A stretch of DNA of 64,000 nt from Myxococcales bacterium (GCA_016708565.1 JADJFN010000001.1:540863-604862), one strand, 5' to 3'. Numbered from the stretch's first letter, positions 1 through 64,000 are shown. Program-made: numbers and translations. Notes: generated by a model not told the origin, from the letters alone.

Positions 1-58
1 CGAGCACCTCGCGGTGGCCGATGCGCTCGTCGAGCCAGTCGCCGATCCGCGCGCGCAT
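1..58 (-). CDS. Cytochrome b N-terminus (partial; gene continues beyond window start). Start ATG overlaps the Rieske stop (ATGA).
   Basis: Reverse-strand translation MRARIGDWLDERIGHREVL resembles the cytochrome b/b6 N-terminus (..DWFEERL..). Positioned directly downstream of the Rieske gene with a 4-nt overlap. Confidence 0.4.
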   Translation of the reverse strand, partial: MRARIGDWLDERIGHREVL

Positions 59-618
59 CACGCCGGCTTCCGATCGGCGCCGCCGGGCTGGTAGCGCACC
101 CAGGTCACCTTGACCCGGCCGCGCTCGATCACCACCGGCAGCGGATCGAGGCCGCGCTCGGCGGGGCCGCTCAGGCGCGCGCCGTCGAGATCGAAGGTCG
201 CGCTGTGGCACGGGCACTCGAACCGCTTGGCGCCCTCGGCGAACCCGATCGCGCAGCCCTTGTGCGGGCACACCGACGACAGCGCCGCGATCTGGCCGTC
301 CTTGCCGCGGCGCAGCCACGCGGCGCCGAGCACGACGTTGGCGGTCGACGCGTAGGCGTCGCGCACGCTGGCGGCGACCAGCGGCACCCGCACCGGCAGG
401 TCGCCGACCTGATCGGCGGCGATCGCGTCGATCGGATCGGTCGGCGACGAGACGACGACCGCGCCGACCGGGTGGCCGACCAGCCGCGCCACCGGCACCA
501 GCAGCGCCGCCCCGACCCCGCCGCCCACCGCGCAGGTCGCGACCTGCAGGAACCGGCGACGGGTGGCGTCGCCAGCAGAGGAGGAGGGCGGATCGCCGGT
601 CGGGTCCTGTTCGCTCAC
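58..618 (-). CDS. Rieske [2Fe-2S] iron-sulfur protein (bc1/b6f-type) with Tat signal
   Basis: Twin-arginine motif RRRFLQ. Rieske boxes CPHKGC and CPCH. 186 aa. GTG start. Confidence 0.85.
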   Translation of the reverse strand: MSEQDPTGDPPSSSAGDATRRRFLQVATCAVGGGVGAALLVPVARLVGHPVGAVVVSSPTDPIDAIAADQVGDLPVRVPLVAASVRDAYASTANVVLGAAWLRRGKDGQIAALSSVCPHKGCAIGFAEGAKRFECPCHSATFDLDGARLSGPAERGLDPLPVVIERGRVKVTWVRYQPGGADRKPA

Positions 619-731
619 CGGCGCAGTCTACGCCGCGCCCCCGGCGCTGGTAACCGAGCGACCGCGCGAAGCGAGCGGCGCCATGCCGCGGCGCACGGCG
701 CGTCCCCGCGCGGCGCGGCCCGCGCGGGCCA

Positions 732-1136
732 TCACCCCATCGTGCGCTCTTCGCGCTCCTGGTCTTCCTTGCAGCGGATGCACAAGCTCGTCTCGGGGCG
801 CGCCTCGAGCCGCTTCTTGCCGATCGGCTCGTCGCACGACTCGCAGTTGCCGAACGTGCCGTCGTCGATCTTCTTGATCGCGAGATCGAGCTTCGACAGC
901 AAGCTCTTGTCGCGGCCGCGCAACCGGAACTCGAACGACTGGGTGTACTCGGCCGAGGCCAGGTCCATCTCGTCGGGCAGGTCGCTCGGATCCAGCGTCA
1001 TGTTCTCGGTGAGCGTCTGCCGAGCGCGATCGACGACGTCGCGACGCTTGCCCTCGAGCAGCTCCTTGAACTTCTGCAGTTCTTTCTTGGTGAGCGGCTT
1101 GGCCGCCGGCGCTGCAGTGCTGCTCGTGGTCGACAC
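732..1136 (-). CDS. dksA: DksA/TraR-family C4 zinc-finger transcription factor
   Basis: C-terminal CESCDEPIGKKRL...CIRC four-Cys finger and coiled-coil N-terminal part. Likely GTG start near 1136; the longer six-frame ORF N-terminus is Arg-rich junk. Confidence 0.75.
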   Translation of the reverse strand: MSTTSSTAAPAAKPLTKKELQKFKELLEGKRRDVVDRARQTLTENMTLDPSDLPDEMDLASAEYTQSFEFRLRGRDKSLLSKLDLAIKKIDDGTFGNCESCDEPIGKKRLEARPETSLCIRCKEDQEREERTMG

Positions 1137-1324
1137 GTCGTGCCCCTTCGTGAAGATCGGGAAGCCGGAGCGTCCGGCGCGAAAGGCCGCATACCATAGT
1201 GGCGGCGCGGCTGCCTGACAACCCCTGGGCCTGGCTACCCACACCGGGCGTCGCCGATCTCGACTCGCACGTGTGGGGGAGGCCGTCCACACCTTGACAC
1301 CGTGTAGGTGAACCGCCGAGAATC

Positions 1325-1534
1325 ATGTGCACAATGTCCGGCTCCGACAAGCGCAAGCAGTCTCTCTACTTCCCTGAGGACATGCTCAAAGAGATCCAGG
1401 ACGAGGCGGCCCGGCAGGACCGGTCGCTCTCGTGGATCGTCCAGAAGGCCTGGAAGATCGCGCGCAAGGAGATCATGAAGTACCCGTCCGTGAACGAGTT
1501 CCCGGGCGAGGACGATCCCCGCGAGAACCCTTGA
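1325..1534 (+). CDS. Small ribbon-helix-helix (CopG/Arc-like) DNA-binding protein
   Basis: 69 aa. The QSLYFPEDMLKEIQDEAARQDRSLSWIVQKAW segment is typical of an RHH beta-strand plus two helices. Followed 3 nt later by the hydrolase gene. Confidence 0.6.
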   Translation: MCTMSGSDKRKQSLYFPEDMLKEIQDEAARQDRSLSWIVQKAWKIARKEIMKYPSVNEFPGEDDPRENP

Positions 1535-1537
1535 TTC

Positions 1538-2422
1538 GTGCGCTGGGGGTACGCCGCGTCGCCGTGCGATGGGACGCGGCTGTTTTACGAGGATGAAGAT
1601 CGTGGGGATCCCCGGACGCCGGTGATCCTCTGCGACGGGATCGGGTGCGACGGCTACGTGTGGCGCCACCTGCGCGCTGCGCTGGAGCCGCGCCGCGTGA
1701 TCCACGGCCACTACCGCGGGCACGGTCGCTCCCAGCCGCCGCGCCGGGCCGGCTGCCTGGAGATCGAGGACCTGGCCGACGACGCGGTGGCGATCCTGGA
1801 CGACGCCGAGATCGGCTGCGCCGTGTGGATCGGCCACTCGATGGGCGTCCAGGTCGCGCTCGAGACCTGGCGCCGCCACCCCGATCGGGTGGCGGGGCTC
1901 GTGCTGGTGTGCGGGGCGCCGGGGCACCCCCTCCGCACCTTCCATGGCGCCGACACCTTGGAGCACCTGCTGCCGACCATCGAGCGTTGGGTCGTGAAGG
2001 TGCCGGGTGTGGTCAACCGCCTCACCCGCAACCTGCTGCCGACCCGGCTGGCGCTGGAGATCGCCGGCCGCCTGGAGATCAACCGCGAGCTGGTCGACCC
2101 GGACGACTTCATGCCCTATCTCGAGGGCATGGCGCGCATGGACGTGCGCACCTTCGTGGCCATGCTGGCGGCGGCCGGCCGCCACTCGGCCGAGGACCTG
2201 CTCGCCGCGATCGACGTGCCGGTGTTGGTGGTGGCAGGTGGGCGCGACGGCTTCACGCCGCCCGAGCGCAGCCGCTTGATGATCGAGCAGGTGCCCGGCT
2301 GCCAGGGCCTCGAGATCGAGGATGGTTCGCACACGGCGCCCATCGAACGGCCCGAGCGAGTGAACGGCGCGATCACCTCCTTCCTCACCGATCGAGTCGA
2401 CACCAAACTGCCACTTACCTGA
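1538..2422 (+). CDS. Alpha/beta-fold hydrolase
   Basis: GHSMG nucleophile-elbow motif. 294 aa. GTG start. Confidence 0.8.
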   Translation: MRWGYAASPCDGTRLFYEDEDRGDPRTPVILCDGIGCDGYVWRHLRAALEPRRVIHGHYRGHGRSQPPRRAGCLEIEDLADDAVAILDDAEIGCAVWIGHSMGVQVALETWRRHPDRVAGLVLVCGAPGHPLRTFHGADTLEHLLPTIERWVVKVPGVVNRLTRNLLPTRLALEIAGRLEINRELVDPDDFMPYLEGMARMDVRTFVAMLAAAGRHSAEDLLAAIDVPVLVVAGGRDGFTPPERSRLMIEQVPGCQGLEIEDGSHTAPIERPERVNGAITSFLTDRVDTKLPLT

Positions 2423-2626
2423 AGTGTTACTGGCAATTAGATGCTGTCATGAGGTGGCCTCAGGGTGGGTCGGAGGTGCGACGGATTTTCCGTAAAAAGT
2501 CGTGGCATTTCGATCGGTGTTGGTGCAAGGTGCGCTCCCACGCAGCAAGCCATTTTGGGGGCTTAGCCGCGGGTTGTGCGTTTTGCCGCGTCCTTTCGAC
2601 ACGGCGGCGCGAGAAAGAGTGAGGAA

Positions 2627-3022
2627 ATGACCCGTCCCGTCCTGCGCCGCCCTGAGGATGATAACGATGGCCTCGTCGCCCTGCCGCCGATCACGGTGGT
2701 CCGGCAGCGCCTGCGCACCACGGTCAAGGAGTTCGCGACCGCCGCCCCCGGCCGTCGCGCCGCCGCGCTCGCCGCGGTCTGGATCGCCGCCACCGGCTGC
2801 GAGGCCGACCTCAACCACTACGATCCCGAAGAGGCGCTGCGCACCTACCGCCTGATCGAGAGCGAGCTCCGCGCCGAGCTGCGCATCAGCGTCGGCCGCG
2901 GGATCACCAACGAGCCGCACACCGCGACCCGCAACACGATGATCCAGATGCTCGAGCACCTCGAGGAGCTCGAGGCCGCCGCCGTGGCGCCCCGTCCGGC
3001 GCGCCGCCGCCGCCGGCGTTGA
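2627..3022 (+). CDS. Hypothetical protein with Arg-rich C-terminus
   Basis: Good RBS GAGGAA 6 nt upstream of ATG. The ORF ends just before a palindromic repeat element. Confidence 0.5.
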   Translation: MTRPVLRRPEDDNDGLVALPPITVVRQRLRTTVKEFATAAPGRRAAALAAVWIAATGCEADLNHYDPEEALRTYRLIESELRAELRISVGRGITNEPHTATRNTMIQMLEHLEELEAAAVAPRPARRRRRR

Positions 3023-3030
3023 TCGTAACC

Positions 3031-3130
3031 TTAGAGGGTCTTTCGCAAAGACCCTCGCTGGTTTTTGGAGGGTCTTTCGCAAAGACCCTCCCCCACAAGA
3101 CGTGGGGCCCCCACCCGAAACGCGAGAGCG
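3031..3130. repeat. REP-like intergenic palindromic repeat: two copies of the hairpin GAGGGTCTTTCGCAAAGACCCTC, a CCCCAC/GTGGGG hairpin, and the tail CCCCCACCCGAAACGCGAGAG
   Basis: Directly visible perfect 10-bp inverted repeats duplicated in tandem. The same architecture and tail motif recur at 12944..13105. Confidence 0.8.
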
Positions 3131-3316
3131 CTGCGCGGGCCGGCCACGGCGAGGCTCGGCGGCGTGGCGGTGGCCACCAGGCGGGCCTGTCCGGGAGCGG
3201 CCGGATTCCGGCCATCCCGGACACGTTCTGGCCGGATTTCCGGCCAGCCGGACACCGCAAGTAGCTGAGATCGCGTGGGGTGGGTGGACGGCATCGGCGT
3301 TGCTCTACGCGCGCGC

Positions 3317-3823
3317 ATGCGCGTGGCGTTGATGGTGCTGGTAGCCGTGGTGGTGCCGTCGTTGGCCGCTGCCGATTGTCCGTCGCTCGACGCCATCCAG
3401 CGCAGGGCCGAGGCGTTCGCCGGGCTCGATGGCGCGCCGACCTGGCGGGCGCGCTCGCGGTGGTCGGCGGTGGTGCCGGTGATCAGCGCCCGCGCCACCA
3501 CCGACACCGGCTGGGAGGAGGGCGGGCCCGCCAGCCGGGCGACGGTCGGGCCCGTGGAGCGGCAGCAAGCCTTCGACGTGCGGCTGACCTGGCGCCTCGA
3601 GCGCCTGGTGTTCAGCCCCGACGAGCCCCGGCTGTTCGAGTCGGAGCGCCGCGCCCGCCGCGATCGCATCGCGCTGCGCCAGGAGGTGGCGACCGCCTAC
3701 TACCGGTGGCGCCGGGTCGCCGCCCAGGCCGGGACCGACGACGGCGCGCTGGCGGCGGCCGAGGCGTTCGCGCAGGTCGACGCGTTCACCGGCGGCTGGC
3801 TGGCCAAGGTCGGCTGCCCGTGA
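3317..3823 (+). CDS. Secreted hypothetical protein (signal peptide)
   Basis: N-terminus MRVALMVLVAVVVPSLAAA. Its stop overlaps the GTG start of the downstream PilZ gene (GTGA). Confidence 0.55.
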   Translation: MRVALMVLVAVVVPSLAAADCPSLDAIQRRAEAFAGLDGAPTWRARSRWSAVVPVISARATTDTGWEEGGPASRATVGPVERQQAFDVRLTWRLERLVFSPDEPRLFESERRARRDRIALRQEVATAYYRWRRVAAQAGTDDGALAAAEAFAQVDAFTGGWLAKVGCP

Positions 3824-4263
3824 TCGCCGAGAATTTGCGGTGGCGCCGGTCCGCCGGCGACAATGTCGGTGTCGTGGCTTCGCTCCCCAGCTCCGAGCGC
3901 GCGTTCCCGCGCCACGCCGTCGACGCCGCGATCACGCTGGCGCGCGGCGGCGAGGTGGTGGCCCGCGGCCGCACCCGCAACCTGTCCCGGGGCGGGCTGT
4001 GCGCGGTGGTCGGGGCCGCGGTCCCGCGCGGCGCGGTGGTCGACGTCGGCATCTCGCTGGTGTTCTCGACCGACGGCGTCTCCGAGCCGCTGACCCTGCC
4101 GGCCCGGGTGGTCTGGTGCACGAGCTTTTCGGACGCCGAGCAGATCGGCCTGTCGTTCCTGCCGCTCGATCCCACCCAGGCCGCGTACCTCGACATGTTC
4201 ATCCGCTACCTGGTCACCCACGACGACGACGGCGGACCTACATCCGACGATCCGTTCGGCTGA
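3820..4263 (+). CDS. PilZ-domain protein (c-di-GMP receptor)
   Basis: RxxxR...(D/N)xSxGG pattern: RGRTRNLSRGG. About 147 aa. GTG start overlapping the upstream stop. Confidence 0.7.
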   Translation: MIAENLRWRRSAGDNVGVVASLPSSERAFPRHAVDAAITLARGGEVVARGRTRNLSRGGLCAVVGAAVPRGAVVDVGISLVFSTDGVSEPLTLPARVVWCTSFSDAEQIGLSFLPLDPTQAAYLDMFIRYLVTHDDDGGPTSDDPFG

Positions 4264-4387
4264 GTGATCCATCGTCGTGGGCGTCGGCGCTTTCGCTGGG
4301 CCGACCGTTTCGACTACCATCGCCACAACGGGGACGCGCACGGTCACGGGAGCGTCTCCCGCGGCTCGGCGCGCCCGGGAGTGATCC

Positions 4388-7300
4388 ATGCGCCGTCGCT
4401 TGCGCCGCTTGTCTACCTTCATCGGGTTCGTCGTCGCGCTGGGCCTGACCACCCACGCCCACGCCCAGCCGGTCAAGCCCCGCATCTCGGTGATGGTGGA
4501 CTCGTCGGGGTCGATGCTGCTGACGCCGGAGATCGTCACCATCGCCGAGACTTGCGTCGCGCAGGGCTGGAACGGCTGCACGAGCAGCGGCAACCCCACC
4601 GCCGCGCAGGAGACCTGCAACGCGTGCATGGCCTGGACGACCCGCGTGTCGCCGACCTGCGCGAGCAGCTTCACGGCGACCTGCCGGTCGACCTACACCA
4701 ACTGCTACCGCTTCTTCTACGGCTCGACCGCGACCTGCGGCCAGTCGCTGAACCTCTCCGAGGGCGTGCCGACCCGCGGCGACGGCACCGCGCTGACGCC
4801 GGGTTGCGACGTCGACGGCGACGGCCAGGCCAACGACAGCCGCATGTACCAGGCCAAGGAGGCGGTCAACAACGTCGTCGCAACGTTCGGCGAGGTCGAG
4901 TTCGCGCTGTGGCGCTACGCCCAGGTCGAGGGCGGGCAGACCTGCGCCTCCGACGCGTCGTGCCCCGACACCCCCGGCGGCTCCAGCGTCCTCACCTGCG
5001 AGAACGTCGCCGGCGCCAACGTCTGCGCGCTCGACGCCGCCAACATCGGCTCGGCGACCGGCCAGTGCAACATGTTCACCTGGAACGGCGCCGACAACAC
5101 GTTCGCGTGCTCGCAGTGCAACGACGGCGGCGGCAGCGCCGAGCGCCTGCTGTGCGAGGCCTACCAGCTCGATCGCATCCGCACCGGCGGGTCGAGCCCG
5201 CTGGCCGGCACCGTCAACTGCGCGCTGCCCAGCACCAACCACCCGTTCATGATGAACCACGGCGGCTGCGATCCCTCGGGCGGCGAGCGCCTGGTCGACT
5301 TCCCGGCCACCGGCTTCGACGACAACTACGCCCAGATCCGGCAGTGGATCGATCACCAGCAGCCCAACGTCTCGACCGACGTCGAGATCAACGCCCAGGG
5401 CGGCACGCCGATCGCCGCGTCGCTGCGCGACATGCGCACCGCGGTCTTCAACTCGGCGCGGCTCGACACCCGCACGCCGTGCCGCAAGCACCAGGTCATC
5501 TTCCTCACCGACGGCGGCGAGAGCTGCGAGACCGTCGCGGCGGCGGTGACCGCGGCCGGCACGTTCCAGAACATGTCGTTCACCAACGCGGCCGGCACCG
5601 TCGTCCCCGACTACGACGTGCCGGTCTACGTCATCGGCTTCGCGGTGTGCCCGCCCGGCCAGCCCAACTGCCAGACCCGCCAGGACCTCAACTCGATCGC
5701 CGCCGCCGGCGGCACCGGCACCGCGATCCTGGTCAACAACCAGCTCGAGCTGCAGCTGGCGCTGGCGCAGATCGTCGCCAACTCGGTGCTGGCCGAGCGC
5801 TGCAACAACCTCGACGACGACTGCGACGGCGCGGTCGACGAGGACTTCCCCGGTCGGGGCGCGGCGTGCTCGGCCGGCGTCGGCGCGTGCTTCGCCAACG
5901 GCACGGTCGTCTGCACCGCCGATCAGACCGGCCTGGCGTGCAACGCCACCGCCGGCGCGCCCAGCCCCGAGGTGTGCAACGGCCTCGACGACAACTGCGA
6001 CGGCCTGATCGACAACGGCATCAGCTGCACCGGCTGCGTGCCGGTGTGCACCGACGCCGCGCACTGCGACGTCTGCAACAACATCGACGAGGACTGCGAC
6101 GCCGTGATCGACGAGGACTTCGTCGCGACCTCGTGCGGCGTCGACACCGGCGCGTGCGCGCCCGGCGCCACGGCGTGCGTCGCCGGCACGCTGTCGTGCA
6201 CCGGCGGCGTCGGCCCGGTCAGCGAGACCTGCAACAACGTCGACGACGACTGCGACGCGATCGTCGACGGCATGACCCAGGCCTGCTACCCGCCGGCCAC
6301 CGCCGGCTGCAACCCGATGACCGGCGTATGCCAGGGCGTGTGCCGGCTCGGCACCCAGACCTGCACCACCGGCAGCTTCGGCGCCTGCACCGGCGCGCGC
6401 ACGCCGGGCCTCGAGATCCCGTGCAACGGGCTCGACGACGACTGCGACGGCCTGGTCGACGAGGGCGGCGGCGTCGAGCAGTGCAACGGCCTCGACGACA
6501 ACTGCAACGGCATGGTCGACGAGGGCGTCGCCACCACCGACCCCGACATCGGCGACGCCTGCGGCACGCCGCCGTTCGTCGGCGCCTGCCGCCAGGGCGC
6601 GATCGCCTGCGTCGCCGGCGCCGAGGTGTGCCAGGGCGAGATCAACCCCACCGGCGAGGTGTGCGACAACGTCGACAACGACTGCGACGGCACCGTCGAC
6701 GACAGCGTGCCCGGGTTCGGCGGGCCGTGCGGCTCGAGCGTCGGCCGCTGCGATCCCGGCACGCTGCAGTGCGTGGCCGGCGCGCCGGTGTGCGTCGGCG
6801 CGGTCGGCCCGTTCGCGGAGGTGTGCAACAGCCAGGACGACAACTGCAACGGCGCGACCGACGAGACCGACCCGATGCTCGGCGACACCTGCGCCACGCT
6901 GCCGGGTGGCGGCACCGTGCCCAGCGAGACCGGCGAGTGCCAGTTCGGCGTGCTGGCGTGCCAGGCCGGCGGCCTGACCTGCGTCGGCGCGATCGGCCCG
7001 GTGGTCGAGCGTTGCAACGCGCTCGACGACGACTGCGACGGCCTGGTCGACGAGACCTTCCCGACGCTGGGCACCGCCTGCGACAACGGCGCGCTCGGCG
7101 TGTGCCGCCAGACCGGCGTCGTGGTGTGCTCGCCCAGCGGCGGCACCACCTGCACCGCGCCGCCCGGCGTGCCCGGCACCGAGACCTGCAACGGCCTCGA
7201 CGACGACTGCGACGGCACCGTCGACGACGGCCCGCTGCCGCTGGTCGGCACCGAGTGCGCGCCGGCCACCGGCGTGTGCGCGCCCGGCCTGTGGGCCTGC

Positions 7301-8434
7301 ACCGCCGGCGTGCTCACCTGCGGCCAGCCCAGCTCGGGCTCGCCCGAGGTCTGCAACGCGTCGGACGACGACTGCGACGCGCAGGTCGACGAGAGCCCGC
7401 CCGGGTCGCCGCTGCCCGGCGAGGAGGAGCCGTGCGTCGAGCCCGGCTTCGAGGCGAACATGGACATCGGCGAGTGCGAGTTCGGCCAGACCGAGTGCGT
7501 CGCCGGCGGCCTCGACTGCATCGGCTACCAGGGCCCCAGCCCGGAGATCTGCGACGGCCTCGACAACGACTGCGACGGCAACGCCGACGACCTGGCGACG
7601 TGCCCGGGCCCGACCGACGCCTGCCACGCCGGCACCTGCGTCCAGCCGTGCGGCGCCGGCGAGTTCCCGTGCGGCGGCGGCTTCATCTGCGAGCACCTCG
7701 ACGACGTGCCGGTGCCGGGCAACTACTGCGTGCCCGACCCGTGCAACGGCGTGACCTGCGCCGCCGATGAGGTGTGCGACCCGGCCACGCGGATGTGCCG
7801 CAACCTGTGCGACGGCGTCACCTGCCAGACCGGCGAGCAGTGCCAGCTCGGCACCTGCGTCGACTGCTTCGACGTGCCGAGCCTGTGCATGCCGGGCGAG
7901 CTGTGCGTGCGCGACGGCCAGGGCGTCGGCCAATGCCAGGACAACCCGTGCGACCCCAACCCGTGCCAGGTCGACGAGACCTGCGTCGAGGGCGTGTGCA
8001 TGGGCGGCTGCGGCGCCGGCTGCCCCGACGGCCAGGCCTGCGTCGGCGGCACCTGCGTCAGCGACCCGTGCGACGGCGTCACCTGCCGCACCGGCGAGGT
8101 GTGCGACCCGGCCACCGGCGACTGCGTGAACCAGATGTGCAGCGGCGTGCAGTGCCGCCCGGGCGAGGTCTGCGTCGAGACCACCGGCGACTGCATCGCC
8201 GATCCGTGCGTCACCACCAACTGCCCGATGGGCCAGACCTGCAGCGTCGATCCCGGCGGCCGCCCGGTGTGCGCCGATCCCGACGCCCCGACCGTGGATC
8301 GCGTGACGGCGGCCGGCGGCGGCTGCGCGGCCGGCGGCGGTGGCGGTGGCGGCGCGGGCGCGGCGATCGGCCTCGCGCTCGTGGCCTGGACGCGACGCCG
8401 GCGCCAGCGCCGCGCGGCGGGAGGTGCGGCGTGA
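4388..8434 (+). CDS. Giant secreted protein: signal peptide, von Willebrand factor A domain, about 12 MopE-type Cys-rich putative metal-binding repeats (CNxLDDDCDGxVDE), a Cys-rich C-terminal region, and a MYXO-CTERM sorting signal
   Basis: VWA MIDAS-like motif ISVMVDSSGSM. Repeated C-x3-DDDCDG-x2-DE units. The C-terminal GGGCAAGGGGGG...ALVAWTRRRR matches the MYXO-CTERM pattern. Confidence 0.85.
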   Translation: MRRRLRRLSTFIGFVVALGLTTHAHAQPVKPRISVMVDSSGSMLLTPEIVTIAETCVAQGWNGCTSSGNPTAAQETCNACMAWTTRVSPTCASSFTATCRSTYTNCYRFFYGSTATCGQSLNLSEGVPTRGDGTALTPGCDVDGDGQANDSRMYQAKEAVNNVVATFGEVEFALWRYAQVEGGQTCASDASCPDTPGGSSVLTCENVAGANVCALDAANIGSATGQCNMFTWNGADNTFACSQCNDGGGSAERLLCEAYQLDRIRTGGSSPLAGTVNCALPSTNHPFMMNHGGCDPSGGERLVDFPATGFDDNYAQIRQWIDHQQPNVSTDVEINAQGGTPIAASLRDMRTAVFNSARLDTRTPCRKHQVIFLTDGGESCETVAAAVTAAGTFQNMSFTNAAGTVVPDYDVPVYVIGFAVCPPGQPNCQTRQDLNSIAAAGGTGTAILVNNQLELQLALAQIVANSVLAERCNNLDDDCDGAVDEDFPGRGAACSAGVGACFANGTVVCTADQTGLACNATAGAPSPEVCNGLDDNCDGLIDNGISCTGCVPVCTDAAHCDVCNNIDEDCDAVIDEDFVATSCGVDTGACAPGATACVAGTLSCTGGVGPVSETCNNVDDDCDAIVDGMTQACYPPATAGCNPMTGVCQGVCRLGTQTCTTGSFGACTGARTPGLEIPCNGLDDDCDGLVDEGGGVEQCNGLDDNCNGMVDEGVATTDPDIGDACGTPPFVGACRQGAIACVAGAEVCQGEINPTGEVCDNVDNDCDGTVDDSVPGFGGPCGSSVGRCDPGTLQCVAGAPVCVGAVGPFAEVCNSQDDNCNGATDETDPMLGDTCATLPGGGTVPSETGECQFGVLACQAGGLTCVGAIGPVVERCNALDDDCDGLVDETFPTLGTACDNGALGVCRQTGVVVCSPSGGTTCTAPPGVPGTETCNGLDDDCDGTVDDGPLPLVGTECAPATGVCAPGLWACTAGVLTCGQPSSGSPEVCNASDDDCDAQVDESPPGSPLPGEEEPCVEPGFEANMDIGECEFGQTECVAGGLDCIGYQGPSPEICDGLDNDCDGNADDLATCPGPTDACHAGTCVQPCGAGEFPCGGGFICEHLDDVPVPGNYCVPDPCNGVTCAADEVCDPATRMCRNLCDGVTCQTGEQCQLGTCVDCFDVPSLCMPGELCVRDGQGVGQCQDNPCDPNPCQVDETCVEGVCMGGCGAGCPDGQACVGGTCVSDPCDGVTCRTGEVCDPATGDCVNQMCSGVQCRPGEVCVETTGDCIADPCVTTNCPMGQTCSVDPGGRPVCADPDAPTVDRVTAAGGGCAAGGGGGGGAGAAIGLALVAWTRRRRQRRAAGGAA

Positions 8435-11382
8435 GCCGGCTCGCGGTGGTGGCGCTGGCCGCGTTCGCGCTCGCCGGCTGCGACGTCAACCCCTACAACC
8501 TCGGCGGCGGCGGCAACCGCGACGCCGGCCTCGACGCCAGCGGCGACGGCGGCGGCATCGACGGCGCCGTCGGCGACGACGCCAGCATCGACGCGCCGAT
8601 CGACGGCGCCAGCTGCGTGCCGCGCACCGAGGTGTGCAACAACGCCGACGACGACTGCGACACCGTCGTCGACAACGGCTTCAACCTGCAGGCCGATCCC
8701 AACAACTGCGGGGTGTGCGGCCGGCAGTGCACGTACCCGCACGCGTTCGGCACCTGCGACATGGGCACCTGCACGCCCGGCGCGTGCCAGCCGGGCTGGA
8801 ACGACACCGACGCGACGATGGCCGGCTGCGAGTACTTCTGCATCCCGACCAACGGCGGCGTCGAGGTCTGCGACGACCGCGACAACGACTGCGATACCCG
8901 GATGGACGAGGACTTCAACCTCGCCACCGACGAGAACAACTGCGGCCGGTGCGGCAACGTCTGCAACCTGCTCCACGCCAGCGCCGACTGCCAGGCCGGC
9001 GTGTGCGAGGTGGCGATGTGCGACCCGGGGTTCGTCGACGTCGACGCCGCGGTCCCGGGCTGCGAGTACCAGTGCACGCCCAGCGGCGGCGGCGTCGAGA
9101 CCTGCGACGGCGTCGACAACGACTGCGACGGCGCGGTCGACGACGGCAACCCCGGCGGCGGCGCCAGCTGCGGCACCGACACCGGCGTGTGCATGGCCGG
9201 CACGACCCAGTGCCAGAACGGCGTGCTGTTCTGCGTCGGCGCGACCAGCGGCGGCGCCGAGTCGTGCAACAACCTCGACGACGACTGCGACGGCGCGATC
9301 GACGACGGCTACGACAAGCAGAACGATCCGCTGCACTGCGGCGGCTGCTCGCCGTGCAGCCTGCCGCACGCGGTCGAGGGCTGCGCGCTCGGTGCCTGCA
9401 CCGTCGCGTCGTGCGACTTCGGCTTCGTCAACCTCAACGGCAGCCCCGCCGACGGCTGCGAGTATGGCTGCATCAACACCGGCACCGAGCGCTGCGACAC
9501 GACCGACAACAACTGCAACGGCACGGTCGACGAGGGCTTCAACACCGCCACCGATGCCGCCAACTGCGGCAGCTGTGGCCACGCCTGCGCGTTCGCCAAC
9601 GCCGGCGCGCTGTGCGCCGCGTCGACGTGCGTGATGGGCGCGTGCAACCCCAACTTCTACGACGTCAACGGCAACCCCGCCGACGGCTGCGAGTACGGCT
9701 GCGTGCCCACCAACGGCGGCGTCGAGGCCTGCGACGGCGTCGACAACGATTGCGACGGCCTGATCGACGACGGCAACCCCGGCGGCGGCGTCACGTGCGG
9801 CGTCAACACCGGCGAGTGCACCGCGGGCACCACCACCTGCGCGTTCGGCGCGATCGACTGCGTCGGCGACGTCGGCGCGGCCGCCGAGACCTGCAACAAC
9901 CTCGACGACGACTGCAACGGCACCGTCGACAACGGCTTCGACAAGCTCAACGACCCGCGCTACTGCGCCAACTGCGCCGGCTGCAACCTGCCGCACGCGG
10001 TGGCCGGCTGCAGCGCCGGCGGCTGCACGGTCGCCGGCTGCCTGGGCGGGTTCGTCAACCTCGACGGCCTCGCCGCCAACGGCTGCGAGTACGGCTGCAC
10101 GTTCTCGGGCCAGGAGGTGTGCGACGGCGTCGACAACGACTGCGATGGCCTGGTCGACAACGCCGACCCGACGCTGATCCGCCCGGCCAACTTCTGCAAG
10201 ACCGCCGGCGAGTGCGCCGGCACCACCCCGACCTGCACCGGCGCCACCGGCTGGGACTGCGTCTACACGGACCCCGACGTCGAGACCGTCGGCGGCGATC
10301 CGGCGCTCGAGGAGACGCGCTGCGACGGCAAGGACAACGACTGCGACGGCGGCGCCGACGAGGTCTACCCGCTCAAGGGCAGCGCCTGCGGCGAGGACGG
10401 CACGTTCGGTACCACCCGCCGGCTGGGCGCGTGCCGGGGCACCGGCGCGCTGGTGTGCAACGCCGCCCAGACCGGCCTGCGCTGCAACGTCACGACCGCT
10501 GGCGCCGCGGCGGCCAACGAGACCTGCAACAACCGGGACGACGACTGCGACGGCCACACCGACGAGCCGTACGACTCGGGTGGCTTCAACGGCGTGCGCG
10601 ACGTGACCGTCGGCCCGCTGACGGTCAACGGCGCGAGCGTGGTGATGTACCGCTACGAGGCCAGCCGGCCCGACGCCACCGCCGCCGCGCCCGGCATCGT
10701 CGGCAGCCGCGCGTGCTCGGTCGCCAACCGCGTGCCGTGGGCGACCGCCAACTTCGCCACCGTGCAGGCGGCGTGCGCCGCGGCCGGCATGCGCCTGTGC
10801 CGGGTGACGCGCAACGGCAGCGGCGTCGTGACCAGCGACGAGTGGGGCCGGTTCTGCGAGGGCGCGGCCAACCGCCTCTACCCCTACGGCAACAGCTACG
10901 TCGCCGCGACCTGCAACGGCAGCGACTACGACCCGGTGGCCGGCGGGGTCAACGAGGATCAGGCGGTCGCCACCGGCGCGCTCGCGGGCTGTCAGTCGCA
11001 GGACCTGGCCAACGACATGTCCGGCAACCTGAAGGAGTGGGTCAACGATCCGCGCGTGGTGTCCGGCCAGACCGTCCACACGCTGCGCGGCGGGTCGTTC
11101 GACAACTACGCGAGCGGCATGACCTGCGACTTCGACCTGACCGTCGTGCCGACCGCCTACTCCTTCGCCAACGCCGGCTTCCGCTGCTGCGCGCTGTCGT
11201 GCGCGGCGGGCCAGGTCGAGTGCAGCGGCACCTGCGTCAACACCGCCAGCAGCAACACCAACTGCGGCGCGTGCGGCGTGACCTGCGGCGGCGGCCAGGC
11301 GTGCTCGAACGGCTACTGCTGCCCGACCGGCACCCGGGCCTGCGGCGACGTCTGCGTCGCCAACGCCACGCCGTGCCCGTGA
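8431..11382 (+). CDS. Giant lipoprotein: lipobox LAGC, alternating MopE-type repeats and a 55-aa 8-Cys module (ending GCEYxC), and a C-terminal FGE-sulfatase (formylglycine-generating-enzyme family) domain
   Basis: GTG start overlaps the stop of the upstream gene. About 10 repeats of CxxxDNDCDG. Five repeats of NCGxCGxxC...GCEYxC. The C-terminal region RACSVANRVPWATANFATVQAACAAAGMRLC...WGRFCEGAANRLYPYGN...LKEWVND...LRGGSF resembles the FGE/SUMF1 family. Confidence 0.8.
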   Translation: MSRLAVVALAAFALAGCDVNPYNLGGGGNRDAGLDASGDGGGIDGAVGDDASIDAPIDGASCVPRTEVCNNADDDCDTVVDNGFNLQADPNNCGVCGRQCTYPHAFGTCDMGTCTPGACQPGWNDTDATMAGCEYFCIPTNGGVEVCDDRDNDCDTRMDEDFNLATDENNCGRCGNVCNLLHASADCQAGVCEVAMCDPGFVDVDAAVPGCEYQCTPSGGGVETCDGVDNDCDGAVDDGNPGGGASCGTDTGVCMAGTTQCQNGVLFCVGATSGGAESCNNLDDDCDGAIDDGYDKQNDPLHCGGCSPCSLPHAVEGCALGACTVASCDFGFVNLNGSPADGCEYGCINTGTERCDTTDNNCNGTVDEGFNTATDAANCGSCGHACAFANAGALCAASTCVMGACNPNFYDVNGNPADGCEYGCVPTNGGVEACDGVDNDCDGLIDDGNPGGGVTCGVNTGECTAGTTTCAFGAIDCVGDVGAAAETCNNLDDDCNGTVDNGFDKLNDPRYCANCAGCNLPHAVAGCSAGGCTVAGCLGGFVNLDGLAANGCEYGCTFSGQEVCDGVDNDCDGLVDNADPTLIRPANFCKTAGECAGTTPTCTGATGWDCVYTDPDVETVGGDPALEETRCDGKDNDCDGGADEVYPLKGSACGEDGTFGTTRRLGACRGTGALVCNAAQTGLRCNVTTAGAAAANETCNNRDDDCDGHTDEPYDSGGFNGVRDVTVGPLTVNGASVVMYRYEASRPDATAAAPGIVGSRACSVANRVPWATANFATVQAACAAAGMRLCRVTRNGSGVVTSDEWGRFCEGAANRLYPYGNSYVAATCNGSDYDPVAGGVNEDQAVATGALAGCQSQDLANDMSGNLKEWVNDPRVVSGQTVHTLRGGSFDNYASGMTCDFDLTVVPTAYSFANAGFRCCALSCAAGQVECSGTCVNTASSNTNCGACGVTCGGGQACSNGYCCPTGTRACGDVCVANATPCP

Positions 11383-11530
11383 CCACGTGAGCGCGTCGCT
11401 CGCGGCGCGGCGTTGCGCGCGGGCGATCGGTCCAGCCATCGACCCGTCGTGTGCGTAGCGGCTTGCGCACGCGGTGCGAGGTTACGCACGCGATCCTGCG
11501 AAACGATGCAGATCTCGGAGGTGATTCCGC

Positions 11531-11755
11531 ATGGTTGTCGCTGGCACACGAGGTGCTGAGGCTGGCTCCAGCATGAAGAGCCACAGTGCTGCGGAGCGTC
11601 AGAAGGCGGTGCGGATCCTGGCCAAGTCGCTGTACCGCGATCTCACGGCGCAGGGCTTCGACGAGAAGCAGATCGTCTCGCTCGCGACCGAGCTGATCAG
11701 CGAGGTCACGCACAAGATGGCCACTGACGGCGGTCGCGCGGTCCACGCGCCCTGA
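11531..11755 (+). CDS. Small hypothetical protein (74 aa) with strong RBS
   Basis: GGAGGTG 7 nt upstream of ATG. Low-complexity-free helical sequence AERQKAVRILAKSLYRDLTAQGFDEKQIVSLATELISEV. No recognised family. Confidence 0.4.
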   Translation: MVVAGTRGAEAGSSMKSHSAAERQKAVRILAKSLYRDLTAQGFDEKQIVSLATELISEVTHKMATDGGRAVHAP

Positions 11756-11935
11756 GCGCGAGGGCGCAGCGCTGTCGACAAACGCAACGCCGGCGCGACG
11801 CGCCGTCGCTGATCGCAACCGCCGCGGCCCCATCGGGGGCCGCAGGTGTTTTCGGCGGGCCACCCTTCGCCGCGCGGGGTCGACAGCGGCGGCCCCAGGC
11901 GTTAGGGTGCGCGCGACTTCACCCCGGAGACTTCC

Positions 11936-12940
<1,005 letters not shown>

Positions 12941-12943
12941 CTC

Positions 12944-13105
12944 CTTGGAGGGCCTGTCGCCAGGCCCTCCCCCGCCGGGGGCACGCCCCGGCGGGGCCCC
13001 CCACCCAAGACGCGAGACAGCGCTTGGAGGGCCTGTCGCCAGGCCCTCCCCCGCCGGGGGCACGCCCCGGCGGGGCCCCCACCCAAGACGCGAGACAAGA
13101 GAGAT
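12944..13105. repeat. Tandem (2 x ~78 bp) REP-like palindromic element between gap and pgk: hairpins GAGGGCCTGTCGCCAGGCCCTC and CCGCCGGGGGCACGCCCCGGCGG, and the tail CCCCCACCCAAGACGCGAGACA
   Basis: Two near-identical units visible in sequence. Shares architecture and a conserved tail with the element at 3031..3130. Confidence 0.85.
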
Positions 13106-13109
13106 CGCC

Positions 13110-14309
<1,200 letters not shown>

Positions 14310-14358
14310 GCGGGCGCCAGCCGCGCGCGCCGGGCCGGTTGTCGATACAATTTGGTCC

Positions 14359-17211
<2,853 letters not shown>

Positions 17212-17305
17212 GCCCGGGCTCGTCCTGGGCGCACGCCCGACGCGGGTCACGCGGTGTCGGCGCCGGGGTGACGCCGCCCGCGGCCTGGGGGTAGAGTCGC
17301 GGCCG

Positions 17306-18064
17306 ATGCGCACCCCGTTCGTCGTTGGCAACTGGAAGCTGCACAAGCACGTCGGCGATGCCCTGGCCCTGGTGACCGAGCTGAAGAACCAGCTGGCCGC
17401 GGTCAAGGGCGTCGCCGTCGGCGTGGCCCCGCCGTTCACGGCGCTGTACCCCGTGGCCAAGCGCCTCGAGGACTCGCCGATCGCGGTGGCGTCGCAGGAC
17501 TGCTACTGGGAGGAGAAGGGCGCGTTCACCGGCGAGGTCGCGCCCGGCATGCTCAAGGACGTCGGCTGCACCTGGGCCATCATCGGTCACAGCGAGCGCC
17601 GGCAGTTCTTCGGCGAGACCGATGACACCGTCGCCAAGAAGACCCGCGCCGCGCTGGCCGCGGGCCTGGGCGCGATCGTGTGCGTCGGCGAGACGCTGGC
17701 CCAGCGCGACGCCGGCACCACCACCGCGGTGGTCGAGACCCACCTGGGCGCGCTGCGCGGCCTGGGCGTCGACGTGGCCGAGCGGCTGGTGATCGCCTAC
17801 GAGCCGGTGTGGGCGATCGGCACCGGGCGGACCGCGACCCCGGGGCAGGCGCAGGAGGTCCACGCGTTCATCCGCGGCTGGCTGGCCAAGGAGCTCGGCG
17901 CGGCGATGGCGGCGGCGGTGCGCATCCAGTACGGCGGCTCGGTCAAGGCCGACAACGCCGCCGAGCTGATGCGCCAGCCCGACATCGACGGCGCGCTGGT
18001 CGGCGGCGCCTCGCTGCAGGCCGCCGACTTCGTCGCGATCTGCAAGGCCGCGCGCCCGAGCTAG
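17306..18064 (+). CDS. tpiA: Triosephosphate isomerase
   Basis: VVGNWKLHK and AIIGHSERR active-site motifs. 252 aa. Confidence 0.95.
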   Translation: MRTPFVVGNWKLHKHVGDALALVTELKNQLAAVKGVAVGVAPPFTALYPVAKRLEDSPIAVASQDCYWEEKGAFTGEVAPGMLKDVGCTWAIIGHSERRQFFGETDDTVAKKTRAALAAGLGAIVCVGETLAQRDAGTTTAVVETHLGALRGLGVDVAERLVIAYEPVWAIGTGRTATPGQAQEVHAFIRGWLAKELGAAMAAAVRIQYGGSVKADNAAELMRQPDIDGALVGGASLQAADFVAICKAARPS

Positions 18065-18071
18065 CGCGCCG

Positions 18072-19138
18072 TCACGCCGACGCGGCGGGGCTGCCCGCGC
18101 GCACCAGCGCGTCGCCGACCCGCGCCGTCAGCACCTTGAGATCGAACGGCTTGCGCAGGAACTCGCGCTCGAGCACCCCCAGCCGCGCCAGCGCGTCGTC
18201 GGTGTAGCCGGACATGAAGATCACCGCGAGGTCGGGGTTGCCCTGGCGCAGCTCGTCGACCAGCGTCGGTCCGTTGGGGCCCGGCAGGATGACGTCCGAC
18301 AGGATCAGCCGCAGCCGACCGCCGAGCTGGCTGGCCTGCGCGCGCGCCTCGTCGGCGTCGGCCGCGAGCGCGACCTCGTAGCCGGCCCCGGTCAGCACCC
18401 GCCGGATCACGTTGCGCAGCGCCGCCTCGTCCTCGATGACCAGCACCGCGCCATGCCCGCGCGGCGCCCGGGCCGCCGGCCGCAGCAGCTCGTCGGCGCT
18501 GGCGGCGGCGTGGGTCGGCAGGTAGATCCGGAACCGCGCGCCGCGCCCGGGCTCGCTGTCGACGGTGATCGCGCCGCCGCTCTGCCGGACGATGCCGTAG
18601 ACCATCGACAGGCCGAGCCCGGTGCCCTTGCCGACGCCCTTGGTGGTGAAGAACGGCTCGAACACCCGCGCCCGCACCGCCTCGTCCATGCCGACGCCGG
18701 TGTCGGCCACGCTCAGCTCGAGGTACGTGCCGGGTGACAGCTCGAGCGCGTGGGCGGTCGGCGCGTCGAGCTCGACCGCGCGGGTGGCGATCGTGACCCG
18801 GCCACCGTCGGGCATCGCGTCGCGCGCGTTGACCACCAGGTTCATGATGACCTGCTCGACCTGGCCGCGGTCGATCAGCGTCTGGGCGCTGGGGTGGTCG
18901 CGCTCGATGACCAGCTTGACGTCCTCGCCGATCAGCCGCTGCAGCATGCGGGCGATGCCGGTGACCAGCTCGTACAGGTCGCACGGCTCGGGCGACAGCA
19001 CCTGCTTGCGGCTGAAGGCCAGGAGCTGCCGGGTCAGGCCCTCGGCGCGCCGCGCCGCCGCCTGCACCTCCTTGAGGTCGGCGCTGAGCGGATCCTCCTG
19101 GTGCAGATCGGCGATGGCCAGGTCGGTGTACGACATGA

Positions 19139-19142
<4 letters not shown>
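18072..19142 (-). CDS. C-terminal portion of a hybrid sensor histidine kinase (HisKA H-box, HATPase_c, C-terminal receiver). The open frame extends upstream of the annotated start through AHDFNNLLSV into the poly-G tract.
   Basis: Reverse-strand frame reads ...PALAGVAHDFNNLLSVIMSYTDLAIADL (classic H-box), then the N/G1/G2 boxes (NLVVNARDAM, DTGVGM, GKGTGLGLS), then a REC domain (VLVIEDE...LILSDVILPG...KPF). Confidence 0.8.
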
Positions 19143-21070
<1,928 letters not shown>

Positions 21071-21155
21071 GCTCGCGGTCCGTGGTCGGGCGCCGCGCGG
21101 TGATGCGCAAGCGCTGCGAAGTGAGATGCAGGATATGCGCGGTCTGCGTCGTCCA

Positions 21156-22400
21156 TCACGCCGCGGCGGCGTCGATCGTCCGGATCAGGTCGGCGCGCCA
21201 CGCGGCGGCCTCGCGGGCCCGGGGCATCGCGGCGAAGCCGATCATGACGCGCTGGAACTCGACCCGCTCGCTCCACGGACCGAAGTCGATCGCGCCGGGG
21301 CCGGGTTGGAGCTTGGCCGCGTGGGCCGCGGACCACAGCTGCGGGCCGTTGTAGTAGTAGGCCGGCAGCGCCGGCGTCAGCGGGGTGACGCGCGCGGCGT
21401 GGTCGCGGGCGAAGCGCTCGCACCAGCCGCGGATCGCGGCGCTGACCGCGCGGCCGCGGGTGCGCGCGCTCTGATGCCAGCGCGCCAGGTGCGGCGGCGC
21501 GCCGTCGACGAGGGGCTGGGTGGTCGGCTGGTCGCGCCGCGCGCCGTTGCCGGGCGCGAGGTCGAAGCCGTGGTGCACCGCCAGCCGGAACTCCCAGCCC
21601 GGCCCGGCGCCGGCCAGGTCGTCAGCGGTCACGCCCGGCGGCAGCATCAGGTAGACATCGTCGTTGGCGTGGACCCCGGCGATCGGCTCGGCGAACGTCG
21701 GGCCGGTACCGATCAGCCCGCCGGCGCGCGCGAGGTCGACGAAGTCACCGATCGGTCCGCGCGTCGTCGTCGCCGGCGTGGCCAGCGCCAGCGCCGGGTC
21801 GGGCTGGAAGTAGATCGTGTGGTCGAACGCGGCGGTGGCGGGCAGGTCGTCGCCGTGGACGTGGGTGGTGGGCACGTACAGCGCGGTCGGATCGCGGCGC
21901 GGGAACGTCAGCGCGATCGGGTGGACGCGCTCGCGGCGGACGCTGGCGAGCTGCACGACGGCGTACGACCAGCCGTCGCGCCCGCGGGTGACCGCGGCCC
22001 GCGCCGCGGCCGACAGCCGGAACTGCGGATCGAGCCGATCGAGATCGGCCGCGGTCGGCGCGAACGACGCGACGAAGGCGCCGACCTTGTGGACGACCAG
22101 GGTGGCCGGCGGCGGCGCCGCCCCACGCCCGACCCCTTGCGGTGCGAAGCCGAGCGACAGCTCCAGCGCCGGGAACGCCCGGTCGAGGTCGTCGAACAGC
22201 GACGGATAGCGGGCCAGCGACACGAACGTCACCGCGTCCTCACCGCCGCCCGCCGGCGTCGGCAGCGGCAACACCATCGCGGTCGGCGCGGTCAACTCGA
22301 CCTCCATCGCGTAGATCAGCGCCTGCCGCCCGTCGGCGCGATCGCCGACGAAGATCCGCGTCGCCCCGACGTGGCGCACGCCGCGCGAGAAGATGCACAT
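21156..22400 (-). CDS. Hypothetical protein (~415 aa)
   Basis: Long ORF with ordinary amino-acid composition downstream of the membrane hydrolase. The N-terminal extension in the six-frame track looks non-coding. No family recognised. Confidence 0.4.
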   Translation of the reverse strand: MCIFSRGVRHVGATRIFVGDRADGRQALIYAMEVELTAPTAMVLPLPTPAGGGEDAVTFVSLARYPSLFDDLDRAFPALELSLGFAPQGVGRGAAPPPATLVVHKVGAFVASFAPTAADLDRLDPQFRLSAAARAAVTRGRDGWSYAVVQLASVRRERVHPIALTFPRRDPTALYVPTTHVHGDDLPATAAFDHTIYFQPDPALALATPATTTRGPIGDFVDLARAGGLIGTGPTFAEPIAGVHANDDVYLMLPPGVTADDLAGAGPGWEFRLAVHHGFDLAPGNGARRDQPTTQPLVDGAPPHLARWHQSARTRGRAVSAAIRGWCERFARDHAARVTPLTPALPAYYYNGPQLWSAAHAAKLQPGPGAIDFGPWSERVEFQRVMIGFAAMPRAREAAAWRADLIRTIDAAAA

Positions 22401-22414
22401 GCGGCGAGGGTAGC

Positions 22415-23065
22415 TCAGCGCGCCGGACGCTGACGGTCGATCGCGATCGACGCGCCGACCACGACCACGAGCAGGCCGGCGACGGTGATCAGCAGCGCGT
22501 CGATCGACGACGGGGGCGGGCCGACGGTGGCGCTGACGAAGCCGCCGACCAAGAGCAGCGCGAGGATCGGCCAGCCCCAGCGGCCGACCGGCCCGGTCGC
22601 GCGGGTGGACCGCGTGTAGAGCGCGGCGCCGATCGCGAACATGCCGAGCTCGACCGCGAGCGTGCCTGGCACCGAGCGCCACAGGCCCAGGCCGTAGCGC
22701 GCGCTGCCGGGCCATAGCGGCATGTCGTGCTCGTGGGCGATCCAGTCGAGCAGCCAGTGGCCGACCACCAGCGCGGCGCCGACCACCGCGCCGCGGCGAT
22801 CGCGGGTGATGGCGAGGTAGCCCAGCGCGAACAGCAGCGCCCAGCCGAGCGCGAACACCAGGCTGTGCGAGTACGGCATGTGCTCGAGCACCAGCGGCGA
22901 CGCGGCCAGGTGGCCGCGCTCGAGGTGCGCGTGCTCGACGCCGGTGGCGACGAACACCGGCCACGCCAGGTCGAGCACCTGCGGCGCGATCAGCAGCGCC
23001 GGCAGCGACGCGCGCGGCGCCAGCGGCTTGGCCGCGAGGCCGGTGGCGAAGTGGCCGAGGAACAT
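22415..23065 (-). CDS. Membrane-bound metal-dependent hydrolase (YdjM/DUF457-like)
   Basis: Polytopic membrane protein with multiple His motifs (HFATGL, HAHLERGH, HEHDMPLWPG). Probable start MFLGHF. Confidence 0.55.
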   Translation of the reverse strand: MFLGHFATGLAAKPLAPRASLPALLIAPQVLDLAWPVFVATGVEHAHLERGHLAASPLVLEHMPYSHSLVFALGWALLFALGYLAITRDRRGAVVGAALVVGHWLLDWIAHEHDMPLWPGSARYGLGLWRSVPGTLAVELGMFAIGAALYTRSTRATGPVGRWGWPILALLLVGGFVSATVGPPPSSIDALLITVAGLLVVVVGASIAIDRQRPAR

Positions 23066-23103
23066 GCGGCCGACGGTACACGACCGCGCGACCGCCCCGT
23101 AGG

Positions 23104-24110
23104 ATGCCGACCATGGCAACCGCACCTTCGACTGACTGGCGTGAGCAGATCGGCCCCGACGAGGCCGCCCGCCACGCCGCGCAGGCCGAGGGCCTGACCG
23201 CGCTGCAGGCCGCGCGCGCCGCCAAGCATGGCGCGGGCCGCGCGCTGCACCGCAAGGGCGTGCTCGGCCTCGCCGCGTCGCTGACCGTCAAGGACGGCCT
23301 GCCGGCGCACGCGCGCCACGGGCTGTTCGCGGCGCCCGCGACGTACGCGGCGTGGGTGCGGCTGTCCAACGGCGGCCCCGACGTGAAGGCCGATCGCCAC
23401 CCCGACGTCCGCGGCTTCGCGGTGCGGGTCAACGGCGTCAGCGGCGACGCGGCGCTCGGCGGCGCCGCGACCCACCAGGACTTCGCGCTGATCAACGCGT
23501 CGAATTTCGGCTTCGCCGACAGCGCGCGGTTCCTCGGCCTGGTGCAGGCCGCGGCCAAGGGGCCGCTGGCGCTGGTCGGCTGGGCCTACCGCAGCTACGG
23601 CCTGGGCAAGATGTTCGGCGAGCTCAAGCGCCTGAAGGCGTCGGTCGAGCGGCGCTTCGACGGCTACGCCGCCCACGCGTTCCACAGCGCGGCGCCGATC
23701 GCCTGCGGCCCGTACGCGGTCCGGGTGCGGCTGACCCCCGACGCGCCGGTGTCGCACGCCGACGCCAAGGGCGAGTACGGCGCGGCGATGGCCCGGACCG
23801 TCGCCGCCGGTCCGCTGACCTACACGCTCGCCTTGCAGTTCTTCGTCGACGAGACCACCACGCCGATCGAGGACGCGTCGCGCGACTGGCCCGAGGACGT
23901 CGCGCCGTTCGTCGACGTCGCGACGCTGACGATCGCGCAGCAAGACGTGGCCGCGCCCGACGGCCAGGCGCTGGCCAAGCGCGTCGAGGCGACCGTCTTC
24001 GACCCGTGGCAAGCGCTGGCGGCGCACCGCCCCCTCGGCGAGGTGATGCGGTCGCGCAAGGTCGTCTGGAGCTGGCGACGAAGTTCCACAGCATGTAGCG
24101 CGGGCCGTCG
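23104..24110 (+). CDS. Catalase-related haem protein (small catalase-family protein). 3' end uncertain because the frame reads through without a stop.
   Basis: RALHRKGVLGLAASLTV resembles the catalase RxxHAKGxGAxGxF haem-pocket motif. The C-terminal ..HRPLGEVMRSRKVVW resembles the end of catalase-related proteins. Confidence 0.55.
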
Positions 24111-24847
24111 AGCGGCGCGCCGCCGAACAGCGCGACCCGGGTCGACGCGCGCGCGTGGAGCGTCGCCGGCGCGTCAGGCGCCAGCACCGCGAGCTCGTGG
24201 GGCAGGAGCGGCGCGGCCTCGCCATCGATCGCCAGCGCGCCGTCGACGACGTACACCGCGCGCTCGGGCTGGAACGCCGGCACGTCGAGCGTCGCGCCGG
24301 CGGCCAGTTCGGCGATCACGTAGGTCAGCGGCGACCACACCCGCACCGGCGACGCGACGCCGGCCCACGCGCCCAGGAGCACCCGCAGCCGCGCGCCCGG
24401 GAGGTCGATCGCCGGCAGGCTGGCGGCCGGTGCGTGCTGGAACGACGGCGGATCGTCCTCGTGGGCCAGCGGCAGCGCGACCCAGGTCTGCAGGCCGTGC
24501 GAGATCGCCGCGACGCCGACCCGATCGGCCGGCGTGCGCTCGCTGTGGACGATGCCGCGCCCGGCGGTCATCCAGTTGACGTCGCCCGGCACGATCCGCT
24601 GCGCGGTGCCGAGGCTGTCGTGGTGCAGGATCGCGCCGTCGAACAGGTAGGTCACCGTCGCCAGCCCGATGTGCGGGTGCGGCGCGACCCCGCCGTCGGC
24701 GCGGCCGACGTCCTGGTGCGGGCCGAAGTGATCGAGGAAGCAGAACGGCCCGACGAACCGCCGCTCGCGCCGCGGCAGCGCCCGGGCCACCGGCAGCGCG
24801 TCGGCCATCGCCGGCTTCGCGGTCAGGCGCAGCTCGATGGGGCTCAT
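23990..24847 (-). CDS. Pirin-family protein (bicupin). 3' end uncertain, convergent with the catalase-like gene.
   Basis: N-terminal cupin motif FCFLDHFGP...PHPHIGLATVTYLFDG and C-terminal ..GPRYMLWNFVASS, typical of pirins. Confidence 0.65.
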
Positions 24848-24914
24848 CGCCGGGCTCCGGGTGACGACGCGCGCGCGTGCATGCCCAAGCCTGGCACAGG
24901 TCGCGCGCGCCGGG

Positions 24915-34991: not shown

Positions 34992-36793
34992 CGGGAGGCT
35001 CCTTGGGACGACAGGCTCTTGATGCGCAGCGCGAGGATCGGCGACGGCACGCTGGGATCGACGCGCACGTCGATGACGACCGGGCCCGGCGTCGCCAGCG
35101 CGGTGGCCAGCGCCGCGGCCAGCTCGGCCTCGGTGTCGACGGTGAGGCCGACCGCGCCCTGGCTGCGCGCGAACGCGGCAAAGTCGGTGCGCGGCAGCTG
35201 GGTCTCGACCGGCGTCATGCCCAGCGCGCCCATGCCGTGCTGGTTCAGGCCGAGCTGCGCGTCGTTGAGCACCAGCCACACCACGTCGGCGCGGTACGCG
35301 ACCGCGGTGTTGATCTCGTTGTTCATCAGCATCGCGCCGTCGCCGACCACCGCCACCGCGCGCCGGCCGCTGGCCAGCGCCGCGCCGACGCCGCCGGTGG
35401 TGAAGTGGCCCATCGAGCCCCACGCCGCGCTGGTGCGGTAGCGATCGGGCGCGTCGAAGCGCAGCGCGTAGTTGCACCACGTGAACGAGTTGCCGGCCTC
35501 GCTCATGACGATCGCGTCGGTGGCGTCGACGACCTGGGTCTGCACGGCCTGCATCACGTACGCCGGCCGCACGTCGCCGGCCCGGGGCGCCAGCGGGGCG
35601 GGGCGGCCCAGGCTCGGCACCGCCATCGCGCGCCGCGTGGCGTACCAGCCGGTGGCGCGGGCCCGGGCGTCGAGCGCGGCCAGGAACATGCGGCAGTCGG
35701 CGACCACGCCGAGGCCGGGCACGCCCGGGAACGCCGCCGCGAACGCGCGCGGGTCGACGTCGACGTGGATCCACCCGGCGGCCGGCGTGGCGGTGGGCGC
35801 GAGGAACGAGGTCACCTCGCCCAAGCGAGTGCCCAGGACCAGCAACGTATCGGGCCGGGCGGTGGCAAACATCGCCATCACCGAGGCGTGGCCGCCGGCG
35901 CCGGAGACGCCGACGAACTGCGGGTGCGACTCGGGGAACACGCCCTTGGCCCGCGGCGACGCGATCACCGGCAGCCGCGCGGCCTCGGCGAACGCGCGCA
36001 GCTCGGCGGCGGCGTGGCGGCAGCCGTGGCCGATCCAGATCGCCGCGCGGCCGGTGGCCAGGCGGTCGAGGGTCGCGTCGAGCGCCTCGAGGGGCGGCGC
36101 CGGCGCCGCCACCGACCACGCGGCGGCCCGCGGCGCGGCGGCGGGATCGCACAGCTCGGCCTGCAGCGACCACGGCAGCGCCAGGTGCGCGACGCAGCCG
36201 CCAGGGCTGGCCCAGCCCAGCGCGAGCTGCTGCAAGAAGTGCCCGAGCTCGGCGATCGACTCGGGCTGCGCCGCGAGGTGGAACAGCGGGCCGGCGGTGG
36301 TGAGGCCGGCGGGCGCGCTGGCCGGGCCGGTCTCCTGCACCGCGCCGCGCCCGAGCTGGGCCCGCGACGTGGCGCCCGAGATCAGCAGCAGCTTGGCGCC
36401 GTCGGCCCGCGCCGCCATCGCGCCGTTGAGGGCGTTCCACAGGCCGGGGCCGGTGGTGGTGACGACCAGCGTCGGGCGGCCGGTGGCGAAGTGGGCCTCG
36501 ACGGCGGCGAACGCGGCGCCGGCCTCGTGGCGGGTGTGGAACAGCCGGATCGGGCTCTTGCGCAGGCCGTCGGCGAACGCCGCGATGCCGCCGCCCAGCA
36601 CGCCGAAGCCGTGGCGCACGCCGAGCGCGGCCAGCTCGCGGGCGATCAGCGCCGAGGCGGTGAACGCGGTGGCGTCGGACCAGCGGGCCTTGCCGCCCCA
36701 CCCGACGACGTCGCCCTCGGACGGCGCGGGGGCGGCGGGCAGCGGGACGGTCGCGGCGGGCTGGTACGGATGGGCGGGGGTGTCCTTGGACAT
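34988..36793 (-). CDS. Thiamine-pyrophosphate-dependent enzyme (acetolactate-synthase / benzoylformate-decarboxylase superfamily)
   Basis: Three-domain TPP architecture. C-terminal TPP-binding motif GDGAMLMNNEINTAV. Confidence 0.75.
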   Translation of the reverse strand: MSKDTPAHPYQPAATVPLPAAPAPSEGDVVGWGGKARWSDATAFTASALIARELAALGVRHGFGVLGGGIAAFADGLRKSPIRLFHTRHEAGAAFAAVEAHFATGRPTLVVTTTGPGLWNALNGAMAARADGAKLLLISGATSRAQLGRGAVQETGPASAPAGLTTAGPLFHLAAQPESIAELGHFLQQLALGWASPGGCVAHLALPWSLQAELCDPAAAPRAAAWSVAAPAPPLEALDATLDRLATGRAAIWIGHGCRHAAAELRAFAEAARLPVIASPRAKGVFPESHPQFVGVSGAGGHASVMAMFATARPDTLLVLGTRLGEVTSFLAPTATPAAGWIHVDVDPRAFAAAFPGVPGLGVVADCRMFLAALDARARATGWYATRRAMAVPSLGRPAPLAPRAGDVRPAYVMQAVQTQVVDATDAIVMSEAGNSFTWCNYALRFDAPDRYRTSAAWGSMGHFTTGGVGAALASGRRAVAVVGDGAMLMNNEINTAVAYRADVVWLVLNDAQLGLNQHGMGALGMTPVETQLPRTDFAAFARSQGAVGLTVDTEAELAAALATALATPGPVVIDVRVDPSVPSPILALRIKSLSSQGASR

Positions 36794-36868
36794 CTCCACC
36801 CCCACAGCGCGCGCCGCGGCGTTTGTTCCGGAGGATTCGGCGGCGGCTCACCCCGCGGCGGCGGCCGA

Positions 36869-38545
<1,677 letters not shown>

Positions 38546-38644
38546 GCGCGGCGCCGACTATACGGCACGATACCGAATTGTCCCGTCGTGAAGGTCGTCG
38601 TCTCGCGACCGGCCCAACGTCGACGGCGCGCGTATACTCGACCC

Positions 38645-39745
38645 GTGCCTCGGTTCCGCGCGCTGGTGCTGCACCCCGATCGCGCCGCGATCGGCGAGCT
38701 CACCGAGCTCCTGGCGCACCTCGACCTCGCGGTCGAGGCCACCGGCTCGGCGACCGACGCCGCGCGCCGGCTGCGCCAGCACGCGCCGCACGCGATCCTG
38801 GCCGGGCACGATCCGCCGGGGCTCGACGGCATCGGCTTCCTCGACGCCAGCGTCGCCGCCGCGCCCGACGCGCTGCGGGTGCTGCTGGTCGAGGCGCCCG
38901 GCGTCGGCGCCGAGCTCGAGCACCGCGCGCCGACCGCGCCGGCGATCGTCCGCTTCATCGCCCGCGCCGGCCAGCGCTCGCACCTGACCGCGCTGATCGG
39001 CGAGGCGATCAAGCTGCTCGGCCTGGTCGAGGAGCAGCGCTCGCTGGTGGCCCGGCTGGCCGGCGAGCACGAGCGGCTCAAGCGCCGCGGCACGCTGCTC
39101 GACGTCGTCGTCAAGGAGCGCACCAAGGAGCTCGAGGACAGCTACCTGCGGCTCAAGGAGGCGCACCGGCAGGCGCTGTTCGGGCTGGCCGAGGCGATCG
39201 AGGCCAAGGACCCCTACACCAAGGGCCACTGCGGCCGGGTCGCGGCGTACGCCTTGGTGTTGGCCAAGGAGGCCGGCTACCCGGCCGAGGGCCTCGAGAC
39301 GCTGGAGTTCGGCGCGTTCCTCCACGACATCGGCAAGATCGGCATCCGCGACGCGGTGCTGCTCAAGCCGGGGCCGCTCGACGACGTCGAGTGGTCGCAC
39401 ATGCGCGAGCACCCGGTGAAGGGCTACGAGATCGCGCGCCGGATCGAGATCCTGCACCCGATCATGGCCGCGGTGCGCAACCACCACGAGCGCTGGGACG
39501 GCACCGGCTACCCCGATCGGATGAAGGGCGCCGACATCCCGCTGGCCGCGCGCATCGTCGCGATCGCCGACGCCTACGACGCGATGTCGACCGATCGCCC
39601 GTACAAGGCCGGCCTGCCGCTGGCCGAGTGCGAGCGGCTGCTGCGCAAGTGCGCCGGGACGATGTACGACCCCGAGCTGATCGAGCTGTTCGTGACCCGC
39701 CGGATCGGCGCGATCTACGAAGACGAGCTGGCCGCCGGCGAGTGA
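38645..39745 (+). CDS. Response-regulator receiver fused to an HD-GYP phosphohydrolase domain (c-di-GMP phosphodiesterase family)
   Basis: HD motifs HCGRVAAYA, FLHDIGKIGI and HHERWDGTGYP (the GYP signature). GTG start near 38645. Confidence 0.8.
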   Translation: MPRFRALVLHPDRAAIGELTELLAHLDLAVEATGSATDAARRLRQHAPHAILAGHDPPGLDGIGFLDASVAAAPDALRVLLVEAPGVGAELEHRAPTAPAIVRFIARAGQRSHLTALIGEAIKLLGLVEEQRSLVARLAGEHERLKRRGTLLDVVVKERTKELEDSYLRLKEAHRQALFGLAEAIEAKDPYTKGHCGRVAAYALVLAKEAGYPAEGLETLEFGAFLHDIGKIGIRDAVLLKPGPLDDVEWSHMREHPVKGYEIARRIEILHPIMAAVRNHHERWDGTGYPDRMKGADIPLAARIVAIADAYDAMSTDRPYKAGLPLAECERLLRKCAGTMYDPELIELFVTRRIGAIYEDELAAGE

Positions 39746-39758
39746 CCGGCGCGCGCGG

Positions 39759-42700
39759 TCACGTCGGCGGCTTGGGATCGTCGAGCGCGGTGAGCGCGAT
39801 CGCCAGCGCCTTCTTGGCCCGCAGCACGGTGGCCTCGTCGGTCTTGATCCGCTGGTAGGCCTTGAGCACCTGCTCCTGGTAGGTGGCGTTTTCGCGCTCG
39901 ACCTCGTCGAGCTGCGCCGCCTGCTCGGCCAGGCGTTGATCGCGCGCGGCGATCGCGGCCTGGTGCTCGGTGAGCGCGACGTCGCGCGCGGCGATCGCGG
40001 CCCGGGCCGCGGCCAGCTCGTCGTCGGTGCGCTTGAGCTGGGCCCGGGCCGAGGTCAGGCCGCGCTCGAGCTCGCCGCGTTCGCGGTCCAGCTCGTCCTT
40101 GGCGGCGCCGGCGGCGGCCAGCTCGCCGCGGGTGGCGGCCAGCTCGCCGCGCACGCGCTCGAGCTCGCCGCGCAGCGTGGCCAGCTCGCCGGCGAGCTGA
40201 TCGCGGGTGGCCGCGGCCGACGCCAGCTCGGCGGCGACCGCGTCGCGGCCGGCCTGGACCTCGGCCAGCGCCGCGGCGTGGCGGCGCGCGTCGTCGTCGC
40301 GCTCGCCGGCCAGCCGGGCCTCGAGCGCCTGCTGCTCGCCGACCAGCCGGGCCTCGAGCGCCCGCAGCGCGGCGGCCTGGGCGGCGACGGCCTCGGCGCG
40401 CGCCGCGGCCAGCTGCTCGTCGTGGCCCTCGCGCTGCGCGGTCAGCGCCTGGGCGTGCTCGTCGCGCTGCGCGGTCAGCGCCTGGGCGTGCTCGCCGCGC
40501 AGCCCGGCCAGCGCCTGCTCGTGCTCGCCGCGCAGCCGCGCGACGTGATCGCCGCGCACCGACTCGGCCTCGGCGCGGACCTCCTCGAGGGCGGCCTGGT
40601 GGTCGGCGGCCAGCTTGGCCACCGCCTGCTCGTGCAGCGCGCGGACGTCGTCGAGCTCGGCGCGCGCCTGCTCGGCCCGAGCGGCCACCGCGCGGCGGCC
40701 CTCGGCCTCGGCGGCGGCCACCGCCTCGGAGCGCTCGCGCGCGACCTCGGCCAGCGCCGCGTGGTGGCGCTCGCCGGCGGCCTGCAGCGCGTCCTCGTGC
40801 TGGGCCAGCGCCGCCGACAGCTCGGCGGCGCGCTCGCCGGCCAGCTGGGCCAGCGCGGCGTCGTGGCTGGTGCGCAGCTCGGCCAGCGCGGTCTCGGCGC
40901 GCTGGCGCTCGGCCGCGACCGCGGCGTCGAGCGCGGCGGCGTGCTCCGCGGCCCGGGCGGTCTGCCGCGCGTCGTGCTCGGCGGCCGCGACCGCGATCGC
41001 GCCGGCGTGCTGGGCGGCGGCCTCGGCCTGCACCGCGAGCAACGCGGCCTCGCGCTCCTGGGCCGCGGCGTGCTGGGCGGCGGCCAGCGCCTGCGCGGCG
41101 TCGGTCTGGGCGGCGGCAAGCGCCTGGGCGGCCTCGGCGCGGGCGGCGGCCAGCGCCTGCTCGGCCTCGGCCTTGGCGCGATCGCGCGCGGCGGCGTGCT
41201 CGCGCTCGAGCTTGGTCAGCGCCGCCTGCTGCGTCGACGTGAGGTTGGCGACGGTGGCCTCGGCGTCGCGGCGCGCCGCGGTGGCCTCGGCCAGCTGGGT
41301 GCGCGCGGCCTCGGCGTCGGCCGCGAGCTTGCCCAGCCGCGCCTCGAGCGCGGTGATGCGCTGGCGCGCCTCGAGCGTGGCCTGCTCGGCGGCCTCGACC
41401 CGCTCGCTGTCGCCGAGCAGCCGCGACTCCATCTCGAGGTTCTTGGCGTCGACCGCGGCCTTGGCGTGCTGCAGCTGCCGGGTCTTCTCGCGCGCGTCGA
41501 GCAGCTCGCGCTCCTTGTGCGAGAGCTCGTCGCGCAGCCCCAGCAGCTCCTTGTCCTTGGCCGCGAGGCTCTCGCGCAGGCTCAAGAACTCGCGCTCGCG
41601 GCTGACCGGCTTGGCCACCGGCTCGGCGGACTTGGCCTTCTCGAGCTCGGCGCGCAGCCGCTGGTTGTCGCGCTCGAGCAGGTGCAGCTTCTGCAACGAC
41701 TTGCGATCGTGGAGGCCTGACTGCTCGGCGTCGGCGCGCGCGGCGATCTCGTCGAGGCCGAGGTCGACCGGGCCGGCGGGCTCGGCCGGCGGCGACGACG
41801 TCGTCGCGCCGCCGCGGCGCCGCGGCAGCTCGGCGGCGGCGTGGATCGACGGCAGCGGCGCGGCCACCGGCTCGGGCGGCGGCGCGATCGGCTCGGGGGG
41901 CGGCGCGGGCGGCGCGATCGGCTCGGGGGGCGGCGCGATCGGCTCGGGCGGGCGCGCGGCGATCGGCTCGGGCGCGGCGACCGGCGCAGGGGCCGGCTCG
42001 GGCGTGGCGATCGGCTCGGGCTCGATCGCGACCGGCGGCGGCAAGGTCGGCGGCACCGCGCGCTCGGCGGCCGGCGGCGGCGGCGGCGGTGGCGGCATCG
42101 TCCCGCGTTGCCGCGGCGGCGGCGGCGTGGTGGGGCGCCCCGCGCGGCGGCGGCGGCGGCGGCGGCGCGGCGGCCGGGGGCGCCGGCTCCTCGAGCGGCG
42201 GCAGCTCGATCGCGGCGTCGCTGGCCGGCAACGGCTCGAGGTCGGTGAGGCTGAGCGAGGCGCTGACCGACTCGAAGGTCTCGAGCGACTCGAGCGGCTC
42301 GAGCGGCTCGATCGCCTCGGGGATCACGCCGTCGGCCAGCGGCAGCGGCGCGGGCGCGGCGATCGGCTCGGGGATCGCGGCCTCGACCTCGACCTCGACC
42401 GACGGCTCGACGATCGCCGCCTCCACCACCGGCGCGATCGGCGGCGCCGGCGTCGGCGCCGGCGTGCGCGCGAGCGCGGCCTGGGCGGCCTCGATCGGCA
42501 TCGCGTCGGTCAGCGCCGCGAACGCCGCGTCGGTCTCGGCGTCGATCAGGTCGTCGAAGCCGGTCGACGAGTGCACGGTGTGGGCGCCCTCGTTGAAGTC
42601 GTCGCCGTCGCCGAGATCGAGCGCGGCGCTGTCGACCTCGTCGACCAGCACGTCGTCGTCGATCGACACCTCGTCGACCTCGACCGGGATCGCCAGCTCG

Positions 42701-43092
42701 CCGTCGCTGGTCAGCTCGCCCAGCCCGAACAGGTTGTCGAGCTTGCCGAGCAGCTCGGCGGTCGAGAGCCCGCGCTTGTCGAGGTACTCGTCGGCGTGGA
42801 CCTTGAGCTTGCGGTGCGCCGCGAACGCGTCGATCGCGACGCTGCTGGTGACCAGCACCACCGGCAGGTTGGCGGCCACGCCCTTCTTGGCCTTGTTGAA
42901 CGTCGCGTAGCCCTTCTTGTCGGGTTCGTCGACGGCGATCACCACCGCGACCACGCCGAGCTTGGCGACCTGGGCCAGCGCGTCGGCGGAGGTGTCCTGC
43001 ACGACCTGGAACCCGTAGGGCCCCAGCTCGCGGCTGAGCAAGGCGTGGAACTCGCGGTCCGGATCGACAAGCAGGATCTGGCGCTGGCTCAT
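39759..43092 (-). CDS. AglZ/FrzS-like protein: N-terminal pseudo-receiver, Pro/Ala/Glu-rich linker, ~650-aa coiled coil. Apparent 1-nt frameshift within the Pro-codon repeat near 42095-42160.
   Basis: The N-terminus (...[18 protein letters not shown]) matches the FrzS pseudo-receiver from memory. The N-terminal ORF (frame a) and the coiled-coil ORF (frame b, [13 protein letters not shown]...) overlap with no stop in a CCG/GCC repeat. Confidence 0.7.
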
Positions 43093-43206
43093 GGGGCGAA
43101 GATAAAATTGTATCCGCTCCCACGGGGGCGCGCGCGCCGCGACGCCAATGTTTCCTGAGCCGCGCCCCGGTTCCCGCGGCTGGGCGGGCCGCGCGGCCCG
43201 CGGACG

Positions 43207-43950
43207 CTACCGGCGCGGGTCGTCGGCGCCGATGCGCGCCACCAGCTGGGTGCCGCGCACCAGCACCTTCAGCGCGTCGGTCCCCAGGAGCGGCGACGAC
43301 AGGCGGATCGCCCGGGCGCCGTCGCGCACGATCACCAGGTCGGGCAGGGTCCAGGTCTCCCAGCCGCCGAGCACCACCCGGCTGCTGGGGTCGAGCTCGA
43401 GCCGCGCGGCGTCGTGCACCGTCGCGTAGACCGGGTAGCGGGCGCCGTCGGGCGCGACCGCCCAATAGGTCAGGTTGGCGACGTCGGCGCCGAGCAGCTC
43501 GGTGCCGGTGCGCTGCAGCACCACGTCGTGGACCGCGGCGCCGTCGCGGAACGTGACGCGGGCGGTGGGTAGCGGCGCCCGCTCGACGGCGGCGGCCGGC
43601 CTGGCGGTCGGGCGCGCCGGGCCGTCGCCGACCACGACGAACACCACCAGCGCGGCGGCGGCGGCGACGGCGGCGACGCCGGGCAGCGCCAGCGCGCGCC
43701 ACGACGGGCGGGCCTCGCGATCGACCGCGTCGAGCGAGCGGCCCAGGCGCTGGCGCAGCAGGTCCGGCGCGCGGGGCGGCGCGAGGCGCTGGCGCAGCTC
43801 GCCGAGGAAGCCGCGGTCGCGCTCGACGTGGGCCCGGCAGGCGTCGCAGTCGATCAGGTGCAGCTCGACGTCGCGCAGCTCCTGGTCGGCCAGCTCGCCG
43901 TCGCACAGCATCAGGGACAGCGTGTCGATGTCGTCGCAGAGCTTGAGCAT
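43207..43950 (-). CDS. Anti-sigma factor, ZAS-type (HxxxCxxC zinc motif) with a transmembrane segment
   Basis: LHLIDCDAC motif. The downstream hydrophobic stretch ALALPGVAAVAAAAALVVFVVV. Start ATG 3 nt after the sigma-factor stop. Confidence 0.7.
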   Translation of the reverse strand: MLKLCDDIDTLSLMLCDGELADQELRDVELHLIDCDACRAHVERDRGFLGELRQRLAPPRAPDLLRQRLGRSLDAVDREARPSWRALALPGVAAVAAAAALVVFVVVGDGPARPTARPAAAVERAPLPTARVTFRDGAAVHDVVLQRTGTELLGADVANLTYWAVAPDGARYPVYATVHDAARLELDPSSRVVLGGWETWTLPDLVIVRDGARAIRLSSPLLGTDALKVLVRGTQLVARIGADDPRR

Positions 43951-43952
43951 GG

Positions 43953-44597
43953 TCACGACTTCTTGCGGCGGTAGGCGGCCAGGTCGATCGGCGCCGCGGC
44001 CTCGGTTGCGGGGGGAGCGGCCTCGTCCTTGACGTAGCCCTCGGCGACGGCGAACGACCGCAGCTGGGCTTCGAGCAGGCGACGGCCACGGAACAGGCGG
44101 CTCATGACGGTGCCGACGGGACAGTCCATCGCGTCGGCGATCTCCTTGTACGACAGGCCCTCGACGTCGCACAGCACCACCGCCATGCGGAAGTCGGCCG
44201 GGAGCGCCTCGAGCGCGCGCTGCACGTCGTCGGAGACCGAGCGCTCGATCAGCGCCTTCTCCGGGCTCTGCTGGCTCGGCCGCAGCTCGTGGTGCAGCAC
44301 GCCGTCGACCGCGTCTTGCTCGGCGGTGGCGGCGTCGAGCACCTCGCGCTGGCGGCGCTTGCGCTGGTACTCGTTGATGAAGGTGTTGGTCAGGATCTTC
44401 AGCAGCCACGCCTTGCAGTTGGAGTTCTGCTCGAACGTGTCCCAGAAGCGGTAGGCGCGCAGCAGCGCCTCCTGGACCAGGTCCTCGGCGTCCCGCGGGT
44501 TGCGGGCCAGCCGGAACGCGGCGCCGTACATGGCATCGAGGTGGGGCAGGGCCACCGCCTCGAACTCGGCTCGGCGCGCGGGTTTCTTCGCCAGCAT
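43953..44597 (-). CDS. ECF (sigma-24 family) RNA polymerase sigma factor
   Basis: Region 2 ([20 protein letters not shown]) and region 4 ([25 protein letters not shown]) signatures. Confidence 0.85.
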
Positions 44598-45064
44598 GGG
44601 GAACGCTGCCTACTCTACCGGTCGGCCGCCCGGCCGCATTCCCGGCCGCGCGCAAACGCGCGGGCCCGGGTCGGGCCGAAGATCGCCCTGGCACCCCCGG
44701 CGCCGCGGGGTAGACTGGCGCCATGGCGGCTTCGCTCCAGGTTGCTCCGTGGTTCCAGCCCGCGCGGCGCACGATCGTCGCGCTGGCGCTGGTCGGCACC
44801 GTCGCCGCGGGCGCGTTCGCGCTGCTCCGGCCCACCCCGCACCAGGCCCGCTCCGAGCGGACCTCGCACTGCCAGAAGGGCCGGCACCACGGCTGGCACC
44901 GGTCGCCGCCGCCGCCGCGGCACCACGACGACGACGAGGACTGCGCCGCCGCGCTGGCCGCCCACGCGGCCGCCCGCCGGGCCTCGCCCGATCACGTCGC
45001 GCCGGGTGGCCCGCGCGATCAGGCGCTCGGTGCCTGCGCCGCCCGCCACCCGCACCGCTACTAG

Positions 45065-46171
45065 CTACGCCTTGTAGGGCGTGTGGGCCACGCCGAGCGC
45101 CTCGGCGACGGCCTTGTGCGGGACGGTGCCGCGGAAGGTGTTGAGGCCGCTCTCGAAGACGTGGTCCTCCTTGATCGCGCCCTCGAGGCCGCGGTCGGCC
45201 AGCTTGACCGCGTAGCGCATCGTCGCGTTGGTCAGCGCGTAGGTCGACGTGCGCGGCACGGCGCCCGGCATGTTGGCCACGCCGTAGTGGATGACGTCGT
45301 GGACCACGTAGGTCGGCTTGTCGTGGTAGGTGACGCGCGCGGTCTCGACGCAGCCGCCCTGATCGATCGACACGTCGACGATCACCGAGCCGGGCTCCAT
45401 CGCCTTGACGTGGGCCTCGGTCACCAGCCGCGGCGCGCGGGCGCCGGGCAAGAGCACCGCGCCGATCACCAGGTCGCTCTCGAGCACCGCGCGCTCGATC
45501 GCCATCGGATCGGAGTACTGGGTCGACACGCGGCCCATGTAGATGTCGTCGAGGTACGCCAGCGTCTTGAGGTTGACGTCGAGCACCGTGACGTTGGCGC
45601 CCAGGCCGACCGCGATCTTCGCCGCGTTCGAGCCGACGACGCCGGCGCCGATGATCGTGACGCGGCCGCGGCGCACGCCGGGCACGCCGCCGAGCAGCAC
45701 GCCCTTGCCGCCGCGCTCGCGCTCGAGGTAGGTCGCGCCGGCCTGGACCGCCATGCGGCCGGCCACCGCGCTCATCGGGGTCAGCAGCGGCAGATCGCCG
45801 GGGGTCGGCTCGATGGTCTCGTACGCGACGCCGTCGACGCCGCGCTTGAGCATCTCGTGGCCCAGCTCCTGGGCCGCGGCGAGGTGCAGGTACGTGAAGA
45901 GGATCTGGCCCTTCCGCATCAGCGGATACTCGGGCGCGATCGGCTCCTTCACCTTCACCACCATGTCGGCCTCGCCCCACACCTCGTCGCGGGTGGCGAC
46001 GATGCGCGCGCCCGCCTTGATGTAGTGATCGTCGGGGATGCTCGAGCCGAGGCCCGCTCCCTGCTCGACGAGGACGGTGTGACCACGGCCGGTGAGGATG
46101 GCCACGCCAGCCGGGGTCATGCCGACGCGGAACTCTTGGGTCTTGATTTCCTTGGGGACGCCGATACGCAT
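45065..46171 (-). CDS. ald: Alanine dehydrogenase
   Basis: [11 protein letters not shown]-terminus and the NAD-binding GAGVVG motif. The six-frame ORF has a 15-aa spurious N-terminal extension. Confidence 0.9.
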
Positions 46172-46313
46172 GTGGCGCGCACTATCGAACCGCCGCCGCG
46201 GTGGAGTCAATGCCATCGCTCGACGGCGCGCAGCGCGATCGCGTGATCCGTCGCGCTGCGATGCGTCATGGCGGCGCCGGGCGCGGCACGTGGTCGCGGG
46301 GACGATCGAGGCG

Positions 46314-46946
46314 TCAGTACCAGCTGCGGACGCCGAGCAGGTAGCGCAGCGCGCCGACCGGCTCGGTCTCGACGCCGAGCGTCGCCGACCAGATGCGGGG
46401 ATCGTCGACGGCCTGGGTCGCGGTGGCGACGACGCGCACGCCGATCATGTAGCGGGTGGCGCCGTGGCGCGGGCGCATCAGATCCCACGGCGCCTGGTAG
46501 CCGTAGGCGATCGCGGCGGTGGCCAGGTCGCGGTTGCCGCCGGCGCGCAGCGCGAGCACGCCGCGCCCCTCGTACCAGAACATGTCGAGCTTGCGCGGCA
46601 GGCCGGTGATCTGCAGCTCGCCGCCGATCATCGCGTCGCTCGACGTGCGCAGCTCGACCCACGGCCCCAGCCGCAGGTCGCCGTCGGCGCCGATGTCGAC
46701 GGTCGCGTCGGCGCCCAGCGCCACCTCCCAGCCGTGGTCGCGATCGGCGCCGGGAGCGACCGGGCCGACCACCCGCGCGGCGGCGCTGGTCGGCGCCGGG
46801 GCCGAGCCGTAGGCGACCCGCAGCCACGACGACCACTCGAGGCGGGCGCGGCGCGGCGTCGCCGGCTCCTCCGGCGGCGGCGGCGGGTGGGCGAGGGCGG
46901 TGGCGGTCGAGGCGAGGACAGCGAGGAGGGCGAGGCGCGCGCGCAT
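46314..46946 (-). CDS. Hypothetical exported (outer-membrane-like) protein
   Basis: Signal peptide [19 protein letters not shown]. Alternating beta-strand-like pattern. Ends in an aromatic residue (SWY). Confidence 0.45.
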
Positions 46947-47067
46947 GGGGGCAGGGGTGAAACGCGCCATCGCGCGGATCGACCCAATCGAGCGGCGATC
47001 GCCGGGGTCGCGGTGCGCGGGCGCACACCCGCCGCGGGGCGGGCCCCGGCGGTATGCTGCCCGGCTG

Positions 47068-48444
47068 ATGCGGTGCGCGATCGCGATCGGTCTGGCGCTC
47101 GGCGCGTGCGGCGACGCCGCGCCGCCGCGCGTGCTGGCGCACCTCGCGGGTGAGCTGGTCGAGGGGCTGGGCTGCGCGCCCGACGGCTGTGTCGCGGCGT
47201 GCGTCGCCGCCGGCTGCGACGACGGCCGCCGGCCCGGCCTGGTGGTGATCGACAGCGACCAGCCGCTGACCGCGGCGCGCGCGACGCTCGGCGGCGCCGA
47301 CGTGCCGGTGACCGTCGAGCTGCTCGCCGAGCGCACTGACGGCGCCGTCGTGCGGACCGCGCTCGCCGTGCGCGTCCCGGTCGCGGTCGGGCTGACCGCG
47401 CGGACGTATCCGCTCGCGCTCACCGTCGCCGGCGCCAGCGGCGAGGCCGTGCTCACCGTCGACGCGATCGGCCTGCCCGAGCTGGTGATCGCCGACGGCC
47501 CCGCGCCGGCCGACGGCCGCTACGCGTCGATCGTGCTGCCGACCGCGATCGCCGCGCGGCTCACCGGCGCCGCGCCGCTGCGGCTCGAGGCCACCGGCGA
47601 CATCACGCTGGCCGGCGCGGCCGATCTCGGCGGCGACCCGCTCGGCCCCGGGCCGGGCGGCTGCGCCGGGGCCGCGCCGTCGACGACCGCCTCGTCGTGC
47701 GGCCCGGGCGGCGGGCTGGGCGCGGTCGCGGTCTACGGCGGCAGCGGCGGCTACGGCACCGCCGGCGCCGACTCGGGCGAGGGCGAAGGCACCGGCGGCG
47801 CCATCACCGGCAACCCCACCGCGGTGCCGCTGGGCCCCAGCCCGATCCTGGCCGACGACAACCGCGGCCACGGCGGCGGCGCCCACGGCGACAGCCGCGG
47901 CGGTCACGGCGGCGGCGCGGCGTACCTCGGCACCGCCGGCAAGATCGCCGTCGGCCAGTACGCGCAGCTCAGCGCGCGTGGCGGCGCCCCCGGCCCGGGC
48001 AGCTCGGCGCAAGAGGGCGGCGGCGGCTCGGGCGGCGCGCTCATCCTCGCCGCCGGCGCCGGCTTCACGATCAGCCCGGCGTCGACCGCGGCGCTCGACG
48101 CCACCGGCACCCGCGGCGGCGGCGACGGCCGCATCCGCGTCGACGGCCCCGGCCCGCTGCCGGCGGCGACGCCGGCGCCGTGGCTCGGCCCGCGCTGGGT
48201 CGACGCGCCGCTGGTGCTCGGCGATGGCGCCGCGCTCACGCTCGCCGTCGATCCCCGCGCCACCGCGCCGCTGGCCGTGACGATCAGCGGGGCGGTGATC
48301 GCCACCTGCACGCCGGTCGCCGGCGCCTGCACGATCACGCCCGCGCTCGCCCCCGGCGTCACCCGCCTGTGCGCGCTGGCCCGCGCCGACGCCGACCCCA
48401 CGCTGCCCGAGAACCGCGCCTGCATCGACGTCGCGCGGCTGTGA
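47068..48444 (+). CDS. Gly-rich lipoprotein (LGAC lipobox), hypothetical
   Basis: MRCAIAIGLALGACGD lipobox. Long Gly-rich central region (GGGAHGDSRGGHGGGAAYLGTAG...). Confidence 0.5.
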   Translation: MRCAIAIGLALGACGDAAPPRVLAHLAGELVEGLGCAPDGCVAACVAAGCDDGRRPGLVVIDSDQPLTAARATLGGADVPVTVELLAERTDGAVVRTALAVRVPVAVGLTARTYPLALTVAGASGEAVLTVDAIGLPELVIADGPAPADGRYASIVLPTAIAARLTGAAPLRLEATGDITLAGAADLGGDPLGPGPGGCAGAAPSTTASSCGPGGGLGAVAVYGGSGGYGTAGADSGEGEGTGGAITGNPTAVPLGPSPILADDNRGHGGGAHGDSRGGHGGGAAYLGTAGKIAVGQYAQLSARGGAPGPGSSAQEGGGGSGGALILAAGAGFTISPASTAALDATGTRGGGDGRIRVDGPGPLPAATPAPWLGPRWVDAPLVLGDGAALTLAVDPRATAPLAVTISGAVIATCTPVAGACTITPALAPGVTRLCALARADADPTLPENRACIDVARL

Positions 48445-48459
48445 TCGCCGCGCGCCGCC

Positions 48460-49638
48460 TCAGCTTCGGTAGTCGGCGTTGATCGACACGTACTCGTGCG
48501 ATAGGTCGCAGGCCAGCACGCGGGCGCGGGCCTTGCCGCCGCCGAGGTCGGCGGTGATCGTGTACGCGGGCGTCTGCATCACGGCGGCGGCGGCGGCCTC
48601 GTCGTAGCCGGGCGCGACGGCGCCGCGCTTGACGACCTCGACGGGGCCGATCCGCAGGCCGAGGCGCGTCGGATCGATCGGCACGCCGGCGTTGCCGATC
48701 GCGCACAGCACGCGGCCCCAGTTGGGATCGCCGCCGGCGATCGCGGTCTTGACCAGCGGCGAGGTGGCGATGCGCCGCGCGACGGCGGCGGCGGCGCGCT
48801 CGCTGGCGGCGCCGCGCACGTCGATCGTGACGACGTGGTGCACGCCCTCGCCGTCCTTGATGAGCTGGGTCGCCAGATCGGCGAGCAGCTCGGTCAGCGC
48901 GGCGGTGAAGCCGGCGACCGCGCGGCCGGTGAGCGCCGGGCCGGCGGCGCCCGAGGCCAGCACCGCCAGCGTGTCGTTGGTCGAGGTGTCGCCGTCGACG
49001 ATCAGGCTGTTGTAGGTGGGGCCGACCGCGGCCCGGGTCGCGCGCGCCAGCGCCGCCGGCGCGATCGCGGCGTCGGTGCACACGAACGACAAGGTCGTGG
49101 CCATGTTGGGCGCGATCATGCCGGCGCCCTTGGTGCAGCCGACCAGCGTCACCCGCGCGCGGCCGAGCTTGACCGTGCGGCTCGCCACCTTGGGCCCGCG
49201 ATCGGTCGTGAGGATCGCGTCGGCGAAGTCGGCGAAGCCATCGGCCGACAGCGCGGCGCCGGCGGCGGCGACCCCGGCCTGCACGCGATCGATCGGCAGC
49301 GGCTGGCCGATCACGCCGGTCGAGGCCACCAGCTGCTCGCCGGGCTTGCCGCCGATCGCGGCGGCGGCGGCGGCGGCCATGGTCCGCGCGTCGGCGGCGC
49401 CGGCGGCACCCGTGCACGCGTTGGCGTTGCCGCTGTTGACGACGACGCCGCGCAGCCGGCCGCGGCTGGCCTTCAGGTGGGCCGCCGACAGCAGCACCGG
49501 CGCGGCCTTGACGCGGTTGCCGGTGAACACCGCCGCGGCGGCGACCGGCGCGTCGGCGGCGATCAGCCCGACGTCCTTGCCGCCCTTCTTCTTGATGCCG
49601 GCCGCGACGCCGGCGAAGCGAAAGCCCGCGACCTTCAC
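48460..49638 (-). CDS. argJ: Bifunctional ornithine acetyltransferase / N-acetylglutamate synthase ArgJ
   Basis: ArgJ family sequence with an ATML-type self-cleavage site (NMATTLSFV). GTG start overlaps the upstream stop (GTGA). Confidence 0.85.
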   Translation of the reverse strand: MKVAGFRFAGVAAGIKKKGGKDVGLIAADAPVAAAAVFTGNRVKAAPVLLSAAHLKASRGRLRGVVVNSGNANACTGAAGAADARTMAAAAAAAIGGKPGEQLVASTGVIGQPLPIDRVQAGVAAAGAALSADGFADFADAILTTDRGPKVASRTVKLGRARVTLVGCTKGAGMIAPNMATTLSFVCTDAAIAPAALARATRAAVGPTYNSLIVDGDTSTNDTLAVLASGAAGPALTGRAVAGFTAALTELLADLATQLIKDGEGVHHVVTIDVRGAASERAAAAVARRIATSPLVKTAIAGGDPNWGRVLCAIGNAGVPIDPTRLGLRIGPVEVVKRGAVAPGYDEAAAAAVMQTPAYTITADLGGGKARARVLACDLSHEYVSINADYRS

Positions 49639-50087
49639 GGCGCGACGCCCTGGGCCATCGCCGCGCAGCGCTCGGCCTCGGTGGCCTCCCACACCGGCCC
49701 GGCGGAGGCCCGCGCCCGCGCCTCGGCGGCGTCGCCGTCCCAGCCCGGGGTCGGGGCCGCCGGCGTCCACGCCGCGGCCCGCGCCGCCAGCATCGCCGCC
49801 TCGGCCGCGTGGACCGCGCGCTTCAGCGCGACCAGGTCCTTGGTCACGCCCGCCGACTCGTCCCACGACAGCCAGGCCTTCTCGATCGCCGGCGCCGCGG
49901 TCGCCGAGGCCTGCGCGGCGCGCGCGACGTCGCCGTCGACCAGCCACTGCTGCGCCGCCGCCAGCGCGGCGTCGGTGGGCGCCACCAGCGTCGGCAACGC
50001 CGTCGCGCGCAGCGTCAGGATCGGTCGCGCCTTCACCGCCGCCGCCACCGCCCGCTCGACCAGGGCCCGCTTGGGATCGCTCATGGC
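49635..50087 (-). CDS. Hypothetical protein (~150 aa) between secA and argJ
   Basis: ORF in good context (MSDPKRALVERAVAAAVKAR...), translationally coupled to argJ. No family recognised. Confidence 0.4.
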   Translation of the reverse strand, partial: AMSDPKRALVERAVAAAVKARPILTLRATALPTLVAPTDAALAAAQQWLVDGDVARAAQASATAAPAIEKAWLSWDESAGVTKDLVALKRAVHAAEAAMLAARAAAWTPAAPTPGWDGDAAEARARASAGPVWEATEAERCAAMAQGVAP

Positions 50088-50148
50088 CGAGAGTCTCGCA
50101 CAGCCGCCGGCGATCGTGTCACCGGCCGCCGCGCTCACGCCACCGCGG

Positions 50149-53343
<3,195 letters not shown>

Positions 53344-53506
53344 GGTGCTTCCGATCGTGTGCGGCCCGGCGACTGACCCGGGCCAAGGCGGCGTGTCTTA
53401 GCACAGCCAAACACGCGGAAGCTAACCATCCCCGCCGCCACGTCAATCGCCCAAGGCCAGGAAGTTCGCGGACCTAGCCCGTCGGGCAGGGTGTCGAGAT
53501 CACGTT

Positions 53507-53951
53507 TCAGGCCAGGCGGAACGAGCGCGCGAAGGCGATCGAGTCGCCGCGCAGGTCGAAGCGGGTCAGCGCGGTGCCGATGACCATGCCGACGCCGTCG
53601 CTCAGCTGGCCCGGCAGCTCGGTCCAGGTGCGCAGCGGATCGAGCCAGCGGATGTCCTTCTGGCCGGCGAACGAGTAGGGCAGGCCGTCGTCGCCCTGGA
53701 ACTCGAACTGGTAGCGGATGATCCGGCGCAGCCACGGCCGCAGCTCCATGGTGCCCGTGATCGGCCGGGCCCGGGCCAGGCCGTCGGCGTCGACGGTGCC
53801 CTCGATCGCCGCCAGCCGCGACTTGCGGAACTCGAGCAGCGAGCCGGCGCGGGCGGTGACGGTGAACTCGAAGCGGCCGCCGCCGCGCCCGCCGTCGGTG
53901 CGCGCCCAGGTGCCGCGCATGGTCTCTCGGAAGCCGAAGCCAGGCATGGGC
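53507..53951 (-). CDS. Hypothetical protein
   Basis: 148-aa ORF (MPGFGFRETMRGTW...). No family recognised. Confidence 0.35.
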
Positions 53952-54053
53952 ACAATGTACCGCAATCCGCGGGCGCGGCTGCGCCGGCGATTTCCCGTCG
54001 GTCGCCGCACTTGGGAATTGACGGCGGCCGTCGCGCGCTTTAGTACGCCCCTC

Positions 54054-55598
54054 ATGGCGCACGCCGCGCGTCACGTTTCCAGGGGGCTCGTCGCCGAGCC
54101 CCCCTCGGTGGGGCCAGGTCCCCGCCGAGCCTCCCCCCACGACGCGAGCCGCCCGCCACGCGCCGATCCGCGCCCGAGGCGCGGTTCGGCCGCGCACCCG
54201 TGGACCGTGGCCCCGACGCTGGGGGTGTTCGCTGCCGCGCTGGCTGCCGCGGTGTTCCTCGCCGACGGCGACCTGCGCGCGCTGCGCGGGCTGCCGACCC
54301 GGCGCCCGCCGGCGCCGCCGGCCGCGCCCGCCACCCCGGCCGCCCCCGAGGCGATCGAGGGCGCGCCCGGCGAGGCGGCGCCGCCGCTGCCGCCCAAGCC
54401 CGACCTCGCGCCCGAGCGGGTGGCCGGCGGCCACGCGCCGTCGGTCCCGGGCAAGACCGTCGAGGACACCTGCCTGGCCCCGGCCGGCGCGACCACCGGC
54501 TGCACCCGCTGGGCGCTCGACGACTTCTACGCCGCGCTGGCCGCGACCGAGCAGGGCACCGCGCGGCGGCCGGCCCGGCTGTCGTGGTACGGCGACTCGG
54601 TGTCGGCCACCGACGCGCTGCCCGGGCGCATCCGCGCGCGGCTGCAGGACGTGTTCGGCGACGGCGGCCCCGGCTTCGTCCACGCGGTCGCGCCGCACCG
54701 CTTCAACCACAGCCTGGCGGTCGCGCGCACCGCGTCGGGCTCGTGGCGCTCGTTCGGCGTGTCGTTGGCCAACGTCGGCGATCACCTCTACGGCCTGGGC
54801 AACGCCACCGCCGAGGGCCAGGGCACGATCAAGCTCTCGGCCAAGACCCCGAGCGGCAAGCTGACCTCGGTCGACGTCTACTACCTGGCCCAGCCCAGCG
54901 GCGGCACCGCCGAGCTCGACGTCGACGGCGAGGTCAAGGCGACGATCGACACCAGCGCCGAGAAGAAGACCGCGCGCTTCGAGACGGTGCGGGTGCCGGA
55001 CGGCGACCACCAGATCCAGCTGAAGGCCACCGGCAAGGTGCGGCTGTTCGGGTTCGCGCTCGAGCGCGACGCCGGCGTCGTGGTCGACAACATGGCGCTG
55101 GTGTCGGCCACCGCCAAGAACATGCTGCTCAACCAGGCCGACCACTGGAAGGCGCAGCTGGCCCACCGCGCGCCCGACCTGGTCATGATCATGATCGGCA
55201 CCAACGAGGCGCAGTGGCTGTCGGGCAGCGAGCGCTCGATGGCCGAGTACGAGGAGATCTGGCGGAAGCTGCTGACGCCGGTGCGGGCGGCGCGGCCCAC
55301 CGGCGCGTGCCTGGTGGTGTCGCCGCTCGATCAGGCCGAGGCCGACGGCGACGACCTGCGGGCCCGGCGCGGCATGCCGGCGATGGTCGCGACCCAGCGC
55401 AAGGTGGCGTTCGAGCTCGGCTGCGGGTTCTGGGACACGTTCACCTGGATGGGCGGCTCGGGGGCGTCGATCAAGTGGCGCAAGCGCGGCCTGGTGGGCA
55501 CCGACTTCGCCCACCTGTCGGGCCGCGGCACGGCGATGGTCGCCGACGGGCTGGCGGACGCGCTGGTCGCGGGCTACAAGGCCTACAAGGGTCGGTGA
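54054..55598 (+). CDS. SGNH/GDSL-like hydrolase with N-terminal membrane anchor (AlgJ/AlgX-like putative polysaccharide O-acetyltransferase)
   Basis: An internal hydrophobic anchor followed by the LSWYGDSVSA block (GDS motif), and IMIGTNE-type blocks. Start uncertain. Confidence 0.6.
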   Translation: MAHAARHVSRGLVAEPPSVGPGPRRASPHDASRPPRADPRPRRGSAAHPWTVAPTLGVFAAALAAAVFLADGDLRALRGLPTRRPPAPPAAPATPAAPEAIEGAPGEAAPPLPPKPDLAPERVAGGHAPSVPGKTVEDTCLAPAGATTGCTRWALDDFYAALAATEQGTARRPARLSWYGDSVSATDALPGRIRARLQDVFGDGGPGFVHAVAPHRFNHSLAVARTASGSWRSFGVSLANVGDHLYGLGNATAEGQGTIKLSAKTPSGKLTSVDVYYLAQPSGGTAELDVDGEVKATIDTSAEKKTARFETVRVPDGDHQIQLKATGKVRLFGFALERDAGVVVDNMALVSATAKNMLLNQADHWKAQLAHRAPDLVMIMIGTNEAQWLSGSERSMAEYEEIWRKLLTPVRAARPTGACLVVSPLDQAEADGDDLRARRGMPAMVATQRKVAFELGCGFWDTFTWMGGSGASIKWRKRGLVGTDFAHLSGRGTAMVADGLADALVAGYKAYKGR

Positions 55599-56998
55599 TC
55601 GCTCCGCGCTTCATAGCCGCGCTGTTCGCGCTCGGCGCCTGCAGCAGCACGTCGTCGGACGCGATGCCGCGCAGCCCGTCGACCGCCGAGGCCGCGCCGC
55701 CGCCCGCGCTGACCGACGCCGGCGTCGACGACGCGCCGCCCGACGCCGCCGCGATCCTGCCGGTCTTGACCGCGCCGGCCGGGGCCCTCGACGGGTTCCA
55801 CGCCGCGCTCGATCGCGCCGCGGCCAAGGATCCCGGCGGCCGCGCGCTGGTGCTGGTGTTCGGCGACTCGCACACCGCCGGCGATCAGCTGACCGGCACG
55901 CTGCGCCGCGAGCTGGGCAAGCACTTCGGCCAGGGCGGGCGCGGGTTCGTGCTGCCGGGCAAGCCGGCGATCCGCCACTACTACCTGCGCGACGTGGCCT
56001 ACGGCTCGAGCGGCAAGTGGCAGGCCGAGCTGGGCGGCAAGCGCGACAACCTCGAGCCGTTCGGGCTGGCCGGCGTGCGCAGCCACACCGCGGACAAGAA
56101 GGCCACCGCGTGGGTCGCGACCTGCGGCAGCTGCCCGGTCGACAAGGTCGCGCGCTTCGACATCTTCCACCTGCGGACCAAGGCCTCGGGGGCGTTCAGC
56201 TACCAGGTCGACGACGGCGCGTGGATCAAGGTCGCGACCAAGCTGCCGGCCAGCGCCGCCGAGGCCCAGCTGCCGGCGGTGACCTCGGTCGACGTGCCCG
56301 ACGGCCGCCACAAGCTGGCGCTCAAGCCGGCCGGCGGCGGCCCGATCGAGCTGTTCGGCGTGGCGCTCGAGCGCACCACGCCCGGCGTGGTGGTCGACGC
56401 GCTCGGCGTGGTCGGCCGCCGCCTGACCCACCTGCGATCGTGGGACTGGTCGGTCATCGGGCCCCAGGTGTCGGCGCGGGCGCCGGCGCTGGTGATCCTG
56501 CAGTACGGCACCAACGAGGCCGACGACCCGAAGCTCGACCTGGCGGCGCTGGCCGCCGCCTACGACGAGGTGATCGCCGACGTCCGGGCCGCCGCGCCCG
56601 GCGCGTCGATCTTGATCCTGGGGCCGCCCGACATGGGCGAGCGCGACGCCGGGGCCGCCTGCGACAAGCTGCGGCCGCCGCCCGACGCCGACGCCGGCGT
56701 GCCGTACGAGTGCCAGTGGCACACCCCCGGGGTGCTGCCGCTGGTGATCGACGTGCAACGCCAGGCGGCCGCGCGCAACCAGGTCGCGTTCTTCGACACG
56801 TTCGCCGCCATGGGAGGCGGCAACCTGATGGACACGTTCTTCCACGCCGATCCACCGCTGGCGTACTCCGACCACATCCACTTCACGCAGGCCGGCTACG
56901 AGCAGTGGGGGCGCGCGCTCGGCGCGGCGCTGCTCGACGATCACGCCCGCTGGACCCAGACCGACCCGACCGCGCGCTCCTCCGGCCACCGGCCGTAG
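55595..56998 (+). CDS. SGNH/GDSL-like hydrolase lipoprotein (second AlgJ/AlgX-like paralog)
   Basis: Lipobox FALGACSS. LVLVFGDSHTAGD block I and ILQYGTNEAD block. GTG start overlaps the upstream stop (GTGA). Confidence 0.65.
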   Translation: MIAPRFIAALFALGACSSTSSDAMPRSPSTAEAAPPPALTDAGVDDAPPDAAAILPVLTAPAGALDGFHAALDRAAAKDPGGRALVLVFGDSHTAGDQLTGTLRRELGKHFGQGGRGFVLPGKPAIRHYYLRDVAYGSSGKWQAELGGKRDNLEPFGLAGVRSHTADKKATAWVATCGSCPVDKVARFDIFHLRTKASGAFSYQVDDGAWIKVATKLPASAAEAQLPAVTSVDVPDGRHKLALKPAGGGPIELFGVALERTTPGVVVDALGVVGRRLTHLRSWDWSVIGPQVSARAPALVILQYGTNEADDPKLDLAALAAAYDEVIADVRAAAPGASILILGPPDMGERDAGAACDKLRPPPDADAGVPYECQWHTPGVLPLVIDVQRQAAARNQVAFFDTFAAMGGGNLMDTFFHADPPLAYSDHIHFTQAGYEQWGRALGAALLDDHARWTQTDPTARSSGHRP

Positions 56999-57001
56999 GC
57001 C

Positions 57002-59347
57002 ATGCTCTTCTCGAGCCCGCAATACCCGCTGTTCCTGGCAGCGGTGTTCTTCCTGTACGGCCTGGCGCGCACCGGGCGGTGGCCGGCGTCGATCGCGCGC
57101 GTCGCGCTGATGCTGCTCCTGGCCGACGTGGTCTACGTGCTGCTCACCCACGACGTGGGCACGCTGTGGGATCCGGTCGGCGGCACGGTGCTGGCGTGGA
57201 TCACCGACTCGCCGGCGCCGTCGGCGTGGCGCTGGCCGCTGGGGCTGATCGTGGTCGGCGGCGCGTTCCGGCTCGGGCACGACCTGGCCGGCCGCCACCG
57301 GGCGGTGCCGACCACCGTCGCGCCGGTGGCCCCGGCCCGGGCCGCGGCGCCGCGGGCGGTCGCGCGCAAGAAGGGCAAGGGCAAGAAGCAGGGCAAGCGC
57401 GGGCCGTCGCCGCGGCCGGTCGCGCCGACCACCGTCGCGGTCACCGGCGATCCGATCGCCGCCGAGCGGGTCAGCGCGTGGACCGGGCACGCGCTGGCCG
57501 GCGCGCTGGTCGCGCTCGGGCTGATCGTGCTGATCGGCGGCCGCACCGGCACGCTGCCGGCGTTCACCAGCGCGTTCGCCCACGTCGGCCACCTGATCTA
57601 CCTGTGCGGCGTCGGCTTCGCGCTCGGCGCGGCGCAGACCGAGCGCGGCCGGCACCTGGGCCGGGTGCTGATCCTCGGCCTGGTCAGCGCGGTCTTCTAC
57701 CACGCATGGGCCGCGGGCCAGCACGGCGCCTACCAGTACCTGCTGGCGCTGATCGCCGCGACGATCGTCCTCGACTTCTACCTGGCGCGCGCGATCGAGG
57801 CCAGCGAGCGCCACGGCGTGCGGCTGACGCTGCTGATCGTCTCGCTGGTGTCGAACCTCGGCATCCTCGCGGTGTTCAAGTACGCCGACTTCCTGCGGCT
57901 CGACGTGCTGCACACCGGCGGCGCGCCGTGGAAGCTGATCCTGCCGGCCGGCATCTCGTTCCACACCTTCCAGTCGCTGAGCTACACCGTCGACGTCTAC
58001 CGCCGCGAGATCCGCGCGACCCGCTCGGTGATCGAGCTGGCGACGTTCGTGCTGTTCTTCCCGCAGCTGGTGGCCGGCCCGATCGTCCGCGCCACCGAGC
58101 TGTTGCCGCAGCTGCGCGACCTGCCGCTGTTCGATCACGGCCGCGCCGCCGACGGGCTGTTCCGGATCGTCGTCGGGCTGGCCAAGAAGATCGCGATCGC
58201 CGACTTCCTCGGCGACGCGCTGGCCGATCGGGTGTTCGCCCACCCCGAGCTGTACTCGTCGGCGGAGGTCGGCGCCGGCGTGGTCGCCTACGCGTTCCAG
58301 ATCTACCTGGACTTCTCGGCGTACTCCGACATCGCGATCGGCTCGGCGCAGCTCCTGGGCTTCACGCTGCCCGAGAACTTCCGCACGCCGTACCGCTCGG
58401 CGTCGCTGCAGGAGTTCTGGCGGCGCTGGCACATCTCGCTGTCGTCGTGGCTGCGCGACTACCTGTACATCCCGCTGGGCGGCAACCGGGGCGGCGAGCT
58501 GACCACCTACCGCAACCTGATCCTGACGATGCTGCTGGGCGGGCTGTGGCACGGCGCCAGCTGGACGTTCATCGTCTGGGGCCTGCTGCACGGCGGCGGG
58601 CTGGCGGTGACGCGCATCTACCAGCGCGCCGCGCGGCGCGGGCGGGTGCTGGCGATCGCGGCCGCGGCGTTCGGGCTCGGCGTCGGCGTCGAGCTGCTCG
58701 GGCTGGCGCCGAGCCGGCCGTGGGCGCACCTGGCGTTCGCGTGGGCGTTCACGGTGCCGCTGTGGGCGGCGTTGACCGCGATCCTCGAGGGGCTGCCAGC
58801 GCCGACGATCGTCGGCCGGCCGCGGCCCGCGCTGGCGCTGTGGCTGCGGCTGGCCGCGGCCGCGCAGGTCGGGGTCGCGCTGGCGGCGCTGCAGTGGGGG
58901 CCGAGCGCGCTGGTCATCCCGCTGATCATCCTGATCGCGGCGCTGACCTGGGCCGCCGACGCCGCCGAGGTCGGGCCGACCGTCGACGCGGCGCTGCGCT
59001 GGCTCGGGTGGGCCGCGGCGCGGGGCGCGGCGGTGGTGCTGGTGTTCGCCTACGTGTGCCTGGCGTGGATCTTCTTCCGCGCCCAGAGCTTCGCGCAGGC
59101 GCTGGCGGTGCTGCGCCGGCTGGGCGCGCACGAGTACGATCACCCCAACCTGATCCGCGTCGTCTTGACGGCGCTGGTGGCGGCGCTGGTCGCGCACTGG
59201 TTCGCGCCGCGGACGTTCGCCGAGCTGCGCCGGCGGTTCGTCGCCGCGCACCCGATCGTCCAGGGCCTGGCGCTGGCGGCGGCGGCGCTGGTGCTACGCG
59301 AGCTGGCCCACCCCAAGATCGTGCCGTTCATCTACTTCCAGTTCTGA
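57002..59347 (+). CDS. Membrane-bound O-acyltransferase (MBOAT; AlgI/DltB-like), unusually long (781 aa)
   Basis: MBOAT core with the conserved His (WRRWHISLSSWLRDYLYIPLGG...LWHGASW). Additional N- and C-terminal membrane extensions. Confidence 0.8.
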   Translation: MLFSSPQYPLFLAAVFFLYGLARTGRWPASIARVALMLLLADVVYVLLTHDVGTLWDPVGGTVLAWITDSPAPSAWRWPLGLIVVGGAFRLGHDLAGRHRAVPTTVAPVAPARAAAPRAVARKKGKGKKQGKRGPSPRPVAPTTVAVTGDPIAAERVSAWTGHALAGALVALGLIVLIGGRTGTLPAFTSAFAHVGHLIYLCGVGFALGAAQTERGRHLGRVLILGLVSAVFYHAWAAGQHGAYQYLLALIAATIVLDFYLARAIEASERHGVRLTLLIVSLVSNLGILAVFKYADFLRLDVLHTGGAPWKLILPAGISFHTFQSLSYTVDVYRREIRATRSVIELATFVLFFPQLVAGPIVRATELLPQLRDLPLFDHGRAADGLFRIVVGLAKKIAIADFLGDALADRVFAHPELYSSAEVGAGVVAYAFQIYLDFSAYSDIAIGSAQLLGFTLPENFRTPYRSASLQEFWRRWHISLSSWLRDYLYIPLGGNRGGELTTYRNLILTMLLGGLWHGASWTFIVWGLLHGGGLAVTRIYQRAARRGRVLAIAAAAFGLGVGVELLGLAPSRPWAHLAFAWAFTVPLWAALTAILEGLPAPTIVGRPRPALALWLRLAAAAQVGVALAALQWGPSALVIPLIILIAALTWAADAAEVGPTVDAALRWLGWAAARGAAVVLVFAYVCLAWIFFRAQSFAQALAVLRRLGAHEYDHPNLIRVVLTALVAALVAHWFAPRTFAELRRRFVAAHPIVQGLALAAAALVLRELAHPKIVPFIYFQF

Positions 59348-59465
59348 TCGCGTCACGACGCGGCCACGCGATCGTCGAGCTCGACCTCGACGGCCGCGGC
59401 GCGCGCGAGCGGCTGGTGCCGACCGCGTGCGACGGCGACGGCACCTGCGGTGAGCCCGGTCGCCG

Positions 59466-60908
59466 TCAGCGCGGGGCCGCGGGGCCGGCCGCGGTGATCG
59501 CGGGCGCGGCCCGGGCGGTGGCCTGCAGCTCCGCGAACGCGGCCCGCACGTCGGCGGCCAGCGCGTCGAGGTCGGGCACGGTGTGCCAGCAGGTGACCAG
59601 GCCGACGTCGAGGCTGCCGGCGTAGCTGAACAGCGCCACGCCGACCGCCTGGCGCTCGAACAGCGGCACCAGCGGGTAGATGCCCTCGAGCCGCGCGCCC
59701 AGCAGGTACAGCGGCATCGGCGGGCCGGGCACGTTGGTGACCGTGACGTTGAACGCGCGCAGCCGCGCCGCCAGCCGGAACACGTTCGACACCAGCCCGG
59801 TGGCGATCGCGTCGGCGATCTGCTCGAACAGCGCCACGCCGGCGACCTGGTCGGACTCGGTGCGCAGGCGCCGCGACGCGGCGCTGACCGCCGCCAGCCG
59901 CCGCGTCGGATCGGCCAGCTCGATCGGCAGCGGCACCAGCAGCATCGCGACGTGGTTGCCGCCGGCGGCGTCGGTCGCGGCGCGGATGTTCACCGGCATC
60001 AGCGCGCGCAGCGATCCGAGGGCCTCGGGATCGTCGCCGTGGCGCTGCAGGTAGCGGCGCAGCCCGCCGGTCACGGTGGCCAGCACGACGTCGTTGATGG
60101 TGCCGCCGAGCGCCGCCTTCACCTGCTTGATCGCCGCGAGGTCGAAGCCCAGCGTGGTGAAGCGGCGGTGCGGGCCGATGCGCGGCGGGTTGAGGCGGGT
60201 GGCCGGCGCCGGCGCCAGCCCGGCCCGCAGCGCCTCGACGATGCCGCGGCCGCTGGCCCGCAGCTCGGCGGGCACGCCGGTGCGCAGGTGGTCCCGCGCC
60301 CACCGCAGCCCGGCGCCGACCCGGCGGTTGTGGTGACCGATCTCGGCGCGCAGGAGCTCGGCGCCGCCGGGGCGGGGGCGCGGCGTCCACGGCGGCGCGG
60401 CGGCGACGCTGGCGTCGGGGGTGAAGCGCAGCAGCTGGGCCAGCAGATCGGCGCCGGCGACGCCGTCGATCATCGCGTGGTGGACCTTGGTGATCAGCGC
60501 GAACCGCCGGTCGCGCAGGCCCTCGACGATCCACGCCTCCCACAGCGGGTGGTCGCGGTCGAGGCGCTGGCTGAACAGCCGGCCGGCCAGCGCGTCGAGC
60601 TGGGCGTCGTCGCCCGGCGCCGGCAGGCGGGCGTGGCGGACGTGGAAGTCGAGCACGAAGCGCTCGTCGTCGACCCACACCGGCTGGCCGACCACCGGCA
60701 CCCGCACCATCCGCTGCCGGTAGCGCGGCAGGCGCGCGATCGCGCCGCCGATGTAGGCCCGCACCCGCGCGGCGTCGACCGCGCCGGTGGCGTCGACCAG
60801 CTCGCCGCCGGCGAACACGCACACCGCGCCCACCGCCATCGACGAGCGCGGCGTCTCGATCTCGAGGAAGGAGGCGTCCAGCGCGGACAGCCGCTCGAAA
60901 TGACTCAT
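59466..60908 (-). CDS. Wax ester synthase / diacylglycerol acyltransferase (WS/DGAT)
   Basis: HHAMIDG active-site motif (HHxxxDG). About 480 aa. Confidence 0.85.
   Translation of the reverse strand: MSHFERLSALDASFLEIETPRSSMAVGAVCVFAGGELVDATGAVDAARVRAYIGGAIARLPRYRQRMVRVPVVGQPVWVDDERFVLDFHVRHARLPAPGDDAQLDALAGRLFSQRLDRDHPLWEAWIVEGLRDRRFALITKVHHAMIDGVAGADLLAQLLRFTPDASVAAAPPWTPRPRPGGAELLRAEIGHHNRRVGAGLRWARDHLRTGVPAELRASGRGIVEALRAGLAPAPATRLNPPRIGPHRRFTTLGFDLAAIKQVKAALGGTINDVVLATVTGGLRRYLQRHGDDPEALGSLRALMPVNIRAATDAAGGNHVAMLLVPLPIELADPTRRLAAVSAASRRLRTESDQVAGVALFEQIADAIATGLVSNVFRLAARLRAFNVTVTNVPGPPMPLYLLGARLEGIYPLVPLFERQAVGVALFSYAGSLDVGLVTCWHTVPDLDALAADVRAAFAELQATARAAPAITAAGPAAPR

Positions 60909-64000: not shown

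Follow-up and report, generated by a model that had tools for sequence, protein, structure and literature searches.

Two overlapping genes on the plus strand occupy positions 4388-11382 of the window, the 64,000-nucleotide stretch of DNA from an uncultured Myxococcales bacterium (GCA_016708565.1, JADJFN010000001.1:540863-604862) that was analyzed here, and our ORF calls reproduce exactly the coordinates and the GTGA overlap given in a preliminary description of the locus. ORF1 (4388..8434) begins with ATG and encodes a protein of 1348 aa and 129 Cys, designated P1, which consists of a signal peptide, a VWA head, a Cys-rich stalk and a MYXO-CTERM-type sorting tag. ORF2 (8431..11382) begins with the GTG at 8431 and encodes P2, a lipoprotein of 983 aa and 99 Cys with a Cys-rich stalk, an FGE-fold head and a Stig1-like tail. 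The sequence is 73% GC and contains many long ORFs; the ORF1 and ORF2 frames were taken as coding frames because their GC3 values reach 98% and 92%, respectively. Once the Cys predicted to be lipidated is subtracted, the Cys totals of both proteins are even (128 in P1 and 98 in P2).

At the junction (8419..8434) a GGGAGG Shine-Dalgarno sequence (8419-8424) lies within the end of ORF1, and the P2 GTG (8431-8433) overlaps the P1 TGA (8432-8434), so that the two genes share 4 nt, GTGA. In 15 of the 15 loci examined the two genes overlap by GTGA or ATGA, and GGAGG or GAGG precedes the overlap by 6-13 nt. Judging from this conserved overlap and the embedded GGAGG, P1 and P2 are a translationally coupled pair. 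The proteins themselves are also closely kept in the 12 Kofleriaceae-type loci, where P1 orthologues have 1342-1403 aa and 12 repeats and all 12 P2 orthologues have 982-999 aa, exactly 99 Cys and, by one regular expression, 8-10 repeats. A promoter scan and an Rfam search of the window each returned nothing. Between P2 and gap, a terminator-like GC hairpin followed by a T-run (11824..11843) is weak evidence for a terminator, since it is a single consensus match where 2.4 are expected in shuffled sequence.

P1 and the acidic stalks

P1 starts with a Sec signal peptide (aa 1-27, ...THAHA/QP; 4388..4468) that was read from the sequence, pLDDT being below 50 for aa 1-25. As expected for signal peptides, this is the least conserved region of P1 (24-32% identity). 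The head (aa 28-468; 4469..5791) has the Rossmann-like alpha/beta VWA fold with large Cys-rich inserts. All of its MIDAS residues (D-x-S-x-S...T...D) are present, namely D38, S40, S42, T340 and D375, and the motif is thus complete, with metal binding putative. Additionally, the head carries an invariant TRGDG (aa 129-133), a DVDGDG loop and 23 Cys; all 23 Cys are invariant in 20 close orthologues. The VWA head of P1 homologues has no Pfam domain on record and is unnamed in the database records examined.

The opposite end of P1 is formed by a membrane-proximal Cys-knot region and the sorting tag. The former (aa 1076-1295; 7613..8272) is built from PCxGVxCxxGxxCxxxTGxC repeats, is 55-78% identical in orthologues and matches no Pfam or NCBIfam family, the only hit being a sub-threshold one to FOLN (E 0.063). 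The tag (aa 1310-1340; 8315..8407) comprises GGGC with Cys1313, a hydrophobic helix and RRRR. MYXO-CTERM tags are tripartite by definition and provide a precedent for a surface-sorting pathway (PMC11980579); P1 has all three parts (a Gly/Cys signature whose Cys is invariant, then a TM helix and a tail rich in Arg) in addition to its N-terminal signal peptide, and the DRVTAAGGGC...RRRR tail is kept in all complete P1 orthologues. With the MIDAS present and the tripartite tail conserved, the preliminary identification of P1 as a VWA protein with a MYXO-CTERM-type tail holds. The HMM scores of the tail are borderline. The isolated 60-aa tail scores 18.3 bits with TIGR03382 (cut-off 15.85) and 18.5 bits with TIGR03901 (cut-off 20), the same tail in a 344-aa context scores 14.2 and 14.4, and the full protein gives no hit at E<0.01.

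In each protein a long stalk separates the anchored end from the head. The P1 stalk (aa 469-1075; 5792..7612) contains 12 PF11617 MopE-type DxDxDG/Cys motifs, most of them followed by a 4-Cys hairpin unit, and the P2 stalk (aa 63-712; 8617..10566) contains 10, interleaved with five 8-Cys modules and hairpin units. Both counts were made with the expression C-x3-D-x-[DN]-C-[DN]-[GAT]-x2-D and match the 12 and about ten repeats described earlier; PF11617 scores 124.2 bits in P1 (8 stretches) and 109.3 bits in P2 (6 stretches) against a cut-off of 27. The 8-Cys modules (NCGxCG...GCEYxC) lie at aa 89-137, 167-215, 299-347, 375-424 and 508-556 (nt 8695-8841, 8929-9075, 9325-9471, 9553-9702 and 9952-10098). 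Their number and Cys content agree with the earlier account; their length is 49-50 aa, the 55 aa given there including flanks. Of the family models that had been put forward for repeats and tail, PF11617 matches, TIGR03901 is borderline on the isolated tail, and TIGR02232, the Myxococcus disulfide repeat, has no match at E<=0.01 in full P1 and P2 or at E<=10 in the C-terminal 344 aa of P1. Pfam searches with the isolated 8-Cys modules returned only sub-threshold Stig1 and CPL1-like matches, and a PDB sequence search with both stalks returned no match at E<=1.

From anchor to head the stalks of both proteins measure 700-850 aa, are acidic and are made of PF11617 units and small Cys-knot modules. 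The 607-aa P1 stalk contains 67 Cys, 72 Asp, 1 His and 1 Trp, with a net charge of -96, and the PF11617 units of P1 and P2 have no conserved His or Trp. PF11617 takes its name from the methanotroph copper proteins MopE/CorA, which share the short Asp/Cys-rich motif C.DGVDNNCDGQVD (PMC3278476), and this motif is all that P1 and P2 share with MopE. The model matches no more than a minor portion of MopE, a small site presumed to bind metal, and is non-specific (PMC6189053). The Cu(I) site of MopE is formed by His132, His203 and kynurenine-130, outside the PF11617 motif (PMC3423442). On sequence grounds the motif in P1 and P2 is not the copper site of MopE; it fits a DxDxDG Ca2+-type loop, with the bound metal putative, and the earlier view of these repeats as Cu-binding-like is not borne out. 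These observations bear on the proposal that the repeats bind Cu and feed an extracytoplasmic, Cu-dependent FGE-type oxidase that matures or oxidizes surface substrates. The strong match to a family named after a copper protein speaks for that proposal, but the copper ligands of MopE lie outside the motif, the stalks are nearly devoid of His, Trp and Met, and no sulfatase gene was seen among the neighbors of the pair.

P2 and its FGE-fold head

The P2 signal peptide, MSRLAVVALAAFALAG-C17, ends in the lipobox LAGC (aa 14-17, Cys17), which fits [LVI][ASTG][GAS]C, and is followed by a Gly/Asp-rich tether (aa 18-62; 8431..8616 for signal and tether). The lipobox Cys is followed by (D/N/T)VNPY in the window P2 and in 12 of 12 Kofleriaceae-type orthologues; P0066 and P0031 also bear a lipobox. 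P2 does not have a Lys at position +2 after the lipobox Cys, the residue that serves as an inner-membrane retention signal in M. xanthus (PMC3222651). At the other end of the protein, the C-terminal tail (aa 926-983; 11206..11379) is Cys-rich (11 Cys) and Stig1-like/MXAN_6577-like. In isolation it scores 24.1 bits with Pfam Stig1, equal to the cut-off; the NF041328 score is 39.7 bits, for which the cut-off is 100.

Between stalk and tail lies the head (aa 713-925; 10567..11205), a truncated FGE fold (C-type-lectin-like) that carries the family motif YxYEASRPDA and ends in GFRCC. Its 367 homologues mostly have PF03781 with or without PF11617. A profile of the P2 family searched against the PDB matched pFGE (E 5e-19), the closest sequence match, and human FGE (E 4e-17). 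The AF2 model of the head (pLDDT 86, pTM 0.81) gave Foldseek matches to FGE (probability 1.0), pFGE, CalU17, ToxD, PorK, TvpA and Mtd. The single P2 sequence scores 23.0 with Pfam FGE-sulfatase against a cut-off of 23.3, and an orthologue at a separate locus (L020) lies above the cut-off at 33.7. The preliminary description of P2 as a lipoprotein ending in an FGE-family domain is therefore upheld by the LAGC lipobox and the profile match to pFGE, and the head is a true but truncated homologue, corresponding to the C-terminal two-thirds of the fold of FGE/SUMF1 and pFGE/SUMF2 (PF03781). P2 covers only positions 113/114-254 of the 255 in the FGE profile, and the PDB alignments begin at about residue 144 of the 323-aa FGE chain. 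Because only 114-254 are present, the N-terminal sub-domain of FGE (positions 1-113) is replaced, by about 45 aa. Mtd and TvpA also raised the idea of a diversity-generating-retroelement target, which was rejected: the window holds no template copy of nt 10900-11250 (the best off-target match being 37 nt) and no reverse transcriptase ORF context.

The head keeps the Cys aligned to two structural disulfides of human FGE, C218-C365 and C235-C346, as well as the ligands of the second Ca2+ site, D/N...E in the GNxxEW motif. It differs from FGE in four extra conserved Cys, in its position on a lipoprotein stalk, and in the active-site Cys. Human C336 aligns to a non-Cys residue in the P2 family and C341 falls inside an insert absent from the family. 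The Cu(I)-binding Cys pair was found in 0 of 48 aligned relatives, whose loop has no Cys in 45 and one in 3, and it is absent from all 14 P2 sequences of the loci and the window. The proposed copper oxidase can draw on the genuine FGE homology of the head and on the Cu(I) chemistry of aerobic FGEs, as given in the titles of PDB entries 6muj, 5ssz and 6s07. Against it stand the missing N-terminal third of the fold, the closest match to a catalytically inactive paralogue, pFGE, and above all the missing Cys pair, because of which we regard this reading as largely refuted already and highly improbable. A surface redox or maturation function built on copper repeats and an FGE oxidase consequently finds no support.

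Could the head instead be a new, non-FGE catalyst that dispenses with the Cys pair and acts, say, on a glycan or peptide of the cell surface, with P1 capturing the substrate? The near-invariance of YxYEASRPDA and the presence of other invariant residues would suggest a conserved functional site, and both the single-sequence search and Foldseek rank the natural-product pathway proteins CalU17 and ToxD highest. However, the head has no identifiable metal-binding or catalytic residue set. EgtB/OvoA-type sulfoxide synthases need an N-terminal DinB-like domain with an iron His triad, and Pfam scans found no DinB in P2, which EgtB and OvsA match over the FGE-fold part only. Furthermore, the loop equivalent to the active site differs among P2 orthologues (DNYASG, DNHRDG, DNQQNG, DNFEHG), a pattern more typical of a binding surface. 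Such a catalyst seems very unlikely to us.

Conservation of the pair

The co-occurrence of the two genes extends to at least 17 loci in five lineages and differing genomic contexts, so that the pair is co-conserved as well as coupled. In at least 12 Kofleriaceae-type MAGs it sits within a conserved syntenic block. Elsewhere the surroundings are unrelated: at L020 it adjoins a histidine kinase and a P450, it recurs in the Polyangiaceae locus L023 and in L025, and at L026 the gene order is reversed. The neighbors at L020, L023 and L025 differ from those of the Kofleriaceae block, and a functional link to the PilZ-like, exported 182-aa protein and gap-pgk-tpiA neighbors was rejected on the ground that this synteny is confined to Kofleriaceae. 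The pair alone, as far as gene neighborhoods reveal, is the conserved unit. Every homologue is metagenome-derived and unnamed or "hypothetical", mainly from Kofleriaceae and Polyangiaceae.

At L004 both ORFs run on without a stop, and a Rosetta-stone domain fusion was considered; it was rejected, as the single ORF contains an internal MYXO-CTERM followed by a lipobox signal. Because both sorting signals are retained, L004 is better explained as two adjacent genes between which the stop is missing, or was misread in sequencing. L027 encodes an FGE-like lipoprotein without a VWA partner, and some such lipoproteins are unpaired.

A further pattern concerns the MIDAS. Its D-S-S..T..D residues are intact throughout the paired forms and are changed in each of the stand-alone forms checked, across about 5-6 independent lineages. 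This bears on the reading in which P1 and P2 would serve the envelope or the extracellular matrix as structural or ion-buffering material, a Ca2+ coat or scaffold with no specific ligand or defined heterodimer. Their extreme acidity and 22 DxDxDG loops would suit such a role. MopE plus hairpin units are indeed very common, occurring in giant proteins of up to 4800 aa with up to 63 matched stretches, and 1787 representatives were found at E<1e-10, a count that gives the size of the repeat family rather than that of the VWA heads, since MopE plus hairpin columns dominated the profile. Per-region identity among 13 orthologues is uniform (60-73%), with no hypervariable head, as one might expect of a coat; a TraA-like polymorphic head was rejected on the same figures. 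But selective retention of a complete MIDAS in paired forms, together with two specialized heads and tight 1:1 coupling, points to specific binding, and we consider a mere coat or matrix role quite improbable.

Stalk lengths of P1 and P2 in five lineages are about 840/727, 603/568, 512/516, 402/240 and 286/269 aa, and by these values they co-vary across roughly 5-6 independent lineages. These lengths weigh on a further possibility, that P2 is not a co-adhesin but a periplasm-facing outer-membrane lipoprotein dedicated to the assembly, export or anchoring of P1, comparable to PorK/GldK, a type IX secretion scaffold, or to TraB, the partner of TraA. Strict co-occurrence and translational coupling would agree with this, outer-membrane lipoproteins lie by default in the periplasmic leaflet, and PorK, itself a scaffold lipoprotein with an FGE fold, was matched by both sequence and structure. 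Yet a 700-aa, 77-Cys acidic P2 stalk that tracks the length of P1 is hard to explain for a chaperone and may exceed the width of the periplasm, the PorK match is distant (E 3e-10; Foldseek rank 46), and no PorN-type partner gene lies near P2. We judge this arrangement unlikely.

A candidate adhesin or receptor and its relatives

Both proteins carry export signals, a Sec signal peptide and MYXO-CTERM-type tail on P1 and a lipobox on P2. From these signals each protein is expected to be anchored at one end and to present a globular head at the other, P1 with a C-terminal anchor and an N-terminal VWA head, and P2 with an N-terminal anchor and a C-terminal FGE-fold head. Because the FGE-like head lacks the copper-binding Cys, the pair is most likely an adhesin or receptor of the cell surface rather than a redox enzyme that uses copper. 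In full, we propose that P1 and P2 form a translationally coupled bicistronic operon for a two-subunit, lipid-anchored adhesin or receptor of the envelope, with the cell surface as its most likely place, and give this account about an even chance of being correct. The stalks would be rigid rods of matched length, loaded with Ca2+ and with all their Cys in disulfides, which keep the heads next to each other and off the membrane. P2 would be a surface-exposed outer-membrane lipoprotein like CglB and CglD, periplasmic facing being the alternative. The P1 MIDAS may bind an acidic ligand, which could belong to the substratum, prey or matrix or be part of P2, and the FGE-fold head of P2 would bind in the manner of a lectin instead of acting as an oxidase. 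Physical association of P1 and P2 is a proposal, and a non-FGE enzymatic activity of the head is a minor possibility.

A more specific version of the proposed adhesin is a two-chain, integrin-like receptor in which the P1 MIDAS engages a conserved acidic residue of the P2 head (e.g. in YEASRPDA) or the two heads form a composite ligand site; this is conceivable, though we would not expect it. The same tentative standing applies to its architecture, in which separately lipid-anchored subunits, attached through opposite termini, would be positioned next to each other on Ca2+/disulfide stalks whose lengths co-evolve. Were it true, obligate partnership with a VWA domain would be a function new to the FGE fold.

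The preliminary account thus stands in its anatomy and falls in its chemistry, because the catalytic residues are missing and yet the pair is co-conserved. Among PF03781 proteins, the P2 head resembles inactive pFGE and the binding or scaffold members PorK, TvpA and Mtd more than it does the enzyme FGE. Lipoproteins of Myxococcota MAGs that PGAP names "SUMF1/EgtB/PvdO family nonheme iron enzyme" are P2 homologues, with a lipobox, 3-10 MopE units and a short FGE fold, and "MopE-related proteins" of such MAGs are P1 homologues, with a VWA domain, MopE units and MYXO-CTERM; the window pair is the expanded 12+10-repeat form among them. These automatic names are misleading for proteins in which no iron- or copper-binding residue set can be recognized. 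The label "Cu-binding_MopE" is corrected here for repeats that look like Ca2+/disulfide stalk units, and the nonheme iron enzyme label for lipoproteins of this clade, which appear to be without any catalytic metal site. Both labels span thousands of giant Myxococcota proteins, the annotation of which is altered by a reading as stalks and binding modules.

In myxobacteria, gliding, predation, kin recognition and multicellular development all rely on adhesins and receptors at the cell surface. To our knowledge, few of these have been studied (CglB, CglD and TraA), all in Myxococcus xanthus. The pair described here is an uncharacterized two-gene module, so far found only in metagenome-derived genomes, and it makes testable predictions: 1:1 coupling, lipid anchors at opposite ends, matched stalks, and a MIDAS retained only with the partner.

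CglB and CglD are gliding-motility adhesins of M. xanthus, VWA surface lipoproteins that are integrin alpha-I-like and beta-integrin-like; CglD has a Cys-rich stalk with 12 DxDxDG Ca2+ motifs and is functionally linked to CglB and to the Glt gliding apparatus (PMC9946355; 10.1101/2023.10.19.562135). Compared by their described features, they and the present pair are alike in being extracytoplasmic, lipid-anchored and Cys-rich, with a VWA domain and MIDAS. They differ in the anchor of P1, which is a MYXO-CTERM-type tag at the C-terminus in place of a lipobox, and in the head of its partner P2, which is an FGE fold instead of a second VWA. In addition, the P1 and P2 genes are translationally coupled, no Glt genes adjoin the pair, and the stalk repeats are PF11617 and not TSP3/COMP-like. 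The outer-membrane-exchange receptor TraA of M. xanthus offers a second comparison. It combines a binding domain at its distal end with a stalk of Cys-rich repeats and a MYXO-CTERM tag that the myxosortase MrtX processes; the T2SS brings it to the cell surface, and it acts together with TraB, which is encoded alongside it (PMC11980579; PMC3325183). The head of TraA is PA14-like and polymorphic, whereas that of P1 is a VWA domain no more variable than its stalk, TraB is OmpA-type whereas P2 is an FGE-fold lipoprotein, and TIGR02232-type repeats do not match P1 or P2. By analogy, the best reading of the pair is that it would be a counterpart of CglB, CglD and TraA and not a copper-redox system.

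A coupled gene pair with anchors at opposite ends

Because the window has a GC content of ~73%, it holds long ORFs in many frames; third-codon-position GC, at 0.98 for P1 and 0.92 for P2, picks out two genes on the + strand. P1, the VWA-headed protein, is encoded at 4388-8434 (+; 1348 aa, 129 Cys) and P2, the lipoprotein with the FGE-like head, from a GTG start at 8431 to a stop at 11382 (+; 983 aa, 99 Cys), the P2 start and the TGA stop of P1 overlapping by four bases, GTGA. The preliminary description and its coordinates were correct. Its VWA, FGE and MYXO-CTERM calls, made by eye, each fell below or near threshold by single-sequence HMM and therefore needed independent tests. A separate stretch, 39696-42323, exceeds 80% GC, and long ORFs of 675 aa (+) and 855 aa (-) overlap there; a Pfam scan of the minus-strand ORF gave no match.

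A genome scan with the P1-head alignment recovered 21 loci, mainly in Kofleriaceae MAGs, and the window was assigned to this family because the first 282 aa of P1 share 92% identity with a database protein from a Kofleriaceae MAG. Kofleriaceae-type loci with sufficient sequence all encode P1 (1342-1403 aa, 12 repeats) and then P2 (982-999 aa), within a block ordered DksA-like, alpha/beta-hydrolase, three small genes, P1, P2, gap, pgk and GGDEF-kinase. The last of these is, in the window, a 950-aa GGDEF and Ser/Thr protein kinase protein (14359-17211, +) between pgk and tpiA, a position conserved in Kofleriaceae loci. A bacterial homologue of eukaryotic major vault protein lies at 30693-33311 (+): its 872-aa ORF scores 74.6 bits against Pfam MVP_shoulder and 43.5 bits against Vault_3.

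The pair is also present in the Polyangiaceae locus L023, in L025, in reversed gene order in L026, and in the distant locus L020, where it sits amid other neighbours (histidine kinase + P450 fusion), P1 is 32% identical and P2 scores above the Pfam FGE cut-off. L027 encodes an FGE-fold lipoprotein without a VWA partner. In L004, from a MAG labelled Myxococcaceae, the two homologues form one 1772-aa ORF (3510-8828) with no intervening stop, in which MYXO-CTERM (KGCGC...RRRK) directly precedes the lipobox signal (ALCALALTAC) and long GGGS-type linkers flank both; either the stop codon has been lost or the sequence is in error.

The overlap of P2 start and P1 stop (GTGA/ATGA) recurs in 15/15 loci, with a GGAGG or GAGG inside P1, 6-13 nt upstream of the P2 start. 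The P1 residues after RRRR are conserved as ...GG(A/R)(A/S) (8405-8431 in the window, likewise in 14 further loci). The terminal Gly-Gly is probably conserved because its codons hold the GGAGG Shine-Dalgarno of P2; the P1 tail is thus probably constrained by the ribosome-binding site of the downstream gene.

P1 begins with a Sec signal peptide and ends in AAGGGC, a Gly-rich/hydrophobic segment and RRRR, which reads as the three-part MYXO-CTERM layout established for TraA and further surface proteins of M. xanthus; in that organism such proteins are lipidated at the invariant Cys, cleaved by the myxosortase MrtX and displayed by the T2SS (PMC11980579). HMM scores for the tail are borderline (TIGR03382 18.3, cut-off 15.85; TIGR03901 18.5, cut-off 20), and it is conserved across all complete orthologues. 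P2 starts with a lipoprotein signal (...AFALAG-C17), and its conserved mature N-terminus, C(D/N/T)VNPY, has no +2 Lys, the mark of inner-membrane lipoproteins in M. xanthus (PMC3222651). With a MYXO-CTERM tail on P1 and an N-terminal lipobox on P2, the proteins are therefore predicted to be anchored at opposite ends, each head lying beyond its stalk at the far end.

Stalk composition and the copper label

The motif C-x3-D-x-[DN]-C-[DN]-[GAT]-x2-D occurs 12 times in P1 and 10 times in P2, and PF11617 (Cu-binding_MopE) scores 124 and 109 bits, respectively (cut-off 27). Additionally, P2 contains five modules of 49-50 aa with eight Cys apiece (NCGxCG...GCEYxC); these modules and the P2 tail match Stig1-like only. 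TIGR02232 matched neither protein, and no PDB sequence match was found for either stalk. The PF11617 core here is D-x-[DN]-x-[DN]-[GAT] (13 in P1, 10 in P2), in sequence a DxDxDG loop, a known Ca2+-binding motif. The same loop was read as Ca2+-binding in a study of CglD (10.1101/2023.10.19.562135). The high-affinity Cu(I) site of MopE, His132/His203/kynurenine-130, lies outside the PF11617-type motif (PMC3423442), and PF11617, a model of poor specificity, spans just a small putative metal site of MopE (PMC6189053).

The 607-aa P1 stalk contains 67 Cys, 72 Asp, 1 His, 1 Trp and 0 Lys, with a net charge of -96, and the P2 stalk is similar in composition. Subtracting one lipid-modified Cys per protein leaves even numbers, 128 in P1 and 98 in P2, and the Cys total is exactly 99 in 12/12 Kofleriaceae-type P2 orthologues. 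Read most simply, the stalks would be fully disulfide-bonded, Ca2+-loaded rods. Their lengths co-vary across five lineages (~840/727, 603/568, 512/516, 402/240 and 286/269 aa for P1/P2), which amounts to about five independent points only. Repeats of this type are very common: a profile including one MopE+hairpin unit matched 1787 representatives at E<1e-10, and many of these proteins measure 2000-4800 aa and contain 20-60 matched stretches. P1 and P2 might form simply a non-specific Ca2+-binding coat or matrix, which we consider quite unlikely for proteins that each carry a distinct head.

A VWA head and an FGE fold without the copper site

The N-terminal 470 aa of P1 have only 18 word-index homologues, all metagenomic, none with a Pfam domain over this region. 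The head is a VWA core of ~180 aa bearing ~260 aa of Cys-rich inserts, and its MIDAS is complete (5/5 residues: D38, S40, S42, T340 and D375). All 23 head Cys are invariant among 20 close orthologues; several are absent in L020. The first VWA insert contains a TRGDG motif (window 4772-4840, P1 aa 129-151), kept in 20/21 loci and THGDG in L020, followed by PGCDVDGDGxANDS, a further DxDxDG-type loop. An RGD beside a MIDAS domain is suggestive, and it may be only a Ca2+ loop.

The MIDAS is full in every paired VWA protein and lost or altered in all stand-alone short relatives (including L018, from an acidobacterial MAG, L019, P0134, P0121, P0122 and P0126), where Thr is replaced by R, K, S or G and some also lack Asp or the third Ser. 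No stand-alone relative has a P2-like gene directly next on the same strand, which is less certain for L029 and the P0122 contig because several neighbours there have no recorded Pfam hit. Such Cys-rich heads outside Myxococcota (L018, Candidatus Polarisedimenticolaceae; L019, a Lysobacterales MAG of 57% GC; L028-L030) are 518-681 aa long with 0-1 MopE unit, a degenerate MIDAS and no partner gene, a distribution which suggests either that the head has spread horizontally or that stalk and partner have been lost. The Polyangiaceae-type VWA partners (L023, 1594-5136; L025, 743-4252) have an extra Gly-rich N-terminal domain of 420-520 aa, possibly a beta-helix, so the VWA domain does not form the distal tip in every case.

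The C-terminal 272 aa of P2 have 367 homologues, mostly with PF03781, with or without PF11617; PGAP labels them 'SUMF1/EgtB/PvdO family nonheme iron enzyme'. A 48-member profile of the head matched pFGE/SUMF2 (5e-19) and human FGE (4e-17) in the PDB, as well as CalU17, PorK and EgtB, and a structure search with an AF2 model (pLDDT 86, pTM 0.81) also recovered the FGE fold. Homology is limited to the C-terminal two-thirds of the fold (Pfam positions 114-254 of 255). PorK provides one precedent, with TraB, for a periplasmic assembly or scaffold role of P2, which we regard as unlikely.

When the family alignment was compared with human FGE residue by residue, the conserved Cys lined up with its two structural disulfides, C218-C365 and C235-C346, and the D...E ligands of the GNxxEW Ca2+ site were retained. 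Catalytic C336 corresponds to a non-Cys position, and C341 lies within a three-residue insert that the family lacks. None of the 48 aligned members has the catalytic Cys pair in this loop (no Cys in 45, one Cys in 3), nor does any of 14 P2 sequences from the loci and the window. As the copper-binding pair is missing throughout the family, the P2 head, judged by this alignment, cannot be a Cu-dependent FGE. The preliminary description had joined Cu-binding repeats to a Cu-dependent FGE in a surface redox or maturation function; with this pair absent, the MopE copper site located elsewhere and a single His and Trp in the P1 stalk, the proposal is now extremely improbable. Some non-FGE catalytic activity of the head is very unlikely. 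The loop itself differs between orthologues (DNYASG, DNHRDG, DNQQNG and others) between conserved flanks, and the matching region is the binding surface of TvpA and Mtd, binding proteins of the CLec/FGE fold. A diversity-generating retroelement at P2 was checked for and ruled out.

A candidate adhesion module and its relation to known systems

We put at about even the chance that the pair is a surface-displayed, two-protein adhesion or recognition module whose heads act together. Its direct basis is the opposite-end export signals, the VWA-MIDAS head, the FGE-fold head without the copper Cys pair, the acidic Cys/DxDxDG stalks and the strict co-occurrence of the two genes. Coupled translation would set a defined ratio of two envelope proteins; P1 would reach the cell surface by the MYXO-CTERM/T2SS route and P2 in the manner of the surface lipoproteins CglB and CglD. 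Carried on rigid stalks of matched length, the heads would cooperate in adhesion or recognition, the P1 MIDAS as the binding site for an acidic ligand and P2, through its FGE-fold head, as a lectin-like module.

As a module, the pair is clearly delimited and open to testing. Giant Cys-rich MopE-repeat proteins, however, are frequent in Myxococcota, and without the copper proposal nothing chemically surprising is left. Homologues in public databases carry automatic, partly misleading names, and a literature search found no paper describing either the pair or the repeat, apart from two brief mentions. By sequence, P1 and P2 are not MopE-type copper proteins, nor is P2 an FGE under the defining Cys-pair test. 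Among characterised systems, the nearest in function are the M. xanthus adhesins CglB/CglD and the receptor pair TraA/TraB. In contrast to these, P1 unites a VWA head with a sorting tag at its C-terminus, the head of its partner has the FGE fold, translation of the two genes is coupled, and both stalks are made of PF11617 units.
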